This document shows positions 1-64,000 of a stretch of 64,000 nt of DNA, piece after piece. Under the pieces are notes generated by a model. That model saw only the letters and a program-made list of their open reading frames with translations, had not been told where the DNA came from and did not search any database. Source of the DNA: Eledone cirrhosa (taxonomy: Eukaryota); assembly GCA_964016885.1 (NCBI GenBank), contig OZ024740.1, positions 432,698,001-432,762,000 on the forward strand, given 5' to 3'. The position numbers and the translations under genes were made by a program. The first letter of the stretch is position 1. Each line of letters opens with the position of its first letter.

Positions 1-3000
1 ACACACTGTAAAGTGGTCATGTAGGTGTCACAACAAACAACATCCAGTCCACACAGTAAAGTGGTAATGTAGGTGTCACACAAAAGGTACCCAGTCCACA
101 CTGTAGAGTGGTCATGTAGGGGTCACAACAAAAGGTACTCAGTACACACTGTAAAGTGGTCATGTAGGTGTCACAACAAAAGCACCAAGTACACACTGTA
201 ATGTGGTCATGTAGGTGTCACAACAAACAACACACAGTACACACTGTAAAGTGGTCATGTAGGTGTCACAACAAAAGGTACCCAGCACACACTGTAAAGT
301 GGTCATGTAGGTGTCACAACAAAAAGTACCCAGCACACACGGTAAAGTGGTCATGTAGGTCTCACAACAAAAGGTACCCAGTACACACTGTAAAGTGGTT
401 ATGTAGGTGTCACAACAAAAAGTACCCAGCACACACTGTAAAGTGGTCATGTAGGTGTCACAACAAACACCACCCAGTCAACACTGTAAAGTGGTCAGCT
501 AGGAATCACAACAAAAAGTACCCAGCACACACGGTAAAGTGGTCATGTAGGTCTCACAACAAAAGGTACCCAGGACACACTGTAAAGTGGTCATGTAGGT
601 GTCACAACAAAAAGTACCCAGCACACACTGTAAAGTGGTCATGTAGGTGTCACAACAAACACCACCCAGTCAACACTGTAAAGTGGTCATGTAGGTGTCA
701 CAACAAACAACACCCAGTACACACTGTAAAGTGGTCATGTAGGTGTCACAACAAAAAGTACCCAGTGCACTCTGTAAATTGGTCATGTAGGTGTCACAAC
801 AAAAGGTACCCATCACACACTGTAAAGTGGTTATGTAGATGTCACAACAAAAGGTACCCAGTACACACTGTAAAGTGGTCATGTAGGTGTCACAACAAAA
901 GCACCCAGTACACACTGTAAAGTGGTCATGTAGGTGTCACAACAAAAAATACCCAGTCCACACTGTAGAGTGGTCATGTAGGGGTCACAACAAAAGGTAC
1001 TCAGTACACACTGTAAAGTGGTCATGTAGGTGTCACAACAAAAGCACCAAGTACACACTGTAAAGTGGTCATGTAGGTGTCACAACAAACAACACACAGT
1101 ACACACTGTAAAGTGGTCATGTAGGTGTCACAACAAAAGGTACCCAGCACACACTGTAAAGTGGTCATGTAGGTGTCACAACAAAAAGTACCCAGCACAC
1201 ACGGTAAAGTGCTCATGTAGGTTTCACAACAAAAGGTACCCAGTACACACTGTAAAGTGGTCATGTAGGTGTCACAAGAAAAAGTACCCAGCACACACTG
1301 TAAAGTGGTCATGTAGGTGTCACAACAAACACCACCCAGTCAACACTGTAAAGTGGTCAGCTAGGAATCACAAAAAAAAGTCCCCAGCACACATGGTGAA
1401 GTGGTCATGTAGGTGTCACAACAAACAACACCCAGTACACACTGTAAAGTGGTCATGTAGGTGTCACAACAAACAATACCCAGAACACACTGTAAAGTGG
1501 TCATGCAGGTGCCACAACAAAAAATACCCAGCACACACTGTAAAGTGTTCATGTAGGAGTCACAACGAACAACACCCAGTACACACTGTAAAGTGGTCAA
1601 GTAGGTGTCACAACAAAAGTTACGCAGTACACACTGTAAAGTGGTCATGTAGGTGTCACAACAAACAACATCCAGTCCACACTGTAAAGTGGTAATGTAG
1701 GTGTCACACAAAAGGTACCCAGTCCACACTGTAAAGTGGTCATGTAGGTGTCACAACAAAGGGTACCCAGTACACACTGTAAAGTGGTCATGTAGGTGTC
1801 AAAATAAAAAGTACTCAGAACAGTGTAAAGTGGTCATGTAGGTGTCACAACAAAAAATACCAAGTCCACACTGTAGAGTGGTCATGCAGGGGTCACAACA
1901 AAAGGTACTCAGCACACACTGTAAAGTGGTCATGTAGGTGTCACAACAAAAGGTACCCAGCACACACTGTAAAGTGGTTATGTAGATGTCACAACAAAAG
2001 GTACCCGGTACACACTGTAAGGTGGTCATGTAGGTGTCACAACAAAAAGTACCCAGCACACACTGTAAAGTGGTCATGTAGGTGTCAAAACAAAAAGTAC
2101 CCAGCACACACTGTAAAGTGGTCATGTAGGTGTCACAACAAAAAGTACCCAGTGCACTCTGTAAATTGGTCATGTAGGTGACACAACAAAAGGTACCCAG
2201 CACACACTGTAAAGTGGTTATGTAGATGTCACAACAAAAGGTACCCAGTACACACTGTAAAGTGGTCATGTAGGTGTCACAACAAAAGCACCCAGTACAC
2301 ACTGTATAGTGGTCATCTAGGGGTCACAACAAAAGGTACTCAGCACACACTGTAAAGTGGTCATGTAGATGTCACAACAAAAGGTACCCAGTACACACTG
2401 TAAAGTGGTCATGTAGGTGTCACAACAAAAGGAACCCAGCACACACTGTAAAGTGGTTATGTAGATGTCACAACAAAAGGTACCCAGTACACACTGTAAA
2501 GTGGTCAAGTAGGTGTCACAACAAAAACACCCAGTTCACACTGTAAAGTGGTCATGTGGGTGTCACAACAAACAACACCCAGTACACACTGTAAAGTGGT
2601 CAGGTAGGTGTCACAACAAAAGGTACCCAGCACACACTGTAAAGTGGTCATGTAGGTGTCACAACAAAAAGTACCCAGCACACACGGTAAAGTGGTCATG
2701 TAGGTGTCACAACAAAAAGTACCCAGTACACACGGTAAAGTGGTCATGTAGGTGTCACAACAAAAAGTACCCAGCACACACTGTAAAGTGGTCATGAAGG
2801 TGTCACAACAAACAATACCAAGAACACACTGTAAAGTGGTCATGCAGGTGTCACAACAAAAAATACCCAGCACACACTGTAAAGTGTTCATGTAGGAGTC
2901 ACAACAAACAACACCCAGTACACACTGTAAAGTGGTCAAGTAGGTGTCACAACAAAAGGTACGCAGTACACATTGTAAAGTGGTCATGTAGGTGTCACAA

Positions 3001-6000
3001 CAAAAAGTACTCAGCACACTGTAAATTGGTCATGTAGGTGTCACAACAAAAAGTACCCAGCACACACGGTAAAGTGGTCATGTAGGTCTCACAACAAAAG
3101 GTTCCCAGTACACGTTGTAAAGTGGTCATGTAGGTGTCACAACAAAAAGTACTCAGCACACTGTAAAGTGGTCATGTAGGTGTCACAACAGAAAATACCA
3201 AGTCCACACTGTAGAGTGATCATGTAGGGGTCACAACAAAAGGTATTCAGCACACACTGTAAAGTGGTCATGTAGGTGTCACAACAAAAGGTACCCAGCA
3301 CACACTGTAAAGTGGTCATGTAGGTGTCAAAACAAAAAGTACCCAGCACACACTGTAAAGTGGTCATGTAGGTGTCACAACAAAAAGTACCCAGTGCACT
3401 CTGTAAATTGGTCATGTAGGTGTCACAACAAAAGGTACTCAGTACACACTGTAAAGTGGTCATGTAGGTGTCACAACAAACAACATCCAGTCCACACAGT
3501 AAAGTGGTAATGTAGGTGTCACACAAAAGGTACCCAGTCCACACTGTAGAGTGGTCATGTAGGGGTCACAACAAAAGGTACTCAGTACACACTGTAAAGT
3601 GGTCATGTAGGTGTCACAACAAAAGCACCAAGTACACACTGTAATGTGGTCATGTAGGTGTCACAACAAACAACACACAGTACACACTGTAAAGTGGTCA
3701 TGTAGGTGTCACAACAAAAGGTACCCAGCACACACTGTAAAGTGGTCATGTAGGTGTCACAACAAAAAGTACCCAGCACACACGGTAAAGTGGTCATGTA
3801 GGTCTCACAACAAAAGGTACCCAGTACACACTGTAAAGTGGTTATGTAGGTGTCACAACAAAAAGTACCCAGCACACACTGTAAAGTGGTCATGTAGGTG
3901 TCACAACAAACACCACCCAGTCAACACTGTAAAGTGGTCAGCTAGGAATCACAACAAAAAGTACCCAGCACACACGGTAAAGTGGTCATGTAGGTGTCAC
4001 AACAAAAACACCCAGTTCACACTGTAAAGTGGTCATGTGGGTGTCACAACAAACAACACCCAGTACACACTGTAAAGTGGTCAGGTAGGTGTCACAACAA
4101 AAGGTACCCAGCACACACTGTAAAGTGGTCATGTAGGTGTCACAACAAAAAGTACCCAGCACACACGGTAAAGTGGTCATGTAGGTGTCACAACAAAAAG
4201 TACCCAGTACACACGGTAAAGTGGTCATGTAGGTGTCACAACAAAAAGTACCCAGCACACACTGTAAAGTGGTCATGAAGGTGTCACAACAAACAATACC
4301 AAGAACACACTGTAAAGTGGTCATGCAGGTGTCACAACAAAAAATACCCAGCACACACTGTAAAGTGTTCATGTAGGAGTCACAACAAACAACACCCAGT
4401 ACACACTGTAAAGTGGTCAAGTAGGTGTCACAACAAAAGGTACGCAGTACACATTGTAAAGTGGTCATGTAGGTGTCACAACAAAAAGTACTCAGCACAC
4501 TGTAAATTGGTCATGTAGGTGTCACAACAAAAAGTACCCAGCACACACGGTAAAGTGGTCATGTAGGTCTCACAACAAAAGGTTCCCAGTACACGTTGTA
4601 AAGTGGTCATGTAGGTGTCACAACAAAAAGTACTCAGCACACTGTAAAGTGGTCATGTAGGTGTCACAACAGAAAATACCAAGTCCACACTGTAGAGTGA
4701 TCATGTAGGGGTCACAACAAAAGGTATTCAGCACACACTGTAAAGTGGTCATGTAGATGTCACAACAAAAGGTACCCAGCACACACTGTAATGTGGTCAT
4801 GTAGGTGTCACAACAAACAACATCCAGTCCACACAGTAAAGTGGTAATGTAGGTGTCACACAAAAGGTACCCAGTCCACACTGTAGAGTGGTCATGTAGG
4901 GGTCACAACAAAAGGTACTCAGTACACACTGTAAAGTGGTCATGTAGGTGTCACAACAAAAGCACCAAGTACACACTGTAATGTGGTCATGTAGGTGTCA
5001 CAACAAACAACACACAGTACACACTGTAAAGTGGTCATGTAGGTGTCACAACAAAAGGTACCCAGCACACACTGTAAAGTGGTCATGTAGGTGTCACAAC
5101 AAAAAGTACCCAGCACACACGGTAAAGTGGTCATGTAGGTCTCACAACAAAAGGTACCCAGTACACACTGTAAAGTGCTTATGTAGGTGTCACAACAAAA
5201 AGTACCCAGCACACACTGTAAAGTGGTCATGTAGGTGTCACAACAAACACCACCCAGTCAACACTGTAAAGTGGTCAGCTAGGAATCACAACAAAAAGTA
5301 CCCAGCACACACGGTAAAGTGGTCATGTAGGTCTCACAACAAAAGGTACCCAGTACACACTGTAAAGTGGTCATGTAGGTGTCACAACAAAAAGTACCCA
5401 GCACACACTGTAAAGTGGTCATGTAGGTGTCACAACAAACACCACCCAGTCAACACTGTAAAGTGGTCATGTAGGTGTCACAACAAACAACACCCAGTAC
5501 ACACTGTAAAGTGGTCATGTAGGTGTCACAACAAAAAGTACCCAGTGCACTCTGTAAATTGGTCATGTAGGTGTCACAACAAAAGGTACCCATCACACAC
5601 TGTAAAGTGGTTATGTAGATGTCACAACAAAAGGTACCCAGTACACACTGTAAAGTGGTCATGTAGGTGTCACAACAAAAGCACCCAGTACACACTGTAA
5701 AGTGGTCATGTAGGTGTCACAACAAAAAATACCCAGTCCACACTGTAGAGTGGTCATGTAGGGGTCACAACAAAAGGTACTCAGTACACACTGTAAAGTG
5801 GTCATGTAGGTGTCACAACAAAAGCACCAAGTACACACTGTAAAGTGGTCATGTAGGTGTCACAACAAACAACACACAGTACACACTGTAAAGTGGTCAT
5901 GTAGGTGTCACAACAAAAGGTACCCAGCACACACTGTAAAGTGGTCATGTAGGTGTCACAACAAAAAGTACCCAGCACACACGGTAAAGTGCTCATGTAG

Positions 6001-9000
6001 GTTTCACAACAAAAGGTACCCAGTACACACTGTAAAGTGGTCATGTAGGTGTCACAAGAAAAAGTACCCAGCACACACTGTAAAGTGGTCATGTAGGTGT
6101 CACAACAAACACCACCCAGTCAACACTGTAAAGTGGTCAGCTAGGAATCACAAAAAAAAGTCCCCAGCACACATGGTGAAGTGGTCATGTAGGTGTCACA
6201 ACAAACAACACCCAGTACACACTGTAAAGTGGTCATGTAGGTGTCACAACAAACAATACCCAGAACACACTGTAAAGTGGTCATGCAGGTGCCACAACAA
6301 AAAATACCCAGCACACACTGTAAAGTGTTCATGTAGGAGTCACAACGAACAACACCCAGTACACACTGTAAAGTGGTCAAGTAGGTGTCACAACAAAAGT
6401 TACGCAGTACACACTGTAAAGTGGTCATGTAGGTGTCACAACAAACAACATCCAGTCCACACTGTAAAGTGGTAATGTAGGTGTCACACAAAAGGTACCC
6501 AGTCCACACTGTAAAGTGGTCATGTAGGTGTCACAACAAAGGGTACCCAGTACACACTGTAAAGTGGTCATGTAGGTGTCAAAATAAAAAGTACTCAGAA
6601 CAGTGTAAAGTGGTCATGTAGGTGTCACAACAAAAAATACCAAGTCCACACTGTAGAGTGGTCATGCAGGGGTCACAACAAAAGGTACTCAGCACACACT
6701 GTAAAGTGGTCATGTAGGTGTCACAACAAAAGGTACCCAGCACACACTGTAAAGTGGTTATGTAGATGTCACAACAAAAGGTACCCGGTACACACTGTAA
6801 GGTGGTCATGTAGGTGTCACAACAAAAAGTACCCAGCACACACTGTAAAGTGGTCATGTAGGTGTCAAAACAAAAAGTACCCAGCACACACTGTAAAGTG
6901 GTCATGTAGGTGTCACAACAAAAAGTACCCAGTGCACTCTGTAAATTGGTCATGTAGGTGACACAACAAAAGGTACCCAGCACACACTGTAAAGTGGTTA
7001 TGTAGATGTCACAACAAAAGGTACCCAGTACACACTGTAAAGTGGTCATGTAGGTGTCACAACAAAAGCACCCAGTACACACTGTATAGTGGTCATGTAG
7101 GTGTCAAAACAAAAAGTACGCAGTCCACACTGTAGAGTGGTCATCTAGGGGTCACAAGAAAAGGTACTCAGCACACACTGTAAAGTGGTCATGTAGGTGT
7201 CACAACAAAAATTACCCAGCACACACGGTAAAGTGGTCATGTAGGTGTCACAACAAAAGGTACCCAGTCCACACTGTAAAGTGGTCATGTAGGTGTCACA
7301 ACAAAAAGTACCAAGCACACACTGTAAAGTGGTCATGTAGGTGTCACAACAAACACCACCCAGTCAACACTGTAAAGTGGTCAGCTAGGAATCACAACAA
7401 AAAGTCCCCAGCACACACGGTGAAGTGGTCATGTAGGTGTCACAACAAACAACACCCAGTACACACTGTAAAGTGGTTATGTAGGTGTCACAACAAACAA
7501 TACCCAGAACACACTGTAAAGTGGTCATGCAGGAATCACAACAAAAAATACCCAGCACACACTGTAAAGTGTTCATGTAGGAGTCACAACAAACAACACC
7601 CAGTACACACTGTAAAGTGATCAAGTAGGTGTCACAACAAAAGGTACGCAGTACACACTGTAAAGTGGTCATGTAGGTGTCACAACAAAAAGTACCCAGA
7701 ACACACTAAAGTGGTCATGTAGGTGTCACAACAAAAAGTACCCAGAACACACTAAAGTGGTCATGTAGGTGTCACAACAAAAGGTACCCAGTACACACTG
7801 TAAAGTGGTCATGTAGGTGTCACAACAAAAGGTACCCAGCACACTCTGTAAAGTGGTTATGTAGATGTCACAACAAAAGGTACCCAGTACACACTGTAAA
7901 GTGGTCATGTAGGTGTCACAACAAAAGCATCCAGTACACACTGTAAAGTGGTCATGTAGGTGTCACAACAAACAACACCCAGTACACACTGTAAAGTGGT
8001 CAGGTAGGTGTCACAACAAAAGGCACCCAGCACACACTGTAAAGTGGTCATGTAGGTGTCACAACAAAAAGTACCCAGCACACACTGTAAAGTGGTCATG
8101 TAGGTGTCACAACAAAAGGTACCCAGTACACACTGTAAAGTGGTCATGTAGGTGTCACAACAAAAAGTACCCAGCACACACTATAAAGTGGTCATGTAGG
8201 TGTCACAAGAAACACCACCCAGTCAACACTGTAAAGTGGTCAGGTAGGAATCACAACAACAAGTCCCCAGCACACACGGTGAAGTGGTCATGTAGGTGTC
8301 ACAACAAAAAATACCCAGCACACACTGTAAAGTGTTCATGTAGGAGTCACAACAAACAACACCCAGTACACACTGTAAAGTGGTCATGTAGGTGTCACAA
8401 CAAAAGGTACCCAGCACACACTGTAAAGTGGTTATGTAGATGTCACAACAAAAGGTACCCAGTACACACTGTAAAGTGGTCAAGTAGGTGTCACAACAAA
8501 AACACCCAGTACACACTGTAAAGTGGTCATGTGGGTGTCACAACAAACAACACCCAGTACACACTGTAAAGTGGTCAGGTAGGTGTCACAACAAAAGGTA
8601 CCCAGCACACACTGTAAAGTGGTCATGTAGGTGTCAAAACAAAAAGTACCCAGCACACACTGTAAAGTGGTAATGTAGGTGTCACACAAAAGGTACCCAG
8701 TCCACACTGTAGAGTGGTCATGTAGGAGTCACAACAAAAGGTACTCAGTACACACTGTAAAGTGGTCATGTAGGTGTCACAACAAAAGCACCAAGTACAC
8801 ACTGTAATGTGGTCATGTAGGTGTCACAACAAACAACACACAGTCCACACTGTAGAGTGGTCATGTAGGGGTCACAACAAAAGGTACTCAGTACACACTG
8901 TAAAGTGGTCATGTAGGTGTCACAACAAAAGCACCAAGTACACACTGTAATGTGGTCATGTAGGTCTCACAACAAAAGGTACCCAGTACACACTGTAAAG

Positions 9001-12000
9001 TGGTCATGTAGGTGTCACAACAAAAAGTACCCAGCACACACTGTAAAGTGGTCATGTAGGTGTCACAACAAACACCACCCAGTCAACACTGTAAAGTGGT
9101 CATGTAGGTGTCACAACAAACAACACCCAGTACACACTGTAAAGTGGTCATGTAGGTGTCACAACAAAAAGTACCCAGTGCACTCTGTAAATTGGTCATG
9201 TAGGTGTCACAACAAAAGGTACCCATCACACACTGTAAAGTGGTTATGTAGATGTCACAACAAAAGGTACCCAGTACACACTGTAAAGTGGTCATGTAGG
9301 TGTCACAACAAAAGCACCCAGTACACACTGTAAAGTGGTCATGTAGGTGTCACAACAAAAAATACCCAGTCCACACTGTAGAGTGGTCATGTAGGGGTCA
9401 CAACAAAAGGTACTCAGTACACACTGTAAAGTGGTCATGTAGGTGTCACAACAAAAGCACCAAGTACACACTGTAAAGTGGTCATGTAGGTGTCACAACA
9501 AACAACACACAGTACACACTGTAAAGTGGTCATGTAGGTGTCACAACAAAAGGTACCCAGCACACACTGTAAAGTGGTCATGTAGGTGTCACAACAAAAA
9601 GTACCCAGCACACACGGTAAAGTGCTCATGTAGGTTTCACAACAAAAGGTACCCAGTACACACTGTAAAGTGGTCATGTAGGTGTCACAAGAAAAAGTAC
9701 CCAGCACACACTGTAAAGTGGTCATGTAGGTGTCACAACAAACACCACCCAGTCAACACTGTAAAGTGGTCAGCTAGGAATCACAAAAAAAAGTCCCCAG
9801 CACACATGGTGAAGTGGTCATGTAGGTGTCACAACAAACAACACCCAGTACACACTGTAAAGTGGTCATGTAGGTGTCACAACAAACAATACCCAGAACA
9901 CACTGTAAAGTGGTCATGCAGGTGCCACAACAAAAAATACCCAGCACACACTGTAAAGTGTTCATGTAGGAGTCACAACGAACAACACCCAGTACACACT
10001 GTAAAGTGGTCAAGTAGGTGTCACAACAAAAGTTACGCAGTACACACTGTAAAGTGGTCATGTAGGTGTCACAACAAACAACATCCAGTCCACACTGTAA
10101 AGTGGTAATGTAGGTGTCACACAAAAGGTACCCAGTCCACACTGTAAAGTGGTCATGTAGGTGTCACAACAAAGGGTACCCAGTACACACTGTAAAGTGG
10201 TCATGTAGGTGTCAAAATAAAAAGTACTCAGAACAGTGTAAAGTGGTCATGTAGGTGTCACAACAAAAAATACCAAGTCCACACTGTAGAGTGGTCACGC
10301 AGGGGTCACAACAAAAGGTACTCAGCACACACTGTAAAGTGGTCATGTAGGTGTCACAACAAAAGGTACCCAGCACACACTGTAAAGTGGTTATGTAGAT
10401 GTCACAACAAAAGGTACCCGGTACACACTGTAAGGTGGTCATGTAGGTGTCACAACAAAAAGTACCCAGCACACACTGTAAAGTGGTCATGTAGGTGTCA
10501 AAACAAAAAGTACCCAGCACACACTGTAAAGTGGTCATGTAGGTGTCACAACAAAAAGTACCCAGTGCACTCTGTAAATTGGTCATGTAGGTGACACAAC
10601 AAAAGGTACCCAGCACACACTGTAAAGTGGTTATGTAGATGTCACAACAAAAGGTACCCAGTACACACTGTAAAGTGGTCATGTAGGTGTCACAACAAAA
10701 GCACCCAGTACACACTGTATAGTGGTCATGTAGGTGTCACAACAAAAAGTACGCAGTCCACACTGTAGAGTGGTCATCTAGGGGTCACAAGAAAAGGTAC
10801 TCAGCACACACTGTAAAGTGGTCATGTAGGTGTCACAACAAAAATTACCCAGCACACACGGTAAAGTGGTCATGTAGGTGTCACAACAAAAGGTACCCAG
10901 TCCACACTGTAAAGTGGTCATGTAGGTGTCACAACAAAAAGTACCAAGCACACACTGTAAAGTGGTCATGTAGGTGTCACAACAAACACCACCCAGTCAA
11001 CACTGTAAAGTGGTCAGCTAGGAATCACAACAAAAAGTCCCCAGCACACACGGTGAAGTGGTCATGTAGGTGTCACAACAAACAACACCCAGTACACACT
11101 GTAAAGTGGTTATGTAGGTGTCACAACAAACAATACCCAGAACACACTGTAAAGTGGTCATGCAGGAATCACAACAAAAAATACCCAGCACACACTGTAA
11201 AGTGTTCATGTAGGAGTCACAACAAACAACACCCAGTACACACTGTAAAGTGGTCAAGTAGGTGTCACAACAAAAGGTACGCAGTACACACTGTAAAGTG
11301 GTCATGTAGGTGTCACAACAAAAAGTACCCAGAACACACTAAAGTGGTCATGTAGGTGTCACAACAAAAAGTACCCAGAACACACTAAAGTGGTCATGTA
11401 GGTGTCACAACAAAAGGTACCCAGTACACACTGTAAAGTGGTCATGTAGGTGTCACAACAAAAGGTACCCAGCACACTCTGTAAAGTGGTTATGTAGATG
11501 TCACAACAAAAGGTACCCAGTACACACTGTAAAGTGGTCATGTAGGTGTCACAACAAAAGCATCCAGTATACACTGTAAAGTGGTCATGTAGGTGTCACA
11601 ACAAACAACACCCAGTACACACTGTAAAGTGGTCAGGTAGGTGTCACAACAAAAGGCACCCAGCACACACTGTAAAGTGGTCATGTAGGTGTCACAACAA
11701 AAAGTACCCAGCACACACTGTAAAGTGGTCATGTAGGTGTCACAACAAAAGGTACCCGGTACACACTGTAAAGTGGTCATGTAGGTGTCACAACAAAAAG
11801 TACCCAGCACACACTATAAAGTGGTCATGTAGGTGTCACAAGAAACACCACCCAGTCAACACTGTAAAGTGGTCAGGTAGGAATCACAACAACAAGTCCC
11901 CAGCACACACGGTGAAGTGGTCATGTAGGTGTCACAACAAAAAATACCCAGCACACACTGTAAAGTGTTCATGTAGGAGTCACAACAAACAACACCCAGT

Positions 12001-15000
12001 ACACACTGTAAAGTGGTCATGTAGGTGTCACAACAAAAGGTACCCAGCACACACTGTAAAGTGGTTATGTAGATGTCACAACAAAAGGTACCCAGTACAC
12101 ACTGTAAAGTGGTCAAGTAGGTGTCACAACAAAAACACCCAGTACACACTGTAAAGTGGTCATGTGGGTGTCACAACAAACAACACCCAGTACACACTGT
12201 AAAGTGGTCAGGTAGGTGTCACAACAAAAGGTACCCAGCACACACTGTAAAGTGGTCATGTAGGTGTCAAAACAAAAAGTACCCAGCACACACTGTAAAG
12301 TGGTCATGTAGGTGTCACAACAAAAAGTACCCAGTGCACTCTGTAAATTGGTCATGTAGGTGTCACAACAAAAGGTACCCAGCACACACTGTAAAGTGGT
12401 TATGTAGATGTCAAAAAAAAGGTACCCAGTACACACTGTAAAGTGGTCATGTAGGTGTCACAACAAAAGCACCCAGTACACACTGTAAAGTGGTCATGTA
12501 GGTGTCACAACAAACAACACCCAGTACACACTGTAAAGTGGTCAGGTAGGTGTCACAACAAAAGGTACCCAGCACACACTGTAAAGTGGTCATGTAGGTG
12601 TCACAACAAAAAGTACCCAGCACACACGGTAAAGTGGTCATGTAGGTGTCACAACAAAAATTACCCAGTACACACGGTAAAGTGGTCATGTAGGTGTCAC
12701 AACAAAAAGTACCCAGCACACACTATAAAGTGGTCATGAAGGTGTCACAACAAACAATACCAAGAACACACTGTAAAGTGGTCATGCAGGTGTCACAACA
12801 AAAAATACCCAGCACACACTGTAAAGTGTTCATGTAGGAGTCACAACAAACAACACCCAGTACACACTGTAAATTGGTCATGTAGGTGTCACAACAAAAA
12901 GTACCCAGTCCACACTGTAAAGTGGTCAAGTAGGTGTCACAAGAAACACCACCCAGTCAACACTGTAAAAAGGTCAGGTAGGAATCAAAACAAAATGTCC
13001 CCAGCACACACGGTGAAGTGGTTATGTAGGTGTCACAACAAACAACACCCAGTACACACTGTAAAGTGGTCATGTAAGTGTCACAACAAACAACACCCAG
13101 AACACACTGTAAAGTGGTCATGCAGGTGTCAGTACAAAAAATACCCAGTACACACTGTAAAGTCTTCATGTAGGAGTCACAACAAACAATACCCAGTACA
13201 CACTGTAAAGTGGTCATGTAGGTGTCACAACAAAAGGTACCTAGCACACACTGTAAAGTGGTCATGTAGGTGTCAAAACAAAAAGTAACCAGCACACACT
13301 GTAAAGTGGTCATGTAAGTGTCACAACAAAAGGTACCCAGCACACACTGTAAAGTGGTCATGTAGCTGTCACAACAAAAGGTACCTAGCACACACTGTAA
13401 AGTGGTCATGTAGGTGTCAAAACAAGAAGTAACCAGCACACACTGTAAAGTGGTCATGTAGGTGTCACAACAAAAGGTACCCAGCACACACTGTAAAGTG
13501 GTTATGTAGATGTCTCAACAAAAGGTACCCGGTACACACTGTAAAGTGGTCATGTAGGTGTCACAACAAAAAATACCAAGTCCACACTGTAGAGTGGTCA
13601 TGTAGGTGTCAAAACAAAAAGTACCCAGCACACACTGTAAAGTGGTCATGTAGGTGTCACAACAAAAGGTACCCAGCACACACTGTAAAGTGGTTATGTA
13701 GATGTCACAACAAAAGGTACCCGGTACACACTGTAAAGTGGTCATGTAGGTGTCACAACAAAAAGTACCCAGCACACACTGTAAAGTGGTCATGTAGGTG
13801 TCAAAACAAAAAGTACCCAGCACACACTGTAAAGTGGTCATGTATGTGTCACAACAAAAAGTACCCAGTGCACTCTGTAAATTGGTCATGTAGGTGACAC
13901 AACAAAAGGTACCCAGCACACACTGTAAAGTGGTTATGTAGATGTCACAACAAAAGGTACCCAGTACACACTATAAAGTGGTCATGTAGGTGTCACAACA
14001 AAAGCACCCAGTACACACTGTATAGTGGTCATGTAGGTGTCACAACAAAAAGTACCCAGTCCACACTGTAGAGTGGTCATCTAGGGGTCACAAGAAAAGG
14101 TACTCAGCACACACTGTAAAGTGGTCATGTAGGTGTCACAACAAAAATTACCCAGCACACACGGTAAAGTGGTCATGTAGGTGTCACAACAAAAGGTACC
14201 CAGTCCACACTGTAAAGTGGTCATGTAGGTCTTACAACAAAAAGTACCCAGCACACACTGTAAAGTGGTCATGTAGGTGTCACAACAAACACCACCCAGT
14301 CAACACTGTAAAGTGGTCAGCTAGGAATCACTACAAAAAGTCCCCAGCACACACGGTGAAGTGGTCATGTAGGTGTCACAACAAACAACACCCAGTACAC
14401 ACTGTAAAGTGGTTATGTAGGTGTCACAACAAACAATACCCAGAACACACTGTAAAGTGGTCATGCAGGAATCACAACAAAAAATACCCAGCACACACTG
14501 TAAAGTGTTCATGTAGGAGTCACAACAAACAACACCCAGTACACACTGTAAAGTGGTCAAGTAGGTGTCACGACAAAAGGTACGCAGTACACACTGTAAA
14601 GTGATCATGTAGGTGTCACAACAAAAAGTACTCAGCACATTGTAATGTGGTCATGTAGGTGTCACAACAAAAAGTACCCAGTCCACACTATAGAGTGGTC
14701 ATCTAGGGGTCACAACAAAAGGTACTCAGCACACACTGTAAAGTGGTCATGTAGATGTCACAACAAAAGGTACCCAGTACACACTGTAAAGTGGTCATGT
14801 AGGTGTCACAACAAAAGGTACCCAGCACACTCTGTAAAGTGGTTATGTAGATGTCACAACAAAAGGTACCCAGTACACACTGTAAAGTGGTCATGTAGGT
14901 GTCACAACAAAAGCATCCAGTACACACTGTAAAGTGGTCATGTAGGTGTCACAACAAACAACACCCAGTACACACTGTAAAGTGGTCAGGTAGGTGTCAC

Positions 15001-18000
15001 AACAAAAGGTACCCAGCACACACTGTAAAGTGGTCATGTAGGTGTCACAACAAACAACACCCAGTACACACTGTAAAGTGGTCATGTAGGTGTCACAACA
15101 AAAAGTACCCAGTACACACTGTAAAGTGGTCATGTAGGTGTCACAAGAAACACCACCCAGTCAACACTGTAAAGTGGTCAGGTAGGAATCACAACAACAA
15201 GTCCCCAGCACACACGGTGAAGTGGTCATGTAGGTGTCACAACAAAAAATACCCAGCACACACTGTAAAGTGTTCATGTAGGAGTCACAACAAACAACAC
15301 CCAGTACACACTGTAAAGTGGTCATGTAGGTGTCACAACAAAAGGTACCCAGCACACACTGTAAAGTGGTTATGTAGATGTCACAAAAAAAGGTACCCAG
15401 TACACACTGTAAGGTGGTCATGTAGGTGTCACAACAAAAAGTACCCAGCACACACTGTAAAGTGGTCATGAAGGTGTCACAACAAAAAGTACCCAGTACA
15501 CACTGTAAAGTGGTCATGTAGGTGTCGCAACAAAAGATAACCAGCACACACTGTAAAGTGGTAATGTAGGTGTCACAACAAAAAGTACCCAGTACACACT
15601 GTAAAGTGGTCATGTAGGTGTCACAACAAAAAGTACCCAGAACACACTGTAAAGTGGTCACGTAGGAGGCACAACAAAAAGTACCCAGCACACACTGTAA
15701 AGTGGTCATGTAGGTGTCACAACAAAAAGTACCCAGTACACACTGTAAAGTGGTCATGTAGGTGTCACAACAAAAAGTACCCATTCCACACTGTAAAGTG
15801 GTCATGTAGGTGACAACAAAAAGTACCCAGTCCACACTGTAAAGTGGTCATGTAGGTGTCACAACAAAAAGTACCCAGTCCACACTGTAACGTGGTAATG
15901 TAGGTTCGCAACAAAACGTACCCAGCACACACTGTAAAGTGGTCATGTAGGTGTCACAACAAAAAGTACCCAGAGCACACTAAAGTGGTCATGTAGGTGT
16001 CACAACAGAAGCACCCAGTACACACTGTAAAGTGGTCATGTAGGTGGAACAACAAAAAGTACCCAGCACACACTGTAAAGTGGTCATGTAGGTGTCACAA
16101 CAAAAAGTACCCACAACACACTGTAAAGTAGTCATGTAGGTGTCACAACAAAAAGCACCCAGTACACACTGTAAAGTGGTCATGTAGGTGTCACAACCAA
16201 AAGTACCCATTCCACACTGTAAAGTGGTCATGTAGGTGACAACAAAAAGTACCCAGTCCACACTGTAAAGTGGTCATGTAGGTGTCACAACAAAAAGTAC
16301 CCAGAACACACTGTAAAGTGGTCATGTAGGTGTCACAACAAAAAGCACCCAGTACACACTGTAAAGTGGTCATGTAGGTGTCACAACCAAAAGTACCCAT
16401 TCCACACTGTAAAGTGGTCATGTAGGTGACAACAAAAAGTACCCAGTCCACACTGTAAAGTGGTCATGTAGGTGTCACAACAAAAAGTACCCAGTCCACA
16501 CTGTAAAGTGGTCATGTAGGTGTCTTAACACAAGACACCCAGTCAACTCTGTAAAGTGGTCATGGAGGTGTCACAACAAAAAGCACTCAGCCCACACTGT
16601 AAAGTGGTCATGTAGCAAAAGGTACCCAGTACACACTGTAAAGTGGTCAGGTAGGTATCACAACAAAAGGTAACCAGCACACACTGTAAAGTGGTCATGT
16701 AGGTGTCACAACAAACAACACCCAGCACACACTGTAAAGTGGTCATGTAGTTGTCACAACAAAAGGTACCCAGTGAACTCTGTAAAGTAGTCATGTAGGT
16801 GTCACAACAAACAACATCCAGTCCATTCTGTAAAATGGTCCTGTAGGTGTCACAACAAACAACACCCAGCACACACTCTAAAGTGGTCATGTAGGTGTCA
16901 CAACAAAAACACCCAGCACACACTGTAAAGTGGTCATGTAGGTGTCAACAAAAAAACCCAGCACACTGTAAAGTGGTCATGTAGGTGTCACAACAAAAAG
17001 TACCCAGCCCACACTGTAAAGTGGTCATGTAGGTGTCACAACAAAAAGTACCCAGCACACACTGTAAAGTGGTCATGTAGGTGTTACAACAAAAGGTACC
17101 CAGCCCACACTGTAAAGTGGTCATGTAGGTGTTACAACAAAAGGTACCCAGCCCTCACTGTAAAGTGGTCATGTAGGTGTCACAACAAAAGGTACCCAGC
17201 CCACACTGTAAAGTGGTCATGTAGGTGTCACAACAAAAAGTACCCAGCACACACTGTAAAGTGGTCATGTAGGTGTCACAACAAAAGGTACCCAGCCCAC
17301 ACTGTAAAGTGGTCATGTAGGTGTCACAACAAAAAGTACCCAGCACACACTGTAAAGTGGTCATGTAGGTGTCACAACAAAAAGTACCCAGCACACACTG
17401 TAAAGTGGTCATGTAGGTGTCACAACGAACAACAGCCAGCACACACTGTAAAGTGGTCATGTAGTTGTCACAACAAAAGTACCCAGTCCACATTGTAAAG
17501 TGGTCATGTAGGTGTCACAACAAAAGGTACCCAGTGAACTCTGTAAAGTAGTCATGTAGGTGTCACAACAAACAACATCCAGTCCATTCTGTAAAATGGT
17601 CCTGTAGGTGTCACAACAAACAACACCCAGCACACACTGTAAAGTGGTCATGTAGGTGTCAACAAAAAGTACCCAGCACACTGTAAAGTGGTCATGTAGG
17701 TGTCACAACAAAATGTACCCAGCACACACTGTAAAGTGGTCATGTAGGTGTCACAACAAAAGGTACCCAGCCCACACTGTAAAGTGGTCATGTAGGTGTC
17801 ACAACAAAAAGTACCCAGTACACACTGTAAAGTGGTCATGTAGGTCTCACAACAAAAAGTACCCGGCACACACTGTAAAGAGGTCATGTAGGTGTCACAA
17901 CAAAAAGTACCCAGCACACACTGTAAAGTGGTTATGTAGGTTTCACAACAAACAACACCCAGTACACACTGTAAAGTGGTCATGTAGGTGTCACAACAAA

Positions 18001-18506
18001 AGGTACCCAGTCCACACTGTAAAGTGGTCATGTAGGTGTCACAACAAAAGGTACCCAGCTCACACTGTAAAGTGGTCATGTAGGTGTCACAACAAAAGGT
18101 ACCCAGTACACACTGCAAAGTGGTCATGTAGGTCTCACAACAAAAGGTACCCAGCACACACTGTAAAGTGTTCATGTTAGTCCCACAACAAATAACACCC
18201 AGCACACACTGTAAAGTGGTCATGTAGGTGTCACAACAAACAACACCCAGCACACACTGTAAAGTGGTTATGTAGTTGTCACAACAAAAGTACCCACTCC
18301 ACATTGTAAAGTGGTTATGTAGGTGTCACAACAAAAGGCACCCAGTCCACACTGTAAAGTGGTCATGTAGGTGTCACAACAAAAGGTACCCAGTCCACAC
18401 TGTAAAGTGGTCATGTAGGTGTCACAACAAAAGGTACCCAGTCCACACTGTAAAGTAGTCATGTAGGTGTCACAACAAACAACATCCAGCAAACACTGTA
18501 AATGTG
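1..18506 (+). repeat. 48-bp tandem repeat array (minisatellite/satellite), ~385-390 head-to-tail monomers, continuing beyond the left edge
   Basis: Consensus ACACACTGTAAAGTGGTCATGTAGGTGTCACAACAAAA(A/G)GTACCCAG(C/T) (48 nt), repeated continuously. There are frequent 47- and 46-bp variants, with most variation in the ~12 nt after CACAAC. ORF track periodicity is 16 aa. Confidence 0.99.
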
Positions 18507-18564
18507 ACTTGTCTCACAAGGCACCTCATCTATGCCGTGCTAAAGTGTCAAAATGGACGTTAAA
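18496..18564 (+). mobile_element. Degenerate, internally deleted retroposon (RTE-like) 3' terminus closing the 48-bp array
   Basis: The last monomer ends CTGTAAATGTG, as at 19189-19199. It is followed by CTTGTCTCA...ATCTATGCCGTGCTA...GTGTCAAAATGGACGTTAAA, collinear with CTTGCCTCA...GTCTAACCCATGCTA...GTGTGGAAGATAGACGTTAAA at 19280-19339 (anchor spacing 48 vs 51 nt). Confidence 0.65.
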
Positions 18565-18791
18565 CGGTATATAATCCGTAGATCTGGAAAAACATGAAGA
18601 GTAGCAACCATTATTGTTAAATGAGAAGAGTATTTAGTAGTTTAGTTGCATGTGATGTCTGAGGACAAAGGGTGTTGAATGAATGTAGCCAAACATATTA
18701 ATGGAACTTATCAAGTGTAGAAAGATTACTAACATAACTTTGATAAGCCTTCAACTTACAACGTTTACCCCTCAAAGATCAATAAATCAAA

Positions 18792-18980
18792 TACATAAAA
18801 AAGTGCAGGGCAATAAAAATTGATGGAAGTTACGGAGTAGGTAGACCCAGAAAAACCTGGGACAACATCATAAAGTCCGACATTGCACACTTACACCTCT
18901 CTAAGACAATGTCACTGGATCGAGATCTTTGGCGGCACGCAGTATTACAGAAGACCTGCTTTCCCTATGTACAAAGTTAA
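18792..18980 (+). pseudogene. RTE LINE ORF2 (reverse transcriptase protein) C-terminal fragment, non-functional
   Basis: Hand translation gives YIKKCRAIKIDGSYGVGRPRKTWDNIIKSDIAHLHLSKTMSLDRDLWRHAVLQKTCFPYVQS*. The G-x-R/G-x-GRP-R/K-x-x-W...D-R-x-x-W-R pattern is characteristic of RTE/BovB-type ORF2 C-termini. There is an in-frame stop upstream at 18783-18785 and no start codon at the beginning of the fragment. Confidence 0.85.
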
Positions 18981-19016
18981 CCTAGAGTCAGTAGGCCCCT
19001 CCTATCCAAATATACA

Positions 19017-19038
19017 CCCCAACCCACTACCCACTCCC
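19017..19038 (-). other. Canonical G-quadruplex-forming motif (minus strand) / C-rich tract in the RTE 3' UTR
   Basis: Minus strand reads GGGAGTGGGTAGTGGGTTGGGG: four G3+ runs with loops of 3, 4 and 2 nt, plus a fifth G3 run at 19049-19051. Folding is predicted only. Confidence 0.5.
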
Positions 19039-19056
19039 ACCAACACCACCCTTTCT

Positions 19057-19200
19057 CTGTAAAGTTATGTTGGTACCTCAACATCCAGTCCAAACTAATG
19101 AGATTGTGTAGGTGTCACGACAAAAAAAAAACACACCACGCTGTAATGTGGCTGTGTAGGTAACACGGTAAAAAGCTCCCAGTCCACACTGTAAATGTGG
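19057..19200 (+). repeat. 2-3 degenerate copies of the 48-bp satellite monomer inside the RTE 3' UTR
   Basis: TGTAGG occurs at 19107 and 19155, and CTGTAA at 19141 and 19189 (both 48 nt apart). 19155-19195 matches the array consensus at 33/41 ungapped and 19107-19126 at 19/20. A weaker copy starts at about 19057. Confidence 0.85.
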
Positions 19201-19339
19201 TTGGTGTTAGGAAGAGCATCCAGCCGTAGAAAACATGCCAGATAGTCCTATATGAGCAAGACACGGTCACCTGACCAATCTTGCCTCAAGTGGGACAATT
19301 CCCGTCTAACCCATGCTAGTGTGGAAGATAGACGTTAAA

Positions 19340-19354
19340 TGATGATGATGATGA
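19340..19354 (+). repeat. (TGA)5 microsatellite tail of the RTE element
   Basis: GACGTTAAA is immediately followed by TGATGATGATGATGA. Confidence 0.9.
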
Positions 19355-19723
19355 CAATGTTATTGAGACAGCTGACTCAAGACAAATATTGATTTGCTGA
19401 CAATTCAAAAGAAATCAATATCAATTTTTAACAAAATATTAGATACAATTCATATAATAGAGTATAGCTGACTTAATCGACCATGTATATCACCTAGATG
19501 TTTATAGTTTGGCTTTGGAAAGCTGAAAGGTGATTCATGTGGGATTTTACCTTAGAACAATGAGCTATGAAGTATCTAGTCTCCCCTTCTACTGGGTTGA
19601 CAATGTCAACTTTACAAGAATCATTAATAGAAATTTTTTTTAAATGTTCATATAAACATGATTTAAGACGGACACAAGATCAAGATTACTGGCAAGTTGC
19701 TGCACTAGAAAAGTGTCACTTAC

Positions 19724-19870
19724 CAGCATGAACACTGTAAAGCTAAAGGTAGATGTGGCAATGGTGAGAGAGTAGAGACTACATGCAGTGGAGAGCTGTC
19801 CTTGTAACCTGCAGTTGGGTGTCATAATGAAACAGACCCAGTAGCCTCTGTCAAGTGTTGGATGAATAAA
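19724..19870 (-). CDS. Candidate internal coding exon (147 bp, phase 0/0) of an unidentified gene: FIHPTLDRGYWVCFIMTPNCRLQGQLSTACSLYSLTIATSTFSFTVFML
   Basis: On the minus strand there is an acceptor ctctttaccctatattgtctcAG| at 19872/19871 and a consensus donor CTG|GTAAGTG at 19723. Exactly one frame is open across the 147 nt, and it lies within the 92-aa ORF 19640..19918. The segment is more GC-rich than the AT-rich flanks. No homology was recognised. Confidence 0.45.
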
Positions 19871-19932
19871 CTGAGACAATATAGGGTAAAGAGTGCCCTT
19901 TAATCCTTTCAAAGACATGATAACCCCTCTAG

Positions 19933-19978
19933 TGTTGGCACTACAATAAAATACACCTAGTACACTCTGTAAAGTAGT
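19933..19978 (+). repeat. Solo degenerate 48-bp monomer / RTE 3' UTR relic
   Basis: TGTTGGCACTACAATAAAATACACCTAGTACACTCTGTAAAGTAGT matches the array consensus at 34/46 without gaps. It continues TAGTGATT, weakly like the UTR continuation TGGTGTTAG. Confidence 0.7.
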
Positions 19979-20076
19979 TAGTGATTGATTGAAGATAATA
20001 TAGAGCAGAAAAGACTATTCAGTCATGATAAAAACATATTTCTTGTGTTGATGTCATTTTGTGAAAAAGGCTAACA

Positions 20077-23000
20077 AAGAATGGAGACTTGATATGTAAC
20101 AGAACCACAGAAGCAGTAAGAATGGAGACTTGATATGTAACAGAACCACAGAAGCAGTAAGAATGGAGACTTGATATGTAACAGAACCACAGAAGCAATA
20201 AGAATGGAGACTTGATATGTGACAGAACCACAGAAGCAGTAAGAATGGAGACTTGATATGTAACAGAACCACAGAAGCAATAAGAATGGAGACTTGATAT
20301 GTGACAGAACCACAGAATCAGTAAGAATGGAGACTTCATGTGACAGAACCAGATAAGCAGTAAGAATGGAGACTTGATATGTGACAGAACCACAGAAGCA
20401 GTAAGAATGGAGACTTGATATGTGACAGAACCACAGAATCAGTAAGAATGGAGACTTGATATGTGACAGAACCACAGAAGCAGTAAGAATGGAGACTTGA
20501 TATGTGACAGAACCACAGAAGCAGTAAGAATGTAGACTTGATATGTGACAGAACCTCAGAAGCAGTAAGAATGGACACTTGATATGTGACAGAACCACAG
20601 AAGCAGTAAGAATGGAGACTTGATATGTGACAGAACCACGGAAGCAGTAAGAATGGAGACTTGATATGTGACAGAACCACAGAAGCAGTAAGAATGGAGA
20701 CTTGATATGTGACAGAACCACAGAAGCAGTAAGAATGGAGACTTGATATGTGACAGAACCACACAATCAGTAAGAATGGAGACTTGATATGTGACAGAAC
20801 CACAGAAGCAGTAAGAATGGAGACTTGATATGTGACAGAACCATGCAATCATTAAGAATGGAGACTTGATATGTGACAGAACCACAGAAGCAGTAAGAAT
20901 GGAGACTTGATATGTGACAGAACCACAGAATCAGTAAGAATGGAGACTTGATATGTGACAGAACCACAGAAGCAGTAAGAATGGAGACTTGATATGTGAC
21001 AGAACCACAGAATCATTAAGAATGGAGACTTGATATGTGACAGAACCACAGAAGCAGTAAGAATGGAGACTTGATATGTGACAGAACCACAGAATCAGTA
21101 AACATGGAGACTTGATATGTGACAGAACCACAGAAGCAGTAAGAATGGAGACTTGATATGTGACAGAACCACAGAAGCAGTAAGAATGGAGACTTGATAT
21201 GTGACAGAACCACAGAAGCAGTAAGAATGGAGACTTGATATGTGACAGAACCACAGAAGCAGTAAGAATGGAGACTTGATATGTGACAGAACCATGCAAT
21301 CATTAAGAATGGTGACTTGATATGTGACAGAACCACAGAAGCAGTAAGAATGGAGACTTGATATGTGACAGAACCACAGAAGCAGTAAGAATGGAGACTT
21401 GATATGTGACAGAACCATGCAATCATTAAGAATGGAGACTTGATATGTGACAGAACCACAGAAGCAGTAAGAATGGAGACTTGATATGTGACAGAACCAC
21501 AGAAGCACTAAGAATGGAGACTTGATATGTGACAGAACCACAGAAGCAGTAAGAATGGAGACTTGATATGTGACAGAACCACAGAATCAGTAAACATGGA
21601 GACTTGATATGTGACAGAACCACAGAAGCAGTAAGAATGGAGACTTGATATGTGACAGAACCACAGAAGCACTAAGAATGGAGACTTGATATGTGACAGA
21701 ACCACACAATCAGTAAGAATGGAGACTTGATATGTGACAGAACCACAGAATCAGTAAGAATGGAGACTTGATATGTGACAGAACCACAGAAGCAGTAAGA
21801 ATGGAGACTTGATATGAGACAGAACCACAGAATCAGTAAGAATGGAGACTTGATATGTGACAGAACCACAGAATCAGTAAAAATGGAGACTTGATATGCG
21901 ACAGAACCACATAAGCAATAAGAATGGAGACTTGATATGTGACAGAACCACACAATCAGTAAGAATGGAGACTTGATATGTGACAGAACCACAGAATCAG
22001 TAAGAATGGAGACTTGATATGTGACAGAACCACAGAAGCAGTAAGAATGGAGACTTGATATGAGACAGAACCACAGAATCAGTAAGAATGGAGACTTGAT
22101 ATGTGACAGAAACACAGAAGCAGTAAGAATGGAGACTTGATATGTAACAGAACCACAGAAGCAGTAAGAATGGAGACTTGATATGTAACAGAACCACAGA
22201 ATCAGTAAGAATGGAGACTTGATATGTGACAGAACCACAGAAGCACTAAGAATGGAGACTTGATATGTGACAGAACTACAGAATCAGTAAGAATGGAGAC
22301 TTGATATGTGACAGAACCACAGAAGCAGTAAGAATGGAGACTTGATATGTGACAGAACCACAGAAGCAGTAAGAATGGACACTTGATATGTGACAGAACC
22401 ACAGAATCAGTAAGAATGGAGACTTGATATGTGACAGAACTACAGAATCAGTAAGAATGGAGACTTGATATGTGACAGAACCACAGAAGCAGTAAGAATG
22501 GAGACTTGATATGTGACAGAACCACAGAAGCAGTAAGAATGGAGACTTGATATGTGACAGAACCACAGAAGCAGTAAGAATGGACACTTGATATGTGACA
22601 GAACCACAGAAGCAGTAAGAATGGACACTTGATATGTGACAGAACCACAGAATCAGTAAGAATGGAGACTTGATATGTGACAGAACTACAGAACCAGTAA
22701 GAATTGAGACTTGATATGTGACAGAACCACAGAATCAGTAAGAATGGAGACTTGATATGTGACAGAACCACAGAAGCAGTAAGAATGGAGACTTGATATG
22801 TAACAGAACCACAGAAGCAATAAGAATGGAGACTTGATATGTGACAGAACCACAGAATCAGTAAGAATGGAGACTTCATGTGACAGAACCACAGAAGCAG
22901 TAAGAATGGACACTTGATATGTGACAGAACCACAGAAGCAGTAAGAATGGAGACTTGATATGTGACAGAACCACAGAATCAGTAAGAATGGAGACTTGAT

Positions 23001-26000
23001 ATGTGACAGAACCACAGAAGCAGTAAGAATGGAGACTTGATATGTGACAGAACCACAGAAGCAGTAAGAATGTAGACTTGATATGTGACAGAACCTCAGA
23101 AGCAGTAAGAATGGACACTTGATATGTGACAGAACCACAGAAGCAGTAAGAATGGAGACTTGATATGTGACAGAACCACAGAAGCAGTAAGAATGGAGAC
23201 TTGATATGTGACAGAACCACAGAAGCAGTAAGAATGGAGACTTGATATGTGACAGAACCACAGAAGCAGTAAGAATGGAGACTTGATATGTGACAGAACC
23301 ACACAATCAGTAAGAATGGAGACTTGATATGTGACAGAACCACAGAAGCAGTAAGAATGGAGACTTGATATGTGACAGAACCATGCAATCATTAAGAATG
23401 GAGACTTGATATGTGACAGAACCACAGAAGCAGTAAGAATGGAGACTTGATATGTGACAGAACCACAGAATCAGTAAGAATGGAGACTTGATATGTGACA
23501 GAACCACAGAAGCAGTAAGAATGGAGACTTGATATGTGACAGAACCACAGAATCATTAAGAATGGAGACTTGATATGTGACAGAACCACAGAAGCAGTAA
23601 GAATGGAGACTTGATATGTGACAGAACCACAGAATCAGTAAACATGGAGACTTGATATGTGACAGAACCACAGAAGCAGTAAGAATGGAGACTTGATATG
23701 TGACAGAACCACAGAAGCAGTAAGAATGGAGACTTGATATGTGACAGAACCACAGAAGCAGTAAGAATGGAGACTTGATATGTGACAGAACCACAGAAGC
23801 AGTAAGAATGGAGACTTGATATGTGACAGAACCATGCAATCATTAAGAATGGTGACTTGATATGTGACAGAACCACAGAAGCAGTAAGAATGGAGACTTG
23901 ATATGTGACATAACCACAGAAGCAGTAAGAATGGAGACTTGATATGTGACAGAACCATGCAATCATAAAGAATGGAGACTTGATATGTGACAGAAACACA
24001 GAAGCAGTAAGAATGGAGACTTGATATGTGACAGAACCACAGAAGCACTAAGAATGGAGACTTGATATGTGACAGAACCACAGAAGCAGTAAGAATGGAG
24101 ACTTGATATGTGACAGAACCACAGAATCAGTAAACATGGAGACTTGATATGTGACAGAACCACAGAAGCAGTAAGAATGGAGACTTGATATGTGACAGAA
24201 CCACAGAAGCACTAAGAATGGAGACTTGATATGTGACAGAACCACACAATCAGTAAGAATGGGGACTTGATATGTGACAGAACCACAGAATCAGTAAGAA
24301 TGGAGACTTGATATGTGACAGAACCACAGAAGCAGTAAGAATGGAGACTTGATATGAGACAGAACCACAGAATCAGTAAGAATGGAGACTTGATATGTGA
24401 CAGAACCACAGAATCAGTAAAAATGGAGACTTGATATGCGACAGAACCACATAAGCAATAAGAATGGAGACTTGATATGTGACAGAACCACACAATCAGT
24501 AAGAATGGAGACTTGATATGTGACAGAACCACAGAATCAGTAAGAATGGAGACTTGATATGTGACAGAACCACAGAAGCAGTAAGAATGGAGACTTGATA
24601 TGAGACAGAACCACAGAATCAGTAAGAATGGAGACTTGATATGTGACAGAACCACAGAAGCAGTAAGAATGGAGACTTGATATGTAACAGAACCACAGAA
24701 GCAGTAAGAATGGAGACTTGATATGTAACAGAACCACAGAATCAGTAAGAATGGAGACTTGATATGTGACAGAACCACAGAAGCACTAAGAATGGAGACT
24801 TGATATGTGACAGAACTACAGAATCAGTAAGAATGGAGACTTGATATGTGACAGAACCACAGAAGCAGTAAGAATGGAGACTTGATATGTGACAGAACCA
24901 CAGAAGCAGTAAGAATGGACACTTGATATGTGACAGAACCACAGAATCAGTAAGAATGGAGACTTGATATGTGACAGAACTACAGAATCAGTAAGAATGG
25001 AGACTTGATATGTGACAGAACCACAGAAGCAGTAAGAATGGAGACTTGATATGTGACAGAACCACAGAAGCAGTAAGAATGGACACTTGATATGTGACAG
25101 AACCACAGAAGCAGTAAGAATGGACACTTGATATGTGACAGAACCACAGAATCAGTAAGAATGGAGACTTGATATGTGACAGAACCACAGAACCAGTAAG
25201 AATGGAGACTTGATATGTGACAGAACCACAGAATCAGTAAGAATGGAGACTTGATATGTGACAGAAGCACAGAACCAGTAAGAATGGAGACTTGATATGT
25301 GACAGAACCACAGAATCAGTAAGAATGGAGACTTGATATGTGACAGAACCACAGAACCAGTAAGAATGGAGACTTGAAATGTGACAGAACCACAGAAGCA
25401 GTAAGAATGGACACTTGATATGTGACAGAACCACAGAAGCAGTAAGAATGGAGACTTGATATGTGACAGAACCACAGAAGCAGTAAGAATGGAGACTTGA
25501 TATGTGACAGAACCACAGAATCAGTAAGAATGGAGACTTGATATGTGACAGAACCACAGAAGCAGTAAGAATGGAGACTTGATATGTGACAGAACCACAG
25601 AATCAGTAAACATGGAGACTTGATATGTGACAGAACCACAGAATCAGTAAGAATGGAGACTTGATATGTGACAGAACCACATAAGCAGTAAGAATGGAGA
25701 CTTGATATGTGACAGAACCACAGAAGCAGTAAGAATGGAGACTTGGTATGTGACAGAACCACAGAATCAGTAGGAATGGAGACTTGGTATGTGACAGAAC
25801 CACATAAGCAGTAAGAATGGAGACTTGATATGTGACAGAACCACAGAAGCAGTAAGAATGGAGACTTGATATGTGACAGAACCACACAATCAGTAAGAAT
25901 GGAGACTTGATATGTGACAGAACCACAGAAGCAGTAAGAATGGAGACTTGATATGTGACAGAACCACAGAAGCAGTAAGAATGGAGACTTGGTATGTGAC

Positions 26001-29000
26001 AGAACCACAGAAGCACTAAGAATGGAGACTTGATATGTGACAGAAACACAGAAGCAGTAAGAATGGAGACTTGATATGTGACAGAACCACAGAAGCACTA
26101 AGAATGGAGACTTGATATGTGACAGAACCACAGAAGCAGTAAGAATGGAGACTTGATATGTGACAGAACCACAGAATCAGTAAACATGGAGACTTGATAT
26201 GTGACAGAACCACAGAAGCAGTAAGAATGGAGACTTGATATGTGACAGAACCACAGAAGCACTAAGAATGGAGACTTGATATGTGACAGAACCACACAAT
26301 CAGTAAGAATGGGGACTTGATATGTGACAGAACCACAGAATCAGTAAGAATGGAGACTTGATATGTGACAGAACCACAGAAGCAGTAAGAATGGAGACTT
26401 GATATGAGACAGAACCACAGAATCAGTAAGAATGGAGACTTGATATGTGACAGAACCACAGAATCAGTAAAAATGGAGACTTGATATGCGACAGAACCAC
26501 ATAAGCAATAAGAATGGAGACTTGATATGTGACAGAACCACACAATCAGTAAGAATGGAGACTTGATATGTGACAGAACCACAGAATCAGTAAGAATGGA
26601 GACTTGATATGTGACAGAACCACAGAAGCAGTAAGAATGGAGACTTGATATGAGACAGAACCACAGAATCAGTAAGAATGGAGACTTGATATGTGACAGA
26701 ACCACAGAAGCAGTAAGAATGGAGACTTGATATGTAACAGAACCACAGAAGCAGTAAGAATGGAGACTTGATATGTAACAGAACCACAGAATCAGTAAGA
26801 ATGGAGACTTGATATGTGACAGAACCACAGAAGCACTAAGAATGGAGACTTGATATGTGACAGAACTACAGAATCAGTAAGAATGGAGACTTGATATGTG
26901 ACAGAACCACAGAAGCAGTAAGAATGGAGACTTGATATGTGACAGAACCACAGAAGCAGTAAGAATGGACACTTGATATGTGACAGAACCACAGAATCAG
27001 TAAGAATGGAGACTTGATATGTGACAGAACTACAGAATCAGTAAGAATGGAGACTTGATATGTGACAGAACCACAGAAGCAGTAAGAATGGAGACTTGAT
27101 ATGTGACAGAACCACAGAAGCAGTAAGAATGGACACTTGATATGTGACAGAACCACAGAAGCAGTAAGAATGGACACTTGATATGTGACAGAACCACAGA
27201 ATCAGTAAGAATGGAGACTTGATATGTGACAGAACCACAGAACCAGTAAGAATGGAGACTTGATATGTGACAGAACCACAGAATCAGTAAGAATGGAGAC
27301 TTGATATGTGACAGAAGCACAGAACCAGTAAGAATGGAGACTTGATATGTGACAGAACCACAGAATCAGTAAGAATGGAGACTTGATATGTGACAGAACC
27401 ACAGAACCAGTAAGAATGGAGACTTGAAATGTGACAGAACCACAGAAGCAGTAAGAATGGACACTTGATATGTGACAGAACCACAGAAGCAGTAAGAATG
27501 GAGACTTGATATGTGACAGAACCACAGAAGCAGTAAGAATGGAGACTTGATATGTGACAGAACCACAGAATCAGTAAGAATGGAGACTTGATATGTGACA
27601 GAACCACAGAAGCAGTAAGAATGGAGACTTGATATGTGACAGAACCACAGAATCAGTAAACATGGAGACTTGATATGTGACAGAACCACAGAATCAGTAA
27701 GAATGGAGACTTGATATGTGACAGAACCACATAAGCAGTAAGAATGGAGACTTGATATGTGACAGAACCACAGAAGCAGTAAGAATGGAGACTTGGTATG
27801 TGACAGAACCACAGAATCAGTAGGAATGGAGACTTGGTATGTGACAGAACCACATAAGCAGTAAGAATGGAGACTTGATATGTGACAGAACCACAGAAGC
27901 AGTAAGAATGGAGACTTGATATGTGACAGAACCACACAATCAGTAAGAATGGAGACTTGATATGTGACAGAACCACAGAAGCAGTAAGAATGGAGACTTG
28001 ATATGTGACAGAACCACAGAAGCAGTAAGAATGGAGACTTGGTATGTGACAGAACCACAGAAGCACTAAGAATGGAGACTTGATATGTGACCGAACCACA
28101 GAAGCAGTAAGAATGGAGTCTTGGTATGTGACAGAACCACAGAAGCAGTAAGAATGGAGACTTGATATGTGACAGAACCACAGAAGCAGCAAGAATGGAG
28201 ACTTGATATGTGACAAAACCACAGAAACAGTAAGAATGGAGACTTGATATGTGACAGAACCACAGAAGCAGTAAGAATGGAGACTTGATATGTGACAGAA
28301 CCACAGAACCAGTAAGAATGGAGACTTGATATGTGACAGAACCACAGAATCAGTAAGAATGGAGACTTGATATGTGACAGAAGCACAGAACCAGTAAGAA
28401 TGGAGACTTGATATGTGACAGAACCACAGAATCAGTAAGAATGGAGACTTGATATGTGACAGAACCACAGAACCAGTAAGAATGGAGACTTGAAATGTGA
28501 CAGAACCACAGAAGCAGTAAGAATGGACACTTGATATGTGACAGAACCACAGAAGCAGTAAGAATGGAGACTTGATATGTGACAGAACCACAGAAGCAGT
28601 AAGAATGGAGACTTGATATGTGACAGAACCACAGAATCAGTAAGAATGGAGACTTGATATGTGACAGAACCACAGAAGCAGTAAGAATGGAGACTTGATA
28701 TGTGACAGAACCACAGAATCAGTAAACATGGAGACTTGATATGTGACAGAACCACAGAATCAGTAAGAATGGAGACTTGATATGTGACAGAACCACATAA
28801 GCAGTAAGAATGGAGACTTGATATGTGACAGAACCACAGAAGCAGTAAGAATGGAGACTTGGTATGTGACAGAACCACAGAATCAGTAGGAATGGAGACT
28901 TGGTATGTGACAGAACCACATAAGCAGTAAGAATGGAGACTTGATATGTGACAGAACCACAGAAGCAGTAAGAATGGAGACTTGATATGTGACAGAACCA

Positions 29001-32000
29001 CACAATCAGTAAGAATGGAGACTTGATATGTGACAGAACCACAGAAGCAGTAAGAATGGAGACTTGATATGTGACAGAACCACAGAAGCAGTAAGAATGG
29101 AGACTTGGTATGTGACAGAACCACAGAAGCACTAAGAATGGAGACTTGATATGTGACAGAAACACAGAAGCAGTAAGAATGGAGACTTGATATGTGACAG
29201 AACCACAGAAGCACTAAGAATGGAGACTTGATATGTGACAGAACCACAGAAGCAGTAAGAATGGAGACTTGATATGTGACAGAACCACAGAATCAGTAAA
29301 CATGGAGACTTGATATGTGACAGAACCACAGAAGCAGTAAGAATGGAGACTTGATATGTGACAGAACCACAGAAGCACTAAGAATGGAGACTTGATATGT
29401 GACAGAACCACACAATCAGTAAGAATGGGGACTTGATATGTGACAGAACCACAGAATCAGTAAGAATGGAGACTTGATATGTGACAGAACCACAGAAGCA
29501 GTAAGAATGGAGACTTGATATGAGACAGAACCACAGAATCAGTAAGAATGGAGACTTGATATGTGACAGAACCACAGAATCAGTAAAAATGGAGACTTGA
29601 TATGCGACAGAACCACATAAGCAATAAGAATGGAGACTTGATATGTGACAGAACCACACAATCAGTAAGAATGGAGACTTGATATGTGACAGAACCACAG
29701 AATCAGTAAGAATGGAGACTTGATATGTGACAGAACCACAGAAGCAGTAAGAATGGAGACTTGATATGAGACAGAACCACAGAATCAGTAAGAATGGAGA
29801 CTTGATATGTGACAGAACCACAGAAGCAGTAAGAATGGAGACTTGATATGTAACAGAACCACAGAAGCAGTAAGAATGGAGACTTGATATGTAACAGAAC
29901 CACAGAATCAGTAAGAATGGAGACTTGATATGTGACAGAACCACAGAAGCACTAAGAATGGAGACTTGATATGTGACAGAACTACAGAATCAGTAAGAAT
30001 GGAGACTTGATATGTGACAGAACCACAGAAGCAGTAAGAATGGAGACTTGATATGTGACAGAACCACAGAAGCAGTAAGAATGGACACTTGATATGTGAC
30101 AGAACCACAGAATCAGTAAGAATGGAGACTTGATATGTGACAGAACTACAGAATCAGTAAGAATGGAGACTTGATATGTGACAGAACCACAGAAGCAGTA
30201 AGAATGGAGACTTGATATGTGACAGAACCACAGAAGCAGTAAGAATGGACACTTGATATGTGACAGAACCACAGAAGCAGTAAGAATGGACACTTGATAT
30301 GTGACAGAACCACAGAATCAGTAAGAATGGAGACTTGATATGTGACAGAACCACAGAACCAGTAAGAATGGAGACTTGATATGTGACAGAACCACAGAAT
30401 CAGTAAGAATGGAGACTTGATATGTGACAGAAGCACAGAACCAGTAAGAATGGAGACTTGATATGTGACAGAACCACAGAATCAGTAAGAATGGAGACTT
30501 GATATGTGACAGAACCACAGAACCAGTAAGAATGGAGACTTGAAATGTGACAGAACCACAGAAGCAGTAAGAATGGACACTTGATATGTGACAGAACCAC
30601 AGAAGCAGTAAGAATGGAGACTTGATATGTGACAGAACCACAGAAGCAGTAAGAATGGAGACTTGATATGTGACAGAACCACAGAATCAGTAAGAATGGA
30701 GACTTGATATGTGACAGAACCACAGAAGCAGTAAGAATGGAGACTTGATATGTGACAGAACCACAGAATCAGTAAACATGGAGACTTGATATGTGACAGA
30801 ACCACAGAATCAGTAAGAATGGAGACTTGATATGTGACAGAACCACATAAGCAGTAAGAATGGAGACTTGATATGTGACAGAACCACAGAAGCAGTAAGA
30901 ATGGAGACTTGGTATGTGACAGAACCACAGAATCAGTAGGAATGGAGACTTGGTATGTGACAGAACCACATAAGCAGTAAGAATGGAGACTTGATATGTG
31001 ACAGAACCACAGAAGCAGTAAGAATGGAGACTTGATATGTGACAGAACCACACAATCAGTAAGAATGGAGACTTGATATGTGACAGAACCACAGAAGCAG
31101 TAAGAATGGAGACTTGATATGTGACAGAACCACAGAAGCAGTAAGAATGGAGACTTGGTATGTGACAGAACCACAGAAGCACTAAGAATGGAGACTTGAT
31201 ATGTGACCGAACCACAGAAGCAGTAAGAATGGAGTCTTGGTATGTGACAGAACCACAGAAGCAGTAAGAATGGAGACTTGATATGTGACAGAACCACAGA
31301 AGCAGTAAGAATGGAGACTTGATATGTGACAAAACCACAGAAACAGTAAGAATGGAGACTTGATATGTGACAGAACCACAGAAGCAGTAAGAATGGAGAC
31401 TTGATATGTGACAGAACCACAGAAGCAGTAAGAATGGAGACTTGATATTTGACAGAACCACAGAATCAGTAAGAATGGAGACTTGATATGTGACAGAACC
31501 ACAGAATCAGTAAGAATGGAGACTTGATATGTGACAGAACCACAGAAGCAGTAAGAATGGAGACTTGATATGTAACAGAACCACAGAAGCAGTAAGAATG
31601 GAGACTTGATATGTGACAGAACCATGCAATCATTAAGAATGGAGACTTGATATGTGACAGAACCACAGAAGCAGTAAGAATGGAGACTTGATATGTGACA
31701 GAACCACAGAATCAGTAAGAATGGAGACTTGATATGTGACAGAACCACAGAAGCAGTAAGAATGGAGACTTGATATGTGACAGAACCACAGAATCAGTAA
31801 GAATGGAGACTTGATATGTGACAGAACCACAGAATCAGTAAGAATGGAGACTTGATATGTGACAGAACCACAGAAGCAGTAAGAATGGAGACTTGATATG
31901 TAACAGAACCACAGAAGCAGTAAGAATGGAGACTTGATATGTGACAGAACCATGCAATCATTAAGAATGGAGACTTGATATGTGACAGAACCACAGAAGC

Positions 32001-35000
32001 AGTAAGAATGGAGACTTGATATGTGACAGAACCACAGAAGCAGTAAGAATGGAGACTTGATATGTGACAGAACCATACAATCAGTAAGAATGGAGACTTG
32101 ATATGTGACAGAACCACAGAAGCAGTAAGAATGGAGACTTGATATGTGACAGAACCACAGAATCAGTAAGAATGGAGACTTGATATGTGACAGAACCATG
32201 CAATCATTAAGAATGGAGACTTGATATGTGACAGAACCACAGAAGCAGTAAGAATGGAGACTTGATATGTGACAGAACCACAGAATCAGTAAAAATGGAG
32301 ACTTGATATGTGACAGAACCACAGAAGCAGTAAGAATGGAGACTTGATATGTGACAGAACCACAGAATCAGTAATAATGGAGACTTGATATGTGACAGAA
32401 CCACAGAATCAGTAAGAATGGAGACTTGATATGTGACAGAACCACAGAACCAGTAAGAATGGAGACTTGATATGTGACAGAACCACAGAATCAGTAAGAA
32501 TGGAGACTTGATATGTGACAGAAGCACAGAACCAGTAAGAATGGAGACTTGATATGTGACAGAACCACAGAATCAGTAAGAATGGAGACTTGATATGTGA
32601 CAGAACCACAGAACCAGTAAGAATGGAGACTTGAAATGTGACAGAACCACAGAAGCAGTAAGAATGGACACTTGATATGTGACAGAACCACAGAAGCAGT
32701 AAGAATGGAGACTTGATATGTGACAGAACCACAGAAGCAGTAAGAATGGAGACTTGATATGTGACAGAACCACAGAATCAGTAAGAATGGAGACTTGATA
32801 TGTGACAGAACCACAGAAGCAGTAAGAATGGAGACTTGATATGTGACAGAACCACAGAATCAGTAAACATGGAGACTTGATATGTGACAGAACCACAGAA
32901 TCAGTAAGAATGGAGACTTGATATGTGACAGAACCACATAAGCAGTAAGAATGGAGACTTGATATGTGACAGAACCACAGAAGCAGTAAGAATGGAGACT
33001 TGGTATGTGACAGAACCACAGAATCAGTAGGAATGGAGACTTGGTATGTGATAGAACCACATAAGCAGTAAGAATGGAGACTTGATATGTGACAGAACCA
33101 CAGAAGCAGTAAGAATGGAGACTTGATATGTGACAGAACCACACAATCAGTAAGAATGGAGACTTGATATGTGACAGAACCACAGAAGCAGTAAGAATGG
33201 AGACTTGATATGTGACAGAACCACAGAAGCAGTAAGAATGGAGACTTGGTATGTGACAGAACCACAGAAGCACTAAGAATGGAGACTTGATATGTGACCG
33301 AACCACAGAAGCAGTAAGAATGGAGTCTTGGTATGTGACAGAACCACAGAAGCAGTAAGAATGGAGACTTGATATGTGACAGAACCACAGAAGCAGTAAG
33401 AATGGAGACTTGATATGTGACAAAACCACAGAAACAGTAAGAATGGAGACTTGATATGTGACAGAACCACAGAAGCAGTAAGAATGGAGACTTGATATGT
33501 GACAGAACCACAGAAGCAGTAAGAATGGAGACTTGATATTTGACAGAACCACAGAATCAGTAAGAATGGAGACTTGATATGTGACAGAACCACAGAATCA
33601 GTAAGAATGGAGACTTGATATGTGACAGAACCACAGAAGCAGTAAGAATGGAGACTTGATATGTAACAGAACCACAGAAGCAGTAAGAATGGAGACTTGA
33701 TATGTGACAGAACCATGCAATCATTAAGAATGGAGACTTGATATGTGACAGAACCACAGAAGCAGTAAGAATGGAGACTTGATATGTGACAGAACCACAG
33801 AATCAGTAAGAATGGAGACTTGATATGTGACAGAACCACAGAAGCAGTAAGAATGGAGACTTGATATGTGACAGAACCACAGAATCAGTAAGAATGGAGA
33901 CTTGATATGTGACAGAACCACAGAATCAGTAAGAATGGAGACTTGATATGTGACAGAACCACAGAAGCAGTAAGAATGGAGACTTGATATGTAACAGAAC
34001 CACAGAAGCAGTAAGAATGGAGACTTGATATGTGACAGAACCATGCAATCATTAAGAATGGAGACTTGATATGTGACAGAACCACAGAAGCAGTAAGAAT
34101 GGAGACTTGATATGTGACAGAACCACAGAAGCAGTAAGAATGGAGACTTGATATGTGACAGAACCATACAATCAGTAAGAATGGAGACTTGATATGTGAC
34201 AGAACCACAGAAGCAGTAAGAATGGAGACTTGATATGTGACAGAACCACAGAAGCAGTAAGAATGGAGACTTGATATGTGACAGAACCACAGAAGCACTA
34301 AGAATGGAGACTTGATATGTGACAGAACCACAGAAGCACTAAGAATGGAGACTTGATATGTGACAGAACCACAGAAGCAGTAAGAATGGAGACTTGATAT
34401 GTGACAGAACCACAGAATTAGTAATAATGGAGACTTGATATGTGACAGAACCACAGAAGCAGTAAGAATGGAGACTTGATATGTGACAGAACCACAGAAG
34501 CAGTAAGAATGGAGACTTGATATGTGACAGAACCACAGAAGCAGTAAGAATGGAGACTTGATATGTGACAGAACCATACAATCAGTAAGAATGGAGACTT
34601 GATATGTGACAGAACCACAGAAGCAGTAAGAATGGAGACTTGATATGTGACAGAACCATGCAATCATTAAGAATGGAGACTTGATATGTGACAGAACCAC
34701 AGAAGCAGTAAGAATGGAGACTTGATATGTGACAGAACCACAGAATCAGTAAAAATGGAGACTTGATATGTGATAGAACCACAGAAGCAGTAAGAATGGA
34801 GACTTGATATGTGACAGAACCATGCAATCATTAAGAATGGAGACTTGATATGTGACAGAACCACAGAAGCAGTAAGAATGGAGACTTGATATGTGACAGA
34901 ACCACAGAATGAGTAAAAATGGAGACTTGATATGTGATAGAACTACAGAAGCAGTAAGAATGGAGACTTGATATGTGACAGAACCACACAATCAGTAAGA

Positions 35001-38000
35001 ATGGAGACTTAATATGTGACAGAACCACAGAAGCAGTAAGAATGGAGACTTGATATGTGACAGAACCACAGAATCAGTAAAAATGGAGACTTGATATGAC
35101 AGAACCACAGAATCAGTAAGAATGGAGACTTGATATGTGACAGAACCACAGAAGCACTAAGAATGGAGACTTGATATGTGACAGAACCACAGAAGCAGTA
35201 AGAATGGAGACTTGATATGTGACAGAACTACAGAAGCACTAAGAATGGAGACTTGATATGTGACAGAACCACAGAATCAGTAAGAATGGAGACTTGATAT
35301 GTGACAGAACCACAGAAGCAGTAAGAATGGAGACTTAATATGTGACAGAACCACAGAAGCAGTAAGAATGGAGACTTGATATGTGACAGAACCACAGAAG
35401 CAGTAAGAATGGAGACTTGATATGTGACAGAACCACAGAATCAGTAAGAATGGAGACTTGATATGTGACAGAACCACAGAATCAGTAAGAATGGAGACTT
35501 AATATGTGACAGAACCACAGAAACAGTAAGAATGGAGACTTGATATGTGACAGAACCACAGAAGCAGTAAGAATGGAGACTTGATATGTGACAGAACCAC
35601 AGAAGCAGTAAGAATGGAGACTTGATATGTGACAGAACCACACAATCAGTAAGAATGGAGACTTGATATGTGACAGAACCACACAATCAGTAAGAATGGA
35701 GACTTGATATGTGACAGAACCACAGAAGCACTAAGAATGGAGACTTGATATGTGACAGAACCACAGAAGCAGTAAGAATGGAGACTTGATATGTGACAGA
35801 ACCACAGAATCAGTAAGAATGGAGACTTGATATGTAACAGAACCACACAATCAGTAAGAATGGAGACTTGATATGTAACAGAACCACACAATCAGTAAGA
35901 ATGGAGACTTGATATGTGACAGAACCACAGAAGCAGTAAGAATGGAGACTTGATATGTGACAGAACCACAGAATCAGTAAGAATGGAGACTTGATATGTG
36001 ACAGAACCACAGAAGCACTAAGAATGGAGACTTGATATGTGACAGAACCACAGAAGCAGTAAGAATGGAGACTTGATATGTGACAGAACCACAGAAGCAG
36101 TAAAAATGGAGACTTGATATGTGACAGAACTACAGAAGCACTAAGAATGGAGACTTGATATGTGACAGAACCACAGCAGCAGTAAGAATGGAGACTTGAT
36201 ATGTGACAGAACCACAGAATCAGTAAGAATGGAGACTTGATATGTGACAGAACCACAGAAGCACTAAGAATGGAGACTTGATATGTGACAGAACCACAGA
36301 AGCAGTAAGAATGGAGACTTGATATGTGACAGAACCACACAAGCAGTAAGAATGGAGACTTGATATGTGACAGAACCACAGAAGAAGTAAGAATGGAGAC
36401 TTGATATGTGACAGAACCACACAATCAGTAAGAATGGAGACTTGATATGTAACAGAACTACAGAAGCAGTAAGAATGGAGACTTGATATGTGACAGAACC
36501 ACAGAAGCAGTAAGAATGGAGACTTGATATGTGACAGAACCACAGAAGCAGTAAAAATGGAGACTTGATATGTGACAGAACTACAGAAGCACTAAGAATG
36601 GAGACTTGATATGTGACAGAACCACAGAAGCAGTAAAAATGGAGACTTGATATGTGACAGAACCACAGAAGCAGTAAGAATGGAGACTTGATATGTGACA
36701 GAACCATACGATCAGTAAGAATGGAGACTTGATATGTGACAGAACCACAGAAGCAGTAAGAATGGAGACTTGATATGTGACAGAACCACACAATCAGTAA
36801 GAATGGAGACTTGATATGTGACAGAACCACAGAATCAGTAAGAATGGAGACTTGATATGTGACAGAACCACAGAAGCACTAAGAATGGAGACTTGATATG
36901 TGACAGAACTACAGAAGCAGTAAGAATGGAGACTTGATATGTGACAGAACTACAGAAGCAGTAAGAATGGAGACTTGATATGTGACAGAACCACAGAAGC
37001 AGTAAGAATGGAGACTTGATATGTGACAGAACCACAGAATCAGTAAGAATGGAGACTTGATATGTGACAGAACCACAGAAGCAGTAAGAATGGAGACTTA
37101 ATATGTGACAGAACCACAGAAGCAGTAAGAATGGAGACTTAATATGTGACAGAACCACAGAAGCAGTAAGAATGGAGACTTGATATGTGACAGAACCACA
37201 GAATCAGTAAAAATGGAGACTTGATATGTGACAGAACCACATAAGCAGTAAGAATGGAGACTTGATATGTGACAGAACCACACAATCAGTAAGAATGGAG
37301 ACTTAATATGCGACAGAACCACAGAAGCAGTAAGAATGGAGACTTGATATGTGACAGAACCACAGAAGCAGTAAGAATGGAGACTTGATATGTGACAGAA
37401 CGACAGAAGCAGTAAGAATGGAGACTTGATATGTGACAGAACCACAGAATCAGTAAGAATGGAGACTTGATATGTAACAGAACCACAGAAGCAGTAAGAA
37501 TGGAGACTTGGTATGTAACAGAACCACACAATCAGTAAAAATGGAGACTTGATATGTAACAGAACCACACAATCAGTAAGAATGGAGACTTGATATGTGA
37601 CAGAACCATACAAGCAGTAAGAACGGAGGCTTGATATGTGACAGAACCACAGAATCAGTAAGAATGGAGACATGATATGTAACAGAACCACACAATCAGT
37701 AAGAATGGAGACTTGATATGTAACAGAACCACACAATCAGTAAGAATGGAGACTTGATATGTGACAGAACCACACAATCAGTAAGAATGGAGACTTAATA
37801 TGCGACAGAACCACAGAATCAGTAAGAATGGAGACTTGATATGTGACAGAACCACAGAAGCACTAAGAATGGAGACTTGATATGTGACAGAACCACAGAA
37901 GCAGTAAGAATGGAGACTTGATATGTGACAGAACCACAGAAGCAGTAAAAATGGAGACTTGATATGTGACAGAACTACAGAAACACTAAGAATGGAGACT

Positions 38001-41000
38001 TGATATGTGACAGAACCACAGCAGCAGTAAGAATGGAGACTTGATATGTGACAGAACCACAGAATCAGTTAGAATGGAGACTTGATATGTGACAGAACCA
38101 CAGAAGCACTAAGAATGGAGACTTGATATGTGACAGAACCACAGAAGCAGTAAGAATGGAGACTTGATATGTGACAGAACCACACAAGCAGTAAGAATGG
38201 AGACTTGATATGTGACAGAACCACACAAGCAGTAAGAATGGAGACTTGATATGTGACAAAACCACAGAATCAGTAAGAATGGAGACTTAATATGTGACAG
38301 AACCACAGAAGTAGTGAGAATGTAGACTTGATATGTGACAGAACCACAGAAGCAGTAAGAATGGAGACTTGATATGTGACAGAACCACAGAATCAGTAAG
38401 AATGGAGACTTGATATGTGACAGAACCACAGAATCAGTAAGAATGGAGACTTAATATGTGACAGAACCACAGAAGCAGTAAGAATGGAGACTTGATATGT
38501 GACAGAACCACAGAAGCAGTAAGAATGGAGACTTGATATGTGACAGAACCACAGAAGCAGTAAGAATGGAGACTTGATATGTGACAGAACCACAGAATCA
38601 GTAATAATGGAGACTTGATATGTGACAGAACCACAGAATCAGTAATAATGGAGACTTGATATGTGACAGAACCACAGAAGCAGTAAGAATGGAGACTTGA
38701 TATGTGACAGAACCACAGAAGCAGTAAGAATGGAGACTTGATATGTGACAGAACCACAGAATCAGTAAGAATGGAGACTTAATATGTGACAGAACCACAG
38801 AAGCAGTAAGAATGGAGACTTGATATGTGACAGAACCACAGAAGCAGTAAGAATGGAGACTTGATATGTGACAGAACCACAGAAGCAGTAAGAATGGAGA
38901 CTTGATATGTGACAGAACCACAGAATCAGTAATAATGGAGACTTGATACGTGACAGAACCACAGAAGCAGTAAGAATGGAGACTTGATATGTGACAGAAC
39001 CACAGAAGCAGTAAGAATGGAGACTTGATATGTGACAGAACCACAACATCAGTAATAATGGAGACTTGATATGTGACAGAACCACAGAAGCAGTAAGAAT
39101 GGAGACTTGATATGTGACAGAACCACAGAAGCAGTAAGAATGGAGACTTGATATGTGACAGAACCACAGAAGCAGTAAGAATGGAGACTTGATATGTGAC
39201 AGAACCACAGAAGCAGTAAGAATGGAGACTTGATATGTGACAGAACCATACAATCAGTAAGAATGGAGACTTGATATGTGACAGAACCACAGAAGCAGTA
39301 AGAATGGAGACTTGATATGTGACAGAACCATGCAATCATTAAGAATGGAGACTTGATATGTGACAGAACCACAGAAGCAGTAAGAATGGAGACTTGATAT
39401 GTGACAGAACCACAGAATCAGTAAAAATGGAGACTTGATATGTGACAGAACCACAGAAGCAGTAAGAATGGAGACTTGATATGTGACAGAACCACAGAAG
39501 CACTAAGAATGGAGACTTGATATGTGACAGAACCACAGAAGCACTAAGAATGGAGACTTGATATGTGACAGAACCACAGAAGCAGTAAGAATGGAGACTT
39601 GATATGTGACAGAACCACAGAATCAGTAATAATGGAGACTTGATATGTGACAGAACCACAGAAGCAGTAAGAATGGAGACTTGATATGTGACAGAACCAC
39701 AGAAGCAGTAAGAATGGAGACTTGATATGTGACAGAACCACAGAAGCAGTAAGAATGGAGACTTGATATGTGACAGAACCATACAATCAGTAAGAATGGA
39801 GACTTGATATGTGACAGAACCACAGAAGCAGTAAGAATGGAGACTTGATATGTGACAGAACCATGCAATCATTAAGAATGGAGACTTGATATGTGACAGA
39901 ACCACAGAAGCAGTAAGAATGGAGACTTGATATGTGACAGAACCACAGAATCAGTAAAAATGGAGACTTGATATGTGATAGAACCACAGAAGCAGTAAGA
40001 ATGGAGACTTGATATGTGACAGAACCATGCAATCATTAAGAATGGAGACTTAATATGTGACAGAACCACAGAAGCAGTAAGAATGGAGACTTGATATGTG
40101 ACAGAACCACAGAAGCAGTAAGAATGGAGACTTGATATGTGACAGAACCACAGAATCAGTAAGAATGGAGACTTAATATGTGACAGAACCACAGAAGCAG
40201 TAAGAATGGAGACTTGATATGTGACAGAACCACAGAATCAGTAAGAATGGAGACTTGATATGTGACAAAACCACAGAATCAGTAAGAATGGAGACTTAAT
40301 ATGTGACAGAACCACAGAAGCAGTAAGAATGGAGACTTGATATGTGACAGAACCACAGAAGCAGTAAGAATGGAGACTTGATATGTGACAGAACCACAGA
40401 ATCAGTAAGAATGGAGACTTGATATGTGACAGAACCACAGAATCAGTAAGAATGGAGACTTAATATGTGACAGAACCACAGAAGCAGTAAGAATGGAGAC
40501 TTGATATGTGACAGAACCACAGAAGCAGTAAGAATGGAGACTTGATATGTGACAGAACCACAGAAGCAGTAAGAATGGAGACTTGATATGTGACAGAACC
40601 ACACAATCAGTAAGAATGGAGACTTGATATGTGACAGAACCACACAATCAGTAAGAATGGAGACTTGATATGTGACAGAACCACAGAAGCACTAAGAATG
40701 GAGACTTGATATGTGACAGAACCACAGAAGCAGTAAGAATGGAGACTTGATATGTGACAGAACCACAGAATCAGTAAGAATGGAGACTTGATATGTAACA
40801 GAACCACACAATCAGTAAGAATGGAGACTTGATATGTAACAGAACCACACAATCAGTAAGAATGGAGACTTGATATGTGACAGAACCACAGAAGCAGTAA
40901 GAATGGAGACTTGATATGTGACAGAACCACAGAATCAGTAAGAATGGAGACTTGATATGTGACAGAACCACAGAAGCACTAAGAATGGAGACTTGATATG

Positions 41001-44000
41001 TGACAGAACCACAGAAGCAGTAAAAATGGAGACTTGATATGTGACAGAACTACAGAAGCACTAAGAATGGAGACTTGATATGTGACAGAACCACAGCAGC
41101 AGTAAGAATGGAGACTTGATATGTGACAGAACCACAGAATCAGTAAGAATGGAGACTTGATATGTGACAGAACCACAGAAGCACTAAGAATGGAGACTTG
41201 ATATGTGACAGAACCACAGAAGCAGTATGAATGGAGACTTGATATGTGACAGAACCACACAAGCAGTAAGAATGGAGACTTGATATGTGACAGAACCACA
41301 GAAGAAGTAAGAATGGAGACTTGATATGTGACAGAACCACACAATCAGTAAGAATGGAGACTTGATATGTAACAGAACTACAGAAGCAGTAAGAATGGAG
41401 ACTTGATATGTGACAGAACCACAGAAGCAGTAAGAATGGAGACTTGATATGTGACAGAACCACAGAAGCAGTAAAAATGGAGACTTGATATGTGACAGAA
41501 CTACAGAAGCACTAAGAATGGAGACTTGATATGTGACAGAACCACAGAAGCAGTAAAAATGGAGACTTGATATGTGACAGAACCACAGAAGCAGCAAGAA
41601 TGGAGACTTGATATGTGACAGAACCATACAATCAGTAAGAATGGAGACTTGATATGTGACAGAACCACAGAAGCAGTAAGAATGGAGACTTGATATGTGA
41701 CAGAACCACACAATCAGTAAGAATGGAGACTTGATATGTGACAGAACCACAGAATCAGTAAGAATGGAGACTTGATATGTGACAGAACCACAGAAGCACT
41801 AAGAATGGAGACTTGATATGTGACAGAACTACAGAAGCAGTAAGAATGGAGACTTGATATGTGACAGAACTACAGAAGCAGTAAGAATGGAGACTTGATA
41901 TGTGACAGAACCACAGAAGCAGTAAGAATGGAGACTTGATATGTGACAGAACCACAGAATCAGTAAGAATGGAGACTTGATATGTGACAGAACCACAGAA
42001 GCAGTAAGAATGGAGACTTAATATGTGACAGAACCACAGAAGCAGTAAGAATGGAGACTTGATATGTGACAGAAACACACAATCAGTAAGAATGGAGACT
42101 TGATATGTGACAGAACCACACAATCGGTAAGAATGGAGACTTGATATGTGACAGAACCACACAATCAGTAAGAATGGAGACTTGATATGTGACAGAACCA
42201 CAGAATCAGTAAGAATGGAGACTTGATATGTGACAGAACTACAGAAGCAGTAAGAATGGAGACTTGATATGTGACAGAACCACAGAATCAGTAATAATGG
42301 AGACTTGATATGTGACAGAACCACAGAAGCAGTAAGAATGGAGACTTGATATGTGGCAGAACCACAGAAGCAGTAAGAATGGAGACTTGATATGTGACAG
42401 AACCACAACATCAGTAATAATGGAGACTTGATATGTGACAGAACCACAGAAGCAGTAAGAATGGAGACTTGATATGTGACAGAACCACAGAAGCAGTAAG
42501 AATGGAGACTTGATATGTGACAGAACCACAGAAGCAGTAAGAATGGAGACTTGATATGTGACAGAACCACAGAAGCAGTAAGAATGGAGACTTGATATGT
42601 GACAGAACCATACAATCAGTAAGAATGGAGACTTGATATGTGACAGAACCACAGAAGCAGTAAGAATGGAGACTTGATATGTGACAGAACCATGCAATCA
42701 TTAAGAATGGAGACTTGATATGTGACAGAACCACAGAAGCAGTAAGAATGGAGACTTGATATGTGACAGAACCACAGAATCAGTAAAAATGGAGACTTGA
42801 TATGTGACAGAACCACAGAAGCAGTAAGAATGGAGACTTGATATGTGACAGAACCACAGAAGCACTAAGAATGGAGACTTGATATGTGACAGAACCACAG
42901 AAGCACTAAGAATGGAGACTTGATATGTGACAGAACCACAGAAGCAGTAAGAATGGAGACTTGATATGTGACAGAACCACAGAATCAGTAATAATGGAGA
43001 CTTGATATGTGACAGAACCACAGAAGCAGTAAGAATGGAGACTTGATATGTGCCAGAACCACAGAAGCAGTAAGAATGGAGACTTGATATGTGACAGAAC
43101 CACAGAAGCAGTAAGAATGGAGACTTGATATGTGACAGAACCATACAATCAGTAAGAATGGAGACTTGATATGTGACAGAACCACAGAAGCAGTAAGAAT
43201 GGAGACTTGATATGTGACAGAACCATGCAATCATTAAGAATGGAGACTTGATATGTGACAGAACCACAGAAGCAGTAAGAATGGAGACTTGATATGTGAC
43301 AGAACCACAGAATCAGTAAAAATGGAGACTTGATATGTGATAGAACCACAGAAGCAGTAAGAATGGAGACTTGATATGTGACAGAACCATGCAATCATTA
43401 AGAATGGAGACTTAATATGTGACAGAACCACAGAAGCAGTAAGAATGGAGACTTGATATGTGACAGAACCACAGAAGCAGTAAGAATGGAGACTTGATAT
43501 GTGACAGAACCACAGAATCAGTAAGAATGGAGACTTAATATGTGACAGAACCACAGAAGCAGTAAGAATGGAGACTTGATATGTGACAGAACCACAGAAT
43601 CAGTAAGAATGGAGACTTGATATGTGACAAAACCACAGAATCAGTAAGAATGGAGACTTAATATGTGACAGAACCACAGAAGCAGTAAGAATGGAGACTT
43701 GATATGTGACAGAACCACAGAAGCAGTAAGAATGGAGACTTGATATGTGACAGAACCACAGAATCAGTAAGAATGGAGACTTGATATGTGACAGAACCAC
43801 AGAATCAGTAAGAATGGAGACTTAATATGTGACAGAACCACAGAAGCAGTAAGAATGGAGACTTGATATGTGACAGAACCACAGAAGCAGTAAGAATGGA
43901 GACTTGATATGTGACAGAACCACAGAAGCAGTAAGAATGGAGACTTGATATGTGACAGAACGACAGAAGCAGTAAGAATGGAGACTTGATATGTGACAGA

Positions 44001-47000
44001 ACCACAGAATCAGTAAGAATGGAGACTTGATATGTAACAGAACCACAGAAGCAGTAAGAATGGAGACTTGGTATGTAACAGAACCACACAATCAGTAAAA
44101 ATGGAGACTTGATATGTAACAGAACCACACAATCAGTAAGAATGGAGACTTGATATGTGACAGAACCATACAAGCAGTAAGAACGGAGGCTTGATATGTG
44201 ACAGAACCACAGAATCAGTAAGAATGGAGACATGATATGTAACAGAACCACACAATCAGTAAGAATGGAGACTTGATATGTAACAGAACCACACAATCAG
44301 TAAGAATGGAGACTTGATATGTGACAGAACCACACAATCAGTAAGAATGGAGACTTAATATGCGACAGAACCACAGAATCAGTAAGAATGGAGACTTGAT
44401 ATGTGACAGAACCACAGAAGCACTAAGAATGGAGACTTGATATGTGACAGAACCACAGAAGCAGTAAGAATGGAGACTTGATATGTGACAGAACCACAGA
44501 AGCAGTAAAAATGGAGACTTGATATGTGACAGAACTACAGAAACACTAAGAATGGAGACTTGATATGTGACAGAACCACAGCAGCAGTAAGAATGGAGAC
44601 TTGATATGTGACAGAACCACAGAATCAGTTAGAATGGAGACTTGATATGTGACAGAACCACAGAAGCACTAAGAATGGAGACTTGATATGTGACAGAACC
44701 ACAGAAGCAGTAAGAATGGAGACTTGATATGTGACAGAACCACACAAGCAGTAAGAATGGAGACTTGATATGTGACAGAACCACACAAGCAGTAAGAATG
44801 GAGACTTGATATGTGACAAAACCACAGAATCAGTAAGAATGGAGACTTAATATGTGACAGAACCACAGAAGTAGTGAGAATGTAGACTTGATATGTGACA
44901 GAACCACAGAAGCAGTAAGAATGGAGACTTGATATGTGACAGAACCACAGAATCAGTAAGAATGGAGACTTGATATGTGACAGAACCACAGAATCAGTAA
45001 GAATGGAGACTTAATATGTGACAGAACCACAGAAGCAGTAAGAATGGAGACTTGATATGTGACAGAACCACAGAAGCAGTAAGAATGGAGACTTGATATG
45101 TGACAGAACCACAGAAGCAGTAAGAATGGAGACTTGATATGTGACAGAACCACAGAATCAGTAATAATGGAGACTTGATATGTGACAGAACCACAGAATC
45201 AGTAATAATGGAGACTTGATATGTGACAGAACCACAGAAGCAGTAAGAATGGAGACTTGATATGTGACAGAACCACAGAAGCAGTAAGAATGGAGACTTG
45301 ATATGTGACAGAACCACAGAATCAGTAAGAATGGAGACTTAATATGTGACAGAACCACAGAAGCAGTAAGAATGGAGACTTGATATGTGACAGAACCACA
45401 GAAGCAGTAAGAATGGAGACTTGATATGTGACAGAACCACAGAAGCAGTAAGAATGGAGACTTGATATGTGACAGAACCACAGAATCAGTAATAATGGAG
45501 ACTTGATACGTGACAGAACCACAGAAGCAGTAAGAATGGAGACTTGATATGTGACAGAACCACAGAAGCAGTAAGAATGGAGACTTGATATGTGACAGAA
45601 CCACAACATCAGTAATAATGGAGACTTGATATGTGACAGAACCACAGAAGCAGTAAGAATGGAGACTTGATATGTGACAGAACCACAGAAGCAGTAAGAA
45701 TGGAGACTTGATATGTGACAGAACCACAGAAGCAGTAAGAATGGAGACTTGATATGTGACAGAACCACAGAAGCAGTAAGAATGGAGACTTGATATGTGA
45801 CAGAACCATACAATCAGTAAGAATGGAGACTTGATATGTGACAGAACCACAGAAGCAGTAAGAATGGAGACTTGATATGTGACAGAACCATGCAATCATT
45901 AAGAATGGAGACTTGATATGTGACAGAACCACAGAAGCAGTAAGAATGGAGACTTGATATGTGACAGAACCACAGAATCAGTAAAAATGGAGACTTGATA
46001 TGTGACAGAACCACAGAAGCAGTAAGAATGGAGACTTGATATGTGACAGAACCACAGAAGCACTAAGAATGGAGACTTGATATGTGACAGAACCACAGAA
46101 GCACTAAGAATGGAGACTTGATATGTGACAGAACCACAGAAGCAGTAAGAATGGAGACTTGATATGTGACAGAACCACAGAATCAGTAATAATGGAGACT
46201 TGATATGTGACAGAACCACAGAAGCAGTAAGAATGGAGACTTGATATGTGACAGAACCACAGAAGCAGTAAGAATGGAGACTTGATATGTGACAGAACCA
46301 CAGAAGCAGTAAGAATGGAGACTTGATATGTGACAGAACCATACAATCAGTAAGAATGGAGACTTGATATGTGACAGAACCACAGAAGCAGTAAGAATGG
46401 AGACTTGATATGTGACAGAACCATGCAATCATTAAGAATGGAGACTTGATATGTGACAGAACCACAGAAGCAGTAAGAATGGAGACTTGATATGTGACAG
46501 AACCACAGAATCAGTAAAAATGGAGACTTGATATGTGATAGAACCACAGAAGCAGTAAGAATGGAGACTTGATATGTGACAGAACCATGCAATCATTAAG
46601 AATGGAGACTTAATATGTGACAGAACCACAGAAGCAGTAAGAATGGAGACTTGATATGTGACAGAACCACAGAAGCAGTAAGAATGGAGACTTGATATGT
46701 GACAGAACCACAGAATCAGTAAGAATGGAGACTTAATATGTGACAGAACCACAGAAGCAGTAAGAATGGAGACTTGATATGTGACAGAACCACAGAATCA
46801 GTAAGAATGGAGACTTGATATGTGACAAAACCACAGAATCAGTAAGAATGGAGACTTAATATGTGACAGAACCACAGAAGCAGTAAGAATGGAGACTTGA
46901 TATGTGACAGAACCACAGAAGCAGTAAGAATGGAGACTTGATATGTGACAGAACCACAGAATCAGTAAGAATGGAGACTTGATATGTGACAGAACCACAG

Positions 47001-50000
47001 AATCAGTAAGAATGGAGACTTAATATGTGACAGAACCACAGAAGCAGTAAGAATGGAGACTTGATATGTGACAGAACCACAGAAGCAGTAAGAATGGAGA
47101 CTTGATATGTGACAGAACCACAGAAGCAGTAAGAATGGAGACTTGATATGTGACAGAACCACACAATCAGTAAGAATGGAGACTTGATATGTGACAGAAC
47201 CACACAATCAGTAAGAATGGAGACTTGATATGTGACAGAACCACAGAAGCACTAAGAATGGAGACTTGATATGTGACAGAACCACAGAAGCAGTAAGAAT
47301 GGAGACTTGATATGTGACAGAACCACAGAATCAGTAAGAATGGAGACTTGATATGTAACAGAACCACACAATCAGTAAGAATGGAGACTTGATATGTAAC
47401 AGAACCACACAATCAGTAAGAATGGAGACTTGATATGTGACAGAACCACAGAAGCAGTAAGAATGGAGACTTGATATGTGACAGAACCACAGAATCAGTA
47501 AGAATGGAGACTTGATATGTGACAGAACCACAGAAGCACTAAGAATGGAGACTTGATATGTGACAGAACCACAGAAGCAGTAAAAATGGAGACTTGATAT
47601 GTGACAGAACTACAGAAGCACTAAGAATGGAGACTTGATATGTGACAGAACCACAGCAGCAGTAAGAATGGAGACTTGATATGTGACAGAACCACAGAAT
47701 CAGTAAGAATGGAGACTTGATATGTGACAGAACCACAGAAGCACTAAGAATGGAGACTTGATATGTGACAGAACCACAGAAGCAGTATGAATGGAGACTT
47801 GATATGTGACAGAACCACACAAGCAGTAAGAATGGAGACTTGATATGTGACAGAACCACAGAAGAAGTAAGAATGGAGACTTGATATGTGACAGAACCAC
47901 ACAATCAGTAAGAATGGAGACTTGATATGTAACAGAACTACAGAAGCAGTAAGAATGGAGACTTGATATGTGACAGAACCACAGAAGCAGTAAGAATGGA
48001 GACTTGATATGTGACAGAACCACAGAAGCAGTAAAAATGGAGACTTGATATGTGACAGAACTACAGAAGCACTAAGAATGGAGACTTGATATGTGACAGA
48101 ACCACAGAAGCAGTAAAAATGGAGACTTGATATGTGACAGAACCACAGAAGCAGCAAGAATGGAGACTTGATATGTGACAGAACCATACAATCAGTAAGA
48201 ATGGAGACTTGATATGTGACAGAACCACAGAAGCAGTAAGAATGGAGACTTGATATGTGACAGAACCACACAATCAGTAAGAATGGAGACTTGATATGTG
48301 ACAGAACCACAGAATCAGTAAGAATGGAGACTTGATATGTGACAGAACCACAGAAGCACTAAGAATGGAGACTTGATATGTGACAGAACTACAGAAGCAG
48401 TAAGAATGGAGACTTGATATGTGACAGAACTACAGAAGCAGTAAGAATGGAGACTTGATATGTGACAGAACCACAGAAGCAGTAAGAATGGAGACTTGAT
48501 ATGTGACAGAACCACAGAATCAGTAAGAATGGAGACTTGATATGTGACAGAACCACAGAAGCAGTAAGAATGGAGACTTAATATGTGACAGAACCACAGA
48601 AGCAGTAAGAATGGAGACTTGATATGTGACAGAAACACACAATCAGTAAGAATGGAGACTTGATATGTGACAGAACCACACAATCGGTAAGAATGGAGAC
48701 TTGATATGTGACAGAACCACACAATCAGTAAGAATGGAGACTTGATATGTGACAGAACCACAGAATCAGTAAGAATGGAGACTTGATATGTGACAGAACT
48801 ACAGAAGCAGTAAGAATGGAGACTTGATATGTGACAGAACCACAGAATCAGTAATAATGGAGACTTGATATGTGACAGAACCACAGAAGCAGTAAGAATG
48901 GAGACTTGATATGTGGCAGAACCACAGAAGCAGTAAGAATGGAGACTTGATATGTGACAGAACCACAACATCAGTAATAATGGAGACTTGATATGTGACA
49001 GAACCACAGAAGCAGTAAGAATGGAGACTTGATATGTGACAGAACCACAGAAGCAGTAAGAATGGAGACTTGATATGTGACAGAACCACAGAAGCAGTAA
49101 GAATGGAGACTTGATATGTGACAGAACCACAGAAGCAGTAAGAATGGAGACTTGATATGTGACAGAACCATACAATCAGTAAGAATGGAGACTTGATATG
49201 TGACAGAACCACAGAAGCAGTAAGAATGGAGACTTGATATGTGACAGAACCATGCAATCATTAAGAATGGAGACTTGATATGTGACAGAACCACAGAAGC
49301 AGTAAGAATGGAGACTTGATATGTGACAGAACCACAGAATCAGTAAAAATGGAGACTTGATATGTGACAGAACCACAGAAGCAGTAAGAATGGAGACTTG
49401 ATATGTGACAGAACCACAGAAGCACTAAGAATGGAGACTTGATATGTGACAGAACCACAGAAGCACTAAGAATGGAGACTTGATATGTGACAGAACCACA
49501 GAAGCAGTAAGAATGGAGACTTGATATGTGACAGAACCACAGAATCAGTAATAATGGAGACTTGATATGTGACAGAACCACAGAAGCAGTAAGAATGGAG
49601 ACTTGATATGTGCCAGAACCACAGAAGCAGTAAGAATGGAGACTTGATATGTGACAGAACCACAGAAGCAGTAAGAATGGAGACTTGATATGTGACAGAA
49701 CCATACAATCAGTAAGAATGGAGACTTGATATGTGACAGAACCACAGAAGCAGTAAGAATGGAGACTTGATATGTGACAGAACCATGCAATCATTAAGAA
49801 TGGAGACTTGATATGTGACAGAACCACAGAAGCAGTAAGAATGGAGACTTGATATGTGACAGAACCACAGAATCAGTAAAAATGGAGACTTGATATGTGA
49901 TAGAACCACAGAAGCAGTAAGAATGGAGACTTGATATGTGACAGAACCATGCAATCATTAAGAATGGAGACTTAATATGTGACAGAACCACAGAAGCAGT

Positions 50001-53000
50001 AAGAATGGAGACTTGATATGTGACAGAACCACAGAAGCAGTAAGAATGGAGACTTGATATGTGACAGAACCACAGAATCAGTAAGAATGGAGACTTAATA
50101 TGTGACAGAACCACAGAAGCAGTAAGAATGGAGACTTGATATGTGACAGAACCACAGAATCAGTAAGAATGGAGACTTGATATGTGACAAAACCACAGAA
50201 TCAGTAAGAATGGAGACTTAATATGTGACAGAACCACAGAAGCAGTAAGAATGGAGACTTGATATGTGACAGAACCACAGAAGCAGTAAGAATGGAGACT
50301 TGATATGTGACAGAACCACAGAATCAGTAAGAATGGAGACTTGATATGTGACAGAACCACAGAATCAGTAAGAATGGAGACTTAATATGTGACAGAACCA
50401 CAGAAGCAGTAAGAATGGAGACTTGATATGTGACAGAACCACAGAAGCAGTAAGAATGGAGACTTGATATGTGACAGAACCACAGAAGCAGTAAGAATGG
50501 AGACTTGATATGTGACAGAACCACACAATCAGTAAGAATGGAGACTTGATATGTGACAGAACCACACAATCAGTAAGAATGGAGACTTGATATGTGACAG
50601 AACCACAGAAGCACTAAGAATGGAGACTTGATATGTGACAGAACCACAGAAGCAGTAAGAATGGAGACTTGATATGTGACAGAACCACAGAATCAGTAAG
50701 AATGGAGACTTGATATGTAACAGAACCACACAATCAGTAAGAATGGAGACTTGATATGTAACAGAACCACACAATCAGTAAGAATGGAGACTTGATATGT
50801 GACAGAACCACAGAAGCAGTAAGAATGGAGACTTGATATGTGACAGAACCACAGAATCAGTAAGAATGGAGACTTGATATGTGACAGAACCACAGAAGCA
50901 CTAAGAATGGAGACTTGATATGTGACAGAACCACAGAAGCAGTAAGAATGGAGACTTGATATGTGACAGAACCACAGAAGCAGTAAAAATGGAGACTTGA
51001 TATGTGACAGAACTACAGAAGCACTAAGAATGGAGACTTGATATGTGACAGAACCACAGCAGCAGTAAGAATGGAGACTTGATATGTGACAGAACCACAG
51101 AATCAGTAAGAATGGAGACTTGATATGTGACAGAACCACAGAAGCACTAAGAATGGAGACTTGATATGTGACAGAACCACAGAAGCAGTAAGAATGGAGA
51201 CTTGATATGTGACAGAACCACACAAGCAGTAAGAATGGAGACTTGATATGTGACAGAACCACAGAAGAAGTAAGAATGGAGACTTGATATGTGACAGAAC
51301 CACACAATCAGTAAGAATGGAGACTTGATATGTAACAGAACTACAGAAGCAGTAAGAATGGAGACTTGATATGTGACAGAACCACAGAAGCAGTAAGAAT
51401 GGAGACTTGATATGTGACAGAACCACAGAAGCAGTAAAAATGGAGACTTGATATGTGACAGAACTACAGAAGCACTAAGAATGGAGACTTGATATGTGAC
51501 AGAACCACAGAAGCAGTAAAAATGGAGACTTGATATGTGACAGAACCACAGAAGCAGTAAGAATGGAGACTTGATATGTGACAGAACCATACAATCAGTA
51601 AGAATGGAGACTTGATATGTGACAGAACCACAGAAGCAGTAAGAATGGAGACTTGATATGTGACAGAACCACACAATCAGTAAGAATGGAGACTTGATAT
51701 GTGACAGAACCACAGAATCAGTAAGAATGGAGACTTGATATGTGACAGAACCACAGAAGCACTAAGAATGGAGACTTGATATGTGACAGAACTACAGAAG
51801 CAGTAAGAATGGAGACTTGATATGTGACAGAACTACAGAAGCAGTAAGAATGGAGACTTGATATGTGACAGAACCACAGAAGCAGTAAGAATGGAGACTT
51901 GATATGTGACAGAACCACAGAATCAGTAAGAATGGAGACTTGATATGTGACAGAACCACAGAAGCAGTAAGAATGGAGACTTAATATGTGACAGAACCAC
52001 AGAAGCAGTAAGAATGGAGACTTGATATGTGACAGAAACACACAATCAGTAAGAATGGAGCCTTGATATGTGACAGAACCACACAATCGGTAAGAATGGA
52101 GACTTGATATGTGAGAGAACCACACAATCAGTAAGAATGGAGACTTGATATGTGACAGAACCACAGAATCAGTAAGAATGGAGACTTGATATGTGACAGA
52201 ACTACAGAAGCAGTAAGAATGGAGACTTGATATGTGACAGAACCACAGAATCAGTAAGAATGGAGACTTGATATGTGACAGAACTACAGAAGCAGTAAGA
52301 ATGGAGACTTGATATGTGACAGAACCACAGAATCAGTAAGAATGGAGACTTGATATGTGACAGAACCACAGAATCAGTAAGAATGGAGACTTGATATGTA
52401 ACAGAACCACAGAAGCAGTAAGAATGGAGACTTGGTATGTGACAGAACCACAGAAGCAGTAAGAATGGAGACTTGATATGTGACAGAACCACAGAATCAG
52501 TAAGAATGGAGACTTGGTATGTGACAGAACCACATAAGCAGTAAGAATGGAGACTTGATATGTGACAGAACCACAGAAGCAGTAAGAATGGAGACTTGGT
52601 ATGTGACAGAACCACATAAGCAGTAAGAATGGAGACTTGATATGTGACAGAACCACACAATCAGTAAGAATGGAGACTTAATATGCGACAGAACCACAGA
52701 AGCAGTAAGAATGGAGACTTGATATGTGACAGAACCACAGAAGCAGTAAGAATGGAGACTTGATATGTGACAGAACGACAGAAGCAGTAAGAATGGAGAC
52801 TTGATATGTGACAGAACCACAGAATCAGTAAGAATGGAGACTTGATATGTAACAGAACCACAGAAGCAGTAAGAATGGAGACTTGGTATGTAACAGAACC
52901 ACACAATCAGTAAGAATGGAGACTTGATATGTAACAGAACCACACAATCAGTAAGAATGGAGACTTGATATGTGACAGAACCATACAAGCAGTAAGAACG

Positions 53001-56000
53001 GAGGCTTGATATGTGACAGAACCACAGAATCAGTAAGAATGGAGACTTGATATGTAACAGAACCACACAATCAGTAAGAATGGAGACTTGATATGTAACA
53101 GAACCACACAAGCAGTAAGAATGGAGACTTGATATGTGACAGAACCACAGAAGAAGTAAGAATGGAGACTTGATATGTGACAGAACCACACAATCAGTAA
53201 GAATGGAGACTTGATATGTAACAGAACTACAGAAGCAGTAAGAATGGAGACTTGATATGTGACAGAACCACACAAGCAGTAAGAATGGAGACTTGATATG
53301 TGACAGAACCACAGAAGAAGTAAGAATGGAGACTTGATATGTGACAGAACCACACAATCAGTAAGAATGGAGACTTGATATGTAACAGAACTACAGAAGC
53401 AGTAAGAATGGAGACTTGATATGTGACAGAACCACAGAAGCAGTAAGAATGGAGACTTGATATGTGACAGAACCACAGAAGCAGTAAAAATGGAGACTTG
53501 ATATGTGACAGAACTACAGAAGCACTAAGAATGGAGACTTGATATGTGACAGAACCACAGAAGCAGTAAAAATGGAGACTTGATATGTGACAGAACCACA
53601 GAAGCAGTAAGAATGGAGACTTGATATGTGACAGAACCATACAATCAGTAAGAATGGAGACTTGATATGTGACAGAACCACAGAAGCAGTAAGAATGGAG
53701 ACTTGATATGTGACAGAACCACACAATCAGTAAGAATGGAGACTTGATATGTGACAGAACCACAGAATCAGTAAGAATGGAGACTTGATATGTGACAGAA
53801 CCACAGAAGCACTAAGAATGGAGACTTGATATGTGACAGAACTACAGAAGCAGTAAGAATGGAGACTTGATATGTGACAGAACTACAGAAGCAGTAAGAA
53901 TGGAGACTTGATATGTGACAGAACCACAGAAGCAGTAAGAATGGAGACTTGATATGTGACAGAACCACAGAATCAGTAAGAATGGAGACTTGATATGTGA
54001 CAGAACCACAGAAGCAGTAAGAATGGAGACTTAATATGTGACAGAACCACAGAAGCAGTAAGAATGGAGACTTGATATGTGACAGAAACACACAATCAGT
54101 AAGAATGGAGCCTTGATATGTGACAGAACCACACAATCGGTAAGAATGGAGACTTGATATGTGAGAGAACCACACAATCAGTAAGAATGGAGACTTGATA
54201 TGTGACAGAACCACAGAATCAGTAAGAATGGAGACTTGATATGTGACAGAACTACAGAAGCAGTAAGAATGGAGACTTGATATGTGACAGAACCACAGAA
54301 TCAGTAAGAATGGAGACTTGATATGTGACAGAACTACAGAAGCAGTAAGAATGGAGACTTGATATGTGACAGAACCACAGAATCAGTAAGAATGGAGACT
54401 TGATATGTGACAGAACCACAGAATCAGTAAGAATGGAGACTTGATATGTAACAGAACCACAGAAGCAGTAAGAATGGAGACTTGGTATGTGACAGAACCA
54501 CAGAAGCAGTAAGAATGGAGACTTGATATGTGACAGAACCACAGAATCAGTAAGAATGGAGACTTGGTATGTGACAGAACCACATAAGCAGTAAGAATGG
54601 AGACTTGATATGTGACAGAACCACAGAAGCAGTAAGAATGGAGACTTGGTATGTGACAGAACCACATAAGCAGTAAGAATGGAGACTTGATATGTGACAG
54701 AACCACACAATCAGTAAGAATGGAGACTTAATATGCGACAGAACCACAGAAGCAGTAAGAATGGAGACTTGATATGTGACAGAACCACAGAAGCAGTAAG
54801 AATGGAGACTTGATATGTGACAGAACGACAGAAGCAGTAAGAATGGAGACTTGATATGTGACAGAACCACAGAATCAGTAAGAATGGAGACTTGATATGT
54901 AACAGAACCACAGAAGCAGTAAGAATGGAGACTTGGTATGTAACAGAACCACACAATCAGTAAGAATGGAGACTTGATATGTAACAGAACCACACAATCA
55001 GTAAGAATGGAGACTTGATATGTGACAGAACCATACAAGCAGTAAGAACGGAGGCTTGATATGTGACAGAACCACAGAATCAGTAAGAATGGAGACTTGA
55101 TATGTAACAGAACCACACAATCAGTAAGAATGGAGACTTGATATGTAACAGAACCACACAATCGGTAAGAATGGAGACTTGATATGTGACAGAACCACAC
55201 AATCAGTAAGAATGGAGACTTAATATGCGACAGAACCACAGAATCAGTAAGAATGGAGACTTGATATGTAACCGAACCACAGAAGCACTAAGAATGGAGA
55301 CTTGATATGTGACAGAACCACAGAAGCAGTAAGAATGGAGACTTGATATGTGACAGAACCACAGAAGCAGTAAAAATGGAGACTTGATATGTGACAGCAC
55401 TACAGAAACACTAAGAATGGAGACTTGATATGTGACAGAACCACAGCAGCAGTAAGAATGGAGACTTGATATGTGACAGAACCACAGAATCAGTAAGAAT
55501 GGAGACTTGATATGTGACAGAACCACAGAACCACTAAGAATGGAGACTTGATATGTGACAGAACCACAGAAGCAGTAAGAATGGAGACTTGATATGTGAC
55601 AGAACCACACAAGCAGTAAGAATGGAGACTTGATATGTGACAGAACCACAGAAGAAGTAAGAATGGAGACTTGATATGTGACAGAACCACACAATCAGTA
55701 AGAATGGAGACTTGATATGTAACAGAACTACAGAAGCAGTAAGAATGGAGACTTGATATGTGACAGAACCACAGAAGCAGTAAGAATGGAGACTTGATAT
55801 GTGACAGAACCACAGAAGCAGTAAAAATGGAGACTTGATATGTGACAGAACTACAGAAGCACTAAGAATGGAGACTTGATATGTGACAGAACCACAGAAG
55901 CAGTAAAAATGGAGACTTGATATGTGACAGAACCACAGAAGCAGTAAGAATGGAGACTTGATATGTGACAGAACCATACAATCAGTAAGAATGGAGACTT

Positions 56001-59000
56001 GATATGTGACAGAACCACAGAAGCAGTAAGAATGGAGACTTGATATGTGACAGAACCACACAATCAGTAAGAATGGAGACTTGATATGTGACAGAACCAC
56101 AGAATCAGTAAGAATGGAGACTTGATATGTGACAGAACCACAGAAGCACTAAGAATGGAGACTTGATATGTGACAGAAACACAGAAGCAGTAAGAATGGA
56201 GACTTGATATGTGACAGAACCACAGAAGCAGTAAGAATGGAGACTTGATATGTGACAGAACCACAGAATCAGTAAGAATGGAGACTTGATGTGTGACAGA
56301 ACCACAGAAGCAGTAAGAATGGAGACTTGATATGTGACAGAACTACAGAAGCAGTAAGAATGGAGACTTGATATGTGACAGAACTACAGAAGCAGTAAGA
56401 ATGGAGACTTGATATGTGACAGAACTACAGAAGCAGTAAGAATGGAGACTTGATATGTGACAGAACCACAGAATCAGTAAGAATGGAGACTTGATATGTG
56501 ACAGAACCACAGAAGCAGTAAGAATGGAGACTTAATATGTGACAGAACCACAGAAGCAGTAAGAATGGAGACTTGATATGTGACAGAAACACACAATCAG
56601 TAAGAATGGAGACTTGATATGTGACAGAACCACACAATCGGTAAGAATGGAGACTTGATATGTGACAGAACCACACAATCAGTAAGAATGGAGACTTGAT
56701 ATGTGATAGAACCACAGAATCAGTAAGAATGGGGACTTGATATGTGACAGAACTACAGAAGCAGTAAGAATGGAGACTTGATATGTGACAGAACCACAGA
56801 ATCAGTAAGAATGGAGACTTGATATGTGACAGAACTACAGAAGCAGTAAGAATGGAGACTTGATATGTGACAGAACCACAGAATCAGTAAGAATGGAGAC
56901 TTGATATGTGACAGAACCACAGAATCAGTAAGAATGGAGACTTGATATGTAACAGAACCACAGAAGCAGTAAGAATGGAGACTTGGTATGTGACAGAACC
57001 ACAGAAGCAGTAAGAATGGAGACTTGATATGTGACAGAACCACAGAATCAGTAAGAATGGAGACTTGGTATGTGACAGAACCACATAAGCAGTAAGAATG
57101 GAGACTTGATATGTGACAGAACCACAGAAGCAGTAAGAATGGAGACTTGGTATGTGACAGAACCACAGAAGCAGTAAGAATGGAGACTTGATAGGTGACA
57201 GAACCACACAATCAGTAAGAATGGAGACTTAATATGCGACAGAACCACAGAAGCAGTAAGAATGGAGACTTGATATGTGACAGAACCACAGAAGCAGTAA
57301 GAATGGAGACTTGATATGTGACAGAACGACAGAAGCAGTAAGAATGGAGACTTGATATGTGACAGAACCACAGAATCAGTAAGAATGGAGACTTGATATG
57401 TAACAGAACCACAGAAGCAGTAAGAATGGAGACTTGGTATGTAACAGAACCACACAATCAGTAAGAATGGAGACTTGATATGTAACAGAACCACACAATC
57501 AGTAAGAATGGAGACTTGATATGTGACAGAACCATACAAGCAGTAAGAACGGAGGCTTGATATGTGACAGAACCACAGAATCAGTAAGAATGGAGACTTG
57601 ATATGTGACAGAACCACACAATCAGTAAGAATGGAGACTTGATATGTAACAGAACCACACAATCAGTAAGAATGGAGACTTGATATGTGACAGAACCACA
57701 CAAGCAGTAAGAATGGAGACTTGATATGTAACAGAACCACACAATCAGTAAAAATGGAGACTTGATATGTGATAGAACCACAGAAGCAGTAAGAATGGAG
57801 ACTTGATATGTGACAGAACCACACAATCAGTAAGAATGGAGACTTGATATGTGACAGAACCACAGAAGCAGTAAGAATGGAGACTTGATATGTGACAGAA
57901 CCACAGAAGCAGTAAGAATGGAGACTTGATATGTGACAGAACCACAGAATCAGTAAGAATGGAGACTTAATATGTGACAGAACCACAGAAGCAGTAAGAA
58001 TGGAGACTTGATATGTGACAGAACCACAGAATCAGTAAGAATGGAGACTTGATATGTGACAAAACCACAGAATCAGTAAGAATGGAGACTTAATATGTGA
58101 CAGAACCACAGAAGCAGTAAGAATGGAGACTTGATATGTGACAGAACCACAGAAGCAGTAAGAATGGAGACTTGATATGTGACAGAACCACAGAATCAGT
58201 AAGAATGGAGACTTGATATGTGACAGAACCACAGAATCAGTAAGAATGGAGACTTAATATGTGACAGAACCACAGAAGCAGTAAGAATGGAGACTTGATA
58301 TGTGACAGAACCACAGAAGCAGTAAGAATGGAGACTTGATATGTGACAGAACCACAGAAGCAGTAAGAATGGAGACTTGATATGTGACAGAACCACACAA
58401 TCAGTAAGAATGGAGACTTGATATGTGACAGAACCACACAATCAGTAAGAATGGAGACTTGATATGTGACAGAACCACAGAAGCACTAAGAATGGAGACT
58501 TGATATGTGACAGAACCACAGAAGCAGCAAGAATGGAGACTTGATATGTGACAGAACCACAGAATCAGTAAGAATGGAGACTTGATATGTAACAGAACCA
58601 CACAATCAGTAAGAATGGAGACTTGATATGTAGCAGAACCACACAATCAGTAAGAATGGAGACTTGATATGTGACAGAACCACAGAAGCAGTAAGAATGG
58701 AGACTTGATATGTGACAGAACCACAGAATCAGTAAGAATGGAGACTTGATATGTGACAGAACCACAGAAGCACTAAGAATGGAGACTTGATATGTGACAG
58801 AACCACAGAAGCAGTAAGAATGGAGACTTGATATGTGACAGAACCACAGAAGCAGTAAAAATGGAGACTTGATATGTGACAGAACTACAGAAGCACTAAG
58901 AATGGAGACTTGATATGTGACAGAACCACAGCAGCAGTAAGAATGGAGACTTGATATGTGACAGAACCACAGAATCAGTAAGAATGGAGACTTGATATGT

Positions 59001-62000
59001 GACAGAACCACAGAAGCACTAAGAATGGAGACTTGATATGTGACAGAACCACAGAAGCAGTAAGAATGGAGACTTGATATGTGACAGAACCACACAAGCA
59101 GTAAGAATGGAGACTTGATATGTGACAGAACCACAGAAGCAGTAAGAATGGAGACTTGATATGTGACAGAACCACACAATCAGTAAGAATGGAGACTTGA
59201 TATGTAACAGAACTACAGAAGCAGTAAGAATGGAGACTTGATATGTGACAGAACCACAGAAGCAGTAAGAATGCAGACTTGATATGTGACAGAACCACAG
59301 AAGCAGTAAAAATGGAGACTTGATATGTGACAGAACTACAGAAGCACTAAGAATGGAGACTTGATATGTGACAGAACCACAGAAGCAGTAAAAATGGAGA
59401 CTTGATATGTGACAGAACCACAGAAGCAGTAAGAATGGAGACTTGATATGTGACAGAACCATACAATCAGTAAGAATGGAGACTTGATATGTGACAGAAC
59501 CACAGAAGCAGTAAGAATGGAGACTTGATATGTGACAGAACCACACAATCAGTAAGAATGGAGACTTGATATGTGACAGAACCACAGAATCAGTAAGAAT
59601 GGAGACTTGATATGTGATAGAACCACAGAAGCACTAAGAATGGAGACTTGATATGTGACAGAAACACAGAAGCAGTAAGAATGGAGACTTGATATGTGAC
59701 AGAACCACAGAAGCAGTAAGAATGGAGACTTGATATGTGACAGAACCACAGAATCAGTAAGAATGGAGACTTGATATGTGACAGAACCACAGAAGCAGTA
59801 AGAATGGAGACTTGATATGTGACAGAACTACAGAAGCAGTAAGAATGGAGACTTGATATGTGACAGAACTACAGAAGCAGTAAGAATGGAGACTTGATAT
59901 GTGACAGAACCACAGAAGCAGTAAGAATGGAGACTTGATATGTGACAGAACCACAGAATCAGTAAGAATGGAGACTTGATATGTGACAGAACCACAGAAG
60001 CAGTAAGAATGGAGACTTAATATGTGACAGAACCACAGAAGCAGTAAGAATGGAGACTTGATATGTGACAGAAACACACAATCAGTAAGAATGGAGACTT
60101 GATATGTGACAGAACCACACAATCGGTAAGAATGGAGACTTGATATGTGACAGAACCACACAATCAGTAAGAATGGAGACTTGATATGTGACAGAACCAC
60201 AGAATCAGTAAGAATGGAGACTTGATATGTGACAGAACTACAGAAGCTGTAAGAATGGAGACTTGATATGTGACAGAACCACAGAATCAGTAAGAATGGA
60301 GACTTGATATGTGACAGAACTACAGAAGCAGTAAGAATGGAGACTTGATATGTGACAGAACCACAGAATCAGTAAGAATGGAGACTTGATATGTGACAGA
60401 ACCACAGAATCAGTAAGAATGGAGACTTGATATGTAACAGAACCACAGAAGCAGTAAGAATGGAGACTTGGTATGTGACAGAACCACAGAAGCAGTAAGA
60501 ATGGAGACTTGATATGTGACAGAACCACAGAATCAGTAAGAATGGAGACTTGATATGTAACAGAACCACACAATCAGTAAGAATGGAGACTTGATATGTA
60601 ACAGAACCACACAATCAGTAAGAATGGAGACTTGATATGTGACAGAACCACACAAGCAGTAAGAATGGAGACTTGATATGTAACAGAACCACACAATCAG
60701 TAAGAATGGAGACTTGATATGTAACAGAACCACACAATCAGTAAGAATGGAGACTTGATATGTAACAGAACCACACAATCAGTAAGAATGGAGACTTGAT
60801 ATGTGACAGAACCACAGAAGCAGTAAGAATGGAGACTTGATATGTAACAGAACCACACAATCAGTAAGAATGGAGACTTGATATGTAACAGAACCACACA
60901 ATCAGTAAGAATGGAGACTTGATATGTAACAGAACCACAGAATCAGTAAGAATGGAGACTTGATATGTGACAGAAACACAGAATCAGTAAGAATGGAGAC
61001 TTGATATGTGACAAAACCACAGAACCAGTAAGAATGGAGACTTGATATGTAACAGAACCACAGAAGCAGTAAGAATGGAGACTTGATATGTGACAGAACC
61101 ACAGAAGCAGTAAGAATGGAGACTTGATATGTGACAGAACCACAGAAGCAGTAAGAATGGAGACTTGGTATGTGACAGAACCACAGAAGCAGTAAGAATG
61201 GAGACTTGATATGTGACAGAACCACAGAATCAGTAAGAATGGAGACTTGATATGTGACAGAACTACAGAAGCAGTAAGAATGGAGACTTGATATGTGACA
61301 GAACCACAGAATCAGTAAGAATGGAGACTTGATATGTGACAGAACCACAGAATCAGTAAGAATGGAGACTTGATATGTGACAGAACCACAGAAGCAGTAA
61401 GATTGGAGACTTGATATGTGACAGAACCACAGAATCAGTAAGAATGGAGACTTGATATGTAACAGAACCACAGAAGCAGTAAGAATGGAGACTTGGTATG
61501 TGACAGAACCACAGAAGCAGTAAGAATGGAGACTTGATATGTGACAGAACCACAGAATCAGTAAGAATGGAGACTTGCTATGTGACAGAACCAGATAAGC
61601 AGTAAGAATGGAGACTTGATATGTGACAGAACCACAGAAGCAGTAAGAATGGAGACTTGATATGTGACAGAACCACAGAAGCAGTAAGAATGGAGACTTG
61701 ATATGTGACAGAACCACACAATCAGTAAGAATGGAGACTTGATATGTGACAGAACCACAGAATCAGTAAGAATGGAGACTTAATATGTGACAGAACCACA
61801 GAAGCAGTAAGAATGGAGACTTGATATGTGACAGAACCACAGAAGCAGTAAGAATGGAGAGTTGATATGTGACAGAACCACAGAAGCACTAAGAATGGAG
61901 ACTTGATATGTGACAGAACCACAGAAGCAGTAAGAATGGAGACTTGATATGTGACAGAACCACAGAAGCAGTAAAAATGGAGACTTGATATGTGACAGAA

Positions 62001-64000
62001 CCACACAATCAGTAAGAATGGAGACTTGATATGTGACAGAACCACAGAAGCAGTAAGAATGGAGACTTGATATGTGACAGAACCACAGAAGCAGTAAGAA
62101 TGGAGACTTGATATGTGACAGAACTACAGAAGCAGTAAGAATGGAGACTTGATATGTGACAGAACCACAGAAGCAATAAGAATGGAGACTTGATATGTGA
62201 CAGAACCACAGAAGCAGTAAGAATGGAGACTTGATATGTGACAGAACCACAGAAGCAGTAAGAATGGAGACTTGGTATGTGACAGAACCACAGAAGCAGT
62301 AAGAATGGAGACTTGATATGTGACAGAACCACAGAATCAGTAAGAATGGAGACTTGATATGTGACAGAACTACAGAAGCAGTAAGAATGGAGACTTGATA
62401 TGTAACAGAACCACAGAATCAGTAAGAATGGAGACTTGATATGTGACAGAACCACAGAATCAGTAAGAATGGAGACTTGATATGTGACAGAACCACAGAA
62501 GCAGTAAGATTGGAGACTTGATATGTGACAGAACCACAGAATCAGTAAGAATGGAGACTTGATATGTAACAGAACCACAGAAGCAGTAAGAATGGATACT
62601 TGGTATGTGACAGAACCACAGAAGCAGTAAGAATGGAGACTTGATATGTGACAGAACCACAGAATCAGTAAGAATGGAGACTTGCTATGTGACAGAACCA
62701 GATAAGCAGTAAGAATGGAGACTTGATATGTGACAGAACCACAGAAGCAGTAAGAATGGAGACTTGATATGTGACAGAACCACACAATCAGTAAGAATGG
62801 AGACTTGATATGTGACAGAACCACAGAATCAGTAAGAATGGAGACTTAATATGTGACAGAACCACAGAAGCAGTAAGAATGGAGACTTGATATGTGACAG
62901 AACCACAGAAGCAGTAAGAATGGAGACTTGATATGTGACAGAACCACAGAAGCAGTAAAAATGGAGACTTGATATGTGACAGCACTACAGAAACACTAAG
63001 AATGGAGACTTGATATGTGACAGAACCACAGCAGCAGTAAGAATGGAGACTTGATATGTGACAGAACCACAGAATCAGTAAGAATGGAGACTTGATATGT
63101 GACAGAACCACAGAACCACTAAGAATGGAGACTTGATATGTGACAGAACCACAGAAGCAGTAAGAATGGAGACTTGATATGTGACAGAACCACACAAGCA
63201 GTAAGAATGGAGACTTGATATGTGACAGAACCACAGAAGAAGTAAGAATGGAGACTTGATATGTGACAGAACCACACAATCAGTAAGAATCGAGACTTGA
63301 TATGTAACAGAACTACAGAAGCAGTAAGAATGGAGACTTGATATGTGACAGAACCACAGAAGCAGTAAGAATGGAGACTTGATATGTGACAGAACCACAG
63401 AAGCAGTAAAAATGGAGACTTGATATGTGACAGAACTACAGAAGCACTAAGAATGGAGACTTGATATGTGACAGAACCACAGAAGCAGTAAAAATGGAGA
63501 CTTGATATGTGACAGAACCACAGAAGCAGTAAGAATGGAGACTTGATATGTGACAGAACCATACAATCAGTAAGAATGGAGACTTGATATGTGACAGAAC
63601 CACAGAAGCAGTAAGAATGGAGACTTGATATGTGACAGAACCACACAATCAGTAAGAATGGAGACTTGATATGTGACAGAACCACAGAATCAGTAAGAAT
63701 GGAGACTTGATATGTGACAGAACCACAGAAGCACTAAGAATGGAGACTTGATATGTGACAGAAACACAGAAGCAGTAAGAATGGAGACTTGATATGTGAC
63801 AGAACCACAGAAGCAGTAAGAATGGAGACTTGATATGTGACAGAACCACAGAATCAGTAAGAATGGAGACTTGATGTGTGACAGAACCACAGAAGCAGTA
63901 AGAATGGAGACTTGATATGTGACAGAACTACAGAAGCAGTAAGAATGGAGACTTGATATGTGACAGAACTACAGAAGCAGTAAGAATGGAGACTTGATAT
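20077..64000 (+). repeat. 41-bp tandem repeat array (satellite), 1071 full monomers plus a partial one, continuing beyond the right edge
   Basis: Consensus AAGAATGGAGACTTGATATGTGACAGAACCACAGAA(G/T)CAGT, with an abrupt start at 20077. The last monomer starts at 63982: 63982-20077 = 43905 = 1071x41 - 6, matching three observed 39-bp units (~20336, ~22876, ~35097). Confidence 0.99.
37312..50520 (+). repeat. Tandem segmental duplication of 6560 bp (160 monomers) within the 41-bp array
   Basis: Rare variants recur at exactly +6560: CGACAG 37401/43961, GTAGTGAGAA 38311/44871, GATACG ~38945/45505, CAGTATGA ~41223/47783, GTGGCAG ~42353/48913 and TGCCAG 43051/49611. ORF track entries are likewise offset by 6560. 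Confidence 0.9.

Follow-up and report, generated by a model that had tools for sequence, protein, structure and literature searches.

A 69-kb satellite in an ENTR1 intron of Eledone cirrhosa is probably the expanded 3' UTR repeat of an old RTE-type LINE

The birth of satellite DNA from repeats in the 3' UTR of transposable elements is already known, as the accessible parts of the sources describe for Ogre, HeT-A and a cetacean L1. In Ogre LTR retrotransposons the hypervariable 3' UTR gave rise to PisTR-A and other satellites (Macas et al. 2009; Vondrak et al. 2020; PMC9659126, PMC12692304); the Drosophila 18HT satellite derives from HeT-A/TART and the common cetacean satellite from L1 (PMC9659126). 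Squamate SINE-derived satellites (sSat) consist of SINE pieces of 70-290 nt in up to hundreds of copies and are likely subtelomeric, according to the accessible text of PMC10702118. Among octopods, the available description of RTE-2_OV from Octopus vulgaris is that of an RTE-clade LINE with a 3' microsatellite and a single ORF of ~1,100 aa that comprises endonuclease, RT and zinc finger (PMC9115989). Giant introns filled with satellites are described for the Drosophila Y fertility genes in the accessible parts of PMC6508613 and PMC11207136. For the transposon origin of satellites, similarity in sequence is usually the sole argument.

The window, that is, the whole stretch of 64,000 nucleotides analysed here, lies within an intron of ENTR1, a broadly used trafficking gene. 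Its features are as follows (positions without a contig name are those of the window):

C1:432,647,100-432,899,391, minus strand: ENTR1 intron 1, containing the whole window (1-64000); ~252.3 kb, GT-AG, phase 1
C1:432,647,171-432,716,502, plus strand: whole 48-bp array; 69,332 bp, 1,450 units, 359 distinct
18455-18506, plus strand: last array unit, carrying the terminal variant of the LINE family at 18496-18506
18505-18566, plus strand: LINE 3' end, decayed, typed as subfamily B by alignment and diagnostic columns
18566-18794, no strand: single-copy host intron DNA, the spacer between array tail and neighbouring element
18795-19354, plus strand: neighbouring element, an independent 5'-truncated subfamily A copy with ORF C-terminus, UTR, tail and (GAT)n
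20077-64000, plus strand: 41-bp satellite unrelated to the 48-bp array, in the same intron; 171,952 bp in total, to C1:432,890,028

In the window the 48-bp tandem array occupies positions 1-18502 on the plus strand (387 copies, 87% matches). It continues leftwards to C1:432,647,171, giving a total 3.7 times its windowed length. The satellite named in the original prediction is thus real, its length of 18.5 kb having to be corrected to 69.3 kb and 1,450 units. Over these 69 kb the mean identity to the consensus is 92%. The left edge of the array, outside the window, lies ~70 bp from the exon 2 acceptor of ENTR1. The array interior is built of block duplications: identical runs of at least 15 units make up 758 of the 1,450 units, the longest reaching up to 123 units (~5.9 kb), and are absent from the first 85 and the last 172 units. 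Satellite content of the whole intron is 96%, and the 252-kb intron is spliced out in a same-species contig from run X4, which we judged transcript-like because introns are skipped in its contigs. Nothing points to a host function of the array; the intron is tolerated and still removed by splicing. On the largest contig, ENTR1 is located close to one end.

At its right edge the array retains the end of a LINE. The terminal variant occurs twice in the window, and in the whole 69-kb array it is found in 1 of 1,450 units, the last one. From there the array runs into a degenerate element 3' end, as had been proposed, with the correction that ~81 nt of that end are deleted between terminal unit and tail, with a 2-nt microhomology at the deletion, and that the array's own tail has no (GAT)n run, which forms the 3' end in the LINE copies displayed. 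Aligned to the 3' end of the neighbouring element, the tail (18507-18566) scored 47, while dinucleotide shuffles scored 24 +/- 3.5 with a maximum of 41 (0 of 2,000 reached the observed value); the predicted excess over shuffled controls was therefore confirmed. Of 13 diagnostic columns in the tail, 9 show the B state and 2 the A state, one of the latter being an end-gap column. Its identity is 69% to the neighbour and on average 78% (maximum 84%) to subfamily B, a comparison of tails that is partly circular because the B sample was collected with the tail of copy L064, itself picked after scoring 60 against the array tail; unit counts are unaffected. With 78% identity to B, the tail is more decayed than the B copies are among themselves (86%). 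A scan for target-site duplications at the array junctions returned only AT-rich matches of 5-6 nt, none at both junctions; the copy without such a duplication is old and its end decayed. Across 18300-20200, Rfam gave a single match at chance level (16 bits, cut-off 65), and hence no known RNA family.

The neighbouring element carries the same repeat. Positions 18795-18977 code for the C-terminal 61 aa of the LINE ORF, although this short piece gave no Pfam match, nor did the ENTR1 exon and two ORF C-termini. Its UTR (about 19050-19195) holds 2-3 degenerate 48-bp units, with anchors at 19141 and 19189 spaced 48 nt apart on the strand of the array. Compared with array monomers, the last unit (19148-19195) has 33/41 and 19/20 matching positions, reproducing spacing, orientation and match counts as first reported, and agrees with the commonest letter per array column at 37/48. 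Four array units aligned to this UTR scored 140, far above 1,000 shuffles (46 +/- 7, maximum 83). The neighbour is 88-92% identical to dispersed copies.

These dispersed copies show that the 48-bp unit recurs, in tandem and in varying number, within the 3' UTRs of an abundant superfamily of RTE-type LINEs, in which A and B are sister subfamilies. All copy counts refer to the best-scoring 40 candidates per search plus the retrieved stretches and are not genome-wide. Tabulating monomer number per element, as had been suggested, showed the unit in 30/30 A and 23/30 B copies among the matches listed. Every listed A copy has 2-3 degenerate units. The 30 listed B copies, found by their tail alone, have 0 units in 7 cases, 1-3 in 16, 4-11 in 6 and at least 30 in 1; this last copy has ~147 units and an intact tail. 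Longer series are also found at C14:44.040 Mb (ORF end, UTR, ~33 units, tail) and at C18:6.329 Mb (ORF end, UTR, 22 units, tail), and the units of family copies sit directly before the fixed terminal unit and the tail. Among the matches listed, ORF2 is missing within 1.5 kb upstream in 24/30 B copies; 6/30 run directly into a same-strand ORF2 and the others start at varying points. The reverse transcriptase domain RVT_1 was detected upstream of B copy L091 (L142:7360-7980, E 1e-21) and at L140:8650-9699 (E 1e-25). Homologues are 55-61% identical, many of them 1,000-1,100 aa long with PF03372 and PF00078 and often PF00628, and none bears the name RTE. In the stretches of the E. cirrhosa genome examined no intact LINE ORF was seen. 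The class RTE is thus a provisional assignment, drawn from this architecture, from the label in the original prediction and from the C-terminal motif of the ORF, which we take to be RTE-like.

Two CpG sites in the unit point to a direction of descent. The numbers of CG/CA/TG at site 1 are 31/8/20 of 60 in A and 4/26/23 of 64 in B, and at site 2 they are 44/7/9 of 60 in A and 15/25/17 of 64 in B. In the array the corresponding values are 10/1292/0 and 1/1355/0 of 1,450, that is, fixed as CA. With the sites mixed in dispersed copies and CA-fixed in the array, this points to descent from element to satellite.

To the left of the array there is neither a LINE ORF nor an upstream UTR. The flank is ENTR1 intron 1, and the RTE ORF2 or UTR expected there in the same orientation is absent. 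A left flank unrelated to the element had been named as evidence against a retrotransposon origin. The flank is indeed unrelated, yet it does not refute that origin: it fits 5' truncation, because 24 of the 30 listed B copies lack ORF2. In outgroups (runs X7 and X10) no unit follows the array's left flank, indicating an empty site. In X7, a distant relative, sequence matching the two flanks of the array is adjacent: the continuation past the left flank matches window 18727-18746 (0/100 shuffles), a match consisting of one 20-nt stretch in the 30-letter loose end of one contig, with ~180 bp of the E. cirrhosa flanks unaccounted for. At the position of the array's start, a closer relative (run X5) carries a diverged unit whose first CpG site has decayed the other way.

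We consider it likely, with a probability of roughly 0.8, that the array is the 3' UTR tandem repeat of an old, 5'-truncated RTE-type LINE of subfamily B that expanded in place in ENTR1 intron 1. The central proposal that the array is the expanded 3' UTR repeat of an older element copy is supported by the terminal variant on the last unit only, the B-type tail and the family-wide unit. Target-primed reverse transcription would have inserted a copy truncated within the repeats, antisense to ENTR1, presumably at a time when the lineage of the closer relative had not yet diverged. A CpG-decayed unit variant would then have taken over the small array, and unequal exchange or break-repair template switching may have amplified interior blocks of 31-193 units. 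With amplification confined to the interior and both edges spared, the terminal unit and the tail would survive; the tail would have decayed neutrally and lost its ~81 nt.

The best surviving alternative, which we regard as improbable, is that the LINE copy served only as a landing site and that monomers were imported by ectopic gene conversion or integration of circular DNA, with a different large array as their source, and then amplified. A candidate donor is the second array, 77 kb and ~1,600 units (1,602) on C1132, in an intron of a phospholipase B-like gene; the two largest arrays seen are both in introns of protein-coding genes. Nearest-monomer identity of the C1 array is about 0.94-0.96 to the C1132 array and 0.91 to short B units, at unequal sample sizes. 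The two arrays agree in having CA at each of the CpG sites and in two classes of variants at unit columns 23-31, arrays on C1132, C22 and C26 end without a tail, and the different CpG state of the first unit in the closer relative would also suit an import. However, the common variants are also present in short, tailed B copies, and CpG decay has two outcomes only, so parallel sharing is easy. The arrays moreover differ at columns 35-38, where one state is found in 115/1,450 C1 units and in 1,413/1,602 C1132 units.

Far less probable is a seed in the form of a non-autonomous, RTE-dependent SINE with the same 3' end. The array copy has no 5' end by which it could be typed directly, and RTE-related SINEs of cephalopods are published, as the accessible text of PMC5786205 indicates. 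Against this, 6/30 listed B copies join a same-strand ORF2 and the rest have varying starts. ARAGORN found no tRNA head upstream of 29/30 B tails, the lone call wrapping around the sequence end; the SINE that the original prediction had offered as another possible source thus lacks a credible tRNA head in the 30 B copies. We give equally little credence to the view that the array arose independently of the tail, or that its length is for the most part an artefact of assembly. Identical runs as long as those described above could be assembler duplications, but the 359 distinct monomers and the hundreds of units outside such runs speak against this, as does the left junction, which a contig of run X1 (probably the sample from which the assembly was made) crosses with no difference. 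That the terminal variant marks precisely the final unit out of 1,450 argues against unrelated events. Descent from the neighbouring A copy by local duplication and subsequent expansion is largely refuted and the least likely of all: the two lie 230 bp apart on the same strand, which has a chance of ~5% at the observed tail density (31 nearly complete tails over 244,131 bp among 59 listed rows, ~1 per 8 kb), but the neighbour-diagnostic unit variant is present in 22/60 A units and 0/1,450 array units, the tail is only 69% identical with 9 B-type versus 2 A-type columns, and the spacer is unique ancestral intron DNA. The neighbour is therefore an independent copy and not, as had been thought, the preserved ancestral state.

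Together with the dispersed copies, the large arrays form a ladder of stages in one genome (0-11, ~33, ~147, 1,450 and ~1,600 units). A broader idea, which we hold to be rather doubtful, is that the RTE-type LINEs of octopods act as a standing satellite factory, with thousands of 48-bp seeds of which antisense, acceptor-proximal ones in transcribed introns reach 70-80 kb while the genes still splice. If true, transcription would be tied to satellite birth, octopod intron gigantism would be partly explained, and ENTR1 and the phospholipase B-like gene would be satellite-filled giant housekeeping genes.

The value of the locus is that of a clean animal LINE case rather than of a new principle. 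It offers the terminal unit and the tail, an outgroup empty site, a seed in the closer relative and CpG states that indicate direction, and it shows an ordinary gene splicing an intron of 252 kb, 96% of it satellite. With stages in one genome and a readable locus, expansion rates and triggers become testable via orthologous introns. In the literature searched (few subscription papers, no Repbase, no supplements) no report of an RTE-derived or octopod LINE-derived satellite was found, and the term RTE has 0 occurrences in the accessible text of the review PMC9659126. The O. vulgaris repeat annotation, as far as its accessible text goes, may contain the same LINE family in its library (PMC13282606). 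RTE-2_OV is likewise an octopod RTE-type LINE with a 3' simple repeat; it is likened here by its available description and may be another family, its 3' UTR being described mostly as microsatellite and the words "tandem" and "satellite" being absent from the accessible main text (PMC9115989). Like the Drosophila Y introns, in the accessible accounts of them, ENTR1 intron 1 is very large, repeat-filled and still spliced, but ENTR1 is an ordinary gene and part of the filler is traceable to a LINE UTR. With sSat, as far as described in the accessible source, the array shares a graded series from few to many copies, distinct leading and trailing monomers and greater uniformity of longer arrays, whereas here the unit is 48 nt, reaches ~1,600 copies and is intronic. 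The 18HT and cetacean satellites, in the accessible accounts, also stem from non-coding 3' sequence of non-LTR elements; in E. cirrhosa, by contrast, the unit is already tandem within the element, and terminal unit, tail and empty site are still readable at one locus. Closest is PisTR-A, where, according to the accessible sources, a short 3' UTR tandem repeat spread by transposition and formed long arrays at some sites. The same traits are seen here in the short variable 3' UTR arrays of dispersed elements and the homogenised arrays of 69 and 77 kb, although, unlike Ogre, the carrier is an animal non-LTR LINE, its copies are mostly 5'-truncated and its two largest arrays are intronic.

The window lies at G000:C1:432,698,001-432,762,000 in a genome of 3.0 Gb. 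The features referred to below are as follows (the first and third in window positions).

1-18502: right-hand part of the 48-bp array
1.6 kb: spacer between the 48-bp and 41-bp arrays
20077-64000: 41-bp array
C1:432,899,393-605, minus strand: exon 1 of the host gene ENTR1

The array length of 18.5 kb given in the original prediction holds for the portion inside the window; the full array extends beyond it and measures 69,332 bp, or 1,450 units. As predicted, its right end carries the terminal variant, the family's special end form, present in 1 of the 1,450 units, namely the last, followed by a degenerate element 3' end: ~81 nt are deleted behind this unit, and a 60-nt tail then remains. The tail aligns with the neighbour, a 5'-truncated LINE copy at 18795-19354, with a score of 47, against 24 ± 3.5 for shuffled controls (0/2,000 as high), and four array units score 140 against the neighbour's UTR (46 ± 7 in 1,000 shuffles). 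The predicted likeness of the neighbour's last unit to the array monomer (33/41 and 19/20 matches) and the 48-nt spacing of its two anchors were likewise found. The spacer also holds short pieces resembling decayed units (about 19725-19745 and 19950-19980).

Using the neighbour as query, 8,227 first-look candidates were obtained, the best 39 other matches being 88-92% identical. The 30 loci fetched with this query, neighbour included, are designated subfamily A; they carry two (24/30) or three (6/30) degenerate units, which share 77% identity with the monomer. A query from the array end revealed other elements with near-perfect 48-bp units. Subfamily B was sampled as 30 copies from 3,664 candidates, using the tail of one such locus (L064) without its units. 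Seven copies had no unit, 16 had 1-3, six had 4-11 and one had at least 30, counts that may be too low as the unit walk halts at indels. The copy in the highest class holds ~147 units and an intact tail. Over the whole B sample, mean unit identity is 84% (maximum 94%). ORF end, UTR, units and tail occur together in single loci at C14:44.040 Mb (~33 units) and C18:6.329 Mb (22 units). The 22-unit element is followed by copies of a block in which flank, an array of 7-92 units and a tail come together (G000:C18:6,308,035-6,329,261; L126, L127, L139), a higher-order duplication of the whole element end. ORFs upstream of unit-bearing UTRs match RVT_1 and, in one copy, also PHD, the finger lying after the RT. 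Among the homologues, many proteins span 1,000-1,100 aa and combine endonuclease and RT, an architecture that fits the RTE clade. Two ORF ends on different contigs (L140:6286-6876 and L036:5685-6275) are 98.8% identical, suggesting from sequence that their subfamily was recently active.

At 13 diagnostic columns the array tail is B-like in nine, A-like in two (one an end gap) and neither in two, and it is 78% identical on average to B and 69% to the neighbour, a comparison that is partly circular as L064 was chosen after scoring well against this tail. The A-specific unit variant provides a non-circular test: it occurs in 22/60 A units and in 0/1,450 array units. We consider it probable (about 0.8) that a truncated copy of subfamily B expanded in situ to give the array. 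The core of the prediction, an expanded 3' UTR repeat, is supported, without the neighbour as ancestor.

The direction of transfer is indicated by two CpG sites of the unit, which read CG, CA or TG in dispersed copies and nearly always CA in the array. Under methyl-CpG decay CG is the ancestral state; hence, the unit would have passed from element to satellite. Identical stretches 15-123 units long, offset by lags of 31-193, make up 758/1,450 array units and are absent from the first 85 and last 172. Such a pattern would be expected if blocks had duplicated recently, through unequal exchange or template switching, between static edges; some identical blocks could be errors of the assembly from which the array is known.

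A contribution from exchange between large arrays appears improbable. It would draw on the C1132 array (G000:C1132:74,431-151,401; L128-L136, L149; 77 kb, ~1,600 units), whose monomers are the closest to those of the 48-bp array in the ENTR1 intron (0.94); the C1132 array and short ones on C22 and C26 end without a tail, which speaks against a simple story. The C1132 array is antisense within a phospholipase B-like gene, where it separates two exons and begins ~45 bp from the acceptor; with ENTR1 this makes two cases of such a position and no rule. The neighbour as parent is rejected by the missing A-specific variant and the B-like tail: it is a cousin, not the preserved unexpanded state that had been proposed. 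In unselected flank totalling 244,131 bp, 31 near-complete superfamily tails were counted (from 59 rows); at this density a neighbour on the same strand would lie within 800 bp in roughly 1 case in 20.

The left end of the array is abrupt, ~70 bp from the exon 2 acceptor of ENTR1, a minus-strand gene whose product shares 89% identity with ENTR1 of Octopus bimaculoides and 86% with an ENTR1-like protein of Argonauta, which marks the organism as an octopod. LINE ORF2 or UTR sequence had been expected there; ENTR1 intron was found instead, with no ORF or UTR at the array's left end and no target-site duplication around the array. Taken literally, such an unrelated flank counts against the prediction. 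It is not refuting, because ORF2 is also missing within 1.5 kb upstream in 24/30 B copies, 5' truncation being the rule.

ENTR1 intron 1 (~252.3 kb, GT-AG, phase 1) consists to 96% of the two satellites. The 41-bp satellite, unrelated to the 48-bp unit, runs from window 20077-64000 on to G000:C1:432,890,028 (171,952 bp, 4,194 units, 94% matches); as the 150 matches listed of 366 all lie at this locus, it may be locus-specific. Related 48-bp units form a 12-copy array just upstream of ENTR1 (G000:C1:432,900,841-432,901,422) and a ~5-copy array in intron 2 (~C1:432,645,460-432,645,720). The last two ENTR1 exons lie 760 kb off on the opposite strand, with a 200-N gap in between (G000:C1:431,855,552-431,857,467 and about 432,604,000); a scaffolding inversion is likely, a real inversion the alternative.

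On the ENTR1 sense strand (window 1-18502, minus) every unit contains a short pyrimidine tract that ends in CAG and resembles a weak acceptor, making ~1,450 such motifs; a contig was nonetheless spliced at the normal acceptor. This 4,066-nt contig comes from run X4, another sample in the same study with the same species label. Exons 2 and 3 are joined in it, and beyond exon 2 it reaches the end of exon 1, a join compared by eye from a loose end. Intron 1 is thus spliced, provided that the X4 animal has the arrays. In run X5 (organism B, ~95% identical over the exon) unit-like sequence stands at the array start (17/21 letters by eye; the contig stops 55 letters past this position), which would place the seed before the split from organism B. 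At this position X7 and X10, runs of organisms D and E (<90% alike), have no unit. The X7 continuation matches single-copy DNA at window 18727-18746 (0/100 shuffles match, with a pattern written after the match had been seen), suggesting that array and tail lie between sequences adjacent in the outgroup, an adjacency based on 30-letter loose ends with ~180 bp of flank unaccounted for.

Satellite birth from a transposon 3' end is already known; what appears to be new is its occurrence with an RTE-type octopod LINE, no RTE-derived or octopod LINE-derived satellite having been found in the literature searched (an incomplete set). In its workings the ENTR1-intron array parallels PisTR-A, which derives from the 3' UTR of Ogre; it also resembles the HeT-A-derived 18HT and the cetacean L1 satellite (PMC9659126, PMC12692304), as well as the SINE-derived satellites of squamates (PMC10702118).
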